A stretch of 64,000 nt of DNA. Source: Candidatus Latescibacterota bacterium. Its GTDB lineage: Bacteria > Latescibacterota > UBA2968 > UBA8231. The notes below the pieces were generated by a model that saw only the letters and a program-made list of their open reading frames with translations, had not been told where the DNA came from and did not search any database. This document shows positions 1-64,000 of the stretch, in pieces. Made by a program: the position numbers and the translations under genes. How positions within the stretch are numbered: the stretch's first letter is position 1; each line of letters starts with the position of its first letter. The stretch is from the NCBI GenBank assembly GCA_965243025.1, contig CBDETY010000003.1:1856001-1920000 (forward strand), in the 5' to 3' direction.

Positions 1-1863
1 GTTGATGAGTCGGGCGTACAGAGCTCCCTCTTCTGCCTTCATCGAGTCCCTCGCCAGCACCTCACCGAACAGCTTGCGGAAGAAGTGGTCGATGCTGCCC
101 GAGTCCGGATCGCCGTTGGCCAGCAGCCAGAGCCGCACCCTCTCCCAGTGCTCGATCCGGTTTTCTCCGATACGGCGGACGATCTCCTCGGCAAGGCCCT
201 CGGCCGACCGCAGCCTGCCTGCCGCCTGGTCGAAGAAATGGCGCGCCGCAAGGGCCGCCCGGACCGGGTCCAGACCGGTAACCATGGCCATGGCCTCGGC
301 CACGTCGTACGGGTGGGGACGGCACTCCCATTCGGGATGGGCAAGGGCGGCCAGGGTCAGACACGCGCGCACTTCAGGCTCCTCGCGCAGACTCCCGTAA
401 CGGCGCACGACGACGAACGGAATGCCCCTCTCTGCGAGGGCCTCGGACATCAGGAAGCGCAGCACTCCGTCGGCGTGGGGCGCAATCGCGGCGATGTCGC
501 CGGGGTTCACCCCCGACTTTACGAGACCGGAAATGCCCTCCACCACTTCCTCGATCATCCGGGAACGGTAGTGGGTGAAAATCCGTCCGGCGACAGCCTC
601 TCCTGCTTCCGGGGTGGAGAAGCGGGACTCCGCACCGAGCTCGGCGCAGACCGCCTCCCCCAGCTGGAGAATCGCGTCCGGCCGTGGCTGCGGTGGAGGC
701 CCCATGCACAGGCCGGCGCTGGAGGCCAGCCTGCACGCGCCACCCGGGTCGACCCCCATGAACACCCTGTACCCCCCCTCGTCATCGCACAGCAGGAGGG
801 AGGAATCACAGTTGGCGAGAAGCCCCTCGATCAGGTCCTGTGCCACCGGCACCGTCTCTTCGAGCTGGTCGACCGCCAGGTGGCGGTAGCGGCCCAGCGG
901 CTCTGTGTGGGGGCCGAGCCCGGAGCGGACGAAAAAGCGGTCGAACAACTCCACGGCCAGGGAAAAATCGACGAGTCCGTGCTCGAGGCAGTGGGCACGG
1001 AAGCGGTCGATGCACTCCTGGGCCTGCTGGAAATAGACTTGATGGCCAGCCTCCCCTGCCCACGCTTCCTGCAGTCGCTCCCCCACCTCTTCCATTGGAT
1101 AGCCGTTTACCGCGGCCTTGTTGAGATTGTCGAGAAGTTGCGACAGAATCCTTTGGCGCCGCACCGGAAGCCCCTCGAAATACCCCCGGTCGAGCAACGG
1201 CCCGATCAGCTGGGACATCAGGTACTGGGCCGTCTCGAAGGTGAGCATCACCGGGAGCCGCGCCCCGGCCTCCCTGGAGAATCCAGCCGCTGGAGCCAGC
1301 TTCGGCCAGAACAGGCCGACGGTGCGGTTGGCCAGCCCCGAGTAGGTCTGAATCTCCACCGCCCCCCCGGGACCGGCGAGCAGCCCCAGTCGGTTCAGCT
1401 CGCGAAGGCAGCTCCGCCGGCGGCCGCGGTTGCCAACCAGCACCAGCACCGAGTACGGGGAGACCCCGCTTTCGATCAGGTGCCTGACCCGGGCGCAGAC
1501 GACCGCGGCTGTACGCCCCCCGAACGGGGCCGTGACTGCCGCGGTGAAATTGCCTTCGACCGGGCCGCCTGTGGCGCGCTCGAAGTCCTGCGGAAGAAAG
1601 CACCGAATCGGCGTTTCCCGCGCATCCTCCTGCGGGGCGGCCAGCGCTTCCGGCAGCAGGCCTGGCCCGCTGGAGGATTCCGGGGTTTGCCGGGGATCTC
1701 CGTCCGCAACCCGAAGCCCGTTATCGCTATTCGGCCTGCCCTTCATTCCTGGTGTCAGATTTCCTGCGCCTGCATCTGGACTCGGGTTTTCAGGAACCTC
1801 GTGCGGGAACCGGGCCTCCAGGGCAGCCTTCGTATACCGCTCGCGGCGCACCCCCTGGGGCAT
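1..1863 (-). CDS. UvrD/AddAB-like SF1 helicase-fold protein with degenerate Walker motifs (3' end runs off the window)
   Basis: Manual translation: ATG at 1863 with GGAAGG upstream, open frame to position 1. Contains RHLIESGVSPYSVLVLV, QTYSGLA, RYRHLAVDQLEE and GVNPGDIAAIAP, which resemble UvrD motifs Ia, Ib, II and the C-terminal IAIL region. Not in the ORF track, presumably because it has no stop in the window. Confidence 0.7.
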   Translation of the reverse strand, partial: MPQGVRRERYTKAALEARFPHEVPENPSPDAGAGNLTPGMKGRPNSDNGLRVADGDPRQTPESSSGPGLLPEALAAPQEDARETPIRCFLPQDFERATGGPVEGNFTAAVTAPFGGRTAAVVCARVRHLIESGVSPYSVLVLVGNRGRRRSCLRELNRLGLLAGPGGAVEIQTYSGLANRTVGLFWPKLAPAAGFSREAGARLPVMLTFETAQYLMSQLIGPLLDRGYFEGLPVRRQRILSQLLDNLNKAAVNGYPMEEVGERLQEAWAGEAGHQVYFQQAQECIDRFRAHCLEHGLVDFSLAVELFDRFFVRSGLGPHTEPLGRYRHLAVDQLEETVPVAQDLIEGLLANCDSSLLLCDDEGGYRVFMGVDPGGACRLASSAGLCMGPPPQPRPDAILQLGEAVCAELGAESRFSTPEAGEAVAGRIFTHYRSRMIEEVVEGISGLVKSGVNPGDIAAIAPHADGVLRFLMSEALAERGIPFVVVRRYGSLREEPEVRACLTLAALAHPEWECRPHPYDVAEAMAMVTGLDPVRAALAARHFFDQAAGRLRSAEGLAEEIVRRIGENRIEHWERVRLWLLANGDPDSGSIDHFFRKLFGEVLARDSMKAEEGALYARLIN

Positions 1864-1950
1864 CTGGCCTTCCCGAGCCCACGCAGCGGGGATCGGGCTT
1901 GCCGGAAGCCGAAGGGCGCCCCGGGCCCGGTCTGCGGCGGGGATGGTTGG

Positions 1951-3240
1951 CTACTGCAACCCGTCGGCGTTCTCGGCCACCTTGCGGAAGGCGTCTGCGT
2001 ACTGGTCGATGACCCGGGGCTCGTAGCGCTTGAACCAGGGAATCGAATAGCAGCGCCCCTCGATCGATTCCGTAATCGGCAGGCTGCCGGCCGGTTGCCT
2101 GAGGTCCCGTTCACTGTGGGCGATCCGCGTCGGCTTCCCGTGACCGTAGATGTCGGCTTCGTTAAGCACCGGGTGGAGATGCATCGCCGGCACCCCCGCC
2201 CCGGGCCGGACCTGAAAGCCGCCGGCAGAGATCTCGGCGTTCACGGCTTCGCAGAAGCGGAGAAGCGGCAGCCCCTTCAGTTCATCCGCCCGGTACAGTC
2301 CCCGCGCCGAGTAAAAGCCACCCATGACGCTGCCGCTGTCCCGCGGGGGCAAATGCGGACGCAGCCCCCGAACCCCCTCCAGCCGGTCCCAGAAGTGGTA
2401 CATCGCCTTGCGTATCTCCTCCAGCCGGCCTCGGTATCGGCGCAGCTGAACGCGTCCGACCGCGGACGAGAGCTGGTGGATCCGGTGCTTGCAGCCGCCA
2501 AGGGGATACCCGGCGAACCGGGCAAGCTCCGGATCGGAAAGGGTGCGGGAACGGGCGTAATGGCCAAAGGCCAGGGCGCGGTTGAAGATCTTCTCCTGAG
2601 CGGTGACCAGGAATCCTCCCTCGCCCGAAACCAGGGACTTCCCGGACATGATCGACATCGCCCCGACGTCGCCGATGGTTCCGAGCAGCCTGCCCTTGTA
2701 CTCCCCCCCCTGGGCGTGCGACACGTCCTCGATGACCTTGAGCCCGTGCTTTGCAGCGATCCCCATGATCGCATCCATTTCGCTGGGGTAGCTGCTGAGG
2801 TGAACGGCGACGATTGCCCGCGTGCGTGGGGTGATCCGGTGTTCGATGTCGGCAGGATCGATGGTCAGGGTCTGAGGATCGACCTCGGCGAAGACGACGG
2901 TGGCTCCAAGTGAAAAGACCTGCAGCACCGATCCCCAGTAGGTCAGGCTCTGGCATATCACCTCGTCGCCAACCCCCACCCCGCAGCCGTACAGGGCCCC
3001 CTGGATCGCCGCGGTTCCGGTGTTGTGGCAGAGGACATGGGGGAGGCCGAACCACTCCCCCAGCTCCTTCTCGAACTCCAGGGTGACGTCGAAGTCGGAC
3101 ATGGCGCCGCGGCGGAGGACGTCGAGAACCGCTTCCTCGTCCTCCCCCGTGATGACCGGCCACCGGAACAGGTCGCCGGGGTCTCCGGCAAGGGCGGGTT
3201 CTCCACCGAAAAGAGCGAGGTCGCTACGGCTTGCGCTCAT
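1951..3240 (-). CDS. DegT/DnrJ/EryC1/StrS family PLP-dependent aminotransferase
   Basis: NTGTAA, GVGVGDEVI, IEDVSHAQG, PLP-lysine motif SIMSGKSLVSGEGG. Confidence 0.92.
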   Translation of the reverse strand: MSASRSDLALFGGEPALAGDPGDLFRWPVITGEDEEAVLDVLRRGAMSDFDVTLEFEKELGEWFGLPHVLCHNTGTAAIQGALYGCGVGVGDEVICQSLTYWGSVLQVFSLGATVVFAEVDPQTLTIDPADIEHRITPRTRAIVAVHLSSYPSEMDAIMGIAAKHGLKVIEDVSHAQGGEYKGRLLGTIGDVGAMSIMSGKSLVSGEGGFLVTAQEKIFNRALAFGHYARSRTLSDPELARFAGYPLGGCKHRIHQLSSAVGRVQLRRYRGRLEEIRKAMYHFWDRLEGVRGLRPHLPPRDSGSVMGGFYSARGLYRADELKGLPLLRFCEAVNAEISAGGFQVRPGAGVPAMHLHPVLNEADIYGHGKPTRIAHSERDLRQPAGSLPITESIEGRCYSIPWFKRYEPRVIDQYADAFRKVAENADGLQ

Positions 3241-4206
3241 TCAGGAGCCGGCGGCGAGCCGCTTCTCCAGCTGCCGGTCCGTGGGCATGCGGTCATACTC
3301 CCAGACATGCATGACCACCCCGTCTTCGATCCAGGCAAGGCGCGGCCAGCCGTGGCCCGCGGTGAGCCGCATCCAGTCCGAAGACGAGATCGTCGCTATG
3401 TCGAAGCGGGGCCTCATCTGTCCTACGAACTCCTTGAGCTCGGGCGAGTCCTGGGCGTATTCGTTGAGGCCGATGAGACGCGGAAACCGGCCGGAGGCCG
3501 CCCAGCGGTTGAGCTTGGGCACCGCCTTCTTACAGCGTGAACATTTCGGGTTGAACAGCTCAATGAGATAGCTTCCCGAACCCAGGTCGACGTCGACTCC
3601 CTTGAGCTCCAGTCCCTGCAGGGCCATTCCCGGCTTCAGGTCGGAACCTGCGAGCCGGTCGGCCTGGGGATAGAAGCGCATTCCGGTGACGGCCAGGGCG
3701 ACGAGGGTCCCGACGCCGGCGATAACCGGGGCGCGGGCAAGTCCGGGGCGCGGCCATCGCAGGTTCCCCCGCCACCACCCGAGCAGCAGCAGCCCCAGCA
3801 TCACTGTGTCCTCGGCCGCGGCCTGGCCGGGAGAGCGCTCCGCCAAAGCGCCGAAGCATCCGCAATCGACGTTGGCTCCGGTCCGCCAGGCGTAAAAGGT
3901 CAGCCCCAGGAAAATGGCCATCAGTCCCACCGCCACCGGATAGACAAACCGCTGCTTCCAGTTGAGCAGCAGCGCCAGTCCGACCGCGACCTCGACCGGG
4001 GCCAGGTAGATGGCCAGGGAGCCGAGATTGTGCCAGGCCTGGCGGTCTACGGCGAGCATATCGAGATAGGAGACCACCTCCCAGTAGAAGATGACGGGGT
4101 CCCAGGATTTGGCGGCGCCGGCGGTGAGGAACACCAGTCCCATCGCCAGCCGCGCCAGCCCGGCGAACTTGGAGAGCAGTGAAGCCTCGAGAGGAACCGT
4201 CGTCAT
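3241..4206 (-). CDS. DoxX/MauE family membrane protein fused to a thioredoxin-like domain
   Basis: TM helices with AGAAK and DCGCFG; C-terminal FNPKCSRC (CxxC) and WPRL (cis-Pro position). Start at 4206 is my choice and is uncertain. Confidence 0.8.
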   Translation of the reverse strand: MTTVPLEASLLSKFAGLARLAMGLVFLTAGAAKSWDPVIFYWEVVSYLDMLAVDRQAWHNLGSLAIYLAPVEVAVGLALLLNWKQRFVYPVAVGLMAIFLGLTFYAWRTGANVDCGCFGALAERSPGQAAAEDTVMLGLLLLGWWRGNLRWPRPGLARAPVIAGVGTLVALAVTGMRFYPQADRLAGSDLKPGMALQGLELKGVDVDLGSGSYLIELFNPKCSRCKKAVPKLNRWAASGRFPRLIGLNEYAQDSPELKEFVGQMRPRFDIATISSSDWMRLTAGHGWPRLAWIEDGVVMHVWEYDRMPTDRQLEKRLAAGS

Positions 4207-4714
4207 TTCACCCCTGCCCTGTAAGCGGGTGGTCATGGCATTTTCGTTCCCTGAAGGAGACGGGATGAAGGGGGAGAGTCCCGAAGGTCCGGTCCACTCC
4301 TCCACATCCCCAACCTAAAGAAAAAAAGCAGCCCGGACTAAAACCCGGAGAATGGCGCGCATGGAGCGGAGGGCCGCCGTCGCCCGGGGAATCCCGGCGG
4401 CCAGGGCTGTCATTCCCGGCGAGGCAGGCGCAAGCAGGTCTCGGGAAAGAACCCCTTCACTGAGGAAGGTCCCTTGCCCTGGGAAATCGAGGCTGCGAAC
4501 GGGAGCCCTTCTGGAAACACCGGGGTGAAGGATCCCCCGGCGATCCCCAACCTCGCCCCGGCGGCAAACCGCGCAGCCCACCGGTCCTGCGGGCCCCGCG
4601 TCCTCGTTCGGGTGGGGTGTTGCCACGGGTCGGAGCTATCCGCTCCTGACAGATCAGGCGGTTGCCGTCGGTGCTGGTGGGTTTCGGGTGGAGCCGCGTA
4701 CCGCGGCGAGGCTG

Positions 4715-5503
4715 TCAGCGGCGGCCGGTCTCTCGCCGGGGTTTGCGGCCGTAGGTGATCGGTTCCCCTGGCAGGTCCCTCGATGCATCCCGGTCCGGCT
4801 CACTGGCGGCTTCCTGGAACTCCCTTCCGGAGACCCTGTCGGCAGCCTCGGATTCGGCCGGGGGTCCGGATTCCCCGGACCGGCGCCCACCCGGCCTGGA
4901 GCCTTCGTCGCCGCGGTTGACCGGAGCAGCGTCGAGTCCGCTCACTTCCCCCACGAACTCCGCCGGTATTTCCCGGGAAAGAATCACTTCGCCCCGGGCG
5001 TAAAACTCGATCCCGCCTTCTTCGAATGCCCGCTTCGCTTCGATTTCGACGACACACGGCTCCCCGGGTTCGTGACTGCGCGCCTCGGCGACCTCCCTGG
5101 TCATGCTCAAATGGAGGTAGGAGCGGTCGACTGGACGAAGTCCTTCCTCAGGCACCTTGCGGCCTGCCTTGACAGTCGTCCCCATGAACAGCTTTTCCGG
5201 CGGGTCGATGGGGTCGTCGTCGATCTCCAGGTAGAAACTGTGGCCATACAGGGCCCGGATGTATTCCTCGACGATCTCGAACCGCTTGGGTTTCGAATCT
5301 TCAACAAGCCTGCGAATATCCTCCTCGCCCACTTCCGCATATCTCTGCTGCACGGCCTCGGTGACCTCTTCGAGGGGAATGTACCCGTATTCGTCCATGT
5401 TGAGTCCGAATTCGTCCGGTCGGTGGCGCAGAATCAGGGACAGCAACTTCGAGATACGGCGCCGATCCACACCCCTCCTGGGTCTCTCTCTTTGCATCTC
5501 CAC
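4715..5503 (-). CDS. kptA: RNA 2'-phosphotransferase (Tpt1/KptA family)
   Basis: SKLLSLILRH, KRFE, IRALYGHS, EGLRPVDRSYLHLS. Confidence 0.88.
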   Translation of the reverse strand: MEMQRERPRRGVDRRRISKLLSLILRHRPDEFGLNMDEYGYIPLEEVTEAVQQRYAEVGEEDIRRLVEDSKPKRFEIVEEYIRALYGHSFYLEIDDDPIDPPEKLFMGTTVKAGRKVPEEGLRPVDRSYLHLSMTREVAEARSHEPGEPCVVEIEAKRAFEEGGIEFYARGEVILSREIPAEFVGEVSGLDAAPVNRGDEGSRPGGRRSGESGPPAESEAADRVSGREFQEAASEPDRDASRDLPGEPITYGRKPRRETGRR

Positions 5504-5531
5504 CTGTTTCCTTAGTGCGTTCGACAGTTAC

Positions 5532-5981
5532 CTATGACCACTGGCCGCGATAGGCATCGATTGCCCGGGCGATCTTCCCGTCGGACAACGCCAGGATCTG
5601 CGCCGCCAGCATGGCCGCATTCCGGGCGTTGTCGATTCCGACAGTGGCCACCGGAATCCCCGGAGGCATCTGCACGATCGAATAGAGCGAATCCAGACCA
5701 TTGAGGGCGCCCGATCCAACGGGGACGCCGATCACGGGAAGCGTGGTATGCGCCGCCAGGACGCCGGGAAGGGCCGCTGCCAATCCCGCCCCTGCGATCA
5801 GCACACGCAGTCCCCTTGCACGAGCCCCGCGGGCGTATTCGGCGGTGCGTTCCGGGTTTCGATGCGCGGAAGAAACCACCATCTCGTACTCGACGCCGAG
5901 TTCGCCCAGAAGGTCGGCCCCTTTCTGCATGGTGGGCTCATCCGATTTGCTCCCCATGACGATACCTACTTCGACAGCCAT
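5532..5981 (-). CDS. purE: N5-carboxyaminoimidazole ribonucleotide mutase
   Basis: [34 protein letters not shown]; GGAG RBS before ATG 5981. Confidence 0.96.
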
Positions 5982-6121
5982 TCGCTCCCCTCCCGGGTCC
6001 GATGCCGGTCCGCGGCGCACAGGGGTGTTTGGAACCACCGGAAATGGCCGCGCTTGACCTCACTTGTCCGGGCGCAAATGACAAAAGGGGTCAAATCCCT
6101 GTCAAGGGGGTTCGTTACCCC

Positions 6122-6142
6122 GGGGGCGGAACCACCGCCCCC
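6122..6142. terminator. GC-rich hairpin just downstream of ftsZ (possible terminator)
   Basis: GGGGGCGG-AACCA-CCGCCCCC 8-bp stem; no clear U-tract. Confidence 0.35.
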
Positions 6143-6157
6143 TCGAGAAAGGGGATG

Positions 6158-7300
6158 TCAGGCCGTTTTGTTGCGCAGAATGGCCGGGTAGTCGAAATCG
6201 CGATTCGTTTGACTATCCTCTTCGGCGCCCTCGCTCGAAGCCTGTGGAAATCCCCCGAACTCCGGCTGAATTGTCTCCAGGGTGCGTTGCGGCCCCCGGG
6301 GAACCTGCTTCTCTTCGAGGTTGTCGTAACGGCCCGCCCTTTTGTTGAGATAAAAACCGGTTGCAATGACGGTGACACGCATTTCATCCACAAGGTCCTC
6401 ATCGATTACCGTTCCGAAGATGATGTTGGCCTCATGTCCGGCGGATTCCTGGATTATCGAGGCAGCTTCATTAGCCTCGTAGAGAGTGAGGTTCGAGCTG
6501 GAGGTAATGTTGATCAGGGCTCCTCTGGCCCCCTCGATGGAGACGTCCTCGAGCAGGGGACTGCTGATCGCTTTCTTCGCCGCTTCGAGAGAGCGGTTCT
6601 CTCCCTTGTGCGAGCCGACCCCGATCATGGCGTCGCCCCCTTCGGTGATGACCGTCTTCACGTCGTTGAAATCGAGGTTTATCATGCCGGGAATGGTGAT
6701 GAGGTCGGAGATGCCCCGGGTGGCCTGCAACAGCACTTCGTCGGCGCGAAAAAACGCCTCGTCGAGCGAGGTTTCGCGCGAACAGATCGAAAGCAGGCGC
6801 TGGTTCTTTATCACTATCAACGTATCGACGTGCTCCTGCATCTCGGAGATCCCGACCCGCGCATTGCTCATGCGGTGCCTCCCCTCGAACTGGAACGGCT
6901 CCGTGACGATACCCACGGTCAATGCGCCCTGCTCCTTGGCGAGTTCGGCAACTACGGGAGCCGCCCCGGTTCCGGTTCCGCCTCCCATGCCGGCGGTTAT
7001 GAATACGAGATCCGTATCGCTGAGATGTTGGACGACCATGTCGCGGTCCTCTTCGATCGCCTGCCGTCCCGTCTCCGGTTTGGCGCCGGCGCCGAGTCCG
7101 CGAGTGATGGAGTCCCCGATGATGAGGCAGTGGTCGGCTTTCGAGACATCCAGATCCTGGCTGTCGGTGTTGATGGCGACGAATTCCACGCCGTGGACTC
7201 CCGCCTCAACCATGCGGTTGATGGCGTTGCCCCCCGCCCCTCCTACGCCTACCACCTTGATTTTCGCCTTCTGATCGAAATCGATGATCTTGAACGTCAT
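6158..7300 (-). CDS. ftsZ: Cell division GTPase FtsZ
   Basis: VGVGGAGGNA, GMGGGTGTGAAP, C-terminal DYPAILR; GGAGG RBS before ATG 7300. Confidence 0.98.
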   Translation of the reverse strand: MTFKIIDFDQKAKIKVVGVGGAGGNAINRMVEAGVHGVEFVAINTDSQDLDVSKADHCLIIGDSITRGLGAGAKPETGRQAIEEDRDMVVQHLSDTDLVFITAGMGGGTGTGAAPVVAELAKEQGALTVGIVTEPFQFEGRHRMSNARVGISEMQEHVDTLIVIKNQRLLSICSRETSLDEAFFRADEVLLQATRGISDLITIPGMINLDFNDVKTVITEGGDAMIGVGSHKGENRSLEAAKKAISSPLLEDVSIEGARGALINITSSSNLTLYEANEAASIIQESAGHEANIIFGTVIDEDLVDEMRVTVIATGFYLNKRAGRYDNLEEKQVPRGPQRTLETIQPEFGGFPQASSEGAEEDSQTNRDFDYPAILRNKTA

Positions 7301-7386
7301 TTCATCCTCCTTTGAAGGACTGTGAGGGAGGCTGTCGCTGGCGACTTCCCCCTTCGGTTGATTTTCCATTCTTCGATATTCGCCTT

Positions 7387-8625
7387 CTACAGAAACGTCG
7401 CTATCCAATTCTTCATGCGGCCGGCAGCTGCCCCGAACACTCCGGATCCCGTCCCTTCCGGGTGCTGGCTGAAACCACAGCTGTCGGCGTCGGCCGCCAT
7501 CAACACCAGCCCCAGCACGGCGGCATAGCAAGGGTTCGCAAGGCGCTCGCCGACGCCGGGAAACGCCGCGGGAACTCCCAGCCTCACCGGAATCCCGATC
7601 GACCGTTCGGCGAGCTCAACCGCTCCTTCAACGAGCGACCCTCCTCCAGTCAGCACGATTCCCGCGCCAAGGCGATCGCCGTACCCGCTGTCGTCGATCT
7701 CGCGCCGGACCATGGCGAAGATCTCTTTCATGCGCGCCTCGATGATGGTCGCGAGATCCCTTTTCGCTACCTCCACCGGTTTCCGTCCGCCCACTCCCTT
7801 CAGTTGGACGACGTCGTTCTTGTCGGCGCACTCCGCCAGAGCCATTCCGTAACGGCACTTCATGTCCTCCGCCAGGGGCCAACTGGTGCGCAGGCAGATC
7901 GCAATGTCGCTCGTGGCGTTCTGTCCCCCGACGCCGACCACCGAGGTACGCCGGACGGAACCATCGGAATGGATCGCAAGGTCGGTTGTACTGCCTCCAA
8001 TATCGACGACGCAGACCCCCACATCCTTCTCTTCCTGGCGCAATACCGCCCGGCTGGATGCCAACGGTTCGACGACGATGCCATCCACCTCCATCTCCGT
8101 TCGCTCGATGTTCCTGCTGATGTTTCGCACCGAGGTGGCGGCGCCCGTGACGATATGCACCGACGATTCCAGGCGAACCCCCGTCATACCGACGGGATCG
8201 CGGATGCCAGCCTGGTCGTCGATTGAGAATTCCTGAGGAAGCACGTGAAGCACCTCGCGGTCGAACGGAATCGCCACGGTCCTGGCAGCCTCCACGACCC
8301 GGTCTCGATCCTCTTGTGTGACTTCGGGCCCGCCGTCGCCCACGGCGATGGAGCCCCGGCTGTCGAAACCGCGAATGTGTTCACCCGAGATGCTTGCAAG
8401 CACTGCCTCGATTTCAATACCTGCCATCAATTCGGCCTGGTGCACGGCCCCCCTTACCGCCTGCACAGTCTTTTCCGCGTCGACGACAGCGCCCCTGCGC
8501 AAGCCATCGGAAGATCTGTGCCCGTACCCGATGATCTCGATGCCTTCCGCTCCGAGCTCCGCGATTGCAACGCAGATTTTCGTCGTCCCGAGATCCAGTC
8601 CAACCACCGTGTCCCCGCGGCGCAT
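7387..8625 (-). CDS. ftsA: Cell division protein FtsA
   Basis: GLDLGTTKIC, VDIGGSTTD, GIVLTGGGS, C-terminal amphipathic helix. Confidence 0.97.
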   Translation of the reverse strand: MRRGDTVVGLDLGTTKICVAIAELGAEGIEIIGYGHRSSDGLRRGAVVDAEKTVQAVRGAVHQAELMAGIEIEAVLASISGEHIRGFDSRGSIAVGDGGPEVTQEDRDRVVEAARTVAIPFDREVLHVLPQEFSIDDQAGIRDPVGMTGVRLESSVHIVTGAATSVRNISRNIERTEMEVDGIVVEPLASSRAVLRQEEKDVGVCVVDIGGSTTDLAIHSDGSVRRTSVVGVGGQNATSDIAICLRTSWPLAEDMKCRYGMALAECADKNDVVQLKGVGGRKPVEVAKRDLATIIEARMKEIFAMVRREIDDSGYGDRLGAGIVLTGGGSLVEGAVELAERSIGIPVRLGVPAAFPGVGERLANPCYAAVLGLVLMAADADSCGFSQHPEGTGSGVFGAAAGRMKNWIATFL

Positions 8626-8628
8626 CGC

Positions 8629-9489
8629 TCAACCTCCCCTCTGTCGACGGCCCCTGGCAGCCGAGACCAGACGCGACCCGACGACGACCTGACCCTCGTA
8701 ACGCAGGTCGACGTACGCGGGGGGGGAACTCCTCTTTCCGTAAATCCGATTCATCATTCCCTTCAGGAGCCCCATGTGCCTGGCGGCCTCGGTTGCGGGT
8801 ACCCTCACCTCGAGCCCGTCAGCCACCATCTGCAGTGCCAGTGCCCCGTCCGACAACGGCTCGATGGTGGAAATATTCCGGCTGAAGGCGCTGTCGCCGT
8901 GCACGGCTTCCGTCAGCCAACCCAGAACCGCGAAGAGAGAGGAATCGGGGATCACATCCCCCGACTGCAGCGAGTCCCAGCCGGGGCCTTCGCACCGGAT
9001 CACTGGAAGGTCGATATCGGCGATCCGCTCTCGCGGCAAGGGAGCGGGGGGCAGGACTATTCCCTCGGCATCCACTCCGAAGGGGTCACCGCCGGCGTCG
9101 AGCCAGGCCAGGCGCCGCCGCTCTTCGACGGCGATGTAGATGCGATCGGGAGGACGCACGTGAGCGTGCGCCCTTCGGACCCATGGCAGCTCCTCGAGCC
9201 TGCCGGCCAGGGAATCGAGGTCGACGGCGAAGATGTGGTCTCCCGCCCGCAGTCCGCTGGCGGCAAGAATGTCCGCTCCCGAGAGGGCGCTGAGTCCGCG
9301 GACCTCGAGCGCGGCGAGCGGCAAGCTCCTCGATTGGTAGAACTCGACGCCGACCCATGCCGCGGCGCTGGCGACGACCGCAGCGATGGCGGCGGTGAGC
9401 AGCCTGCGGCCGCGCCTGCGGCTCCCCTTGCGGTGCGGATAAACCTCCCCGGCTCTCACCATTCGCCGGGGCCGTGAGCGGAACGTCAC
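8629..9489 (-). CDS. ftsQ: Cell division protein FtsQ/DivIB
   Basis: Basic N-terminus, one TM, POTRA (LPWVRRAH...PDRIYIAVEER), YVDLRY; position in dcw cluster. Confidence 0.9.
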   Translation of the reverse strand: MTFRSRPRRMVRAGEVYPHRKGSRRRGRRLLTAAIAAVVASAAAWVGVEFYQSRSLPLAALEVRGLSALSGADILAASGLRAGDHIFAVDLDSLAGRLEELPWVRRAHAHVRPPDRIYIAVEERRRLAWLDAGGDPFGVDAEGIVLPPAPLPRERIADIDLPVIRCEGPGWDSLQSGDVIPDSSLFAVLGWLTEAVHGDSAFSRNISTIEPLSDGALALQMVADGLEVRVPATEAARHMGLLKGMMNRIYGKRSSPPAYVDLRYEGQVVVGSRLVSAARGRRQRGG

Positions 9490-10916
9490 GGCGGCCCCCC
9501 CGTACAGGATTGCTTCGCCAGGAAATCGACGGTCCTCTCAGCCACCTCTCCGATGTCCCCGGCACCGAGAAAGAGAACGAGGTCTCCGGGTGCGCACGCC
9601 GCCGCTACCGCTGCCGGAAGATCGAGCTTGTCGGGAGTGTACTGGACCGGTTCGTACCCACGCTGCTTCATGGCATCACACAGGGTGCCTGCGTTTCCTC
9701 CTGTTGAATCGCTTTCCCGGGCACCGTACACGTCGGTGAGGAAGACGCGGTCAGCCGCCATCAGCGCGGCGGCGAACTGCTGCAGGAACACCCTTGTTCT
9801 CGAAAACAGGTGCGGCTGGAAGGCGGCGGTTACGGGCCGCTCCATCACCCGGGCGGCCTCGATAGCGGCGCCGACCTCTGTCGGGTGGTGGGCGTAGTCT
9901 TCGACGACCAGAATGCCGCCGGCTTCCCCCTTGATTTCGAAACGCCGTTCGACTCCGGTGAAAGCGGAAAGAGCCGACCGGATCGCTTCGGGCCCGACCC
10001 CGAGGGAATCGGCGGCAGCCGCAGCCGCCGTGGCGTTCATCACGTTATGGCGGCCCGGGACCCCGACCGAGATTTCGACGGCGTCCTCTCCGCGGCCGGT
10101 TTTCAGCCTGAAACGGCTTCCGTCCCCGGCGAGTCCGATCTTCTCGGCTCGATACTTGTTGGACGGGTGAATGCCGAAGGTCGCGTCCGGTTCACCCGCA
10201 AGCCTTCCCGAAACCTTCCGGCACCCCGGATCGTCGCCGTTGAGCAGCAGCCTCCCGTCGGCAGGGGTCCCCGAGGCGAACTCTGAAAAGGCGTCGACGA
10301 CCTCCTCTTCGCTGCGATAGGTGTCCACGAGATGCTCGGCTTCGACGTTGGTGATGAGGGCCATCCACGGCTTCAGGTGCAGAAACCCCCGGTCGTATTC
10401 ATCCGCTTCGAGAACGAGAAGCTCCCCGCTTCCAAGCCCGGCGAGGGCACGACCTTCCTTGCGTCCACCGATGAGGCAGGAGGGATTTCGGCCGCTCTCC
10501 TCGAGGATCTCGAACAGCATGCTCGCGGTCGTCGTCTTTCCGTGGGTACCGGCCACCGCAACGGTTCGGAAAGAGTGCGACAGATCGGCTACGAATCTTG
10601 CCCGGGAAACGGTGTCGATCCCGAGGTGCCGCGCCGCGGCCAGCTCCGGGTTGTCCCGCGGCACCGCGGCTGAGTGGATCACCAGGGCGACGCCGTCGCC
10701 GACGGCATCTGCACAGTGCCCGGCCATTACCGCGACCCCGTCCGCTTCGAGATTGTCCAGTGCTTGCGAAGGCTCCCTGTCCGATCCGCTGACCCGGCAG
10801 CCGAGATGCATCAGCAGCCGCGCCAGACCTTCCATGCCCACACCGCCGACACCGACCAGATGGACATGGGCTCTTGAGCCTGCCAGGGCCCGCAAGCGTT
10901 GATCGCTCAGTCTCAT
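9486..10916 (-). CDS. murC: UDP-N-acetylmuramate--L-alanine ligase
   Basis: GVGGVGM, AGTHGKTTT, EADEYD, DYAHHPTE, FQPH; alternative start at 10946. Confidence 0.96.
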   Translation of the reverse strand: MRLSDQRLRALAGSRAHVHLVGVGGVGMEGLARLLMHLGCRVSGSDREPSQALDNLEADGVAVMAGHCADAVGDGVALVIHSAAVPRDNPELAAARHLGIDTVSRARFVADLSHSFRTVAVAGTHGKTTTASMLFEILEESGRNPSCLIGGRKEGRALAGLGSGELLVLEADEYDRGFLHLKPWMALITNVEAEHLVDTYRSEEEVVDAFSEFASGTPADGRLLLNGDDPGCRKVSGRLAGEPDATFGIHPSNKYRAEKIGLAGDGSRFRLKTGRGEDAVEISVGVPGRHNVMNATAAAAAADSLGVGPEAIRSALSAFTGVERRFEIKGEAGGILVVEDYAHHPTEVGAAIEAARVMERPVTAAFQPHLFSRTRVFLQQFAAALMAADRVFLTDVYGARESDSTGGNAGTLCDAMKQRGYEPVQYTPDKLDLPAAVAAACAPGDLVLFLGAGDIGEVAERTVDFLAKQSCTGGPP

Positions 10917-10923
10917 GGCAGCG

Positions 10924-12147
10924 CTACCGGCCGGCATTTGCAACAACCGGCATTCCCGGAGGGGGCTGCGCGGTTCTCAACGGCCGCAGCCTTCGCAGCA
11001 TCCCCCCGAACCATGGTTGGCTTTTTGCCGGGGCAAGGGATGGAGGTGACTGACCGGTCTCCCGGGAGACGGCAGCGAGAATTCCTATACCGCTGAGATT
11101 CCACAGCAGCGAGGAACCGCCGTAACTGACCAGCGGCAAGGGCAGTCCCGTGGTCGGCAGAATGCCGGTTACCACGCCGACGTTGGTCACGGCATACACG
11201 GAAATCATTACCGTGATCCCGGCGGCAACCAGGAATCCGTGATAGGTCCGGGCGTCGCTGGCGATGCGGTACCCGTGAATGGCGATGGCGACAAAGAGGG
11301 CGATCACGCTGAGGGAGCCCGCCAGCCCCAGTTCTTCGCCGATGAAGGCGAAAACGAAGTCGGTGTGCGGCTCCGGCAGGAAGTACTTCTGGACGCTGTC
11401 GCCCAGACCCACCCCCAGGAACCCGCCGCTTCCAAGCGCGAGGAGCGACTGGGAGACTTGAAAACCGGCGCCGCGGGGGTCGGCACCGTGAAGAAAACTG
11501 GTCAGCCGCTGCATCTGGTAGGGAGAACTGATCAGGGACCAGGCGACAAATGGAACGACCGCTCCGGCGGCGGCTGCGAGGTGCCAGGCCCCGGCCCCTC
11601 CGAGCCAGAGCATGATTATCGAGATGAGTCCGATGGCGATGGCGGTTCCCAGGTCCGGCTGCAGGACGATGAGGACCTGAACCGCCCCCAGAACCAGCAA
11701 ACGGGGCAGCAGACCTGTGCGCCAGTCTCCCATGCGTTGCTGGTGGCGCACCATGACATCCGCGAGGTAGAGAACAAGGGCGAGCTTTACGAATTCCGAG
11801 GGCTGGAAGGACAGGCTCATCCTGTCGAGGGGAAGGGGGAAAGGCAGCCATCGCGAAGCTCCCTTTCCCTGTCCGAAGATCAGAACCAGAACGAGCAGGG
11901 CCAGCCCGGTGAGGATCATGGGGCGGGCGGCCCGCTGCCAGATCCTCAGGGGCAGACGGGACAGGATGAACATGATACCGAGACCGATAGCCGCCCTGAT
12001 CACCTGTCTGACAAGAAAGAAACTGCTGTCGGCGTAGCGGGTGCCGGCCAGAACGGAGCTGGAGCTGTAGACCATCACCACTCCGAGACCGACAAGAATC
12101 ACTGCGATCAGAAGGATCTGGTTGCTTGCGCGCTGTGCCGCATTCAC
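10924..12147 (-). CDS. ftsW: SEDS peptidoglycan polymerase FtsW
   Basis: FQPSEFVK, LQPDLGT, LPEPHTDF, PLVSYGGSS. Confidence 0.96.
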   Translation of the reverse strand: MNAAQRASNQILLIAVILVGLGVVMVYSSSSVLAGTRYADSSFFLVRQVIRAAIGLGIMFILSRLPLRIWQRAARPMILTGLALLVLVLIFGQGKGASRWLPFPLPLDRMSLSFQPSEFVKLALVLYLADVMVRHQQRMGDWRTGLLPRLLVLGAVQVLIVLQPDLGTAIAIGLISIIMLWLGGAGAWHLAAAAGAVVPFVAWSLISSPYQMQRLTSFLHGADPRGAGFQVSQSLLALGSGGFLGVGLGDSVQKYFLPEPHTDFVFAFIGEELGLAGSLSVIALFVAIAIHGYRIASDARTYHGFLVAAGITVMISVYAVTNVGVVTGILPTTGLPLPLVSYGGSSLLWNLSGIGILAAVSRETGQSPPSLAPAKSQPWFGGMLRRLRPLRTAQPPPGMPVVANAGR

Positions 12148-12443
12148 GGTCTTGCCGATTCCGTTTGATCCGCGGGACGGCGGCCTCGGGCCGCGTGGAA
12201 CCCGGGTTCACAATTGGCCGCAGACCCGCAAGGGACCTGCGGTCGGAACAAGGGGGGGGTAGCCGCGCCCTGCGACGTCGCCGCCGGACTGAGCGGCAGT
12301 ACATCCGGGGCAGGGCGCTGAGTATCACTGCGTGGGGTGCCGAACACCGGGTGAGGAAACCCGGAGGGGCAGTGAAGCGGGGACTTCACTTGCCCCAACT
12401 CGCCCTGAGCGAATAGGCCGTGTGAGAGGCTTGTATCTGAAAT

Positions 12444-13844
12444 TTACAAAGAGCCTGCCTGAAGCGAAACAAGTAATCGCTCGACAATCTCTTCGAAGGC
12501 CGCGCCGCGTGATGCTTTTACAAGGACAACGTCCCCCGGCCGAACCTCTGCGCAAAGCTGCACAGCCAGTTCGGCCTTGTTTTCCATGTGGCGCGAGTTT
12601 TCAAGGCCGGCTTCAACAGCACCAAGGTGAGTGGAGCGGCTCAGCGGTCCGCAGGTCAGCAGCAGTTCGACACCGGCGCTCCGAGCCTGCCTGCCGAGTT
12701 CGGCGTGAAGTTCCGGTGCCGACTCCCCGAGCTCGAGCATGTCACCGAGGGCGGCAATGCGCCTTCCGCCGTTGGCCAACTGCATTTCGCCCAGCAGATC
12801 GAGGGCGGCTTTCGCAGATCCGGGGTTGGAGTTGTAGCAATCCTTGATCAGGCATGCGTCGTTTTTCCACACGACCTCCGAGCGCATCGAGGCAGGCTCG
12901 AATTCGGCAAGGGCGCGTCCGATTTCGGGCGCGGGAACGGCGCAGAGATCCCCTACCGCAGCTGCGGCCAGGGCGTTGTACACATTGTGCTTTCCGGGAA
13001 TCCGGAGATCGATAGGAATATTCTGTAGAGAGAGGTGGCCGCGGCCCTCCTGGTCGAGAACAAGTCCCTCCCCACAAAAATGGCTCTCACTATCGAGACT
13101 GAAGCCGAGGAGTCTCCCCTTTTTCCTCATGACCTCCCTGGCTACGACACAGTCATCGACGTTTACGAGAGCCAATGAAGACTTGTCCCCGATATAATCC
13201 AGGAGTTCCCCTTTGGCTTTGGCCACCCCCTCTACAGTTTCAAAAAACTCGAGATGCGCGGTCCCGATGTTGAGCAGGACCCCGATGGTCGGCTGAGCGA
13301 TCTCGCAGAGATAACGAATATCCCCCGCCTTGCGCGCCGCCAATTCAACTACGACCGCTTCAACTTCGCTCGTCAAGCGCAGAAGCGTCAACGGCACTCC
13401 TACCTCGTTGTTTTCGCTTTCCGGCGTCTTGAGGACGCGCATGGTGCGTCCCAGGACCGCAGCGGTCATCTCCTTGGTCGTCGTCTTTCCCGCGCTTCCC
13501 GTGATCGCTACGACGGGAAGGTCAAACCGCTTTCGATACTGTTTGGCGATCTCTCCCAGGGCCTTCTGAGCGTCGGCCACTCGCAGCACCGGCCGCAGGC
13601 GGCTACCCTCCCAGGAGTCGGCAATCGCAGCGCATGCTCCCCGATCGAAAGCCTCTTCGACGAACCGGTTGCCGTCGAAGTTCGGGCCTCGCAGGGCAAG
13701 GAACGCCTCCCCTTCCTTCAGGCTCCGGGTATCGGTACTGATCCCCCTCGGAGCGACACCGTCGGCCTCCTCCCCGGTCCATTGCCCGTCCAGCCATTGG
13801 CGTATCTCGCCGGCAGTGACCCCTTCCAATTCAACCCTCCCCAA
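12444..13844 (-). CDS. murF: UDP-MurNAc-tripeptide--D-Ala-D-Ala ligase
   Basis: ITGSAGKTTTKE, NNEVGVPLTL, DCYNSNP, LGDMLELG, VKASRG. Confidence 0.96.
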   Translation of the reverse strand: MGRVELEGVTAGEIRQWLDGQWTGEEADGVAPRGISTDTRSLKEGEAFLALRGPNFDGNRFVEEAFDRGACAAIADSWEGSRLRPVLRVADAQKALGEIAKQYRKRFDLPVVAITGSAGKTTTKEMTAAVLGRTMRVLKTPESENNEVGVPLTLLRLTSEVEAVVVELAARKAGDIRYLCEIAQPTIGVLLNIGTAHLEFFETVEGVAKAKGELLDYIGDKSSLALVNVDDCVVAREVMRKKGRLLGFSLDSESHFCGEGLVLDQEGRGHLSLQNIPIDLRIPGKHNVYNALAAAAVGDLCAVPAPEIGRALAEFEPASMRSEVVWKNDACLIKDCYNSNPGSAKAALDLLGEMQLANGGRRIAALGDMLELGESAPELHAELGRQARSAGVELLLTCGPLSRSTHLGAVEAGLENSRHMENKAELAVQLCAEVRPGDVVLVKASRGAAFEEIVERLLVSLQAGSL

Positions 13845-15330
13845 TCTCCGACGCGCCTGACCCCCTGAGCCACTCCCGGGCTACGTGGCGATCGTCGAAG
13901 TCGATGGCATGGTCGGCAAATACCTGGCGGGTTTCGCTGCCCTTTCCAGCCAGCACCACGACGTCCCCGCCTCCGGCCGCCCGCAGCGCCAGCCCGATCG
14001 CTTCCTTCCGGTCGGGAAGCAGGTGCGCCTTTTCCGGGGAGCTCATCCCTGCCGCTATGTCGCCGATAATCCGTCCGGGAGGCTCGCTGCGGGGATTGTC
14101 AGAAGTAAGGAAGACTTCGTCGGCCAGCTCCCCCGCGATTTTCCCCATTTGCGGGCGCTTCCCCTGATCGCGGTCTCCGCCGCACCCGAAGAGGCAGATC
14201 AGCCTCCCGGTTGCCAGTTCCCGCGCGGTGTTCAGGACCGTTTCGAGCCCCGCGGGAGTGTGGGCGAAATCGACTATGACCTCGAACGGCTGTCCTTCGT
14301 CGATGCGTTCGAAGCGGCCCGGAACGCCTTCGAAGCCGGCGAGGGCCGCGGCAATCGTATCTGCATCCACGCCGAGGGCGAGGGCGCAGGCGACGGCCGC
14401 CATGGCGTTGGAGCAGTTGAAGCTCCCGGTCAACCGCGTATCGAGTTCGATTTTGCCGTGAGGAGTGAGCAGCGACAGGGATGTCCTGCCTCGCCTCCCG
14501 GCAGCTGACATCAACCTGACATCGGCATCTTTTCCACTTCCGAACGTCAACGCGGATCCATTGAGGCATCGACTCAAACGCTGTCCCCAAGGGTCGTCGA
14601 GATTGACCGCCGCACGCGGCGGGGGGTACGGCTCGAGGAGGTCGAACAGCTTTTTCTTGGCCTCGAAATAAGCTTCTTCGGAACCGTGGAAATCCAGGTG
14701 GTCGCGGGTGAGGTTGGTGAACACCGCAGCATCGAACCGGATGCCGTCGACACGACCGAGGGCAAGGGCATGGGAAGAAACTTCGAGCGCCGCCGCAGCG
14801 CGTCCGGCGTCGACCATGGCGCGCAGTTCGCGGTGCAGTTCGGAAGCTTCCGGAGTGGTGTTCGCCAGCGGTTTCATGGTATCCGAGGTGAGGCTGCCCA
14901 AAGTCCCAAGGTAGCCGCACGAACGCCCGGAGCGGTCGAGGATGGCCCGGATCAGCATCGCCGTCGTGGTTTTTCCGTTGGTTCCGGTGACCCCGACGGT
15001 GCACAACTGGCGCGACGGTTCTCCGTAGAACCGGGCCGCGATTCTCGCCAGGGCCTGGCGGGAATCGCCGACTTCGACCACGGTAGCGGATCCGGAACGA
15101 ACGGCTGGTTTCTCCACTATCACCGCAGCGGCTCCGCGCGCTACGGCGTCTTCGACGAATTCGTGCCGGTCCCTTTCCTCGCCCCCTCTGATCGCCACGA
15201 ACAGACTTCCGGGGCCAACGGAACGGGAGTCGCAGGCGATGTTCCCGATTTCGATACCCACCTCACCGCTTATGCGGGCATCTGGCAGGACTTCCAGCAA
15301 GCGGCCAAGAGTGTTCGCGGAGGCCTTCAT
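13831..15330 (-). CDS. murE: UDP-MurNAc-dipeptide--meso-DAP ligase
   Basis: VTGTNGKTT, TTPEA, EVSSH, NLTRDHLDFH, DNPR motif (meso-DAP type); ATG overlaps ftsI stop. Confidence 0.96.
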   Translation of the reverse strand: MKASANTLGRLLEVLPDARISGEVGIEIGNIACDSRSVGPGSLFVAIRGGEERDRHEFVEDAVARGAAAVIVEKPAVRSGSATVVEVGDSRQALARIAARFYGEPSRQLCTVGVTGTNGKTTTAMLIRAILDRSGRSCGYLGTLGSLTSDTMKPLANTTPEASELHRELRAMVDAGRAAAALEVSSHALALGRVDGIRFDAAVFTNLTRDHLDFHGSEEAYFEAKKKLFDLLEPYPPPRAAVNLDDPWGQRLSRCLNGSALTFGSGKDADVRLMSAAGRRGRTSLSLLTPHGKIELDTRLTGSFNCSNAMAAVACALALGVDADTIAAALAGFEGVPGRFERIDEGQPFEVIVDFAHTPAGLETVLNTARELATGRLICLFGCGGDRDQGKRPQMGKIAGELADEVFLTSDNPRSEPPGRIIGDIAAGMSSPEKAHLLPDRKEAIGLALRAAGGGDVVVLAGKGSETRQVFADHAIDFDDRHVAREWLRGSGASEIGEG

Positions 15331-17345
15331 CGCGAATACGCCAGGGGGCGCCGGGCAAACTTGGCCAGCACTACCGACTGCCGGACTGGCATTCCGACCG
15401 GGGGAAAGAGGGCTTCCCGGGGGTGACCGAGCCTGCATGCAACCAGGTTCGAAAACCCGGACCCAGGGGGGGGATCCTGGGAAATGACGGTACTGCCCTC
15501 CCCCTCGAATCTGACGGCAAGCCCCCTTATGCGACCCTGGTAGCGGGCGGTTTCCCGGCTCAATCCCCGGAAGTCCGGCAGCACCGGGACGCTGGCAACA
15601 GCGGGAAGCGGCTTACTCTCCGGCGTCCCCGGGCTCCTGATCCTTCCCCGATAGTAGACGCGCTCCATGACGCGGCGAAAGACCGGGGCTGCAACCCGTC
15701 CGCCCCACTTCTCGGTGCGCGGATTCAACATTACGATCAGACAGAGAAACTCAGGCTGACGGGCCGGCAGGAATCCGACGAAGGAAACGATGTACTCGTC
15801 CTTTGCGTACCCTCCCCCGTGCTTTGCCGCCCGCTGCGCCGTTCCCGTCTTTCCCGCCACGTCGACTCCGGTAATCTTCGCCATCTGGCCGGTGCCGTCC
15901 CGCACGACCGAGGCGAGGATCTCCCTCATGGTCGACGACGTCTTTTCCGAGATTACCCGGCGAATCACTTTCGGTTCCACTACGGACCTTTCGCCGGCTC
16001 CATCATCCATCACCCGCAGGATCTGCGGAGCCATCAGCTGACCGCCGTTGGCAATAGCTCCGAAGGCCTGCACAAGTTGCAGGGCAGTTACCGAGACCTC
16101 CTGCCCGATGGCGATCGTCTCCAGGGAGCGGTCGGACCACTTGCGGGCATGTCTGAGCAGACCGGCGCTCTCGGCGGGCAGACCGACACCGGTACGGGTT
16201 CCGAACCCGAAGTTGCGAAGGTATTCGTAGAACCTGGGGCGCTGCTGTCGGCGGGCGATCTTCATCATCCCGATGTTGCTGGATTTCACCAGGACTTCAC
16301 TGGCGGTGAGCCGGCCGTATTTCCCGACATCCCGGACAACATCGCCGTTGTTGAGCCTGAAGGATCCGTTCTCGCAGTAGACGATCGTGCCCGGAGTCGC
16401 CAGCTCCTCCTCGAAAACCGACGCCGCGGTAATCGCCTTGAAGGTCGATCCGGGCTCGAAGGAATCGGTTATCGCCCGGTTGCGACGGACTTCGGCCGGA
16501 AACTTTCCCGGTTCGTTGGGATCGAACCGGGGAACGCTGGCCATCGCCAGGATTTCCCCGGTTTGAGGTTGCGAGATGATGGCGTAGGCCCCTTCGGAAC
16601 GGGTGGAATCGACGGCGAGCGCCAGCTCCTCCTCGAGGATATCCTGGTATACGGCATCGATCGTGAGAGTAAGGCTCGACCCGTCCTGCGGTGCCTGGTG
16701 TTCCCGATTGTGCACCGAAAGCTGCCGGCCGCGCGAGTCCACCTTGGTCAATCTCCTCCCGGTGGTCTCGCGAAGGGCGGAGTCGTAGGATATCTCCACC
16801 CCCTCACGGCCCTTTTTGTCGATATCGGCGAACCCCAGCAACTGGCCGGCAACCGGCCCGAAGGGGTAATAGCGACGTGTCCCCTTCTGCTCGCGGACAC
16901 CTTCGATTTCGGAGGAACGGTAGGAGGCTGCCTCCGTGTCCGGCACCTGTCTGGCGAGGTAAACGAACGGCCGGTCACCGTTCAATGTCTCGAGGATCGC
17001 CCGGGGTGTGCGGCCTGTCTTCTCCGCGAAATGCCGGGCAAGGTCCTGCGGTTGCCGGACCTCCGAAGGATGACAGTAGAAGGATGTCGCCGGGATATCC
17101 TGGGCGAGCACCCTCCCTTCACGGTCGAAAATGCGGCCTCTGCGCGCGGCGATTTCCACCCAGCGTTCATGCTGCTGCATGGCCTGCTCGGCAAAACTGT
17201 GGTGCTGAACCGCTTGCACCTGTACAAGCCGGCCGACCAGAAGGGCCCAGAACGCGGCGCCGGCGAGAAAAACCAGGCGCAGCCGGGAAAGACCCTGGAG
17301 TTTGCCCGATTCCGGTCTCTGGTGCTCGCTTTGCCGGTCGCTCAT
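15327..17345 (-). CDS. ftsI: Class B penicillin-binding protein FtsI with C-terminal PASTA domain
   Basis: RGRIFDR, PGSTFK (SxxK), SSN, KTGTAQ, LPDFRG...VISQDPPPG. Confidence 0.95.
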   Translation of the reverse strand: MSDRQSEHQRPESGKLQGLSRLRLVFLAGAAFWALLVGRLVQVQAVQHHSFAEQAMQQHERWVEIAARRGRIFDREGRVLAQDIPATSFYCHPSEVRQPQDLARHFAEKTGRTPRAILETLNGDRPFVYLARQVPDTEAASYRSSEIEGVREQKGTRRYYPFGPVAGQLLGFADIDKKGREGVEISYDSALRETTGRRLTKVDSRGRQLSVHNREHQAPQDGSSLTLTIDAVYQDILEEELALAVDSTRSEGAYAIISQPQTGEILAMASVPRFDPNEPGKFPAEVRRNRAITDSFEPGSTFKAITAASVFEEELATPGTIVYCENGSFRLNNGDVVRDVGKYGRLTASEVLVKSSNIGMMKIARRQQRPRFYEYLRNFGFGTRTGVGLPAESAGLLRHARKWSDRSLETIAIGQEVSVTALQLVQAFGAIANGGQLMAPQILRVMDDGAGERSVVEPKVIRRVISEKTSSTMREILASVVRDGTGQMAKITGVDVAGKTGTAQRAAKHGGGYAKDEYIVSFVGFLPARQPEFLCLIVMLNPRTEKWGGRVAAPVFRRVMERVYYRGRIRSPGTPESKPLPAVASVPVLPDFRGLSRETARYQGRIRGLAVRFEGEGSTVISQDPPPGSGFSNLVACRLGHPREALFPPVGMPVRQSVVLAKFARRPLAYSR

Positions 17346-17614
17346 CGCCTCCCTCCGCGGTCGAGCCGGTGCGCCGGTATCATCTTCAACTCCGACTCGG
17401 CGCGACGAACGATGACACCCGGTTTTTTGGCCCTGACTACCTCCGCCATCAGCCGGGTGCGCTCATCGTTCAGGGATGCGATTTCCGCTTCTGCAGCGGC
17501 GATGTCCTCCATCAATTCGGCGACTTCAATCTTGCCCCAGACGTACAGAATCGTGAGCGCCACGCCGGCGGCGACTGTGGCTACATAGGCTCTCAGCGTC
17601 TGAAACGAATGCAT
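17342..17614 (-). CDS. ftsL: Cell division protein FtsL
   Basis: Small TM plus coiled-coil protein between rsmH and ftsI. Confidence 0.75.
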   Translation of the reverse strand: MHSFQTLRAYVATVAAGVALTILYVWGKIEVAELMEDIAAAEAEIASLNDERTRLMAEVVRAKKPGVIVRRAESELKMIPAHRLDRGGRR

Positions 17615-17642
17615 GGCTCCGTTCCGGCTTCCGGTGTCCGGC

Positions 17643-18578
17643 CTACACTGGCAACTTTTCGAATATACGAAGACCAGCGCTGCGGGCGCGGGGATTGACG
17701 GCTGTTTCGGCGGGCGCCGCCGTTCGTCTCCGGTGCACGGTGCGGAACGACCGCCTGCCCCCGCACCTGCATACCGGTATCCGCGGGGGACAGGTGCAAC
17801 CCTTCAGCCCCGGCGCCAGGGCCGACTTCACGAGTCTGTCCTCCAGGGAATGGTAGGAGATTACCGCGAGTCTGCCTGTGCCTGTCAGCATTTCCATGGC
17901 CGAACCGAGTGCGGATTCCAGCGCTTTCAATTCGTCGTTGACGGCGATGCGCAAGGCCTGAAAAACCCGGGCAAGGGTCTTGTTCGGCATCCGGGGATGC
18001 GTGGATTCGACCGCAGCCCGCAAGTCCCCCGTAGACCTCAGCGCCCCGCAGTTTCTTCGTCTGCAGATTGCCCGGGAGATCCGGCGGGCCGCCCGCTCTT
18101 CGCCGTAGCGCCTGATCATGCCGCACAAGTCCTCCTCCGAGACCCGCGCCAGCAGATCGGCGGCCGGAGTCCCGGCGCCGGGGTCCATGCGCATGTCCAG
18201 AGGGCCGTTCGACCGGTAGCTGAATCCGCGGCCCGGTTCGTCTATCTGATGCGAGGAAACCCCCAGATCGAACAGGATGCCGGAGAGGGCTGTCGCCTCT
18301 GCAGCCCCCTCCAGAAGAACCGGAAGGTCGCGGAAATTGCCGTGACGGATTGTCATCCGGCCGCTGAACTCCCCCGCGATCCGGCGTAACCGCGCTATCG
18401 CCTCGGGGTCGCGGTCTATGGCGATGAGCCGGCCAGCCGGGGAGAGTCGCTTCATGATCGCCCGGCTGTGCCCCCCACCCCCGGCAGTGGCGTCGACATA
18501 CACGCCGGAGGGGTGGTTGACGAGGCCGGTCACGACCTCCGACACCATGACTGGCCGGTGATATTCCTTCTCTTCCAT
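17643..18578 (-). CDS. rsmH: 16S rRNA C1402 N4-methyltransferase
   Basis: HRPVM, DATAGGGGHS, DLGVSSHQID, FQALRIAVN, ISYHSLEDR, NPRARSA. Confidence 0.97.
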   Translation of the reverse strand: MEEKEYHRPVMVSEVVTGLVNHPSGVYVDATAGGGGHSRAIMKRLSPAGRLIAIDRDPEAIARLRRIAGEFSGRMTIRHGNFRDLPVLLEGAAEATALSGILFDLGVSSHQIDEPGRGFSYRSNGPLDMRMDPGAGTPAADLLARVSEEDLCGMIRRYGEERAARRISRAICRRRNCGALRSTGDLRAAVESTHPRMPNKTLARVFQALRIAVNDELKALESALGSAMEMLTGTGRLAVISYHSLEDRLVKSALAPGLKGCTCPPRIPVCRCGGRRSFRTVHRRRTAAPAETAVNPRARSAGLRIFEKLPV

Positions 18579-18602
18579 CCGGTTGTTTCAGGGTGCGGGA
18601 CC

Positions 18603-19046
18603 TCAAAGCGGCAAGCCCTCCGCGGAATGGGTCAGCTCTGCCTGGGCGGGCGTCAGATAGGAATTCCAGGAACCGGGCTCCCAGAATTCGAGCTTCCTTC
18701 CCGCTCCCGCGATAACCATCCGGTCGGAGATACCTGCCCGATCGAGCAGCTTTTTGGGAAGGGTTGCTCTCCCCTGCCTGTCGAGCCTGACCTCCGCCGC
18801 CTGCGAGAAAACCACGCGGTAGTACTGACGGGCATTCTGATCGGTCTGCGGCAGATCTGCAATTCTCGTGGCGATCTCGCTCCAGGCCTGATGGGGATGA
18901 GCGTTGAGACAGCCATCCAGCCCCCGGGTCACGACCAGGGTGTCCCCATCTTCCGGAAGCAGCTTGCGTCGCAGGTCCGCCGGCAGGAAGACGCGGCCTT
19001 TTTCGTCGACCGGCACGTCGTATTCCCCGAGAAAAAACTGAGCCAT
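18603..19046 (-). CDS. mraZ: Division/cell wall cluster transcriptional regulator MraZ
   Basis: FLGEY, two DxxGR motifs (DEKGR, DRQGR); heads the dcw cluster. Confidence 0.95.
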   Translation of the reverse strand: MAQFFLGEYDVPVDEKGRVFLPADLRRKLLPEDGDTLVVTRGLDGCLNAHPHQAWSEIATRIADLPQTDQNARQYYRVVFSQAAEVRLDRQGRATLPKKLLDRAGISDRMVIAGAGRKLEFWEPGSWNSYLTPAQAELTHSAEGLPL

Positions 19047-19074
19047 CGGCCCTTCCTTCCGCACCCGCCATCTC

Positions 19075-19114
19075 AATTCCCACTACACACCCTTTCACAC
19101 CACTTTACACCCTT
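19075..19114 (-). promoter_or_regulatory. Putative MraZ operator (four 10-bp-phased direct repeats)
   Basis: Minus strand AAGGGTGTAA AGTGGTGTGA AAGGGTGTGT AGTGGGAATT, between the promoter and mraZ. Confidence 0.75.
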
Positions 19115-19120
19115 AAGCTT

Positions 19121-19150
19121 AGTATACGGTTCCCCGGGAAGGGATGTCAA
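19121..19150 (-). promoter_or_regulatory. Sigma70 promoter of the dcw cluster
   Basis: TTGACA-N18-TATACT on the minus strand. Confidence 0.75.
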
Positions 19151-19253
19151 GGCAATTATCCGGTCTTTCCCCTGACGACGGAGACGGCTTCTGCCCGACC
19201 CTTACGTATGGGTGGTCACTCCGGGATGAGGAGATTGTGGGTCGGTTGCCCGT

Positions 19254-19853
19254 TCAGGCCAGCTCCACGACCTTCCGATTGATGACCCTTCCCCGAGCCA
19301 GGTACTTCTCTTCGTAGTTGGTGGGAACCCCCTCCCACTCCGCGTCCACTCCCCGCAGCCGCGGGAACTCCCCCAGTACTTCGAGCATGACCCCGAAGTA
19401 CTCGTCGTGATCGGTAGCCATCCACAGCCGGCCTCCGGGGATCAGGGTGCGCTCGATCTCGGCGATGAATTCGCTGTTGACCAGGCGGCGTTTGTGGTGG
19501 CGTTTCTTCGGCCAGGGATCGGGAAAGTAGATGTGGCAGGCATTGATGGAGTCGGCGGGAAGGAAGAACTCGACGAACTCCCGTGCATCTGCACGCGCCA
19601 GCCTGACATTGCTCAGCTGGCGCTTCAGGCACCGCTGGTGGGCGATCCGCATGTACTTGCTCGCCCACTCGACGCCGAAGTAGTTCCTGTCTGCGTGGCG
19701 TTGGGCGGCATCGATCAGAAAACGCCCCTTACCGATTCCCAGCTCGATCTCGACCTCGTTTGCATTGCCGAAAAGCTGCTCGAAGTCGAAAACGGGATCG
19801 CCGTCGCTCCGCGCCTCCAGGTCGAGAATCAGGTTTTCGACTTGCCGGGTCAT
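19254..19853 (-). CDS. trmB: tRNA (guanine-N7)-methyltransferase
   Basis: ELGIGKG, FPDPWPKKRHHKRR, ATD, TNYEEK. Confidence 0.96.
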   Translation of the reverse strand: MTRQVENLILDLEARSDGDPVFDFEQLFGNANEVEIELGIGKGRFLIDAAQRHADRNYFGVEWASKYMRIAHQRCLKRQLSNVRLARADAREFVEFFLPADSINACHIYFPDPWPKKRHHKRRLVNSEFIAEIERTLIPGGRLWMATDHDEYFGVMLEVLGEFPRLRGVDAEWEGVPTNYEEKYLARGRVINRKVVELA

Positions 19854-19977
19854 CTACGCCACGTCGGACAGGGGGGGTGCTTCCCGTGGCCGTCTCAAAA
19901 CAGCAAGGGCGCTGCTCCGGGCCCCGAGCAGCGCCCGGATGGGAGTTCCCCTTTCCGGCTCTCGGCTGTTCAGCCGC

Positions 19978-21153
<1,176 letters not shown>

Positions 21154-21233
21154 TTCTCGACTCCTGGCAATGATTTCTTCGATGCGTGATGAACCGTGAT
21201 GGTCAGCCGTTGCCGGCGACTCTCGAATATTAT

Positions 21234-22529
21234 CTATGGCGTGTTCCCAACGCGTGCAACCCCACAGCTCCGTCCGGCGCCGGCCGCGGCGACCTGTCCG
21301 GCGGCCAGGGCCTCGGCACGCTCCCCGGCGACGGCGGCCAGGATCAAATCCCCTGCGGACTCGATCTCTTCCCCGGTCGTAAAGCGACCGAGGCCGAAGC
21401 GAACGGTCTCCGCAGCCGCGGTATCGTCGAGGCCGATCGCCGCAAGGACGTGAGAGGGCCCGGCGTTTCCCGATTTGCAGGCCGAACCGGAAGAAAGCGC
21501 GACCTTGTCGCGCAGGGCGTTCATCAACCTCCCGCTGTCGACATCGGCGAAGCGGAGGTTCAGGCATCCCGGGACCCGACGCCGCGGGTGACCGTTGGCG
21601 ATTGCGGTTCCCCCTGCCTCGAGTTTGCGCTGCAACGCATCGCGCAGAGCCCCGAGCCGCGCTGCCTCCGCAGTCATCTCGAGACGGGCGATCTCACAGC
21701 CCTTGCCGAGTCCGACTGCACCCGGGACGTTGATGGTTCCCGAACGCAACCCGCGTTCCTGGCCCCCGCCTTCGAGCTGGGCGGCGAGGCGCAGGCGGGG
21801 GCGCCGGTTCGAGCGCACATAGAGCGCCCCCACTCCTTTCGGAGCATACAGTTTGTGAGCCGAAATCGATAGAAGGTCGACGCCCAGAGCGTCGACATCG
21901 AGGGGAATCTTGCCCGCAGCCTGCGCCGCATCGCAGTGCCATGGAACCCCGGATTCCCGGGCAACCTCGCCGATGGCTGCAAGCGGCTGGATTGTTCCCA
22001 GCTCGTTGTTGGCGGCCATGACGGATATGAGCAGGGTGTCTTCTGAAACTGCGGCGCGCAGCTCCCCGGGATCGAGGGTTCCGTACCTGTCGACGGGCAG
22101 CACGACGATATCGAAGCCGCGCTTTTCCAGCGACCTGCAACAGTCCAGGACCGAAGGGTGTTCGGTCGCACAGGTGACGATCCTGCCCCGGGGGGGCCGA
22201 CCGGCTTCGGCGATCCCTTTAAGCGCGAGGTTGTTTGCCTCTGTTGCACCGCTGGTGAAGACGATTTCCCGGTCTTTGGAACCGATGAGCCCGGCGACCT
22301 GGGCGCGAGCCTCGGCTACGGCATCGGCAGCTTGCCATCCGAACCCGTGGGTCGCGCTCGAGGCGTTGCCGAAACGGGTTTCCAGGAACGGCAGGACTGC
22401 TGCCAGCACCCTCGGGTCGACAGGCGTCGTCGCCAGGTTGTCGAGGTATATCGGTGCGTGTGGTGCAGGAGGATGGGTGGCGGAACTAGATGCTGAAGGA
22501 TTCGCCACAGCCACAGGTAGTCCGGGCAT
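21234..22529 (-). CDS. iscS: Cysteine desulfurase (IscS/NifS group I)
   Basis: YLDNLATTP, FTSGATEANN, SAHK, RSGT, SSGSAC; start uncertain. Confidence 0.93.
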   Translation of the reverse strand: MPGLPVAVANPSASSSATHPPAPHAPIYLDNLATTPVDPRVLAAVLPFLETRFGNASSATHGFGWQAADAVAEARAQVAGLIGSKDREIVFTSGATEANNLALKGIAEAGRPPRGRIVTCATEHPSVLDCCRSLEKRGFDIVVLPVDRYGTLDPGELRAAVSEDTLLISVMAANNELGTIQPLAAIGEVARESGVPWHCDAAQAAGKIPLDVDALGVDLLSISAHKLYAPKGVGALYVRSNRRPRLRLAAQLEGGGQERGLRSGTINVPGAVGLGKGCEIARLEMTAEAARLGALRDALQRKLEAGGTAIANGHPRRRVPGCLNLRFADVDSGRLMNALRDKVALSSGSACKSGNAGPSHVLAAIGLDDTAAAETVRFGLGRFTTGEEIESAGDLILAAVAGERAEALAAGQVAAAGAGRSCGVARVGNTP

Positions 22530-22809
22530 TGGGATTCTCGATCTGAAACCCGGAACCCATCAACCCGTCGTCGAAGTTCAATACCACGCCGTTCAGGTAG
22601 AGGCTGCTCTTGGGATCGACGAAGACGCGGACACCGTTCGATTCGACCACCTGGTCCATCTCTCCGGGAGCGTCCTCGAATTCGAGATGATACTGGAATC
22701 CCGAGCAACCGCCCCCCCGTACGGCCACCCTCAGACCATGCGTCGGGTTTCCATCCTTCTCGAGGAGGGTTCGGATCTTGTTGGCGGCGAAGTCGGTGAC
22801 GGTAATCAT
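22486..22809 (-). CDS. iscA: A-type Fe-S carrier (IscA/HesB family)
   Basis: GGGCSGFQY, NPNARTTCGCGESF; GAGG RBS. Confidence 0.95.
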   Translation of the reverse strand: MITVTDFAANKIRTLLEKDGNPTHGLRVAVRGGGCSGFQYHLEFEDAPGEMDQVVESNGVRVFVDPKSSLYLNGVVLNFDDGLMGSGFQIENPNARTTCGCGESFSI

Positions 22810-22841
22810 CGCTAGCAGGTTCCTCAATTCAGGCCGGGCGG

Positions 22842-23309
22842 TCAGCTTCGATAGATCGCGCAATCGACCAGGTCGGGGACGTCTTCGATGCGCTGGTACA
22901 CTTCGCAGTTCTGACAATCCCGCTCGAACACCTTGATCGAACAACGCAGGCATCCCTTCAGCGCTTCGATTCCGCGCGCGGTTCGCTGCCGCATTTCGGT
23001 GTAGTGGGCGAGCTTGAATTCGATCTCGCGTTGCTGGGCGTCGAGAAGCCGGATCATTTCCGAGGCAAGCTCGCCCCCGGTCCCGGCCTGTCGTCGAAGA
23101 CTGAACATCTTGCCGATGCGATCGAGCTCGAATCCGAGCGCTTTCAGACTCTGAATGATCTCGAGACGGCGCAACTGTTCGGAGGAGTAGAGCCGGAAAC
23201 CCCCACCGGTCCGTTCCTGGGGCTCTATCATTCCGAGCTCTTCGTAATAGCGTACCGTGCGGGTCGATACGCCCGCGCGCTCTGCCAGAGCGCCGATCCG
23301 CATCATCAT
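22842..23309 (-). CDS. MerR family transcriptional regulator with C-terminal CxxC-x8-CxxC
   Basis: IGALAERAGVSTRTVRYYEELG, GGFRLY; tail CLRCSIKVFERDCQNC...DC. Confidence 0.92.
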   Translation of the reverse strand: MMMRIGALAERAGVSTRTVRYYEELGMIEPQERTGGGFRLYSSEQLRRLEIIQSLKALGFELDRIGKMFSLRRQAGTGGELASEMIRLLDAQQREIEFKLAHYTEMRQRTARGIEALKGCLRCSIKVFERDCQNCEVYQRIEDVPDLVDCAIYRS

Positions 23310-23369
23310 GCGGGAAAAACCTTGTCCGGGCCAAACATACCCAGGCTGACGTTTACTTGGACTTTTTGG

Positions 23370-23398
23370 AATGTATCCTCCCCTTTTCCGAGTGTCAA
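23370..23398 (-). promoter_or_regulatory. Sigma70 promoter for merR-iscA-iscS-moeB
   Basis: TTGACA-N17-TACATT on the minus strand. Confidence 0.65.
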
Positions 23399-23565
23399 CG
23401 AGATGGGCCTGACGGTGTTCTTCCGTCTGCACCGTTTGTCCCTTAAGACGGAAAGGGAACTTCCACCGCTGTTTCCGGTCCGTCGATGAAGTCGAAAGCC
23501 GGAAAATTCCGGGTCCGGGCAGTCTCGGAACAAGTGACCGCCCAAGGTGGCAGCAGGAGCCGGCC

Positions 23566-24519
23566 TTACGAAGTCGCCTGGGTGTCGTCCCGGATGAAAC
23601 CCTCGACGCTGAAGTAGCGAAACCCCGTATCGCAGAAGACGGTAACCAGCCGTTTCCCCGGGCCAAGGTCCGCGGCGACCTCGAGGGCGGCGGCCACGTT
23701 TGCGCCCGAGGACGGCCCCACCAGCAATCCCTCCTCCTTGGCCAACCGCCTGGTGCAGGCGAAGGCGGTCTCATCCGTCACCCGGACCACCTCGTCAACG
23801 ACGTCCCGCCGCAGGATCGGCGGCACGAAGCCGGCGCCGATTCCCTGAATGCCGTGCAGGCCAGGCTCACCTCCCGACAGCACCGGCGAGCGCTCCGGCT
23901 CCACGGCGATGACGCGAACTCCCCGAACCTCGCGCTTCAGCACCTCCCCCACCCCGGTGATGGTTCCTCCCGTGCCGACTCCGGCGACGAAGACGTCGAG
24001 CTGGCCCCCGGTCGCATCGAGGATTTCCCGCGCCGTGGTATCGCGATGGATTTGGGGGTTCGCGGCGTTGCGGAACTGCTGCGGCATGAAGGTTCCATCG
24101 GGGTTTGCGGCGACGATTTCCTCCGCCTTGCGAATGGCCCCCGCCATATCTTCGGCACCCGGGGTAAGGAGGATGCGAGCTCCGTACGCAGCCATTACCG
24201 AAACGCGTTCCCAGCTCATGCTGTCCGGCATGGTCAGGATCAGCTCGTATCCCAGGGCCGAGGCGGCCATGGCCAGCGCGATCCCGGTGTTGCCGCTCGT
24301 CGGCTCGACGATAGCCATTCCCTCCTTCAGCACTCCGGCTTCCTCGGCAGCCCGGATCATGCTGAGGCCGATGCGATCCTTGACGCTGCCGCCCGGGTTG
24401 AGCGCTTCCAGCTTACCGATGATATCCGATCCGTTCTCCGGCACGACCCTGGCGAGCCGGATCATCGGCGTGGCCCCGATGGTGTCGAGAATCGACCGGG
24501 GGTTGGGCAGGGCGGTCAA
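23566..24519 (-). CDS. cysK: Cysteine synthase A (O-acetylserine sulfhydrylase)
   Basis: NPGGSVKDR, EPTSGNTG, GVGTGGT, IQGIGAG. Confidence 0.95.
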   Translation of the reverse strand: MTALPNPRSILDTIGATPMIRLARVVPENGSDIIGKLEALNPGGSVKDRIGLSMIRAAEEAGVLKEGMAIVEPTSGNTGIALAMAASALGYELILTMPDSMSWERVSVMAAYGARILLTPGAEDMAGAIRKAEEIVAANPDGTFMPQQFRNAANPQIHRDTTAREILDATGGQLDVFVAGVGTGGTITGVGEVLKREVRGVRVIAVEPERSPVLSGGEPGLHGIQGIGAGFVPPILRRDVVDEVVRVTDETAFACTRRLAKEEGLLVGPSSGANVAAALEVAADLGPGKRLVTVFCDTGFRYFSVEGFIRDDTQATS

Positions 24520-24541
24520 CAGGAACTACCGGAAAAAGGAA

Positions 24542-26692
24542 TCACCTTGAGAGGAACTCCGTGCCTTCCCCGCTTTCCTCAGGCGGAGCCTGCTCTCCCC
24601 GAACCGCTTCCCCAAGCCGCGATGCGAGAGCCCGGGGGGTATCGATCGGCGGCGAACAGACCATCTTCTCGCAGACGTACGCCGCCGGCAAACTGTTGCT
24701 GCACTTTCCGGCGAGCAGGGGCACCAGGCCCTCCACTTCCCCGGAAGGCGCATCCCTCCCCGTGCGGGAGGGCCAACCGCACACCACCTTGTTCGGAAGG
24801 AAATGCTCGTGAACCGCAGCGGAGCGCAGGCGGCACCCCATGCCCTCGCCGACAACGGCGATTTCCAGCGGCTTCTGCATGGAGAAATCAAAGGCGCATC
24901 CCATCTGCGCGAACGAAGTGGGGGAACGCTCCAGGAGTCCGGCGAATGAAGCTACCGTGCCAACCCCTTTCTCCCACAGCGATTCACTGCCGGTCAGCGC
25001 CCCGAGGCGCATCATCGCCAGGGCTGCCATCGAATTGCCGGAAGGCGTTGCGTTGTCGAACGGATTCCTGCTGCGGACGATCAGGTCGGTGTCTCCTGCT
25101 TCGGTGAAGAAGAAAGACGACCCCTCCGGGTCCCAGAACCGCTCTACCATCTCCTCCGCCAGCTCGACTGCTTCCCGCAGCCAGCCAGAAACGTAGGACG
25201 CCTCGTAAAGATCGATGAGGCCGTTTATGAAACAGGCGTAGTCGTCCTGGAATCCGCCCCCGCTCGACTTCCCGTCCTTGAAGGAATGCATCAATCTGCC
25301 GTTGTCGGACCGCAGCTCGGACAGAATCAGGGCCGCGGCGGCTTCCCCCGAGTCGAGATGGCGCCGGTGACCCAGAACGGAATACGCCCGCGCCATGGCT
25401 GAAATCATCAGGCCGTTCCAGGAGACGACGACCTTGTCGTCGCGAGCGGGGCGAACGCGCTTCTCCCGCACCCCGAGCAGGCGTTCCCGGCCGAGCGCGA
25501 CTGCCCGCTGCAATTCGTCGGCTTCCACCCCGAGGAATTCAGCCAGGTCGGCCATCTCCGAGCTGACGTGGAGGATGTTCTTCCCCTCGAAGTTGCCCTC
25601 GGGGGTGACGTCGTAGTAGCGGCAGAAAAGCCGCGCCGGTTCCGCGGACAGCTGGCGCTCGACTTCGTCCTTCGTCCACAGGAAGAACAGGCCTTCCTCC
25701 CCCTCGCTGTCGGCGTCCTGGGCGGCGGAGTAGCCTCCTCCCGGCTGGGCCATCTCGCGCAGAACGTAATCCAGGGTCTCCTCCACAACTCTGCGGTAGA
25801 GACCTTTGCGGGTGACCTGGTAGGCTTCGAGATACGTCATCGCCAACAGGGCGTTGTCGTAAAGCATCTTTTCGAAGTGCGGCACCAGCCAGCGTTCGTC
25901 GACGGAATAGCGGTGGAAACCGCCGCCGAGCTGATCGTAGATCCCACCGTGCGCCATTCTGTCCAGGGTGCGTTCCACCATGTGCAGGGCGTGCTCATTC
26001 CCGCTGCGCCGGTAAATCCGCAACAGCTGCGAGAGGCCCATGCTGTGGGGGAATTTGGGGGCGCTGCCGAACCCTCCGAACTCCGCGTCGAAGGTCTGGC
26101 GGTACTGCTCGAAAGCGGCGGTTTGGGCGGAATCGGAAGCGGCGGACCGGGCATTTTCCCCACCCGGACCGGCAAGGTCGCTCTGCCGTTGAAGGACGGC
26201 CAGCAGACGGTCTGCCTGGTGCTCGATCCGGTCCCTGTGATTGCGGTAATGGTCCGCCACGGCGGTCAGCACCCTGGGGAATCCGGGTCGGCCGCGACTG
26301 TCTTCAGGAGGGTAGTAGGTGCCCCCGTAGAATGGCCGCAAGTCAGGAGTGAGGAAGACTGTCATCGGCCAGCCGCCGCTTCCCGTCATTGCCTGAACCG
26401 CGGCCATGTAGATCTCGTCGAGGTCAGGTCTTTCCTCCCGGTCGACCTTGATGTTGATGAACAGGTCGTTCATCAGGGCGGCAATGCGGTCGTCCTCGAA
26501 TGACTCGCGTTCCATCACGTGACACCAGTGGCATGCCGAATAGCCGATTGAAAGCAGGATGGGGCGGTCCAGGGAACGGGAAGACTCCAAAGCCTCTTCT
26601 CCCCAGGGATACCAGTCTACCGGGTTGCCGGCATGCTGGCGCAGGTAAGGACTGGTCTCCAGGGCCAGGCGATTCCTCCGGTCCTCGGGCAT
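24542..26692 (-). CDS. Thioredoxin-domain protein YyaL/SSP411 family
   Basis: [41 protein letters not shown]. Confidence 0.95.
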
Positions 26693-26974
26693 TGTCGTTT
26701 CAGGGGGAATGGAAGGTGTAACCCGCCGGTTGCAGCGGGATTTCTGGAATGTAACCAGGCCGAACCGGGCCGACAATTTACCCGGGTGTTACGCATGATA
26801 CCCGGCAGCGTCGCCTGCCGTTCACAGACCAGATGCCCGGCACCATCCCGGCCGGTTGTCGCTACTTGTTGACCATCAAGGGGTTACAGCTTGTCCGCGG
26901 ACCCTGGCATGGAACGTGCGGCAGGGGGTGCGTCGATTCGTCCCCCAACCCCCAATACCCAAGGGAGGTCAGAC

Positions 26975-27400
26975 ATGTCCGAACTGAGGATGCCGGCGGT
27001 AAACCAGGTCTCGATCGCAGGAAGGCTGGTTCAGGATCCGGAGTACCGGATCACCGACAACGGCAGCGCCCGGCTCAGTGCCCGTATTGCCGTCAACCGA
27101 TCCTATCGCGACCGCGACGGTGAATGGCAGGACGAGGCGTCCTTCTTCAACATCGTCGCCTGGCAGAAGCTGGCCGAATTCGGCGCCGAGCGCCTGCGCA
27201 AGGGGACTCCCGTTTTCCTTACCGGGAGACTTCGCAGCCACTCGTGGCGAGACGAAGAAGAGAACCCGCACTCTATCGTCGAGATCCAGGTGAGAAACCT
27301 CCAGATCCTGGAACGCAGTGCGAACGCCGAGTCCGCGTCGAGCGTGGAGGTCGACCAGGAAGGAGAGGAAGAGCTTGAGCTCGGAGCTGTTGCCGCCTGA
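26975..27400 (+). CDS. ssb: Single-stranded DNA-binding protein (atypical C-terminus)
   Basis: NQVSIAGRL..DPE, W..LAE, KG..V...GRL OB-fold pattern; GGAGG RBS. Confidence 0.92.
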   Translation: MSELRMPAVNQVSIAGRLVQDPEYRITDNGSARLSARIAVNRSYRDRDGEWQDEASFFNIVAWQKLAEFGAERLRKGTPVFLTGRLRSHSWRDEEENPHSIVEIQVRNLQILERSANAESASSVEVDQEGEEELELGAVAA

Positions 27401-27540
27401 ACCGGGGTCGCGAGCCCGGCCGGCAAACCACGGAGGAGCGTTGCTCCTTTCCTCGTTGAGCCTTGCCCCGATGGTCCGGGTTTGAAGGAGGCGGGGAATG
27501 GCCCCCTGCATACGGTGACGGAGGGAATCCCGGCTTTGGG

Positions 27541-27585
27541 CTTCCAAGCCCCTGAACGCGGAGGGAAGAGGAGGGGGCTTGGAAG
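27541..27585. terminator. 12-bp inverted repeat between convergent ssb and thiolase
   Basis: CTTCCAAGCCCC-N21-GGGGCTTGGAAG. Confidence 0.45.
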
Positions 27586-27606
27586 AGCTCCCTCCTCGAC
27601 GACGCC

Positions 27607-28791
27607 TTACGCCGGGATCTCGAACAGCGTGGCTATCCCCATTCCGCCCCCGATACACAGGGCCGCGATTCCACGCCGTGCCCGGCGCCGCACCATCTCG
27701 TGGATCAGGGTGACGGCAATCCGGGCTCCGCTTGCCCCTACGGCGTGCCCCAGGGCGATTGCTCCGCCGTTGACGTTTACCCTGTCCTCGTCCCAGTCCA
27801 GTTCCTTGCCTACGGCCAGGGATTGGGCGGCGAACGCTTCATTCACCTCGAGAAGGTCGATTTGGCGCAGGGTCAAACCGGTTTTCGCCAACAGCTTGCG
27901 AATCGCCGGGGCAGGGCCGATCCCCATGATTCGCGGGTCGACTCCGGCGGTGGCCGTGGCGCTGACGAAGGCGAGGGGATCTTCCCCCTGGCGCCTGGCG
28001 CGCTCATCCGACATCAACAGCAGGGCCGCCGCCCCATCGTTGATTCCAGAGGAGTTTCCTGCGGTTACGGTGCCGTCATCCTTGAAGGCAGGACGGAGTT
28101 GCCCCAGGCGTTCCAGGCTCGTGTCCTTGCGCGGGTGTTCGTCGACGTCGAACACCGTAGGGTCCCCCTTGCGCTGCGGGACCATGACCGGAACGATCTC
28201 CTCGGCGAACAGCCCCGCCGCGTGAGCCCGGTGGTAGTTCTCCTGGCTCCGTATCGCAAAGCCGTCCTGGTCTTGGCGGGATATCCGATACTGATCGGCG
28301 AGGTTCTCCGCCGTAATCCCCATATGGCAGTCGTAAAAGCAATCCCAGAGACCATCCATGATCATCAGGTCGGTCACTTCTCCATGACCGAGGCGCTGTC
28401 CCCAGCGGCCCCCCTGAAGGCCATAGGGCACCCGGCTCATGTTTTCCGCCCCACCCGCGGCCACCACTTCCGCCTCTCCAGTGACGATCGCCTGGGCGGC
28501 CAGCGCAATCGATTTCAATCCCGAGCCGCACAGCTTGTTGACGGTCATCGCCGGCACCCCGTACGGCACCCCCGCACCGACGGCGGCCTGACGGGCGACG
28601 TTCGGTCCCAGTCCACCTTGGTAGATGGTGCCCAGGATGACCTCGTCCAGGTCGGCCGGGTCGGTCTTTCCGCGCGCCAACACGGCCTCGATGACCGTAG
28701 ACCCGAGAGATTGCGCATCGACTTCGCGCAATGCACCTCCGAAGGTCCCGGTGGCGGTGCGTGCGGCGCTGACAACTACAGGGCGTTCCAT
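27607..28791 (-). CDS. Acetyl-CoA C-acetyltransferase (thiolase)
   Basis: NKLCGSGL, NEAFAAQ, GGAIALGH, CIGGGMG. Confidence 0.96.
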   Translation of the reverse strand: MERPVVVSAARTATGTFGGALREVDAQSLGSTVIEAVLARGKTDPADLDEVILGTIYQGGLGPNVARQAAVGAGVPYGVPAMTVNKLCGSGLKSIALAAQAIVTGEAEVVAAGGAENMSRVPYGLQGGRWGQRLGHGEVTDLMIMDGLWDCFYDCHMGITAENLADQYRISRQDQDGFAIRSQENYHRAHAAGLFAEEIVPVMVPQRKGDPTVFDVDEHPRKDTSLERLGQLRPAFKDDGTVTAGNSSGINDGAAALLLMSDERARRQGEDPLAFVSATATAGVDPRIMGIGPAPAIRKLLAKTGLTLRQIDLLEVNEAFAAQSLAVGKELDWDEDRVNVNGGAIALGHAVGASGARIAVTLIHEMVRRRARRGIAALCIGGGMGIATLFEIPA

Positions 28792-29130
28792 GGTCTGTCT
28801 CTTCCTCTCTCCCAGGATTCGGCGGAGCGATCGCGTTGACCAAGGGAAAATCCGATTCTATCTTTTTTAAAATCAACAATATATGGACTGTTTTCCACCG
28901 AGTGTGAGACCCCTTGGGGAAACGGGTTCCCCTGGAGTGCCACAGGCGTGCGCATCAGTTCGTGGCGACAGCGCAACCGTGGATACCAAATGCCCCCGGA
29001 GCGTTTTCCGGCAAGGGGAAGCCGTTCCAGAAACAGCCGCAGAATTTCAGTTGCAAGGGTGGGCAACAACCTTGGACCTCGCGCCTGATCCACCGGTCCT
29101 GACGTTCGATTTCCCACTTTCACTTCAACA

Positions 29131-29206
29131 GGGGCAGTAGCTCAGTTGGGAGAGCGCGGGCTTTGCAAGCCTGAGGTCGTCGGTTCGATCCCGATCTGCT
29201 CCACCA
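29131..29206 (+). tRNA. tRNA-Ala (TGC)
   Basis: Acceptor GGGGCAG/CTGCTCC, D-loop AGTTGGGA, anticodon arm CGGGC-TTTGCAA-GCCTG, TTCGA T-loop, encoded CCA. Confidence 0.97.
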
Positions 29207-29246
29207 CCCTTCCTCACGGACACCGGCCTCAACGGCAGGCTCACCT

Positions 29247-30119
29247 CTACCTGATGTAGAGCGCCCCCATGCTCACCGCGAGCCAGAGCAAGATCGCTGC
29301 CTGAAGCGGGCGGTCCCGCCAGACTACTTCCTCCGGCTCCGCCCCTTCCTCCCGCCGGTAAACAAGGAACAGGTATCTCAGGACTCCGTAGAGCACGAAC
29401 GGAATCGTCCACTGCATGTTGGGGTCCGCCTGCCCTCGATCTTCGCCGACTCCCATCGCGTAAAGTGCGTAACAAATCAAAGTCCCGGACGTAAGGATGG
29501 AGATCACCTGATCGAGAAAGGGAAGGGTATATTCCCCCAGAGTGGCGCGGTGTGCCTCGGCTGCCCCCCCAAGGATCACCAACTCCTGCCGGCGCTTGAT
29601 AACGGAAACAAACAAGGTGACCGAGAAGGCGCAGAGTACGAACCAGGTGGAAATGTACACGTCGATTACCACCGCCCCTCCCAGGGCTCTCAGGAGATAA
29701 CCCGAGGCGACACACAACACGTCGACCAGTACTACATGCTTGAGGCGGACGGAATAGGCGAAGTTCAGGACCGTGTAGACCACCGTGACCCATCCGAAAT
29801 GGCTGTCGAGCAGGAAGGCGCAGCCCCCACCCCCAGCGATCAGAAGCAGGCTGGCGACGATTGCGGCCGGCACGGACAGCGCTCCCGATGCCAGGGGTCT
29901 TTTTGATTTTTGCGGGTGCTTACGATCCTGCTCCAAGTCGAGCAGGTCGTTGACCAGATAGATCCCGGCGCTCAAGGACCAGAAACAGAGAAAGGCGCCG
30001 AATGTGCGGCTGGCGAACGACAGTTCCAGCAGATTTTCGGAGAAAACCAGGGGGGGAAAGACGAACAGGTTCTTCAGCCACTGGCGAGGACGGGTGGACG
30101 ACCACAGTTCAACGAACAT
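29247..30119 (-). CDS. UbiA family prenyltransferase (decaprenyl-phosphate phosphoribosyltransferase-like)
   Basis: RPRQWLKN, NDLLDLEQDRKHPQKSKRPLASG, KRRQE. Confidence 0.9.
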   Translation of the reverse strand: MFVELWSSTRPRQWLKNLFVFPPLVFSENLLELSFASRTFGAFLCFWSLSAGIYLVNDLLDLEQDRKHPQKSKRPLASGALSVPAAIVASLLLIAGGGGCAFLLDSHFGWVTVVYTVLNFAYSVRLKHVVLVDVLCVASGYLLRALGGAVVIDVYISTWFVLCAFSVTLFVSVIKRRQELVILGGAAEAHRATLGEYTLPFLDQVISILTSGTLICYALYAMGVGEDRGQADPNMQWTIPFVLYGVLRYLFLVYRREEGAEPEEVVWRDRPLQAAILLWLAVSMGALYIR

Positions 30120-30307
30120 ACGCGGTGGGGGCCGGCGTTCTGTCAGGAATGGACGGTGATGCGGAAAGTGCCCTGAAACCGCAATGGTATCGCGCTTTCA
30201 AGGCGGTTTCCTTAAAGGCGACTGAGTTCCGGGCTGGAAGTGTATGTACTCTGCGGGATTCCGGCACCGGCCAAACCACTCACCTGCAGGGCGGCCCGTA
30301 TCGGGCA

Positions 30308-30868
30308 CTACACTTCCAGAATCTCTTTCGCCTTCGACTCGATAATCTCGTCGACCTGCTTGACGAAGCCGTCGGTCAGCTTCTGGATGTGGTCGTGGGC
30401 GGAGCGGGCTTCGTCTTCGCTGATGTCCCCGTCCTTCTTGGCCTCATCGACGAAGTCGAGACCATCCCGGCGACCGTGCCTTACCGCTACCCGCCCTTCC
30501 TCGGCCCGGCTGCGGGCGATCCTGGTCAATTCGATGCGGCGCTCACCGGTCAGTTCCGGGATCGGGAGGCGAATGAGGGTACCGTCGTTGGACGGATTCA
30601 ACCCCAGGTTCTTGTCGGCGAGAATGGCCTTTTCTATGTCCGGTATCAGATTCTGTTCGTACGGACGAACCGCGATCAGCCTGGGTTCCGGAATGCTTAT
30701 TGCCGCGAGCTGGTTCAGGGGAGTGGGTGTGCCGTAGTAGTCGATGCGAATTCCGTCGAGCAGGGAGGCCGAGGCCCTGCCGGTGCGAATTCCTGCGAGA
30801 TCGCGCTTCAGGGCATCTATGGAGTTGCTCATCTGCCGCCGAACTTCCTCGTAGATCTCCTCCAACAT
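30308..30868 (-). CDS. frr: Ribosome recycling factor
   Basis: IRTGRAS, YYGTPTPLNQLA, LTGERR. Confidence 0.97.
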   Translation of the reverse strand: MLEEIYEEVRRQMSNSIDALKRDLAGIRTGRASASLLDGIRIDYYGTPTPLNQLAAISIPEPRLIAVRPYEQNLIPDIEKAILADKNLGLNPSNDGTLIRLPIPELTGERRIELTRIARSRAEEGRVAVRHGRRDGLDFVDEAKKDGDISEDEARSAHDHIQKLTDGFVKQVDEIIESKAKEILEV

Positions 30869-30904
30869 GATCTCGTCTCCAGCGAGGAATTCCCCAATGA
30901 TCGC

Positions 30905-31510
30905 CTACTGTTTGCCCTCACCCAGCCGAAATACCGAAAAGCGACTGATCGAAATCTTCTCGCCGACCTTTGATGTCAATTCCGTGACCAGATCTTCAAT
31001 CGACTGGTCACTGTTCTTGACAAATGGCTGCTCGAGGAGGCAGACCTCCTGGAAGAATTTCTCAAGCCTCCCGGAGACGATCTTCTCGGCGATATGATCA
31101 GGCTTGCCTTCGTTTTTGGCCTGTTCGAGGTAGATCTCGCGTTCGTGGGCGATCACCTCCTGGTCGATTGAACCTCTGTCGACGGCGCGCGGCTGTTCGG
31201 CGGCGATGTGCATCGCCACGTCCTTGGCGAACTGCTGAAAGTCGTCGGTTCGCGCGACGAAATCAGTCTCGCAGTTTACTTCGACCAGGACGCCGAGGCG
31301 GTTGCCGGGATGGATGTAGGAAGTCACCAGCCCCTCGTGCGCCGCACGCGCCGCGCGCTTTTCCACGGCTGCCATTCCCTGCTTCCGCAGGTAGTCCACT
31401 GCCTTGTCGATATCGCCATTGGTTTCCTGCAAGGCCTTCTTGCAGTCCATCAACCCGATCCCCGTCTGTTCCCGAAGCTGCCTGACAACGGCCGCCGAGA
31501 TGTCCGCCAT
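30905..31510 (-). CDS. tsf: Elongation factor Ts (short form)
   Basis: LREQTGIGLMDCKKAL, EVNCETDFVA. Confidence 0.97.
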   Translation of the reverse strand: MADISAAVVRQLREQTGIGLMDCKKALQETNGDIDKAVDYLRKQGMAAVEKRAARAAHEGLVTSYIHPGNRLGVLVEVNCETDFVARTDDFQQFAKDVAMHIAAEQPRAVDRGSIDQEVIAHEREIYLEQAKNEGKPDHIAEKIVSGRLEKFFQEVCLLEQPFVKNSDQSIEDLVTELTSKVGEKISISRFSVFRLGEGKQ

Positions 31511-31551
31511 TCCTGTGTCCCTTTCCCTTTGCAGATTGTCGCCCGTGCTTC

Positions 31552-32403
31552 CTACGGCGTTCGCTCCGCCGCCCCGGAACCGGTTGCCGAAGGGCCGCCA
31601 GGGGTCGACGACATGGAACTCCCGGAATCGGCGGAAAGAGGAATCGAGCCGGCCTCCGCAACAGGCTGGTCCAACGCTTCCCGATCAACACCTTCCGCGG
31701 CTACCGCTTCCGCTTCATCCGAGGCCGCCCGGCCTTCGATCACCGCGTCGGCAATCAACGTCGTAATCAACTCGATGGATCGCAGCGCGTCGTCGTTTCC
31801 CGGGATCGGATAGGTCACGAGATCGGGGTCGCAGTTCGTGTCGACGATGGCGACCGAGGGCACCCCGAGCTTCCTCGCCTCGGAGATTGCCAGCTTCTCT
31901 TTTTTGATGTCGACTATGTAAACAAGACCCGGGAGGGTCGCCATCTTGCGAATGCCCGCAAGGGTCTTGGCCATGCGCGCCCGTTCCTTCTCGAGCAGCA
32001 GCACTTCCTTCTTTTTCAGCTTCTCGTAGGTGCCGTCAGTGGCGATGCGATCGAGGTGGTCGAGATGGCGGATGTTCTGGCGGATGGTCTGCCAGTTGGT
32101 GAGCATTCCTCCGAGCCAGCGTTCGGTTACATAGTACATCCCGCAACGCTCGGATTCCCGCAGAACCACATCGACTGCCTGTTTCTTGGTGCCGACGAAC
32201 AGAACCGATTTCCCGGCGCGGGCGGTATCTACAACGGCCTGGTATGCCGCGCCCAGCATCGTCACCGTCTTCTGAAGGTCGACGATGTGGATACCGTTGC
32301 GCTCGGTGAAAATGAACGGCCGCATCTTGGGATTCCAGCGTTGGGTCTGGTGGCCGAAATGCGTACCTGCTTCGAGGAGATCGCGTATCCCTACGTCGGG
32401 CAT
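31552..32403 (-). CDS. rpsB: 30S ribosomal protein S2
   Basis: AGTHFGHQTQRWNPKM, RWLGGMLTN, IPGNDDA. Confidence 0.98.
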   Translation of the reverse strand: MPDVGIRDLLEAGTHFGHQTQRWNPKMRPFIFTERNGIHIVDLQKTVTMLGAAYQAVVDTARAGKSVLFVGTKKQAVDVVLRESERCGMYYVTERWLGGMLTNWQTIRQNIRHLDHLDRIATDGTYEKLKKKEVLLLEKERARMAKTLAGIRKMATLPGLVYIVDIKKEKLAISEARKLGVPSVAIVDTNCDPDLVTYPIPGNDDALRSIELITTLIADAVIEGRAASDEAEAVAAEGVDREALDQPVAEAGSIPLSADSGSSMSSTPGGPSATGSGAAERTP

Positions 32404-32443
32404 GTCACACTCACTTTCGTTAGGTCGATGTCGCGGGCACCGC

Positions 32444-32498
32444 GGTCCTCAAGCACAATGTCCTCCCTGCAGGGAGGACTGCATGCGCAACGAGGACC
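32444..32498 (-). promoter_or_regulatory. Structured rpsB 5' leader (candidate S2 autoregulatory element)
   Basis: Perfect 20-bp palindrome GTCCTCCCTGCAGGGAGGAC (32460-32479) nested inside a GGTCCTC/GAGGACC stem, about 40 nt upstream of rpsB. Confidence 0.55.
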
Positions 32499-32649
32499 TG
32501 GTGAAGGTCTTCACGATTGCTCTGCCGGAAATGCCGAGGGCAGGGGATACGTCCAGACTCGAGGTGGGTGAATTGCCCCGACTGCTTCTTGGATGTGCAA
32601 GTCGTCGAAACAACCGGCGGTTTTCCTTGCGCCCGAAGTCGGGGGAATT

Positions 32650-33045
32650 TCAGCGCTTGGAGAACTGGAAACGCTTTCGGGCTCCGGCCAAGCCGTACTT
32701 CTTGCGCTCCTTCTCCCTTGGATCGCGGGTCAGAAAGCCCGCCTTCTTCAGGGCCGGGCGCCATGTTGGATCGTACTGGATCAGCGCACGGGCGATTCCC
32801 AGGCAGGCGGCCCCCGCCTGCCCCTGCAGCCCGCCTCCATGCACACTGATCTGAATGTCGAACCGCTGGCGCGATTCGGTGAGATCCAGGGGCTGGACCA
32901 TCATCATCTCCAGGGCATCCCGCCTGAGGTAATCCTCGACGCTGCGGCCATTCATCGCGATCGTCCCGGACCCGGGACGGATGCGCACGCGGGCGATGGA
33001 AGTCTTGCGGCGACCGGTAGCCTCGAAAGTTTGCTCAGTCATCAT
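32650..33045 (-). CDS. rpsI: 30S ribosomal protein S9
   Basis: [30 protein letters not shown]. Confidence 0.98.
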
Positions 33046-33061
33046 ACCGCCCTGCCCGCAT

Positions 33062-33493
33062 TCAGAAAGTCAACTCTTCGGGCTTCTGGGCAGCGTGCCG
33101 GTGTTCCGGACCTGCGTACACCCGCAGCTTCTTCAAGGTCCGACGCCCGAGGACATTCCGCGGCAGCATTCCGCGAACCGCCATGGCAATCACACGCTCC
33201 GGGTGTTTCTCCATCATCTCGCGGTATGACGTCGTGCGGATGCCTCCGGGATAACCGGTGTGGCGGTAGTAGACCTTCCGCTCCTCCTTGCGGCCCGTGA
33301 CCGCGACCTTGTCGGCGTTGACGACGATCACGTGGTCACCCATGTCGAGGTGCGGGGAGAAGCCCGGTTTGTGTTTGCCCCGGAGGACGTGGGCGATCCG
33401 CGATGCAAGCCGGCCCAGTGTCTGGCCGGTCGCATCGACGACGAACCACTTGCGATCGATGTCCTTCGCCGTGGGCGAGTATGTCTTTTTCAC
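33062..33493 (-). CDS. rplM: 50S ribosomal protein L13
   Basis: [27 protein letters not shown]; GTG start inferred. Confidence 0.97.
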
Positions 33494-33537
33494 ACCTTTT
33501 TCCGCAACGGTGAGTCTTCGGAGATAGACCAACCAAC

Positions 33538-34170
33538 TTAATGGGGACCCTGCTGACTGTCAATATGGCGCCAGCGCCGCCAAGCCCGGATCAGGACGAC
33601 GGCCAACACGGTGGCGATTACCGCGAAAACAATCCGATTGTAGTCCCCGAGCAGTTCGGCAGCGCGCTCCCAGTTGGTGCCGACGAGCATCCCGGCGTAG
33701 ATGAGCAGGCCGTTCCAGACCGCCATGCTCACCAGTCCCAGCCCGACCACCGGTTTCCAGCCCATCCCGCCCATGCCCGCCGCAAGGGCGATTACCGAAC
33801 GGATGCCGCTGAGAAAGCGGTTGGCGAGCACCAGCCAGACGCCGTAGCGCTCCAGCCAGCGCGTCGCCCGCTCGAGACTCTGCGCCGAGCCGATGCGAAG
33901 CCGGGACTGCAGAATGCGGGCCCCGTGCCTGGCGCCGAGGGCGAACATCACCGAGAAGCCCAACGTGCCTCCGATGCAGGTGCTGACGTACACGGGAATC
34001 CACTCCAGCACCCCGAGGCCGACCAGATATGCGCTGAAGACGACCACGACATCACCGGGGACCGGGGGAATCAGGTTTTCCAGGAAAGCGCTGACCGCCA
34101 GGAGCAGATAAGCCCAGAGCGGATTCCATCTCCCCAATTCGGCAACCGTGCTGTTGATGAAATCGACCAA
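33538..34170 (-). CDS. DedA family membrane protein
   Basis: [22 protein letters not shown] motifs. Confidence 0.9.
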
Positions 34171-34179
34171 CGAGCGGCG

Positions 34180-35397
34180 CTACTTTTCGACCTGGGCAAC
34201 GGCTTGCGCCGCCATGCCCTCGGAGCGCCCGGTGAACCCGAGCCCCTCTGTCGTCGTCGCCTTGACCGATACCGACTCCACCGGAATCCGCAGCGCTCCT
34301 GCCAGCCTTCCCCGGATGGTGTCCATGTGGGGGGCAAGTTTCGGTTCCTGCGCCATGACCACCGCATCGACGTTTACCACCCGGAATCCCTGCCCATCGA
34401 GCAGGTCGCGCACCTGGGCGAGCAGCAAAAGGCTGGAGATCCCCCGGTAGGCCTCGTCGTCGTCAGGGAAATGCCGGCCGATGTCGCCGAGTGCCGCCGC
34501 ACCCAGCAAGGCATCGATGACGGCGTGACTGAGAACATCGGCGTCGGAGTGTCCATCGAGGCCTGCCGGGTGGGGAATGGTCACCCCCCCGAGAACCAGC
34601 GGCTTCCCAGGCACGAGGCGATGGACGTCGTATCCCTGCCCCACCCGCGTACCGGCGACGGCCTGAGCGGGTTCCGGACTGTCCGCGGTTTTTTGGCGAC
34701 GGCTCATGTCCATGTTCCATTCCACCTTCTCGAAATCTTCGGGAGTGGTGAGCTTGACGTTCAGGGAATCGCCGGCAACGATTCGCACCTTCACTCCCAT
34801 GCGCTCCAGCAACGTCGCCTCGTCGGTTGCCGGGTGGGTACCTGCCGCCTCCCTGTCGAACGCCTGGAGCAGGGCATTCCTGCGAAAACCCTGAGGTGTC
34901 TGCGCGTTCCACAAGGATCGCCGGTCCGGGGTTCCGACGATCACCCCGCCTCTCACCTCCTTCACCGTCTCCGTTGCCGGAAGCGCGGGGATGGCTGCCC
35001 CGGACTTTTCGGTCTCCTCGATTACACGGTCGATCAGCTCCCGGGTCACCAGTGGACGCACGGCGTCGTGGATCAGGACGATCTCGTCCTCCTCCGTCGT
35101 GCCTCTCAAGGCGGAGCGTACGGAATCGCTGCGCTCCCGGCCGCCCTCGACGGCCGGCCGCAGCTTCACGAAATCGCCGGCAAATGCTTCGTAACGGGCC
35201 AGGTCCGCCGGATTCAGGGCGACGATGATGCCCCCTACCGATGGGGTCTCCTCGAAGCAGCGCAGCGTATGCCACAGTACCGGCCTGCCCAGAATCGGCC
35301 GGAACTGCTTGGGCACGGCACCCGGCACTCGCGTCCCGCGACCGGCCGCGGGAATCACCGCGACGACCTTGCTTGCTGTTTTACCGCCCTCGGACAT
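34180..35397 (-). CDS. ispDF: Bifunctional IspD/IspF (MEP pathway)
   Basis: AAGRGTR..PKQF, HDAVRP, QTPQGF; RVGQGYDVH, HSDADV, KATTTEGLGF. Confidence 0.95.
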   Translation of the reverse strand: MSEGGKTASKVVAVIPAAGRGTRVPGAVPKQFRPILGRPVLWHTLRCFEETPSVGGIIVALNPADLARYEAFAGDFVKLRPAVEGGRERSDSVRSALRGTTEEDEIVLIHDAVRPLVTRELIDRVIEETEKSGAAIPALPATETVKEVRGGVIVGTPDRRSLWNAQTPQGFRRNALLQAFDREAAGTHPATDEATLLERMGVKVRIVAGDSLNVKLTTPEDFEKVEWNMDMSRRQKTADSPEPAQAVAGTRVGQGYDVHRLVPGKPLVLGGVTIPHPAGLDGHSDADVLSHAVIDALLGAAALGDIGRHFPDDDEAYRGISSLLLLAQVRDLLDGQGFRVVNVDAVVMAQEPKLAPHMDTIRGRLAGALRIPVESVSVKATTTEGLGFTGRSEGMAAQAVAQVEK

Positions 35398-35427
35398 GGC
35401 GGTGGAGGCTTCCTTCGATCCGGGATT

Positions 35428-36465
35428 TCACGAGATGAACATGGCGTCGCCGTAGCTGTAGAAGCGATATCCCGCGGCTACCGCTTCCCGATAGGCGGCC
35501 AGCACCGTATCCGTTCCAGCGAAAGCCGCCACCAGCATCAGCAGGGTCGAGCGCGGCAGGTGGAAATTGGTCAGCAGGGCATCGACGGCACGGAAGCGAT
35601 AGGGTGGAAGTATGTAGTGCTCGGTCCATCCGGACCCGCTGCGCACCAGTCCATCCTCCGAGCCCAGCGTTTCCAGAGTGCGCGCAGTGGTCGTACCGAC
35701 GGCGACGATACGGCCCCCGGACTGTTTGCGGCGACATATTTCCCGGGCTTCCGATTCCCCCAGGTCGTACCACTCCGCCTCCAGTCTGTGTTTGCGGGGA
35801 TCGGCGGTTCGGATCGGTTCGAATGTTCCCGGTCCGACGTTCAGGGTCAATGGAATCACTCCCACCCCCCTCTGTCGCAGGTTATCGAGCATGTCCCGGG
35901 TAAAATGGAGACCGGCGGTCGGCGCCGCGACCGCGCCCTCGCTGCGGGCGTAAACCGTCTGGTAACGCTCTTCGTCTTCGGCGACCGGTTTCCGCTGAAG
36001 GTAGGGGGGAAGCGGAACCTCGCCATGGGCGCGGATGATCTCCCAGTCCCGGCCGCCGCTTTCGAAACGAAGCTGGAGGCGGCCGCCGGCCCCGACAGAC
36101 AGGACGCGTAGGGCCGCCCCGGACCCGTCTCCGGTGGCGAGTTCCAGCTTTTCCGACTCCCTGAGGCGCCGCGTCGGCTTGCCCAGCGCCTGCCAGCAGC
36201 CCTCCCCGGTTCGGTGAATCAGCAGCAGTTCGACCCTCCCGCCGCCCATCCTTCGGGCCAGGAGCCGCGCCGGAAAAACCTTGGCATCGTTGATTACGAG
36301 TGCGTCCGCAGGGGTCAGCAGGCCGGGGAAGTCGGCGAAGGCAAGGTGCCTGCGCAAGCCGCCCTCGCGACGCAGAAACAGAAGCCGCGAGCCATCGCGC
36401 GCTTCGGCGGGGTACCTGGCTATCTGACTCGGGGGGAGGGCGAAGTCGAAACCGGACAGATCCAT
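35428..36465 (-). CDS. queA: S-adenosylmethionine:tRNA ribosyltransferase-isomerase
   Basis: PLPPY, RYQTVYA, AAPTAGLHF, TNFHLP, FYSYGDAM. Confidence 0.97.
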   Translation of the reverse strand: MDLSGFDFALPPSQIARYPAEARDGSRLLFLRREGGLRRHLAFADFPGLLTPADALVINDAKVFPARLLARRMGGGRVELLLIHRTGEGCWQALGKPTRRLRESEKLELATGDGSGAALRVLSVGAGGRLQLRFESGGRDWEIIRAHGEVPLPPYLQRKPVAEDEERYQTVYARSEGAVAAPTAGLHFTRDMLDNLRQRGVGVIPLTLNVGPGTFEPIRTADPRKHRLEAEWYDLGESEAREICRRKQSGGRIVAVGTTTARTLETLGSEDGLVRSGSGWTEHYILPPYRFRAVDALLTNFHLPRSTLLMLVAAFAGTDTVLAAYREAVAAGYRFYSYGDAMFIS

Positions 36466-36685
36466 CGAAACCGGGTCATGCCAACCGGGGAACTTGAGGG
36501 CGAGCCGAAACCGGATGGGGGCAGCCCGCCGGGGGCGTCCGAGGCGGGTCGGGCATAGCGGTCGGGAAGCGGTTGGTCGAACAGTTCACGGCGACCGCGG
36601 AAGGATGAGGTTGGCTTGCACGGCGTAAACGCCAAGCCTGAAAAGCCGCACCCCGAACGCTGACCTGAAGCTGATTGTCCCCACA

Positions 36686-37435
36686 TCATTTTTTTCGTGA
36701 ATGCCGGCAAATCGTCGAGAGGATCTTGAAGCCGGCCCGGACGCTTCCGGCCACCGTCCCGCTGATCTTCGACGCCCCGATGCGCCTCCGATAGCTGACG
36801 GGAACTTCGGCGATGCGCAGCCCCTGCTTTGCCGCCTTGATCTGCATCTCCACGGTCCAGCCGAAATCGCGGTCCTCCATCTCCAACTGCTCGAGTGCCC
36901 GCCGGGTTATCGCCCGGAACGGACCCAGGTCGGTGTAGGATACGCCGAACAACAGTCGTATCAGGGTGGTGGCGACGAGATTTCCGAGCCGGGACTGGAG
37001 GGGCAGGGCACCCGGCTGACGGATGCCCAGCACCCGCGAGCCGATGACGAATTCCGCCCCATCGGCCCACATGGGGTTCAACAGCCGCGCCATCTCTTGC
37101 GGATGATCGCTGTAGTCCCCGTCCAGAAAAACAACGATGTCGCACTCCCTGAGCGCGGCGATTCCCGCCAGACAGGCCTGGCCGTACCCCTTTCTTGACT
37201 CGCTGACTACCTCTGCGCCCCCTTCCCGTGCTCTGGCGGCGGTGTCGTCGGTCGAGCCGTTGTCCACGACTACGACCTGATCGACCACGGCACCTGTCTG
37301 CCTGCCGTTCCCGAGCCGCCTGGGAAGGTCGGCGAGCACCCTGCCGATCGCCTCCCGTTCGTCGCGAGCCGGAATGACGACCCCGAGGGACAGCCTGGGT
37401 GGGCAGACCTTGGAAGGATCACCGGAAGAAGGCAT
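36686..37435 (-). CDS. Glycosyltransferase family 2 (DPM1-like)
   Basis: VIPARDE, VVDNGSTD, FLDGD, TDLGPFRA; start uncertain (37435 or 37477). Confidence 0.9.
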   Translation of the reverse strand: MPSSGDPSKVCPPRLSLGVVIPARDEREAIGRVLADLPRRLGNGRQTGAVVDQVVVVDNGSTDDTAARAREGGAEVVSESRKGYGQACLAGIAALRECDIVVFLDGDYSDHPQEMARLLNPMWADGAEFVIGSRVLGIRQPGALPLQSRLGNLVATTLIRLLFGVSYTDLGPFRAITRRALEQLEMEDRDFGWTVEMQIKAAKQGLRIAEVPVSYRRRIGASKISGTVAGSVRAGFKILSTICRHSRKK

Positions 37436-37624
37436 AACTTGCGGTCCGGAGAATAACTCGAGCCCGAGGAAAGCCACGACCCGTGAAGCAAGGACAGGGA
37501 TCCACGACCCCGGGGGTCACGTCCTGAGCCCCGGTCCGCGCGAGGCCAACCGCCCGAAAGGGATCAGGTGGGTGTTTTCATCGACTCCCGCCGGGAATCG
37601 ATTTCGATCGGAACCGGAGATGGG

Positions 37625-38479
37625 CTACAGATTCTGCTCGAGCCAGGAGAGCAACGCGTCGACGACATCGGGATTTTCCAGCAGGTCGAGCCCATGCGCA
37701 TCCTGACCTTTGTACACGACCAGGTTCTTCGGATCGTCGGTGAAGTCGTTCAGGACGGAGGCGAAGGCGGCGTAGCTCAAAACCTGGTCCTCGGTGATCT
37801 GGCGAATGTCGTTCTCGGCGACGAGGAACATCATCGAGTGCGGGGAGAAGTCCTCAACCTCGGCACCGATAGCGAGGGGCTCGAGCGTTCCGGGATCGAA
37901 AACACCGGGAGACAGGGCGACACCTGCCTGGAGGTCGCCAGGAAAAGCCCCCATGCTGACGAAGGCGACGTTTCCACCTACCCCCGTGCCGACGATGGCG
38001 ACACGGGCGATGTCCGCCGAGGGCTCGGTTTTCAACCAGTTCAGGGCGGCGCGGACGTCGAGGTGGAAGTTGCCGAGATCGGATACAAGCAGGGCCTCCT
38101 GGGGACGGCCGTCGTCGGGATACGGTGTGTTTCCGTGGCCGCGCAGGTCGATGGCCAGGGGGGAATACCCCTCTTCCAGCAGCCGTTCGAAAAGGCCGGC
38201 GACCAACCACTCGAGCCCCCCGATGAAACTGCTGATCTCCCCGATATCGTGGACGAGGATCACCACCGGGTACGGCCTGGGGACATCGGGGTGACCGTAG
38301 CGGGCGCTGATCTCGACGCTGTCGACGGTAGTGAAGGCGACATCCTTGACCGGATAGACAATGCCAGGTCCGGTGGGGTAACCCGGCCCTTCGATGGTGA
38401 CGTTGTCCTCCTCGGGGCTGCAGCCGACGGCCAGCCAGAACACCAACGGGGAAAGCAGTTTCGGGACGTTGATTTTCAT
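37625..38479 (-). CDS. Alpha/beta hydrolase-fold lipoprotein
   Basis: Lipobox LAVGC, IDLRGHG, elbow VGTGVGG, LSPG, AHG; AGGAG RBS. Confidence 0.85.
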   Translation of the reverse strand: MKINVPKLLSPLVFWLAVGCSPEEDNVTIEGPGYPTGPGIVYPVKDVAFTTVDSVEISARYGHPDVPRPYPVVILVHDIGEISSFIGGLEWLVAGLFERLLEEGYSPLAIDLRGHGNTPYPDDGRPQEALLVSDLGNFHLDVRAALNWLKTEPSADIARVAIVGTGVGGNVAFVSMGAFPGDLQAGVALSPGVFDPGTLEPLAIGAEVEDFSPHSMMFLVAENDIRQITEDQVLSYAAFASVLNDFTDDPKNLVVYKGQDAHGLDLLENPDVVDALLSWLEQNL

Positions 38480-38607
38480 ACTGCTCCTGGGGTTTTTCCC
38501 AAATGAATTGCCCTTGCCAACAGTGTACAACGCGTGGATATGAACAGCGCGTAATTTTAAGGTAACCAGGGGAATCGAGCGGTGCCAACCAACTCCTCCA
38601 GCGATCG

Positions 38608-40341
38608 ATGATTCGCATACGGGACCTGTGCTTTTCCTTTCCCGGCGCCAGCGCCAGGGCCCTGGACAGGGTGAGCATCGACATAGGAAGCGGAGAACGC
38701 GTCGCCGTCATTGGGCCGAACGCATCCGGGAAGACTACGCTGGCGCGCTGCCTGAACGGACTCCTGGTGCCGGACTCCGGTTCGGTATCGGTAGATGGTT
38801 TCAACACCCGAGACCGGGATTCGCTTCCGTCGTTGCGCCGCCTGGTGGCGATGGTGTTTCAGAACCCGGACGATCAACTGGTCGCCACATCGGTGGAAGC
38901 GGAGATCGCCTTCGGGCTGGAAAACCTCGGCGTCCCCCTTCCGCGGATGCGGCAGCGGGTTGCCGAGGTGCTGGATCGTTTCGCACTGAAGCGCTACTCC
39001 GGCCACCCGCCCCATCTGCTGTCCGGGGGTGAGAAGCAGCGACTGGCCATCGCCGCCGGTTTCGCCCTGCGGCCTCGCTATTTCGTCCTGGATGAGCCGA
39101 CCTCGATGCTGGATTCGGACGGGAGGGCTCAGCTCCTCGACGTAATCGATGAACTGAGCTCGATACAGGAGATCACGACGATTGAGATAACCCAGGACCT
39201 GGAACAAGCCTGCCGGGCCGATCGCGTGATCGTGCTGGAACGGGGCCGCATCCTGATGGACGCAACTCCAGGTGCCGTGTTTGCCGAGGAGGATTCCTTG
39301 AGGGCGGTCGGCCTGGAGGTACCCTTTCTTTTCACGCTCGCCCGGAAAATTTCCGCAGTTGGGACGGTTCCCGTGCGTCCGTCGCTCTCCGACCTCGCCG
39401 AACGCGTGGTCGACCTCTGCGGGGTGCGGCGCCGGGGCTGTTTCGGAAGCCCCCCGAGCGGCCGCATCGACAACGGCGGCACCCGCCCTTGCCTGCAGGT
39501 CGAAGAAATCCACTTCTCCTACGAGGCAGGGCCCGGGCGCGAGACACGGGCGCTGGAAGGCGTGACCGCGAGCCTGTCCACCGGAGGGTCGGTCGGAATC
39601 ATTGGCAGAAGCGGTTCGGGAAAGAGCACCCTGGCGCAGCACCTCAACGGGCTGCTCGCCCCGGATCGCGGGCGCGTGCTGCTCGACCACGAGGATTTGT
39701 CCGACCCGGCAGTCGCCGCCGGCATTCGCAGGCGTATCGGCCTGGTGTTCCAATACCCGGAGGTTCAGCTTTTCGAAGAGACCGTCGCCGCCGACGTCGC
39801 CTTCGGTCCTGTCAGCGCGGGCTGCGACGAGGGGGAAACGCAGAGGCGGGTGCGCGCCGCCCTGAAAGCCGTGGCGTTGTCCCCCGAGCAGTACGGTTCG
39901 CGCCCCCCGACCGCCCTCAGCGGAGGCGAACGGCGGCGGGCGGCCATCGCCGGAGTGCTTGCCATGGAGACCGAGGTGCTGGTCATGGATGAACCCACCG
40001 CCGGGCTCGATCCGGCGGGGTTCGCCGGACTCCTCGATCTCCTCGCCAGGCTGCGAAAACAGGGAGTCGTCCTGGTGCTGGTAACCCACGACGTCAGACT
40101 CGTGGCCGCGGCCACCGCCTGGGTCGTCGCCCTCGACCGGGGACGGGTCGTGCTCGAAGGAAAAACGGAGGAGGTGCTGACCCATCCGGAGTTCACCCGT
40201 CTCACCGGGCTGGAGCCTCCCCCGGCGGTGCGCTTCGCCCAGAAGCTCTCGGGGGCCGGACTTCCGGTTGCGCCGGGGATCACGCGCCAGCAGCAGGTTC
40301 TCGATTTCGTGGATGTCCTGACCGGAGAAACCGATGAGTGA
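38608..40341 (+). CDS. ECF transporter ATPase, fused EcfA1-EcfA2
   Basis: Two ABC cassettes: GPNASGKTT/FQNPDDQ/LSGGEKQR and GRSGSGKST/FQYPE/LSGGERRR. Confidence 0.92.
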   Translation: MIRIRDLCFSFPGASARALDRVSIDIGSGERVAVIGPNASGKTTLARCLNGLLVPDSGSVSVDGFNTRDRDSLPSLRRLVAMVFQNPDDQLVATSVEAEIAFGLENLGVPLPRMRQRVAEVLDRFALKRYSGHPPHLLSGGEKQRLAIAAGFALRPRYFVLDEPTSMLDSDGRAQLLDVIDELSSIQEITTIEITQDLEQACRADRVIVLERGRILMDATPGAVFAEEDSLRAVGLEVPFLFTLARKISAVGTVPVRPSLSDLAERVVDLCGVRRRGCFGSPPSGRIDNGGTRPCLQVEEIHFSYEAGPGRETRALEGVTASLSTGGSVGIIGRSGSGKSTLAQHLNGLLAPDRGRVLLDHEDLSDPAVAAGIRRRIGLVFQYPEVQLFEETVAADVAFGPVSAGCDEGETQRRVRAALKAVALSPEQYGSRPPTALSGGERRRAAIAGVLAMETEVLVMDEPTAGLDPAGFAGLLDLLARLRKQGVVLVLVTHDVRLVAAATAWVVALDRGRVVLEGKTEEVLTHPEFTRLTGLEPPPAVRFAQKLSGAGLPVAPGITRQQQVLDFVDVLTGETDE

Positions 40342-41635
40342 ATCAGTCGTCATTCGCAACGGCCGGGTTATCGACCCCGGGAACAGTTGCGAAGCCGTTG
40401 GCGATGTCTGGATAGAAAACGGCCTGGTGCGCGCCGTTGCCGCCGGACTTCAGATCCCGGAGGGAACTCCCTGGCTCGATGCGAGCGGCATGCTCGTCAC
40501 CCCGGGCTGGATCGACTCGCACGTCCATTTCCGGGAACCGGGCTTCGAGGCCAAGGAGACGATCGCCAGCGGCAGCGCCGCCGCGGCCGCCGGGGGATTC
40601 ACCGCGGTCGCCACCATGCCCAACACCGAGCCGCCTCCCGATTCCCGGGCAACTCTCGCCGACCTGCGGGCCCGGGGCGCCGGCGCCTGCGTGCGCATCT
40701 ACCCGATCGCCTGCATCACCGCGGGCCGCGCGGGGAAGCGCCTCGCTCCACTGGAGGATCTCGCCGCCGCCGGAGCCGTGGCTTTTTCCGACGACGGCGA
40801 CCCGGTGGCGAAGGCAGGTCTGATGGGAGCCGCCCTCACAATCTCGGGGCGGACCGGAGTTCCCCTTTTTCCCCACGAGGAGGTCAGGGAGCTGACAGCC
40901 GGGGGCTGCATGCACGAGGGAGCGGTATCTCGCCGTCTCGGAGTCCGGGGAATGCCCGCGGCAGGGGAAGAGGAGATGATCGCCCGCGACATCGAGCTCG
41001 TGGAACGGTGCGGAGGGCACCTGCACATAGCCCACATCAGCACCTCCGGCTCGGTCTCCCTGATTCGCGAAGCCAGGCAGAAGAGCCTCGCGGTTACCTG
41101 CGAAGTGCTGCCGCACCATTTCGCACTGACGGACGAGGCGGTCGCCGAGCAGGGTTCGGCTGCCAAGATGAGCCCTCCGCTGCGCGGGAAAACGGACGTC
41201 GAGGCGGTGCTGGCCGGACTCCGGGACGGCACTATCGACACGATCGCCACGGATCACGCTCCCCACACGGCCGCGGAGAAACGGCTCCCGCTGACCGAGT
41301 CGCCGTTCGGCATCGTCGGCCTGGAAACCGCGGTCGGCCTGACCTTCACCTACCTCGTCGAGACCGGGGTCCTCGCTCCCGCACAGGCGGTCGCCAGGTG
41401 GACGTCCGAGCCTGCGCGCATACTCAGGCTGCCGGGGGGACGGCTCGATGTCGGTGCACCCGGGGACGTGACGATCATCGATCCGGCCAGGCGCTGGACG
41501 GTAAGGCCGGATCGCTTCAGGTCGAAGTCGAAAAACACGCCATTCGCGGGCTTCAGGCTCACCGGAAAGGCTGTGGCCACCATAGTTGGAGGCCGCGTCG
41601 TTTACGACGGGATGTCAGAGCGAGAAGAAGGGTGA
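40334..41635 (+). CDS. pyrC: Dihydroorotase
   Basis: DSHVHFREPG, MPNTEP, FSDDG, KMSPPLR, ATDHAPH. Confidence 0.94.
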   Translation: MSESVVIRNGRVIDPGNSCEAVGDVWIENGLVRAVAAGLQIPEGTPWLDASGMLVTPGWIDSHVHFREPGFEAKETIASGSAAAAAGGFTAVATMPNTEPPPDSRATLADLRARGAGACVRIYPIACITAGRAGKRLAPLEDLAAAGAVAFSDDGDPVAKAGLMGAALTISGRTGVPLFPHEEVRELTAGGCMHEGAVSRRLGVRGMPAAGEEEMIARDIELVERCGGHLHIAHISTSGSVSLIREARQKSLAVTCEVLPHHFALTDEAVAEQGSAAKMSPPLRGKTDVEAVLAGLRDGTIDTIATDHAPHTAAEKRLPLTESPFGIVGLETAVGLTFTYLVETGVLAPAQAVARWTSEPARILRLPGGRLDVGAPGDVTIIDPARRWTVRPDRFRSKSKNTPFAGFRLTGKAVATIVGGRVVYDGMSEREEG

Positions 41636-42958
41636 GGACTGAAAGGCGTCCTCGACATGGGTGACCTCGGGTCCCTCTGAACCGGTCCCGAGCTGCACGG
41701 CGATTACGTCGAACCTCACCTCGCACCCCCGGGGAATGCCGCGGCGGCGAATGAAACACCTGGCGGCGCGGGTCACGCGTTCCTGCTTTTCGGCCGCTAC
41801 CCTGAGTTCCGGGGGGTAGAGCCGGGATTCGCTCGACTTGACCTCGACGAACACCAGGCACTTTGCCCCGCGGGCAACGATGTCGATCTCGCCCCCCGCC
41901 CCCCGGTAGTTGCGCCCGATTACGCGGTACCCGGCAGCAACCAGGTGGGCGGCGGCGAGCTGCTCGCCGCGGGCGCCGATATCGCGCAAACGCCTGCGCC
42001 GCTCCCGCACCGATACCCCGAACTGCCGTTCCTCGTCCTCCGAAAGGGGAACCGCCTTCTTTCCGGAACGCAGCCAGCCCTCGAGGTCCTCGGAACTGGT
42101 CAAGACCTCCAGTTTCTCCCGGCACCGCCGGAGGGCGGGGCTCGGGGCGGGACGCAGTTGCTCCGCAACCGGCTCGAAAGAGCGCCTGTGGAGAGGGCAG
42201 GGGCCGAATTTTTGCAGGGCCCGGCGATGGCCGGCGCTCGCATACCCCTTGTTACTGGCGAAACCGTACTGGGGATACCTTGAATCCAGGTCGACCATCA
42301 TCCGGTCGCGGTGCACCTTGGCGACTATCGCCGCCGCGGCGATGGATACCGAGCGTTCGTCGCCGCTGACGATGGCGGTCTCGGGGAACGGGCTTCCCGG
42401 CTTGAGGGCGCCGTCGACGAGAACCCGCTCGGGTGGTGGAGCAAGTTCCTCCAGGGCTTTCCTCATCGCCTTCAGGGAAGCCTGAAGGATGTTGAGCTCG
42501 TCGATCTCGGGGACACCGATGGAAACCACGGCCACGCACTCCGCCTGTTCGAGAATCTGCCGGAAAAGGGTTTCGCGCACCTCGGGCGGCAGTTTCTTCG
42601 AATCGTCTATCTCCCGGAGCTCGACACCGGGGGGAAATGCGACTGCCGCGGCCACGACAGGGCCCGCCAGGCATCCCCGGCCGACCTCGTCCACTCCTGC
42701 CACCACCTGAACGCCCGACCGCCAGAGACGGGTTTCGAATTCACGCATTCGGCGGACGCGCGCGCATTCGGATTCGCGTCTGCGCATCTGCTCGCGGGCG
42801 CGCACCGCGATCCTGCGCACCCCTGCCCGCCGGTCCCGCTCGAGGACCCGGCAGGCGCGCCGATCGATGAAAGGGTGGGAGCGAACGAGGTCGTCTACCT
42901 GGGAGACCGAGAGGCGTTCGACAACCTTGGGTGTGATACGAGTAACGGGCGCGGACAT
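41615..42958 (-). CDS. rnhB: Ribonuclease HII fused to a YraN (UPF0102) nuclease-fold domain
   Basis: AGVDEVGRG, DDSKKL, AKVHRD, HRRSF, then GARGE..A..L, GEIDIVA, FVEVK, RFDV in one frame. Confidence 0.92.
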   Translation of the reverse strand: MSAPVTRITPKVVERLSVSQVDDLVRSHPFIDRRACRVLERDRRAGVRRIAVRAREQMRRRESECARVRRMREFETRLWRSGVQVVAGVDEVGRGCLAGPVVAAAVAFPPGVELREIDDSKKLPPEVRETLFRQILEQAECVAVVSIGVPEIDELNILQASLKAMRKALEELAPPPERVLVDGALKPGSPFPETAIVSGDERSVSIAAAAIVAKVHRDRMMVDLDSRYPQYGFASNKGYASAGHRRALQKFGPCPLHRRSFEPVAEQLRPAPSPALRRCREKLEVLTSSEDLEGWLRSGKKAVPLSEDEERQFGVSVRERRRRLRDIGARGEQLAAAHLVAAGYRVIGRNYRGAGGEIDIVARGAKCLVFVEVKSSESRLYPPELRVAAEKQERVTRAARCFIRRRGIPRGCEVRFDVIAVQLGTGSEGPEVTHVEDAFQSSPFFSL

Positions 42959-42982
42959 GGAGTGTTCAGGTTACAGATGCGA

Positions 42983-43010
42983 TTGACATGGCCCCCTGGT
43001 CCATTATGTT
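42983..43010 (+). promoter_or_regulatory. Possible sigma70 promoter for the 43086 gene
   Basis: TTGACA-N16-TATGTT. Confidence 0.4.
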
Positions 43011-43085
43011 GACGCAATCGCGTTCAAGTCCGGTGAGGGAACCCTCCCGGTTTTTCCGGGTCCATATGTTAAGGAAGGGGGTCCA

Positions 43086-43703
43086 ATGTCGGTGAATGAC
43101 ATGGCAAAGATTGCAGCCGCGGCCCTGATGGCCGCGGGGTTGATCCTGAGGCCGCTGCCGGTCCCGGCGCAGACCGAAATTGAAATCCAGCCCCTGACCG
43201 AGACGAACACCCGGCTCTACCTGAACGACGGCACAGTCGTGATGGGCCGCATGATCGAGCACAGCAAGGACCTCGTCATCCTTCAGGTGAACGAGCAGGT
43301 CTTCACCTTCGAACTCGAAGAGATCGACCGCATCGTAACTCTCGATTCCCTCGGAGCCGGGGCCCGGACAGTCTCCGTCATCGAGTTCCCCTACATCAGC
43401 TTTTTAGGGGGAACGGTCGCCTTCGGCCTGCTGTCCTGGCTGCAGTTCGACACCGCTTCGGACCGCGAGCGCGACGCGGACCTCAACGAGGCCAGCGGCG
43501 TCTTCGCGCGCGCCCGCGAGTTGCGCGACAAGGCCGAGCGCGCGCGTCTGCTGGGGTGGTCTTCGGCGGCATTGGCCGCCGGCAGCACCATCGTTGCCCT
43601 GGTTCCGCGGAGGGAGAAGCGGCGGATGTTCCCCGAACTCGCGCTGCGGTTTCCTGCATCCGGCTCACCCGGAGTGTTCCTGGCCTATAACAGACGCTTC
43701 TGA
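43086..43703 (+). CDS. Hypothetical exported/membrane protein
   Basis: AAGGAAGGGG RBS, signal peptide, small beta domain (LNDGTVVMGRM), two hydrophobic helices. Confidence 0.75.
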   Translation: MSVNDMAKIAAAALMAAGLILRPLPVPAQTEIEIQPLTETNTRLYLNDGTVVMGRMIEHSKDLVILQVNEQVFTFELEEIDRIVTLDSLGAGARTVSVIEFPYISFLGGTVAFGLLSWLQFDTASDRERDADLNEASGVFARARELRDKAERARLLGWSSAALAAGSTIVALVPRREKRRMFPELALRFPASGSPGVFLAYNRRF

Positions 43704-43837
43704 TCGGCGGGGCACTAGTCCCTTCCCGCGATTCCGCGTGAATCGGCCGCCGCCGACCCCGGTCCAGAGAACCTCTGCAACCCGGGGGGACCGGTCGCCC
43801 TCCTCCAGCCCGACCGGTAAACCGAATGGATGCCGGG

Positions 43838-44305
43838 CTATGGCTTGGTTTCGCTGCCGGCACTCTCCGACCCGATGAAGTCGACGAGGCCGCGCAAGGC
43901 CAGCAGATAGCTGTCGCTCCCGAAACCTGCAATCTGCCCGACGCAGACCGGCGCCACTACCGATTTGCGGCGGAACGGTTCCCGGGCATGCACATTCGAA
44001 AGGTGAACTTCCACCGCCGGGAGCCCCACCGCCGCCAGTGCGTCCCTCACGGCCAGGCTGTAGTGAGTAAGTGCCCCGGGGTTGATAACCACACCCCGGG
44101 CCCAGCCGGCGGCATCGTGCAAGACGTCGATAATTGCGCCTTCGTGATTCGATTGTTCGATCCTGAGCTCGACACCGAGCTGCCCCGCAACTTCTCTCAG
44201 GCCGGCGTCGATATTGGCAAGCGTCCCGGAGCCGTACACCCCGGGCTCGCGCCTTCCCAGCAGGTTGAGATTGGGACCGTGAACGACCAGAACTCGTAAC
44301 GCCAC
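43838..44305 (-). CDS. aroQ: Type II 3-dehydroquinate dehydratase
   Basis: [29 protein letters not shown]; GTG start with GGAAGG RBS. Confidence 0.96.
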
Positions 44306-44319
44306 TGATTCCTTCCCTT

Positions 44320-45057
44320 CTATTGGCCCGGCTCCTGCAGATGGCGACCAGCCCGTTCCAGCAACAGCGCCGACAGAACAACCCCTGCCGTATCCGAGCG
44401 CAGGGTCCGTTCTCCCCAGGAGAACGGCTGTGCCCCCGCTGCTGTCGCCGCCGCCTCCTCGGTCTTCGAAAATCCCCCTTCCGGGCCGATCATCAGGCCG
44501 ACGGAGGCTCCGTCTGCACTCAAGGAGGCCAGTTCCGGTTGCCCCGCCCCCCGCGGGGCAGAGGCGATCACCACGGTGTCGCACTCGCGCAGCAAGGAAA
44601 CCAGAATGTCCTCGAAGACACCGGGCTCGCTTACTGAAGGCACCCGGGAGCGACCGCACTGCTTGGCCGCCTCCCGCGCAAGGCGCCGCCAGCGCTGCAA
44701 CCGGCTGCCGGCCGCGACCCCCCTCTCCGCCAGCATCGGCCGGATCGATGCAACACCGACCTCCGTCGCTTTTTCGACCACATGGTCGAAACGTTGGCTG
44801 CCCTTCATGACCGCCGCGGCGAGATGCAGCCGTACCGGACTTTCGCCGCGCTCGGGTTCCCTCTCCATAATAACGCCGTGCACCGAGGTACGCTCGACTC
44901 TCTCGATGCGCACGCAATAGAATCCCCCCTGCCCGTCGACGACGTCGACCCGATCCCCGGCAGAGTACCTGCGCACGGCGACGTGGTGGGCTTCGTCTTC
45001 CCGCAGGGTCAGCCGATTTCCCGCGATATCATCGGGATGGACGAGAAAGGAAGGCAT
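44320..45057 (-). CDS. rsmE: 16S rRNA U1498 methyltransferase
   Basis: EKATEVG, EAAKQC, IGPEGGF, LRSDTA. Confidence 0.94.
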
Positions 45058-45078
45058 CGTTCCCCCGTGCGGACCGGC

Positions 45079-45972
45079 TCACGACGGGCAGGCGGAAATA
45101 CCGAGCCAGCCGTCCCTGAACCAGCGGCGGCCGACGCCGAGGCCGGCCCCTCCCAGAAGGGATTCGAAATCGTCCTTTTCCGAGGTCAGAAGTCCTGAAA
45201 ACAGGATCCGCCCGTCGGCGGCGATCAAGCTTCGCATGGCAGGCAGGATCGGAACCTGGAACCGGCTCTCGAGGTTTGCGGCGATCACGTCGAAAGGGTC
45301 CTCTCCGGCCGCCTCGACGCTGCCCTGGACGACGCGCACCCGGCCGCGGCCGCCATCGCGGTCCGCCTCGAGATTTGCAGCGACGTTTTCCCTGGCGCAG
45401 GCGACGGCGTCGGAGTCGACATCGACGGCAACCACTTCCCTCGCCCCGAGTCTGACTGCGGCTATCGCCAGAATGCCGGTGCCGGTGCCGACGTCGAGAA
45501 AGCGCCGTCCGCGAAGTTCAGTCGCCGCCAGCGCTTCAAGACACAGCCGGGTCGATGCGTGGGTGCCGGTTCCGAAGGCCATCGCCGGCTCGATTGCGAT
45601 GTCGATGTCTCCCGGGGAGGTCTCGACCCGGATCCAGGGAGGGTGGACCACCAAGTGGGGAGTCGGCCAGACCTCCTTGTAGAAACGCCGCCATTCCGCA
45701 TTCCAGTCGCGGTCGGCGATGGCGCCTGAATCGATGCCCAGCGGGGAGATTGCGCTCCCCTCGAGCGCTTCGCAAAGTGTCGTTCGGGGAGGCCGATCTT
45801 CAGGGGATTGGCCGATTCCGAACCAGGCGACGATCGCGGCCCTGTCACCGGTCTCCTCGACCACCTCGACCCCGGTGCTGCCGCAGTCGAAACAGATCCC
45901 GACCGCGGCATCCAGATCCTCCGCGCGCAGGGTGAGGGAGACCCTCTGCCAACTCCCCGCTGACGGGCTCAC
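45079..45972 (-). CDS. prmA: Ribosomal protein L11 methyltransferase
   Basis: DWNAEW, EPAMAFGTGTHAST, LDVGTGTGIL; GTG overlaps mrp stop. Confidence 0.93.
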   Translation of the reverse strand: MSPSAGSWQRVSLTLRAEDLDAAVGICFDCGSTGVEVVEETGDRAAIVAWFGIGQSPEDRPPRTTLCEALEGSAISPLGIDSGAIADRDWNAEWRRFYKEVWPTPHLVVHPPWIRVETSPGDIDIAIEPAMAFGTGTHASTRLCLEALAATELRGRRFLDVGTGTGILAIAAVRLGAREVVAVDVDSDAVACARENVAANLEADRDGGRGRVRVVQGSVEAAGEDPFDVIAANLESRFQVPILPAMRSLIAADGRILFSGLLTSEKDDFESLLGGAGLGVGRRWFRDGWLGISACPS

Positions 45973-46799
45973 GTAGCCGGCAAGTCCTCCAGCGACGCCA
46001 ACACCCGGGCCGCGAGGGAATCGAAAATCCCTTTCTCCGGGCAACCCTCGCCATCGCCGCCTGCCGCAACCGGGCGGCCGCGGTCCCCCCCCGACCGGAT
46101 ACTCTCCGATATCGGGATCTCCCCGAGAAAGGGAATATCGAGGTCCTCGGCGAGAACCCGTCCCCCGCCTTCCCCGAAAAGGCGGTGGCGTTTGCTGCAC
46201 GACGGACAGTCGTAGTAGCTCATGTTCTCGATGAGCCCCAACACCTCGACCTCGACCTTGTCGAACATGGCGATGCCGCGCTCGACGTCGTCGAGGGCGA
46301 CGTCCTGGGGGGTTGTGACAATGACGGCCCCCGACAGGGCCACCGCCTGACTGAGGGTCAGGGGGATATCTCCTGTACCGGGAGGGAGGTCGAGGAAAAG
46401 GCAGTCGAGAACCCCCCACTCCACCTGGCGGAGAAACTGCTGCACCGCCTGGGCCAGCAGCGGACCCCGCCAGACCACGGGGGTGTCCTCGTCGGCGATC
46501 AACCCCATCGACATGACGGCAAGGCCGTGGCGGAAGACCGGAAGCAGGCGGTTCCCATCCGTCAACTCGGGCTGCTCGTCGATCCCCAGCATCAGTGGGG
46601 CGCTCGGGCCGTAGATATCGGCGTCCAGAAGGCCCACCTGCGCCCCGGTGCGCGCTGCGCCCAGCGCCAGGTTGACGCTCACCGTGGACTTTCCCACCCC
46701 TCCCTTGGCGCTGGCTACGGCAACCATGTTGCGCACACCCGGAACGGTTGCATTCGCGGTTGCCGGGTGCGGCCCCGGAGCCGTCCGATCACCCACCAA
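45969..46799 (-). CDS. mrp: Mrp/ApbC/NBP35 Fe-S scaffold ATPase
   Basis: [38 protein letters not shown]. Confidence 0.94.
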
Positions 46800-47931
46800 A
46801 GGCGTCCCGCATGCGGTCGAAAAACCCCTTGCCTTCCCTGGCGGCCCGATCCCTGTGCAAGTGGTCGAGCTCCTCGAGAAGACGGCGTTCCCTGGCGCTC
46901 AGGTGGGTGGGGGTCCAGACCGTGATCTCGACCAGTTGGTCCCCCACGCCGCGACCTTCGACATGGGGAATCCCCTTTCCCCGCAGCCTCAGCACGTGAC
47001 CCGACTGGGTTCCTTCCGGGATGCGCATCTTGACCTTGCCGACCAGGGTCGGAACCTGCGCGTTGTCCCCGAGCGCCGCCTGGCTTATGGTGATCGGCAG
47101 GCGGTAGAGCACGTCGTTTCCCTCCCGCTGGAAGTCCGGATGCGGCTGCTCTTCGATAAAGACCTGGAGGTCGCCCGCCGGACCGCCGCGGCGTCCCGCG
47201 TCCCCCTCGCCCCGCAAAGGGATGTAGTTGCCGGTGCTGACCCCGGCGGGAATCTTGACGGTCAGAGTCGCCCGGTCCCTGACGGTCCCTTCGCCGCGGC
47301 ACTCGCGGCAGGGATCGCCAACGACCCTCCCTTCCCCATCGCAGGTCGGGCACGCGCCTACGGTAACCGACTGTCCGAAGAAGGAACGGGAGACCTGCTT
47401 GACCTGGCCCATCCCGCCGCAGGTTTCGCAGCTGCGAGGCGAGGATCCGGGGGCCGCTCCCGAACCGGCGCACTCGCCGCACCGCCCCTGGCGGTTGAGG
47501 TGGATTTTCTTCTCGACCCCGGTTGCGACCTCCTCCAGTGTGAGCTCGACGACGACCCTGAGATCCCGCCCCTTCGGCGGTCCGGAGGGGCCCCGCTGGC
47601 GCCGCGTGCTGCCGAAGATGCCGCCGAAAAGTTCGCCGAACAGGTCCTCGAAATCGGAAGCGTGGGTGAAATCCGACCACTGGAACCCGCCCGTGCCGAA
47701 GTTGCCCTCGATCCCGGCGTGGCCGTAGCGGTCGTAGGCGGATTTTTTCTCCGGGTCGCTCAGAACCTCGTAGGCCTCGGAGGCCTCCTTGAATTTCGCC
47801 TCCGCTTCACTGTCTCCCTGGTTGCGGTCGGGGTGATACTTGAGTGCCTGCTTGCGGTAAGCGCTCTTTATGTCCGCTTCCGAAGCCTCTCGCTGAACCC
47901 CGAGCACTTCGTAATAGTCCCGTTTCGCCAT
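46789..47931 (-). CDS. dnaJ: Chaperone DnaJ
   Basis: HPD J-domain, G/F region, four CxxCxGxG repeats. Confidence 0.98.
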
Positions 47932-47955
47932 CAGGCCCCGCCCCGGGAACGCCTG

Positions 47956-48720
47956 TCAACCGTCGCTGGCTTCACTTTCCTCCTTTTCGGCAGGAGCCCT
48001 GCCGACGACTACCCGCGCCGGCCGCAACACCTTCTCCCTCAGCCGGTACCCCTTCTCCATCTCTTCGAGGATCGTTCCGGGCTCGCAGTCGGCGCTTTCC
48101 ACCTCCAGCATCGCTTCGTGGAGGTTGGGATCGAAGGGATTCCCCACCGCCTCGATCTCCTCGAGCCCGTAGCCGTTCAGGATCGTCTGGAACTGGGACA
48201 GGATGAGCTCCACACCCTGTTTCAGGGACCGGGCTTCGGCGGCCTCCTGGGCGAGGGCCCGCCTCATGTTGTCCATCAGGGGAGCGATCTGGAGCAGGAG
48301 GTCGCGCAGGGTTTCCTCGCGCGACTCCGCCCGCATGCGGACGGCGCGCTTGCGAAAGTTGTCCAGCTCCGCGGCGGCCCTCAGGTAACGATCGTAGTTA
48401 TCGGCGGCCTCGGCGCGCGCTTTTTCCAGCTGCACGAACGGGTCGTCGTCCTGCGGGACCTGTCCTTCCTCCGGAGGTGCCTCCCCTTCGCTGCCACTGT
48501 CCCTCGGTCCGGTCGGATCCCGGGAAGCTGCAGCCTCTCCGGAGCCGGCTTCAGCTCCGGGGGCGACCTCGTCCCCGGAATCGTCCCGGGCCTGCGACAG
48601 GTCCGGGGTATCGGCGGGCGGCTGGCCCCCCCCGTCGGCCCGACTGCCGTTCGCCCGGGTCTCCTGTTCGCTGCCGTCGTTCTCGGAAGGCGAGGTCTCC
48701 TCGCTGGTGAATCCTGTCAT
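47956..48720 (-). CDS. grpE: Nucleotide exchange factor GrpE
   Basis: AELDNFRKR, FDPNLHEA, KGY..LRPARV. Confidence 0.96.
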   Translation of the reverse strand: MTGFTSEETSPSENDGSEQETRANGSRADGGGQPPADTPDLSQARDDSGDEVAPGAEAGSGEAAASRDPTGPRDSGSEGEAPPEEGQVPQDDDPFVQLEKARAEAADNYDRYLRAAAELDNFRKRAVRMRAESREETLRDLLLQIAPLMDNMRRALAQEAAEARSLKQGVELILSQFQTILNGYGLEEIEAVGNPFDPNLHEAMLEVESADCEPGTILEEMEKGYRLREKVLRPARVVVGRAPAEKEESEASDG

Positions 48721-48819
48721 GCCCCCCTGTTCTCCACTCTGCCTTGTGATGGGGTGGTCGGCGATCAGCCCGGCCGCTTCACGGCGGGCAATGCGTAGAT
48801 GGAAGCCACTGCCTGAACG

Positions 48820-49845
48820 TCAACTGACGAAGTCGGCGGCGCGGGATGCGGTGTAGTTCAGCATGGCGAGGAGACGTTTATAGGGCATCCGCGTCGGCCC
48901 GATTATTCCCAGAACGCCAACGGCGTCGCGGGCGGCGTAGCTGGCCGTTACCACGCTGCACTGGCGCATCTCCACGGGCTCGTTCTCCTCCCCTATCGTC
49001 ACCACCACACCCTCGCGCCCGGCCAGCAGGTCGGCGAGCACCTCCTTGCGCTCGAGCAGGTCCACCAGCCCGGCGACTTCGGACGAATCGCTGAACTCCG
49101 GCTGTTCGAAAATGTGGCGGGCCCCGGCTACAAACAGGCCGTGTCCGCGGGGAGCCAGCAGGGATTCGATCTCGTCCAGCACGACCCGCAGCAGCTGCGG
49201 GTGCGGGATCCTCATGCCACCCAGCCGCTCTCTCGCAGTCGACTTGATCTCACTCATGGTGAGGCCGGCCAGACGCTCGTTGAGCAACTGCCTGACGGCA
49301 TTCATATCGGCCTCCGAGACCTCGGAGTCGACCTCGATAACCAGGCTCTGAACCGGACCGAGGCCCAGTGTCGCGACCAGCAGGAGCTGCTGCGAGGTCA
49401 GGCGCACCAGTTCCAGCTTCCGGAAAACCGCCTGCTCGAACCGCGGCGCAAGGGCCAGCCCGAGTTGATTGGAAACGTCTCCCAGGATGGCGGCGAGCTG
49501 AGCGTGAATCTCGTCGGCGCGAACCTGCTGGAACACCTCCTCCAGACTGCTCCGCAGCGACTCCAGCTCCTCTGCGGACAGGTCCAGTGTCTGCGTTTCC
49601 CCCTCGTCGACAAAGAAGCGGTAGCCCTCGTCCGTGGGCAGCCTTCCGGCGGAGGTATGGGGCTGCTGAACCAACCCCTTGCGCTCCAGGCTCGAAAGCG
49701 TCTTGCGCATGGTCGCCGGACTGAACTCGAAGCCCTCTCGCCCCAGAATCGTGCGGGACCCGACCGGGGTACGCAGATCGACGTAGGCCCTGACGAGGGC
49801 CTCGAGGACGAGACGCTCCCGCGTGGTCAGAGATTCGGAAAGCAA
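48820..49845 (-). CDS. hrcA: Heat-inducible transcription repressor HrcA
   Basis: PVGSR, SPATMR, PHTSAGRLPTDEGYR, IGPTRMPY. Confidence 0.96.
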   Translation of the reverse strand: MLSESLTTRERLVLEALVRAYVDLRTPVGSRTILGREGFEFSPATMRKTLSSLERKGLVQQPHTSAGRLPTDEGYRFFVDEGETQTLDLSAEELESLRSSLEEVFQQVRADEIHAQLAAILGDVSNQLGLALAPRFEQAVFRKLELVRLTSQQLLLVATLGLGPVQSLVIEVDSEVSEADMNAVRQLLNERLAGLTMSEIKSTARERLGGMRIPHPQLLRVVLDEIESLLAPRGHGLFVAGARHIFEQPEFSDSSEVAGLVDLLERKEVLADLLAGREGVVVTIGEENEPVEMRQCSVVTASYAARDAVGVLGIIGPTRMPYKRLLAMLNYTASRAADFVS

Positions 49846-49964
49846 GTCCGACGACCTCCGGTTCTGTCTGCAATGGGACGAACGGCGGAATTACCGGGGC
49901 GGCCCCGGCGGGCTGCCTGCCACCTAAATGCGAGTATTAACAGCCTCTTCCGGGTCAGCGCGAG

Positions 49965-49992
49965 AAGGTACAGTCGCCGCAGGGCATGTCAA
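49965..49992 (-). promoter_or_regulatory. Possible sigma70 promoter for the hrcA operon
   Basis: TTGACA-N16-TACCTT on the minus strand. Confidence 0.45.
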
Positions 49993-50229
49993 GAGTCGGG
50001 GAGGGCCGAAACCGGGCACTTCCACGCCGCTTCCCGGGCCCCCGGAATGTCTGCAGCCGCCCTCTGAAAACCGGATCGCGCATCGACCGCCGCCATTCCG
50101 TTCCGGGAGCGGACCCCGGTTGGAAGCCGCCCGCAACTGGCATAGTTTCCCTTCCATGCACCGCATGGTTCGTCAGCGGTTTCCCAATCACTGCGAGGGG
50201 GGCCGGCAAGGGCTCCCCCGCCATCGCCG

Positions 50230-50859
50230 ATGAGACGTACTCCCTCACTGTTTCCCATCCTTCTGGCCCTCCTTCCTGTCCCCCCGGTTCAATCGGGAGC
50301 GGAAACGGCTGCGGAGATGCAGGAGGCCGAAGCGGACGCCGGCATGATCGAGCTGTCCGGGTTCTCCATCGACAGGTTCGAGTTCCCCAATCTGGAAGGA
50401 ACGCTCCCGATGGTCGGCGTCAGCTGGGACGAGGCCCAGGAACTCTGCCGGTCGCGGGACAAGCGCCTCTGTTCCGAGCGGGAGTGGGAGATCGCCTGCA
50501 GAGGGCCGGAAAACTTCCGTTACGGGTACGGCAACGAATACGAACCCCGCCGCTGCAACGTCCCCTTTATTCACGAGGGGCGCTGGATCCGCAGCGGGCC
50601 TGCCGCCAGCGGCCTCCACCCCCAATGCGCCACGACTCCCGGGGTGCACGACATGATCGGAAATGTCTGGGAGTGGACCGACGGCTGGTACGACCCGGAC
50701 AGGCGCTGGAGGGTGGTGCGCGGGGGTTCGTGGTTCAACAGTCTCAATTTCGCCCGGGTTGGCGGCCGCTACGGCCTGCGCCTGACCCCCGACTACCGCC
50801 TCGACCTGATCGGCTTCCGCTGCTGCCGGTCAGCCCCGGCCTCTTCGGAGGGCAGGTAG
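50230..50859 (+). CDS. Exported SUMF1/FGE-sulfatase (C-type lectin fold) domain protein
   Basis: Signal peptide, KRLCSEREWE.ACRG, DMIGNVWEW, RGGSW, GFRCC. Confidence 0.9.
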   Translation: MRRTPSLFPILLALLPVPPVQSGAETAAEMQEAEADAGMIELSGFSIDRFEFPNLEGTLPMVGVSWDEAQELCRSRDKRLCSEREWEIACRGPENFRYGYGNEYEPRRCNVPFIHEGRWIRSGPAASGLHPQCATTPGVHDMIGNVWEWTDGWYDPDRRWRVVRGGSWFNSLNFARVGGRYGLRLTPDYRLDLIGFRCCRSAPASSEGR

Positions 50860-50975
50860 CGGAAAGGGCCCTCGGCCCCTTTTCGGGACGCGGTCGGGTT
50901 TCCCGGTCCAAAGGTGGCATCCGCGCCAGGGAAACAGCAGTGCATTCGGGGGACGCGTTCCCCGCACCTCATTCC

Positions 50976-52091
50976 TCAAGTAAGGCTGTCGTAGATCGCC
51001 TCCAGCGCCTGGGTCTGGCGGCTGGCGTTGTAGTTGGTCTCGACGTGGGCGCGACCTGACCGCCCCATCGCCGGCCACCTCGACGGATCCACGAGCAGGG
51101 CGGCCAGCCTGTCGGCAAGGCCCTCGACATCCCCTTCCCCCGCGAGCAGGCCGCTGGCTTCATCGACGACGTACTCGGGGATATCGGCGTGCCGGGTCGC
51201 CACCACCGGCATTCCCGCCGCCTGCCCCTCGAGCAGGATCACCGGGGCTCCTCCCTCCCCGTCCCCGTCCGACGCGGTCCTGCTCGGCTGGAGCAGGATG
51301 TGGCAGCGGCCCAGCTCTTCGAGGACCCTGGAGTACGGGAGAACCCCGAGCCGCTCCGTGAACTCCCCGATTCCCGTCTCTGCAAGAGCCCCCTCCACCG
51401 CGGGCCGCTCCGGACCGTCCCCGATCAGCACCAGCCGCACATCCGCCCCGGTGCGCTCGCGGGCGCGTGCGACCGCCCTTATCCCGTCGGGAATCCCCTT
51501 CTTTTCGCGAAAAGAGGCGCAGATCAGGACCCGTGTCCGCTCCCCGGCTGCCGGCCGATCGAAGGGAATGCGGGCGAGGTCCACCCCGAGACGGTGGACG
51601 GCGATCTTCCTTTCCGGGCACCCGATGCGGCCCAGCTGCGCCGCCATTGAGCTCCCCTCCGCAAGAAACAGCTCCCCCTCGCTGAAAAGACGGCGATAGA
51701 GGGCCCGCCATTTCGGATTGCCGGCGGCTCGGGTGGCGTCCGCTCCATAAAAGGACGTCACCATCGGCAGGGCAGAGCAGCGCCTTGCCCGCAGGCAGCG
51801 CCCCCCCTGGAAACCGTGGTGGGCGTGGATGAGGTCGGCCCGGTAAGCCCGCAGCACCTCCGGGTAGAAGGGGTACTGCCCGGTAATCCGGCGAACCACG
51901 CGGTTGGCCGCCCCTTTCCAACCCACGAGTGACTCGGCGGTGAAAAGCGCGGAAACAGGGTACTGGTCGAGGTTCCTGGCTTCCTGGGTCAGGGCGACGG
52001 CCCTGTACGACTTCAGCGAGGCGAGCTGGCTGTGGATCCAGGAGCCGGTCTCGGGAAGAAAGGGGGTGGCGCAGTGGGCTACGGTTTTCAT
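50976..52091 (-). CDS. Glycosyltransferase family 4 (WcaL-like)
   Basis: LIHAHHG, EKKG, GDGP, EGGAPVILLE, HADIPE. Confidence 0.92.
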   Translation of the reverse strand: MKTVAHCATPFLPETGSWIHSQLASLKSYRAVALTQEARNLDQYPVSALFTAESLVGWKGAANRVVRRITGQYPFYPEVLRAYRADLIHAHHGFQGGRCLRARRCSALPMVTSFYGADATRAAGNPKWRALYRRLFSEGELFLAEGSSMAAQLGRIGCPERKIAVHRLGVDLARIPFDRPAAGERTRVLICASFREKKGIPDGIRAVARARERTGADVRLVLIGDGPERPAVEGALAETGIGEFTERLGVLPYSRVLEELGRCHILLQPSRTASDGDGEGGAPVILLEGQAAGMPVVATRHADIPEYVVDEASGLLAGEGDVEGLADRLAALLVDPSRWPAMGRSGRAHVETNYNASRQTQALEAIYDSLT

Positions 52092-52261
52092 GGGGGGAAG
52101 TTGCAAGGCGGGGCTGCCGCAATACTGCCGACTGATCTCCTGCCCGGCAAGGCGCGCGCGCGTGAGCAGCCCGCTTCCAGGGACCCGTTGATCGCCGCGA
52201 CAGGGGGATCCTACATTCCCGCCCCGTCCCTGAACAAACCCGAAACTCGAGAAGTGCAGGC

Positions 52262-52948
52262 ATGTCGGAACGGCTCAAGGAACTCGCAGGAAGGAAAGCG
52301 GTCGAACAGGTCCGCGACGGAATGGTCGTCGGCCTCGGCTCCGGATCGACCGCGGAGTACGCCATCCGCGCCCTCGGCGAACGCTGCGCGGCCGAGGGAA
52401 TGGACATCCGCTGCGTGCCGACATCCGAGGCGTCCGGGCGGCTGGGGAGGGAGGTGGGCCTGGAGGTCTCGAGCCTCGAGGAAGAGCCGGCGATCGATCT
52501 GACGATCGACGGCGCCGACGAGGTCGACCCCGACCTCAACCTCGTCAAGGGCCTCGGCGGCGCCCTTCTCCGCGAAAAGATCGTAGCCGCGGCGAGCGCC
52601 AGGGAAATAATCATCGTCGACCCGTCGAAGCTGGTTGACCGGCTCGGCACCAGGAGCCCCCTTCCGGTCGAGGTCCTTCCCTTCGCCCGGGCGCTCGCCC
52701 GCGACAGGCTGATCGAATCCGCCAGCTCGGCGGTGATGCGCACCACCCCTGAGGGCCGCGAATACCTGACAGACAACGGCAATTTCATCCTCGACTGCAG
52801 CTTCGCTGACGGAATCCCGGATGCCGGCGCTCTGGAGGAGAAGATCAACCGGATCCCGGGAGTGGTGGAAAACGGCCTCTTCATCGGCCTCGCCGACCTC
52901 GTCATCATCGGGCAGGAGAACGGAACCTGCCGCGAACTCAAGGCCTGA
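52262..52948 (+). CDS. rpiA: Ribose-5-phosphate isomerase A
   Basis: GLGSGST, DGADE, KGLGGALLREK, TDNGN. Confidence 0.97.
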   Translation: MSERLKELAGRKAVEQVRDGMVVGLGSGSTAEYAIRALGERCAAEGMDIRCVPTSEASGRLGREVGLEVSSLEEEPAIDLTIDGADEVDPDLNLVKGLGGALLREKIVAAASAREIIIVDPSKLVDRLGTRSPLPVEVLPFARALARDRLIESASSAVMRTTPEGREYLTDNGNFILDCSFADGIPDAGALEEKINRIPGVVENGLFIGLADLVIIGQENGTCRELKA

Positions 52949-53003
52949 TTTCTTCCGGGAAAATCCCAGCATCACAATCGGTTCAGACGGGCAACCGGGG
53001 CTG

Positions 53004-53429
53004 CTAACGCCGCACCCCCACCCCGTGGAGATAGACGAGCTCGCCGCCGTACAGGCTGGCCGTGAACAGGACGCCGCAGCCGGCAAGGGCGGCGGTGACC
53101 AGGAAACGCAGGGCCCAGCCCCCGGTCCGCCCCCGCAGCTGCAGCGGCAGCCGGCCGAGGAGGATGGCGAGAAACAGGATGAATGCCGCCGATCCCCAGT
53201 CCTCGTGGCGCTGCACCAGCCCGCTGACCGCGCCGGCGTCCCGGTACGGCAGGGCGGCCTGGTTCCCGGTGATCACCGCCGCGGCCGCGGCCGCGGTGCC
53301 GAGCAGGAGCATTGCGTACCCCGCCGTGTGCCAGGCGGGCCGCCGCAGGATGATCGCGGCCAGGTCGATCAGGACCCCGACCGGAATGAGGGCGATCGCA
53401 AAATGGACTATCCAGGGGTGCCAGCTCAT
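53004..53429 (-). CDS. DUF2231-type membrane protein
   Basis: HPWIVHFAIAL, H in mid loop, GGELVY.HGVG. Confidence 0.85.
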   Translation of the reverse strand: MSWHPWIVHFAIALIPVGVLIDLAAIILRRPAWHTAGYAMLLLGTAAAAAAVITGNQAALPYRDAGAVSGLVQRHEDWGSAAFILFLAILLGRLPLQLRGRTGGWALRFLVTAALAGCGVLFTASLYGGELVYLHGVGVRR

Positions 53430-53545
53430 GGCGAGGTACGTTATCCGGGCCCCGGGGGAGGGGCAAGCCGGTCCGGCCGGTTGACTTCGGCGCTGGCGGC
53501 TGAGTATGCTCCGGGAAAAATGCCACTCGAAACCCGGAGCGCCCC

Positions 53546-54853
53546 ATGGCCAGCGATCTGAAGCAGCACATCGACCAGACCGCGATCTGCGATACCCACG
53601 AACACCTGAAAAAGGAGGGGGACTGGGTCGACCAGGGGCCGGCCGACGTTCTCGTCGACCTCTTTACAAACTACGTCCCGGCGGACCTGCACACTGCCGG
53701 AGCCTCGCACGAGGCGCTGCAGCGGCTGACCGATCCGGGGGATCCGGACCTCGGCGCGCGCTTCGACGGCATCCGCGACGCCTGGGAGGCGATCCGCTTC
53801 ACCGGGTACGGGGAGGCGGTGCGGATCCTCGGGGAGGATCTCTACGGCCTCCGGGACTGGTCCGCCGCCGAGTTCGAGCAGGCGCAGACCAGGCTGATGG
53901 AGTGGCGCCGGCCCGGGGGGCGCTACCGGCTGTTGACGGAGACAGCCAACCTCGACCACACCCAGACCGACGACGCCTGCTGGCCCTGCCTTGCGGACGC
54001 GTCAGGGCCGGAGTTCTTCTTCTACGACATCAGCTGGGCGGCCTTCTGCCGCGGTGACGTCGACCCCGAAGCCGTGGAGCGGGAAACCGGCGTCGCCGTC
54101 AACGATACCGCTTCCCTGCGCCTTGCCATGGAAGCGATCTTCGACAAGTACGCCGCCTGCGCCATCGCCGTGAAGGCGCAGCACGCGTACAACCGCACCC
54201 TCGCCTGGCGGGAGCGGAGCGACGGCGAGGCCTCCCGGGTCCTCGAGCGCGCGCTGCGCGGGGAACCGCTGGAGCCGGAAACGCGCAACGTCCTCGGGGA
54301 CTGGTCCTGGGCGCGGGGCTGCGAGCTCGCCGCCGAACACAACCTCCCCTTCAAGCTCCACACCGGGTACTACGCCGGCAACGACCGCATGCCGGTCGAT
54401 TTCATCAAGGGGGGCAACCTCTGCGCCCTGCTGGCCAGGTACCCGGAATGCCGCTTCGTCCTCATGCACATCGCCTATCCGTACTCCGACGAGCTCGTCG
54501 CCCTGACCAAGCACTACCGCAACGTCTACGCCGATCTCTGCTGGGCCTGGTCGATCGACCCTTACACCTCAGGGGACTTCGTGCGCCGCTTCCTCCACGC
54601 CGCCCCGGTCAACAAGCTGTTCGCCTTCGGCGGCGACACCGGCAATCCCACCAGCGCAACCGCCTACGCCATCCAGACGCGCCGCTGGCTGACGCGCACC
54701 CTGGAGGCCGAGGTCGCCGAGGGGCTGATGTCGGAAGCCGAGGCGATGGAGGTCGCCACCCGCCTGCTGCGCCGCAACCAGCTGGACTGCTTCGACCTGG
54801 AAGGGACCCGCGCGGCCTGCCGGGGAGCGGTTGAAGCCGCGGCCGCGGGGTGA
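53546..54853 (+). CDS. Amidohydrolase superfamily protein (uronate isomerase-like)
   Basis: DTHEH, HTG, MHIAYP, FGGD metal-binding motifs. Confidence 0.85.
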   Translation: MASDLKQHIDQTAICDTHEHLKKEGDWVDQGPADVLVDLFTNYVPADLHTAGASHEALQRLTDPGDPDLGARFDGIRDAWEAIRFTGYGEAVRILGEDLYGLRDWSAAEFEQAQTRLMEWRRPGGRYRLLTETANLDHTQTDDACWPCLADASGPEFFFYDISWAAFCRGDVDPEAVERETGVAVNDTASLRLAMEAIFDKYAACAIAVKAQHAYNRTLAWRERSDGEASRVLERALRGEPLEPETRNVLGDWSWARGCELAAEHNLPFKLHTGYYAGNDRMPVDFIKGGNLCALLARYPECRFVLMHIAYPYSDELVALTKHYRNVYADLCWAWSIDPYTSGDFVRRFLHAAPVNKLFAFGGDTGNPTSATAYAIQTRRWLTRTLEAEVAEGLMSEAEAMEVATRLLRRNQLDCFDLEGTRAACRGAVEAAAAG

Positions 54854-55094
54854 GTCCGGGCCCGCCCGTCTGTCCCGGGCGGGCCGGAAGTGCTTCCGCG
54901 CGACACCCGAACGGGACTCCGTTTGTTTCGTTGAATTGTCCCCCCGATACCTATCTTTGCCTTGACTTGCGGCGGCGGATTACGCCCGAGGGTTTCCCTT
55001 TCCCCGGAATCCAAAGGGCCCGTCGGTCGCGGCCCTGAGACGAATCGAGCCACAAGCGTCCGGATTCACCCGAGAAAGGCATGGCAGTAGCGAC

Positions 55095-56765
55095 ATGACC
55101 GACATGAGACAGCACAGCAGCACCATCGTCGACGGCCCCCACCGGGCCGGAGCGCGGGCGATGTACAAGGCGGTCGGATACGGCGACGAGGCGTTGTCGA
55201 AGCCGCTGATCGGAATCGCCAACACCTGGACCGAGATCGGCCCCTGCAACTACCACCTGCGCCGGCTGGCCGAGTTCGTGAAGCAGGGGGTGCGGGAGGC
55301 GGGAGGAACGCCGCTGGAGTTCAACACCGTGACCGTTTCGGACGGCATCACCATGGGCACGGAGGGGATGAAGACCTCCCTCGTCAGCCGCGAGGTGATC
55401 GCCGACTCCATGGAGCTGGTCGCGCGCGGCCATATGCTCGACGGACTGGTCGCCATGACCGGGTGCGACAAGACGACCCCGGGGGCGGTGATGGCCCTGG
55501 GGCGGCTGCAGATCCCTTCCCTGGTCTTCTACGGCGGCAGCATCATGCCGGGCAAGTTCGAGGGCCGCGACGTAACCATCCAGGACGTGTTCGAGGCGAT
55601 GGGGGCGCACGCCAAGGGGCGCCTCGACGACGCCGGTCTCAAGGGTATCGAGGACGCCGCCTGCCCCGGCGCCGGCTCCTGCGGCGGACAGTTCACCGCC
55701 AACACCATGGCCACCGCGGTCGAGATGCTCGGCATCGCCGCCATGGGCAGCGGATCGGTGCCGGCCACCGACCCCGCGAAGCAGGAGGTCGCCGTGGAGA
55801 TCGGGGGCCTCGCCGTCGACCTCGTGCGCCGCGGGGTGCGCCCGAGGGACATCGTTACCCGGGCGGCGCTGGAAAACGCCATCGCCTCCATCGCCACCAC
55901 GGGGGGATCGACCAACGGGGTGCTGCACATGCTGGCGATCGCCCGCGAGTTCGGCATCGACCTCGAGCTCGACGACTTCCAGGGCATCAGCAGCGTCACC
56001 CCGCTGATGGTCAGCCTGAAGCCTGGGGGCCTGTTCGTCGCCCCGGACCTCCACCGGGCCGGGGGCATCGCCCTGGTCGCCCGGCGGCTGCAGCAGGCCG
56101 GAGTGCTGCGCGAGCAGTGCCGGACGGTCACCGGGCGCACCATCGGCGAGGAGGCGGAGGCAGCCCGCGAGACCCCGGGGCAGGAGGTGGTCCGCCCGGT
56201 CGACAAGCCGATCAAGGCGAGCGGCGGTCTCGTGATCCTGCGCGGCAACCTCGCCCCCGAAGGCTGCGTCGTTAAGCTCGCCGGGTACGAGCGCACCCGG
56301 CACGTGGGGCCGGCCCGGGTGTTCGAGCGCGAGGAGGAGGTCCTGCCGGCGATCGAGAACGGCACCGTCTCCGAGGGGGACGTGGTCGTCATCCGCTACG
56401 AGGGGCCGGTCGGGGGGCCGGGAATGCGCGAAATGCTGCACGTGACCGGCGCCATCATGGGAGCCGGCCTCGGCGACTCGGTGGCGCTGATCACGGACGG
56501 GCGTTTCTCCGGGGCGACCCGCGGCCTCATGCTCGGCCACGTCTCTCCCGAGGCGGCCCGCGGGGGCCCGCTGGCCGCGGTCAGGGACGGAGACGAGATC
56601 ACCATCGACACCGAGGCCAAGCGCCTCGACGCCGCCCTCGACGACGCCGGGATCGCCGCCCGCCTGCGGGACTGGAAGGCGCCGGAGCCGCGCTACCGGA
56701 CCGGCGTCATGGCCAAGTACGCCAAGCTGGTCTCGTCCGCCTCCGAAGGGGCGGTCACGGGCTAG
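55095..56765 (+). CDS. ilvD: Dihydroxy-acid dehydratase
   Basis: [30 protein letters not shown]. Confidence 0.96.
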
Positions 56766-56806
56766 CCAGCCGGGAAGACCGGCGGCGGCCTGCAGAAGCG
56801 TCTGCG

Positions 56807-57955
56807 ATGGGGACGGGCAGCATCCTCTGCCGGGGCTGCGAAGCCGATTTCGGGTTCGCAGCCCCCTTCCACCGCTGCCCCGGGTGCGGGGGGCCGCTCT
56901 CCTTTTCCCTGGACCGCTCCTTCCCGCTCGCCGGGATCGCCGCGCGACCGCCCGGCATGTGGCGCTACCGCGAGGCCCTTCCGGCTTTCGAGGAGGCGGT
57001 CTCACTCGGGGAGCAGCCGACCCCCCTGGTTGCGGCCGCCCCCCGGGAGTTCGGGAGGGAGGGGGTGCTGTTCAAGTGCGAGTACGCCCTTCCCACAGGG
57101 TCCTACAAGGACCGCGGCGCCGCCACCCTGGTCAGCTACCTGAAATCGACGGGCGTGACCGAAGCCGTAGAGGACTCGTCGGGGAACGCCGGGGCCTCGA
57201 TGGCGGCGTACTGCGCCCGCGCCGGTATCGGCCTGAAGGTATTCTGCCCGCAGTCCGCCTCGGCGGGAAAGCTGACGCAGATCCTGCTTTACGGGGCCGG
57301 GCTGGTGCGCGTGCCCGGGCCGCGGCCCCGGGCTACCGAGGCGCTCCTCGAGCACGTGGAGGCCGCCGGCAGCGCCTACGCCTCCCACCTCTGGCACCCC
57401 CTTTTCCTCGAGGGCATCCGCACCATGGCGTACGAGACCGCCGAACAGCTCGGCTGGTCGGCGCCCGACTACGTCCTCTGCCCGGTCGGTGCCGGAAGCA
57501 TCCTGCTTGGGCTGTTCGACGGTTTTTCCGACCTGCTCGCCGCCGGCGTCGTCAAGCGGCTGCCGCGGCTGGTCGCGGTGCAGGCGGCCAACGTCGCCGC
57601 GGTCTGCGCGGCCGTGCGCAGCGGCGCCGGGCATGTGGAGCCGGTGCTTGCCCCGCAGCCCACCCTGGCGGAGGGAATCGCCCTGCCGGCTCCGGTCCGG
57701 GACCGCGAGGTACTGCACGCGATCCGCGCCTCCGGGGGGACGGCCGTCGCCGTAGGGGAGGAGGAGATCGCAGCCGGAGCGGAGGCCCTCGGCAGGGCCG
57801 GTTTCTGCGTCGAACCGACCTCCGCGGTCGTCCGGCAAGGGCTGCGGAAGCTTATCGAAAGCGATTCCCCTCCTCCCCCCGGCGCCACCGTCGTCGCGGT
57901 GCTGTCGGGGCACGGCCTCAAGGCCTCCCCCGCCCTGGCGGAAATCCTCGGCTGA
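56807..57955 (+). CDS. Threonine synthase-like PLP enzyme
   Basis: N-terminal CxxC...CPxC, PTGSYKDRG, DSSGNAG, EPTSA. Confidence 0.88.
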   Translation: MGTGSILCRGCEADFGFAAPFHRCPGCGGPLSFSLDRSFPLAGIAARPPGMWRYREALPAFEEAVSLGEQPTPLVAAAPREFGREGVLFKCEYALPTGSYKDRGAATLVSYLKSTGVTEAVEDSSGNAGASMAAYCARAGIGLKVFCPQSASAGKLTQILLYGAGLVRVPGPRPRATEALLEHVEAAGSAYASHLWHPLFLEGIRTMAYETAEQLGWSAPDYVLCPVGAGSILLGLFDGFSDLLAAGVVKRLPRLVAVQAANVAAVCAAVRSGAGHVEPVLAPQPTLAEGIALPAPVRDREVLHAIRASGGTAVAVGEEEIAAGAEALGRAGFCVEPTSAVVRQGLRKLIESDSPPPPGATVVAVLSGHGLKASPALAEILG

Positions 57956-57970
57956 ACGGCGGAAGACCCG

Positions 57971-59467
57971 TCAGCTCCGGGCTTTCAGCTCTTTCAGCCG
58001 CTGCGCCTCTTCCGAGTTCCTGTAGTAATCGTCGAGGGGGAAACAGCCGCTGACCATGCCGTTGCGCGGGGCGGTGGTGCAATCGCTGAAGGTGCGGCAG
58101 ATCCGCTTGCGGGCCAGCTCTCCCCCGCCGTAGAGCAGATCGTGCGGCAGGTCGGGGTACGACAACACCATGCGGCCCAGGCCAACGAAATCGACCGCCC
58201 CCGAACGCACCGCGGCCTGGGCGACGTGGGGCAGGAACTCCTGCAGGTAGCTGTACCCCGATCCGACGAACACCCGGTCCGGGAACGAGCTCTTCAGCCG
58301 GGCGGCCCCGGCGATCTGCCTCGCCACCCCGGCGAGCGGGTCCTCGGGCGGCTGGTACCCGTCGGACGGCGGAAACAGCGCCGGGCGCTGGATGTGGGGG
58401 TTGTAGTAGGGGCTTCCGCAGGTGAGGTTGACGAGGTCGACCCCCCACTCCCCGAGGGCGGCGATGAAGCGGCGGGGCTCGTCGAGGTCGATTTCCAGCG
58501 GATCGTCCGGGTCGATCCCGAACCCGTACTGGTAGGGCAGAAGCGCTTCGAAGGACTCGGGAACGCCGGTTCCGGGTTTGCCTCCCTCCCCGTCCGGACC
58601 GGGTCGGAACGGCACGAAGTCATAGGAACTGAGGCGCACTCCCACTTGTAGTTGCGGCGCCTCGCTCCGGATTCCCTCGACGATCTCGCGGCAGAAGCGG
58701 GTGCGGTTCTCGAAAGAGCCGCCGAACCTGCCGGGGCGGGTGCGGGCGCTCAGCAGCTCGTGGCCGAGATAGCCGTGGCAGTGCTTGACGTCGACGAAGT
58801 GAAACCCGGCGTCGCGGGCGATGCAGGCCGCCTCGACGTAGAGCTCGATCAGCTGTTGCAGGTAGTCGTCGGTGACCGGCGGGTGGCCGGGGTCGAGGCC
58901 GAACCTGCGGTCGAGAATCGGGTGCCTGTAGGCGATGCAGGGCTCCATCCGGTCCTTGCGGAAGGGCCGGCAGAAGCGGCCGGAATGGGTCAGCTGGAGG
59001 CCGGCCACGAGGTCGTCGGCCGAGCCGAAGCGTTCCCCGTGGGCGGCGGTCAGGATCTCCCTGAGCTCCCGCACTCCGTCCCGGGTCGAGGCGCAGGCCA
59101 TCAGCTGGTTGGGGTTTGCCCTCCCCTCCGGACAGACGGCGAACGCCTCGCCCCCCCAGATCAGCTTGGCCCCGCTGCGCCCGAAGTTTCGCCAGCGCCG
59201 GCGCACGTTGTCGGTGGGCATGCCGTCAGCGGACCCGTCCCACCCCTCCATCGGCTGGATGGCGAAGCGGTTGCCCGCCCGCCTGTCGCCGATGGCGCAC
59301 GGCTGTGCCAAGGGCGATTCGGGCGCCTGCAGCGGAGTTTCGTCGCAGGGGAGCGAGGCCCCGATGGCTTCGAGGTGAGCGCGGAAGTCGGCGGCCTGCT
59401 TGAAGGCGGACACCCGCGGATGGCGGTCCCGGCGGCGCGGGGGCCTTCCCGAACCGGCCTCAGCCAC
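57971..59467 (-). CDS. NADH:flavin oxidoreductase (Old Yellow Enzyme family)
   Basis: [35 protein letters not shown]. Confidence 0.92.
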
Positions 59468-60242
59468 CGGGCCTTCCGGAATCCCCGGACATCCGACCGG
59501 ACCTGGGCAGGTAGATGACCCCGGCGATTCCCACGGCCACCAGGGCCAGGCTGATCAGCTGGGCCCCGGTCAGGCCCCATGCCACGACCGGGTTCAGGCG
59601 GATGAACTCCACTGCGAAGCGGGCGCAGCCGCTGAGAACCAGGTAGAGGGAAAACGAAGTCCCGGGAACCGCAAGGCGCCTCCGGGTCGACCAGAGGATG
59701 CCGAAGATCGCCAGTCCCATCAGGGTTTCGTACACCGGGGCGGGGTGGACTTTTTCGAGGGTAGGGACGACTCCCTTCGGGTACGCCATGCCCCAGGGGA
59801 GGTCGGTCGGCACGCCGTAGTCCCCGTCGCCCGCCAGCTGGCAGCCGATTCTGCCTATGGCGTAGCCGATCGCCAGGCCGATGCCGACGGCGTCGGCCAC
59901 CTCGGGCAGGGGCGCGCCGCGGCGGCGCACCAGCCAGACGACCGCGGCCGTCGCCAGGAACAACCCGCCGTGCCAGGTCAGGCCGCTTCCGGAGAACACG
60001 GCGCCGAGGGATTCGCTCCAGGTGACTCCCGGGGGAAGCTCGAAGAGGATGAAGTAGAGCTTGGCCCCGGCGAGGCCGGCGAGGATCCCCGCAGTGAGGA
60101 TGGAGGAGGCCAGCTCGGGGTCCAATCCCTTGCGGCGCAGTTCCTTCTGGATGAAGAAATGGCCGGCGAGGAACCCGAGCACGACCATGGGGCCGAAGGT
60201 GGGCAGCCTGAAGCCGCCGATTTCCAGCCAGTAGGGGTACAT
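59460..60242 (-). CDS. lgt: Prolipoprotein diacylglyceryl transferase
   Basis: WHGG, GRIGC..GDGDYG, LPWG, HP..VYE, RF.VEFIR. Confidence 0.92.
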
Positions 60243-63200
60243 CAGTTCGTTGCCTCGGCGGACCCGGCTTCCCCGCCGTCCCCGGCGAGGCGGGCGATTT
60301 CGCGCCGCACCTGCCCCGTGACCTCCCTGTAGACCTCGTAGTTTCCCAGGCGCTCGCGCCGCGCGGCGTACGGCGCCATCTCGACCGGAGGGCCGAAGTT
60401 CAGGCTCACCCGGTTGCGCCGGGGAAAGCGGCCGTTTTTCGGCAGCGCCTCCCGGGTCCCGGCGACGTGCACGGGAACGATCGGCAGGTCGAGCTCGATC
60501 GCCAGCAGACCCACCCCTGTCCTGAACGGTTGCAGAGCCCCGCTCGAGGACCTGGTTCCCTCGGGAAATACCAGCAGCGGCCGCCGCACCCCGATGAGGC
60601 GGCGCAGTGCCAGCAGGCTTTCGAGAAACTCCTCCTGCCGGTCGAAGGGCACGGCGTCGAGCATGGTTCGCAGGAACCAGCTAAGCGAAGGGGACCTCGA
60701 GAGGTAGTCCCTGGCCGCGGCGAGACTGATCCGGTCGATTCGGGGCCTTATCGCCAGCAGGATGGACGGGGCGTCGAGATGGCTCGTGTGGTTGGCGGCG
60801 ATCACGTAGGGGCGGTCCGGGGGAAGGTGCTCCAGTCCCCTTGCCTTCAGCGAGAAATAGAGACGGTACAAACCCCCGCCGGCGGTCCAGAACGTTTTCC
60901 GCAGTATGCCGGAACCCCCATCGGCCCGCAGCTGATGCCCCCTGTTCCCGTCCTGTCCCCGCAGGGCACGTGTCCAGTACCCGCCCCCGTCCCCGGGAGA
61001 GGGGATCCTCTTTTCAGAGGCGACGAACAGGGGCTCCAGTTTGTCCACGAGACTGCGCAGCGTCGGGCTGCGAAGGATCTCCCGGGAAAGCGGACGGCCG
61101 AGAGTTTCCCCGACGATCCCGGCGAACTCCACCGACATCAGCGAGTCGAGCAGGCTGTCGAGGGGGGCGTCGCCGTGGGCGAGAACTTCGGCCGGCGTCA
61201 GTCCCGTTATCCTGCTCAACAGGTCGTAGACCGACCTCTCCCAGGGGGCCAGGCTCTCGTCGATCTCGACCTCGGCCCCCTGCAGCTCGTGCTGCAGGTC
61301 GGCCAGCACCCGGGGCCGGTCGACCTCGCCGGCGCAGTTGCGCGGAAGGGGCCCGCTGCGCACGTGCAGGCGCTGAATGCGCTGGTAGGTCGGAAGGTTG
61401 CGCGAAATCCCGTACGCCGCCTCCCTCGCGCGGGCGGCCGCCGCATCCCCGGCTCCCTCGGCCAGCACGGCCACGCCGTGAGCCTCCTCGCTCAGAGTTC
61501 GCGGCGATCTCACCCCGACGACGCTCAGCTCCGCCACCTCCGGCAGACCCCGGTACAGCCCTTCCACTTCATCGGGGTAGACGTTTTTGCCGGCGCCGGT
61601 GACGATCAGGTCCTTGCAGCGGCCGGTGATGAACAGGTACCCCTCGTCGTCGACCCAGCCGATGTCCCCGCTGTGGAGCCAGCCGTTTCTCAGGACCGCG
61701 GCGGTCAGTCCGGGGCTGTCGAGGTACCCCGGCATGACGTTGGGTCCACGCACGAGGATCTCGCCGCAGCCGCGGGGGTCAGGCTCGTCAATGCGCAGAT
61801 CGACGCCGGGCAGAGGGATTCCGACCGACCCCGGCCTGGCCTTTCCCGGAGGGTTGACGGTGACGATCGGGGAAGTCTCCGTGAGGCCGTACCCCTCGTA
61901 CACGGTAACCCCCATGCGGCGGTAGCTCTCGAAGATCCCCGGTGCCAGGGGGGCGCCGCCGCTGACGACGAGCTTGAGCCTGGAGATCGGGGCGGCGCTG
62001 TCGCGGTCGAGGGCGTGGCGCTCCTCCTCCCCGTGCCTGCCGAGGCGCTCGATGCGGTCTGCGAGGATCTTCAGCAGCCGGGGCACCGCCAACAGCGCAT
62101 TCGTGCCGGTCTCCCGCATGGTCTCGAGGATCACCCGGCTGTTCAGGGTCTCGAGGTAGGTGACGGTCGCCCCGCTCAGGAGCGACATCAGCAGCGAGCC
62201 GGTGAACTCCAGGCCGTGGTGCAGGGGAAGCAGCGAGAGGACGCGGTCCCCCCGGTCGAGGCGCTGAACCTCGGCGATGGCGAGCAGGTTCGAGAGGAAA
62301 TTCCCATGCGTGAGGACAACTCCCCTGGGCTCGACCGCGGTGCCGGCGGTGAAGATGATCGACGCCTCCATCCCGGGACTGACGCCAGGCGGTTGGAGGT
62401 GCTCACGAGGAGGGGGCTCGGCTGCGGCTTCGCCTCCCGGCAGCGGGAACATCCGGCCGTCGAGATCGAAGAAGGCAAGCGGCCGCCCGGAGGTCCCGGC
62501 GGCAGCTCTTTCGGAGCCGAGAGTCTCGAAGCTGGCGCGCGAGGCGACCAGTCCACGGGCCCTGGTGAACGCCGCCAGCTTCCACACCTCCCCCGGGGGG
62601 GTCTGGGGGTCGACGGGAACCACCGCCAGTCCGGCGACCGAGGCCCCCATGTAGGCGATCACCCACTCGGGGCTGTTTCCCCCGTACAGCAGCACCCGGT
62701 CCCCGGCCTCGAGCCCGCAGCGCTGCCACAGGTCCGCCCGGGCTTCGGCGCGCGCCAACAGCTCTCCGTAGGACACTCTCACCCAGGAATCGCCCCGCTT
62801 CATCTGCAGCGCCGTGATCTCCCCGTAGCGGGCGCAGGACCAGCGCAGCAGATCGGGGATCGTCTGCAGCTCCTCCTCCTGCTGCCAGCGCTCCTCTTCC
62901 GAGCCTACCTCCGCGGGGGGCTCGCGGAAGATCTCCTCCTCCCCGGCGTCCCCCAGGACGTGCCGCCTGAGCCCGGGCAGATGGACGTCGCCGATGTAGC
63001 GATCCCAGTCGATGCGCTCGACGTCCATGTTGAAAACCTGCCGTTCGCCTGCCGGGAGACTGGCGTGGAGGGCGCGGGCGCGGTCGGTGGAAAAGCTGCA
63101 CTCCAGGTGGGTGTACGGATGGTAGATGTCGGCGTAGTACAGCACCCTCTGCAGCCGGATCTTCATCGTCGACAGGAGCCGGCGTTTCTGCGGAGATGCC

Positions 63201-64000
63201 CAGTTCCATCCGGATGGCAGGCGCTTCAGGAGCCAGGAGTGGAGCGTCAGCGGCAGCGAGTACTTGAGCCGGAACTTCAGCCGGAAGGAGCGGATGCCCG
63301 GGTAGGTCCACTTCGCCAGGTCCGGGGCGCGGCCGTCGCGCCCGAGGAGCGGGTTGGCGCCGAAGTAGGCCACCAGGCTTTCGTAGAGCTGGGAAATCCG
63401 CACCGGGTTGCGGCTCGCCGTTGCCGCGTGGTAGACCTGCACCTCTCCGGGGGAGGCCCGGGTCGCGGCGGCCAGGGTTGTGTTGACGACGACGTCGACC
63501 GGGACGATGTCGAGGGCGAGATCCGGCCGCGCCGGGAAATCGGGCAGCATTCCCTTCCCGTACGCCGCCACCAGGGGATCCATCACCTTGAGACCGGTGA
63601 TCCACCCCGGCTCGGGATCCTCGAGAGAGCTCTCGATGATGCTCGGCCGCACGATGACGAGCGCCTGGCCGTCGCGGTTCCCGACCAGCAGCTGCTCCCC
63701 CATCGCCTTGGTGAAGGTGTAGACGTCGTTCCAGCCGTTCTTCCTGGCCCGCCGCATCCCCTCGTCGACGAGGCGGCGCTCGATCCAGTTCCTGGTGCGG
63801 TCCTCGGTGAGCTTCCCGAGCCGGCTCTTCGACAGCGGCCTGCTGCGGTGCTGCCGCAGGATGGCGCGCTCGAACTCGCGCCGGCGCGCCTCTCCCCGGC
63901 CCTCCTCGTACACCCCCCTGCAGAACGCCTCGCAGTCGGCGATTTCGCGCTCGGGATCGAACCGCGCCGACGCCGCACCCGGATTCGCCAGCTGGCGGAT
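60242..64000 (-). CDS. ElbD-like multidomain lipid enzyme: fatty acyl reductase + AMP-binding + ACP + acyltransferase (5' end beyond the window)
   Basis: YTFTKAMGE/IVRPSII/DIVPVD (FAR), YEGYGLTET/GWLHSGD/GAGKNVYP (ANL), LDSLMSVEF (ACP), NHTSHLD/FPEGTRS (LPLAT); frame stays open to 64000. Confidence 0.9.
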   Translation of the reverse strand: MRQLANPGAASARFDPEREIADCEAFCRGVYEEGRGEARRREFERAILRQHRSRPLSKSRLGKLTEDRTRNWIERRLVDEGMRRARKNGWNDVYTFTKAMGEQLLVGNRDGQALVIVRPSIIESSLEDPEPGWITGLKVMDPLVAAYGKGMLPDFPARPDLALDIVPVDVVVNTTLAAATRASPGEVQVYHAATASRNPVRISQLYESLVAYFGANPLLGRDGRAPDLAKWTYPGIRSFRLKFRLKYSLPLTLHSWLLKRLPSGWNWASPQKRRLLSTMKIRLQRVLYYADIYHPYTHLECSFSTDRARALHASLPAGERQVFNMDVERIDWDRYIGDVHLPGLRRHVLGDAGEEEIFREPPAEVGSEEERWQQEEELQTIPDLLRWSCARYGEITALQMKRGDSWVRVSYGELLARAEARADLWQRCGLEAGDRVLLYGGNSPEWVIAYMGASVAGLAVVPVDPQTPPGEVWKLAAFTRARGLVASRASFETLGSERAAAGTSGRPLAFFDLDGRMFPLPGGEAAAEPPPREHLQPPGVSPGMEASIIFTAGTAVEPRGVVLTHGNFLSNLLAIAEVQRLDRGDRVLSLLPLHHGLEFTGSLLMSLLSGATVTYLETLNSRVILETMRETGTNALLAVPRLLKILADRIERLGRHGEEERHALDRDSAAPISRLKLVVSGGAPLAPGIFESYRRMGVTVYEGYGLTETSPIVTVNPPGKARPGSVGIPLPGVDLRIDEPDPRGCGEILVRGPNVMPGYLDSPGLTAAVLRNGWLHSGDIGWVDDEGYLFITGRCKDLIVTGAGKNVYPDEVEGLYRGLPEVAELSVVGVRSPRTLSEEAHGVAVLAEGAGDAAAARAREAAYGISRNLPTYQRIQRLHVRSGPLPRNCAGEVDRPRVLADLQHELQGAEVEIDESLAPWERSVYDLLSRITGLTPAEVLAHGDAPLDSLLDSLMSVEFAGIVGETLGRPLSREILRSPTLRSLVDKLEPLFVASEKRIPSPGDGGGYWTRALRGQDGNRGHQLRADGGSGILRKTFWTAGGGLYRLYFSLKARGLEHLPPDRPYVIAANHTSHLDAPSILLAIRPRIDRISLAAARDYLSRSPSLSWFLRTMLDAVPFDRQEEFLESLLALRRLIGVRRPLLVFPEGTRSSSGALQPFRTGVGLLAIELDLPIVPVHVAGTREALPKNGRFPRRNRVSLNFGPPVEMAPYAARRERLGNYEVYREVTGQVRREIARLAGDGGEAGSAEATN

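Follow-up and report, generated by a model that had tools for sequence, protein, structure and literature searches.

An ElbD-type multidomain enzyme gene, a Cys-type lgt and an Old Yellow Enzyme homologue form a family-confined operon in Latescibacterota

In Myxococcus xanthus, the product of one gene of the elbA-E operon, ElbD, combines FAR-like, acyl-CoA-synthetase-like, ACP and AGPAT-like acyltransferase parts in a single polypeptide (Lorenzen et al. 2014, as reported in the portions of PMC9131029 available to us). Those portions also describe the MXAN_1676-1674, or peroxisomal, route, which uses AGPS, a FAR-GNPAT fusion and a reductase, and, for the ElbD route, they leave open how the ether is formed and, more broadly, by which steps a fatty acid becomes an alkyl ether lipid. 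Matches termed "standalone elbD" have been reported from Latescibacterota sponge MAGs (bioRxiv 10.64898/2026.06.23.733905, main text). For the prolipoprotein diacylglyceryl transferase Lgt, the closest described enzyme is that of E. coli, in which R143, E202, R239, E243 and R246 comprise catalytic arginines and a hydrogen-bond network, Y26 is in contact with the oxygen of the sn-2 ester in the lipid donor, and the variants Y26F, Y235S and E151A/Q are inactive (PMC4728403, in the portions available).

The locus described here lies at the end of a 64,000-nt stretch of a Latescibacterota genome, the whole of which is referred to as the window. Three tightly packed open reading frames on the minus strand, read directly from the sequence, encode an ElbD-type enzyme, an LGT-family protein and a homologue of Old Yellow Enzymes (OYE; Table 1). 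The ElbD stop codon and the lgt start codon share one base (aacTGATGtac, a 1-nt overlap), and the lgt stop and OYE start overlap by 8 nt (GTGGCTGA); the GTG at 59467 is the sole in-frame OYE start 5ʹ of a stretch that is kept among orthologues. The initial annotation, made from the letters alone, had read a single FAR/adenylation/ACP/PlsC frame, a TGATG overlap with lgt and an 8-nt overlap with OYE, all of which are confirmed in the sequence. From these overlapping junctions, the three genes are predicted to be translationally coupled. The operon comprises exactly three genes, ElbD-type enzyme-lgt-OYE. On its 3ʹ side lies a convergent PALP gene, itself preceded by ilvD, and on its 5ʹ side, just beyond the window end, a divergent DagK/YegS-type lipid kinase gene is followed by genes for MlaD, MlaE and MlaF.

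Table 1. Features of the locus, with positions in the window.
Feature	Position	Strand	Basis
ElbD-type multidomain enzyme, C-terminal 1252 of 1434 aa in window	60242..64000 (runs past window end)	-	Pfam, translation
FAR part: NAD_binding_4 C-terminal half + Sterile	62950..64000	-	Pfam, P0001 residues 75-174 and 283-350
Acyl-AMP ligase (AMP-binding) domain	61721..62845	-	PF00501, 241.3 bits, P0001 residues 386-760
Carrier-protein (PP-binding) domain	61043..61231	-	PF00550, 21.5 bits vs 20.8 cut-off, P0001 residues 924-986
PlsC-type acyltransferase domain	60467..60847	-	PF01553, 81.9 bits, P0001 residues 1052-1178
Cys-type lgt, 260 aa	59460..60242	-	Pfam LGT, alignment
OYE-family flavoprotein, 498 aa, GTG start	57971..59467	-	Pfam Oxidored_FMN, fold model
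PALP-family gene, convergent, outside operon, closes operon	56807..57955	+	Neighbourhood annotation

The full ElbD-type ORF is 1434 aa long (L009:3243-7547, minus strand) and begins 546 bases past the window end (G000:C3:1920546), with 182 aa outside the window. Its Pfam domains follow the order NAD_binding_4 and Sterile (FAR), AMP-binding, PP-binding and Acyltransferase; the FAR domain, of which the window misses the N-terminal Rossmann part, is complete in the full-length ORF (NAD_binding_4, 202.8 bits). The translated acyltransferase part contains the stretches NHTSHLD and FPEGTRS, which we take to be motifs of PlsC-type acyltransferases. Over residues 7-1422 the protein matches, colinearly and at 33% identity, a 1462-aa ORF of a Binataceae genome, and it is 49-58% identical per domain to the proteins of the trio loci considered below. 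The match to the domain order of Myxococcus ElbD noticed in the initial annotation is borne out by Pfam and by the published description (PMC9131029, in part); this likeness is one of described order, and by analogy the role in alkyl ether lipid synthesis inferred for ElbD may extend to the enzyme here. Unlike in the M. xanthus elbA-E operon, where the partners are the HAD protein ElbB, ElbC and the NAD-epimerases ElbA/ElbE, the ElbD-type gene adjoins lgt and OYE. Genes for elbB (HAD), elbC and elbE (NAD epimerase/dehydratase) are not clustered with it among its neighbours lgt, OYE, PALP and DagK/Mla, and the recovered upstream sequence, marked in the initial annotation as the place to look for elbB/C/E-like partners, holds DagK/Mla genes with no such partner adjoining. 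The genome has four Lar_N matches, none of them near ElbD. Two Lar_N loci near acyl-CoA-ligase genes were considered as an elb cluster and rejected, their neighbours being PfkB, sulfatase, acyl-CoA dehydrogenase and SDR genes.

The OYE ORF matches Oxidored_FMN (PF00724) with 82.3 bits over profile positions 2-230 of 342. Its fold model is a TIM barrel (pLDDT 85, pTM 0.89), for which the best Foldseek matches are TsER, YqjM and XenA (E about 1e-22, TM about 0.75-0.81 on target), and the model thus suggests a fold in common with these thermophilic-like Old Yellow Enzymes. The stretch K-H-C-H-G-Y aligns with H-A-A-H-G-Y of 3krz, with the Tyr and the second His conserved and a Lys, next to a His, in place of the first His; the flavin-side Cys of thermophilic-like OYEs aligns with a Glu. 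We take the HGY Tyr to be the proton donor, and His/His(Asn) the substrate-binding pair, of OYEs. The thermophilic-like enzymes are ~140 aa shorter than the protein here, which carries inserted segments around residues 285-330 and 350-375 and differs further by a C-terminal tail with three invariant Cys. It falls within a large family of ~490-aa proteins (at least 8000 matches at E<=1e-20), in which we found no characterised member. Throughout the class, the OYE orthologue occurs in one copy, and outside the operon family it is found in non-lipid contexts, beside mreBC, hemD or 2-hydroxyacid dehydrogenase genes; only its placement beside FAR in the operon family ties it to lipids.

The FAR-lgt-OYE trio is confined to one bacterial family, where it is tight and conserved. 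Of the 64 genomes of this family, 53 have lgt and OYE as neighbours, whereas all 49 genomes of the sister families (f2-f4) listing both places have FAR, lgt and OYE widely separated or on separate contigs. Conserved adjacency among relatives, to which the initial annotation had tied its reading of the unit, therefore holds inside the family (53/64) and fails in the sister families (0/49). In 15 or more of the family's genera, the trio genes overlap or are spaced by <=55 nt, and they remain so through gain and loss of the ligase-ACP-acyltransferase part. In 16 family genomes a FAR-only ORF of 541-596 aa stands 5ʹ of lgt, and the three of these that were checked (G083, G065 and G152) have no ElbD-type ligase-ACP-acyltransferase elsewhere. 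FAR is the conserved core in the family, which can do without the ligase, ACP and acyltransferase parts, a difference from ElbD as described for M. xanthus; natural variants that keep only some parts narrow what the ElbD route needs. Other genomes have lost different pieces. In G118, OYE directly follows FAR and the sole LGT match is canonical and on another contig (tblastn, 28% identity); in G061, a full ElbD is followed by neither lgt nor OYE; and a search at 1e-30 found no OYE orthologue in G061 or G050. A GC3-based gene caller, which mis-set starts and sometimes dropped the lgt ORF, served only to choose ORFs for Pfam.

We favour, with moderate confidence, a family-specific operon in which an ether-lipid/fatty-alcohol gene and a putative ene-reductase gene are co-transcribed with a housekeeping lgt, without any dedicated chemistry. 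Such an operon would have arisen by the joining of three genes, each of them present in single copy and conserved class-wide. Judging from its domains, the ElbD-type enzyme would use its ligase domain to activate a fatty acid and load it onto its own carrier domain, the FAR domain would reduce the carrier-bound fatty acid to a fatty aldehyde or alcohol, and the PlsC-type domain would acylate a glycerol or DHAP backbone. The fatty alcohol would most likely feed an AGPS homologue encoded elsewhere, which would form the ether bond. Lgt, a member of a divergent Cys-type subfamily, would act as an ordinary prolipoprotein diacylglyceryl transferase, carrying the diacylglyceryl group of phosphatidylglycerol to lipobox cysteines, and its place in the operon would reflect co-expression with envelope-lipid genes. 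The OYE homologue resembles FMN ene-reductases and might, as a guess, saturate an intermediate of the FAR substrate or product, either an enal or an enoyl species. Should alkyl-acyl species be present in the phosphatidylglycerol pool, Lgt might hand them on to lipoproteins passively, with no pathway built for the purpose.

Neutral synteny, in which functionally and regulatorily unrelated genes were joined once in the family ancestor and never separated since, seems to us unlikely. It would accommodate the scatter of the three orthologues in the 49 sister-family genomes and the varied non-lipid settings of OYE outside the family, and the flanking PALP, ilvD, amidohydrolase, DagK and MlaD genes are also conserved among many trio loci, which points to general synteny by descent. 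The lgt gene of E. coli, presumably in an operon with thyA, offers a parallel. Against neutral synteny, FAR and OYE are still adjacent in G118 after loss of the intervening lgt, the trio is kept where the flanks differ (L016, L033) and at GC contents anywhere from 39% to 72%, and its genes appear to be translationally coupled. The persistence of the closely spaced trio across its genera, through changes in the ligase-ACP-acyltransferase part, is more than neutrality requires, and it leaves room for a functional tie between Lgt and FAR/OYE.

The housekeeping role assigned to lgt in the favoured reading draws on both its sequence and its distribution. Its product matches Pfam LGT over the whole length (157.6 bits vs a 24.9 cut-off; residues 3-244 on profile positions 1-240) and falls under the cut-off of all seven NCBIfam Lgt models (TIGR00544, 90.8 vs 118.9). 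E. coli R143, E202, R239, E243 and R246 correspond to R131, E172, R208, E212 and R215, which are invariant in 27 sequences, and, relative to the E. coli structures (PDB 5AZB/5AZC), the signature motif keeps its glycines. Within that signature, G142RLGNFINGELWG154 in E. coli, N146 is replaced by C134, N149 by A137 and E151 by D139; elsewhere Y26 becomes F16 and Y235 a Ser. Because the changes at Y26, E151 and Y235 affect residues that cannot be altered in E. coli Lgt without loss of function, donor or acceptor handling by the Cys-type enzyme could differ from that of E. coli Lgt. A tree built by a quick method, with L120 left out as too short, places the 25 operon Lgts together in a single clade within the Cys-type Lgts, whose grouping roughly follows phylum.

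The genome analysed here has two LGT genes, the operon copy and a second, canonical lgt, which would allow a division of labour there. Among the 64 genomes of the family, 49 have a single PF01790 match, 12 have at least two and 3 have no match. Of the 53 genomes with lgt-OYE adjacency, 42 have no LGT match other than the operon lgt, among them both same-genus genomes (G084 and G093) and many single-contig genomes, all as counted in Pfam searches of genomes 73-98% complete. Lgt type was counted via adjacency to OYE, since typing by Pfam bit score had failed and was rejected: the G118 match scores 146.7 bits, like a Cys-type protein, yet its sequence is canonical and the match partial. A special lgt paralogue dedicated to an ether-lipid anchor is not supported. 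The initial annotation had named a lone, housekeeping lgt as one thing that would speak against its reading; this genome, with two genes, does not show that, whereas its relatives with sole copies do.

Outside this operon, a Cys-type Lgt with no further LGT match occurs in G012, which is from a sister family and has the gene unlinked to FAR or OYE, and in the genomes behind a locus labelled Bacteroidota (L089) and one labelled actinobacterium (L057). Genomes with a Cys-type Lgt alone include G004 and G005. In loci labelled Bacteroidota and Actinomycetota the Cys-type lgt has no ElbD or OYE nearby, and within the operon family a canonical Lgt takes its place in G118, G061 and G050. Across the class, Cys-type and canonical Lgt alternate by genus, with both present in few genomes, and this either/or pattern suggests that they are interchangeable. 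Judged by its presence in genomes, Cys-type Lgt is probably a widespread subfamily that suffices as a genome's only Lgt, and the operon copy, orthologous to the only LGT in most relatives, would be the ordinary lgt of the lineage. As the only Lgt of many genomes despite Y26F and Y235S, changes reported to inactivate the E. coli enzyme, the subfamily would offer a case of active-site rewiring. Lgt is an antibiotic target, and "essential" residues are used in defining the family.

In the pathway put forward by the initial annotation, ElbD would make alkyl-glycerol lipids, Lgt would specifically attach an alkyl-acyl-glyceryl anchor to lipoproteins and OYE would reduce an unsaturated intermediate. 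The tight operon in 53 of 64 family genomes, the presence of ether-lipid genes and the altered donor-contact residues of Lgt, with Y26 changed to F at the reported sn-2 ester contact, are in keeping with such a pathway. Nevertheless we judge it improbable, as Cys-type Lgt serves as sole Lgt in lineages where it is unlinked to FAR or OYE, a canonical Lgt can replace it, and G061 has an ElbD without a Cys-type lgt, all with no mark of an extra, dedicated copy. There is similarly little chance that Cys-type Lgt, by virtue of Y26 to F, prefers alkyl-acyl-phosphatidylglycerol supplied by FAR/ElbD and AGPS, yielding thioether-linked alkyl-acyl-glyceryl lipoprotein anchors with an alkyl chain tailored by OYE. 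A literature search returned no paper combining ElbD with a diacylglyceryl transferase, and the listed matches for Lgt, lipoprotein and ether lipid concerned archaea or Bacillus acetylation, with no bacterial ether-linked anchors among them. If true, ether-anchored lipoproteins would be the first case of a bacterial lipoprotein anchor with an ether-linked chain, and lipoprotein lipidation would be coupled physically and functionally to ether-lipid synthesis in the operon family. A dedicated pathway of this kind would be striking yet is unlikely on the evidence, and dedicated ether-anchoring of lipoproteins is unsupported.

In line with the reading of the initial annotation, the genome carries further ether-lipid genes besides that of the ElbD-type enzyme, among them one for a true homologue of AGPS (E 2.4e-146 against PDB 4bby). 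The AGPS gene adjoins a HAD hydrolase gene at C3:3.18 Mb. In the sister families, FAR adjoins a conserved ~650-aa protein, and in G063 AGPS as well. This ~650-aa partner has no Pfam match even at E 0.01; an Atlas look-up placed it with acyltransferase clusters (score 0.92, ~100 of 256 features in common), a lead by which it is possibly a distant acyltransferase. The genome thus resembles the MXAN_1676-1674 route, as partly described, in its close AGPS homologue and, through the sister families, in the pairing of FAR with the ~650-aa protein, but the parts are scattered here: FAR belongs to ElbD at 1.92 Mb, AGPS is found at 3.18 Mb and the gene for the ~650-aa protein at 4.77 Mb. Together with the FAR core and the dispensability of the other ElbD parts, the co-occurrence of AGPS points to the AGPS route for the ether bond, not to a new enzyme. 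That the Lgt homologue itself makes the bond, a fatty alcohol attacking C3 of the phosphatidylglycerol diacylglyceryl group to give 1,2-diacyl-3-O-alkylglycerol, would fit the minimal conserved unit FAR-Lgt-OYE without ligase, ACP or acyltransferase, the differing acceptor-side residues and the ether step still open for the Myxococcus ElbD route in the available text, but it is extremely improbable and was set aside, given an AGPS homologue, a sole LGT-family gene in most relatives, which must serve lipoproteins, and the FAR-OYE pair that G118 keeps with a canonical Lgt elsewhere.

The standalone elbD of the sponge-MAG preprint is probably of the same gene family, and from the same kind of organism, as the gene here. 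The preprint treats elbD as standing alone, and the words "Lgt", "lipoprotein", "flavin" and "oxidoreductase" do not occur in its main text. Several of the trio loci carry sponge-MAG-style labels, with Latescibacterota or Gemmatimonadota names.

The window spans C3:1856001-1920000 of its genome, G000. Its part from 57971 to 64000 is occupied by three ORFs, all on the minus strand: an ElbD-type gene, lgt and a gene for an Old Yellow Enzyme (OYE). The three-gene arrangement with two overlaps described in the initial annotation can be read directly in the sequence. The ElbD gene and lgt have one base in common at a TGATG junction, and lgt overlaps the OYE gene by 8 nt (GTGGCTGA). The operon contains exactly three genes, and a convergent PALP gene marks its end. 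Upstream of the ElbD gene, divergent genes encode a DagK/YegS-type lipid kinase and then MlaD, MlaE and MlaF. The DagK–MlaD pair is also found upstream of ElbD in two other extracted loci, L012 and L020, and MlaD with ABC_trans_aux in L012 and L015. DAG kinases adjoin elbD in some clades, according to the available part of a preprint (bioRxiv 10.64898/2026.06.23.733905).

The reading of the large frame as ElbD-like is sound. The complete protein has its four functional parts in the order of Myxococcus xanthus ElbD, as that enzyme is set out in the available part of the published description (PMC9131029), and it is colinear with a 1462-aa Binataceae ORF over residues 7-1422 (33% identity). Unlike in Myxococcus, none of the elb partners (the HAD protein ElbB, ElbC, and the epimerases ElbA and ElbE) is among the genes adjacent to the window's ElbD gene. 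The part of the same preprint that was available already describes a "standalone elbD" from Latescibacterota (bioRxiv 10.64898/2026.06.23.733905).

Coordinates of the operon and of related features (L numbers, extracted loci with local coordinates; G000, the window's own genome)
Feature	Coordinates	Strand	Details
ElbD-type gene, complete	L009:3243-7547	-	1434 aa; window end cuts gene
ElbD-type protein domains		-	Pfam, in order: NAD_binding_4 + Sterile (fatty acyl reductase, FAR), AMP-binding, PP-binding, PlsC-type Acyltransferase
Operon lgt	window 59460-60242	-	260 aa; Pfam LGT full-length, 157.6 bits
OYE gene	third ORF of window 57971-64000	-	498 aa; Oxidored_FMN
DagK/YegS-type lipid kinase	L009:8015-8938, series onward to ~14263, just past window end	+	MlaE with STAS domain
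Canonical second lgt	G000:C3:3625157-3625888 = L001:1456-2268	-	270 aa; 227 bits; motif RLGNFFNSE
AGPS homologue	L126:4442-6283 (G000:C3, ~3.178-3.183 Mb, with next two)	-	
HAD hydrolase	L126:6639-7340	-	
492-aa protein	L126:7402-8880	-	no Pfam match
~650-aa protein, sister families	L102:3994-6033	-	
~650-aa protein, sister families	L105:3943-5883	-	
~650-aa protein, sister families	L108:4163-6112	-	
~650-aa protein, sister families	L110:7655-9652	+	
~650-aa protein, G000 copy	L127:4859-6826	+	44% identical
Short-chain dehydrogenase after OYE	L023:5611-6342	+	
Short-chain dehydrogenase after OYE	L027:7490-8239	+	
Short-chain dehydrogenase after OYE	L029:4125-4856	+	
Short-chain dehydrogenase after OYE	L033:4642-5370	+	

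Searches with PF01790, the OYE protein and the FAR domain, each run over the same sample of 151 genomes of the phylum, show that the elbD–lgt–OYE synteny holds within the window's own family (f1) but not beyond it. In f1, lgt and OYE lie side by side in 53 of 64 genomes. Among the 11 exceptions, four (G048, G066, G123 and G154) have FAR and OYE 3.4-3.5 kb apart, as the trio predicts, with the position of lgt not listed, and four more (G082, G081, G121 and G144) are fragmentary or without matches. In G118 (85% complete), FAR (718-2322) is immediately followed by OYE (2420-3865), and the sole LGT match is a canonical, E. coli-like gene on a different contig. The last two, G061 and G050, have only canonical-type Lgt and no OYE orthologue at 1e-30; in G061 (genus g3), the genes after a complete ElbD encode cupin, GFO/IDH and PALP proteins, and neither lgt nor OYE is at the locus. 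The three sister families (f2–f4; 51 genomes) always have a single-copy OYE (59-63% identity) and a standalone FAR (41-46% identity). However, in the 49 of these genomes with both places listed, FAR, lgt and OYE are unlinked in every case, being hundreds of kilobases apart or on separate contigs. Within f1, 16 genomes carry a FAR-only ORF of 541-596 aa, and in G083, G065 and G152 no ElbD-type ligase–ACP–acyltransferase occurs elsewhere, the only candidates being generic ligases ~30% identical. Judged by gene content, FAR is the conserved core and the other ElbD domains are accessory; lgt is replaceable, and ElbD can stand without lgt and OYE.

The initial annotation proposed that the operon makes alkyl-glycerol lipids and an ether-linked lipoprotein anchor. 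G000 does have two LGT genes, a canonical copy and the operon copy, but in 42 of the 53 f1 genomes with adjacent lgt and OYE the operon copy is the sole LGT match. Among them are G084, assembled as one contig, and G093, as well as many single-contig genomes. Across f1, counting G000, PF01790 finds one LGT match in 49 of 64 genomes, two or more in 12 and none in 3. The canonical second copy is present in eight other f1 genomes (G111, G115, G125, G126, G137, G143, G149 and G152), and the same survey did not find it in either genome of the window's own genus, G084 and G093.

The sequence of the operon Lgt is unusual. It scores below every NCBIfam Lgt cut-off (for TIGR00544, 90.8 against 118.9). 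In alignment, where E. coli chain numbering equals that of the mutagenesis paper + 1, it keeps R143, E202, R239, E243 and R246 of E. coli Lgt. Within the signature G142RLGNFINGELWG154, N146 is replaced by C, N149 by A and E151 by D, and F and S stand at Y26 and Y235. All of these kept and substituted positions are invariant among 27 close homologues. The available part of that paper reports Y26F, E151A/Q and Y235S as inactive in E. coli Lgt, and at position 151 describes tests of A and Q only, not of E151D (PMC4728403). The core motif of this Cys-type subfamily, G-R-x-G-C-x-L-x-G-D-G-x-Y-G, is found in the window copy and in loci L010-L089 and L118. Taken alone, these substitutions would point to an altered function, but the phyletic distribution argues against that.

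In a motif-seeded scan that took a single genome from each species, at least 529 loci with Cys-type Lgt were found, labelled Latescibacterota, Gemmatimonadota, Binatia, Bacteroidota, Ignavibacteriota, Chlorobiota, Actinomycetota and others. When the best 80 of these were searched by tblastn with three ElbD parts and OYE, 57 had neither OYE nor FAR at the locus, and 23 had OYE directly downstream of lgt. FAR lies directly upstream in 21 of the 23, the remaining two ending at a contig edge; four carry a FAR-only gene (L010, L028, L029 and L033) and one FAR and ligase only (L018). The 25 operon-linked Lgts (those of these 23 loci, G000 and G083) fall into a single clade (SH-aLRT 84) of a quick maximum-likelihood tree. 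The clade is nested within other Cys-type Lgts, which cluster roughly by phylum, and a long branch leads to two canonical copies. Cys-type Lgt is the sole LGT in the genomes from which L089 (labelled Bacteroidota) and L057 (labelled actinobacterium) were extracted. Moreover, within the class, Lgt type switches genus by genus: genus g19 has only Cys-type (the G012 sequence, FGRGGCELSGDGCYG, 45% identical, was read, and the rest are inferred from scores), while g20, g22-g25 and g27, judged by scores, have only canonical Lgt. This either/or pattern is what interchangeable housekeeping enzymes show. The Cys-type enzyme is the only LGT-family gene of many genomes in several phyla, despite residues that inactivate E. 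coli Lgt (Y26F and Y235S). The genome behind L051 (G001, labelled Binatia, 5.5 Mb) shows an unusual expansion to 13 LGT-family matches.

The idea of machinery dedicated to ether-anchored lipoproteins is therefore not borne out; this distribution indicates that the lineage has its ordinary Lgt in the operon copy, and that the operon around it is specific to f1. Real coupling of Lgt with the ether-lipid genes is quite improbable. What weight it has comes from a gene order that is both persistent and translationally coupled, and from changes in Cys-type Lgt at residues that contact the donor.

The ether bond itself has another likely source. G000 encodes a close homologue of alkyl-DHAP synthase (AGPS; E 2.4e-146 to mammalian AGPS 4bby) with an adjoining HAD hydrolase, apparently in one operon with a 492-aa protein. 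In the sister families, the standalone FAR is directly followed by a conserved ~650-aa protein that has no Pfam match and lies, weakly, near PlsC-type acyltransferases (Atlas); in G063 it is followed in turn by an AGPS-like gene. The ~650-aa protein may be a bacterial DHAP acyltransferase analogous to GNPAT. Together, AGPS, FAR and the ~650-aa protein mirror the peroxisomal and MXAN_1676-type route, as given in the available part of PMC9131029, so neither Lgt nor OYE is needed as an ether-forming enzyme.

The OYE protein matches the first two thirds of the Oxidored_FMN profile and is confidently modelled as an OYE TIM barrel (pLDDT 85, pTM 0.89), closest among solved folds to thermophilic-like ene-reductases, among them TsER, YqjM and XenA. 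It shares the HGY stretch and tyrosine proton donor of YqjM-type enzymes, but the first histidine of their substrate pair aligns with a lysine. Two insertions are also present, as is a C-terminal tail in which three cysteines are invariant. Together with other proteins of ~490 aa it makes up a very large family, named only generically in the sources. Outside f1 it occurs beside mreBC, hemD, 2-hydroxyacid dehydrogenase or Fic genes; its only link to lipids is its place beside FAR in f1. Four of the trio loci encode a short-chain dehydrogenase of ~243 aa 3ʹ of OYE, on the same strand. A PIG-L family gene is found one or two genes downstream of OYE in L011 and L012, and in L010 that place is taken by a methyltransferase gene. 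MmeI-type restriction-modification genes a few kilobases downstream of the trio (L020:12350-15163 and L023:7947-10619) are probably unrelated insertions.
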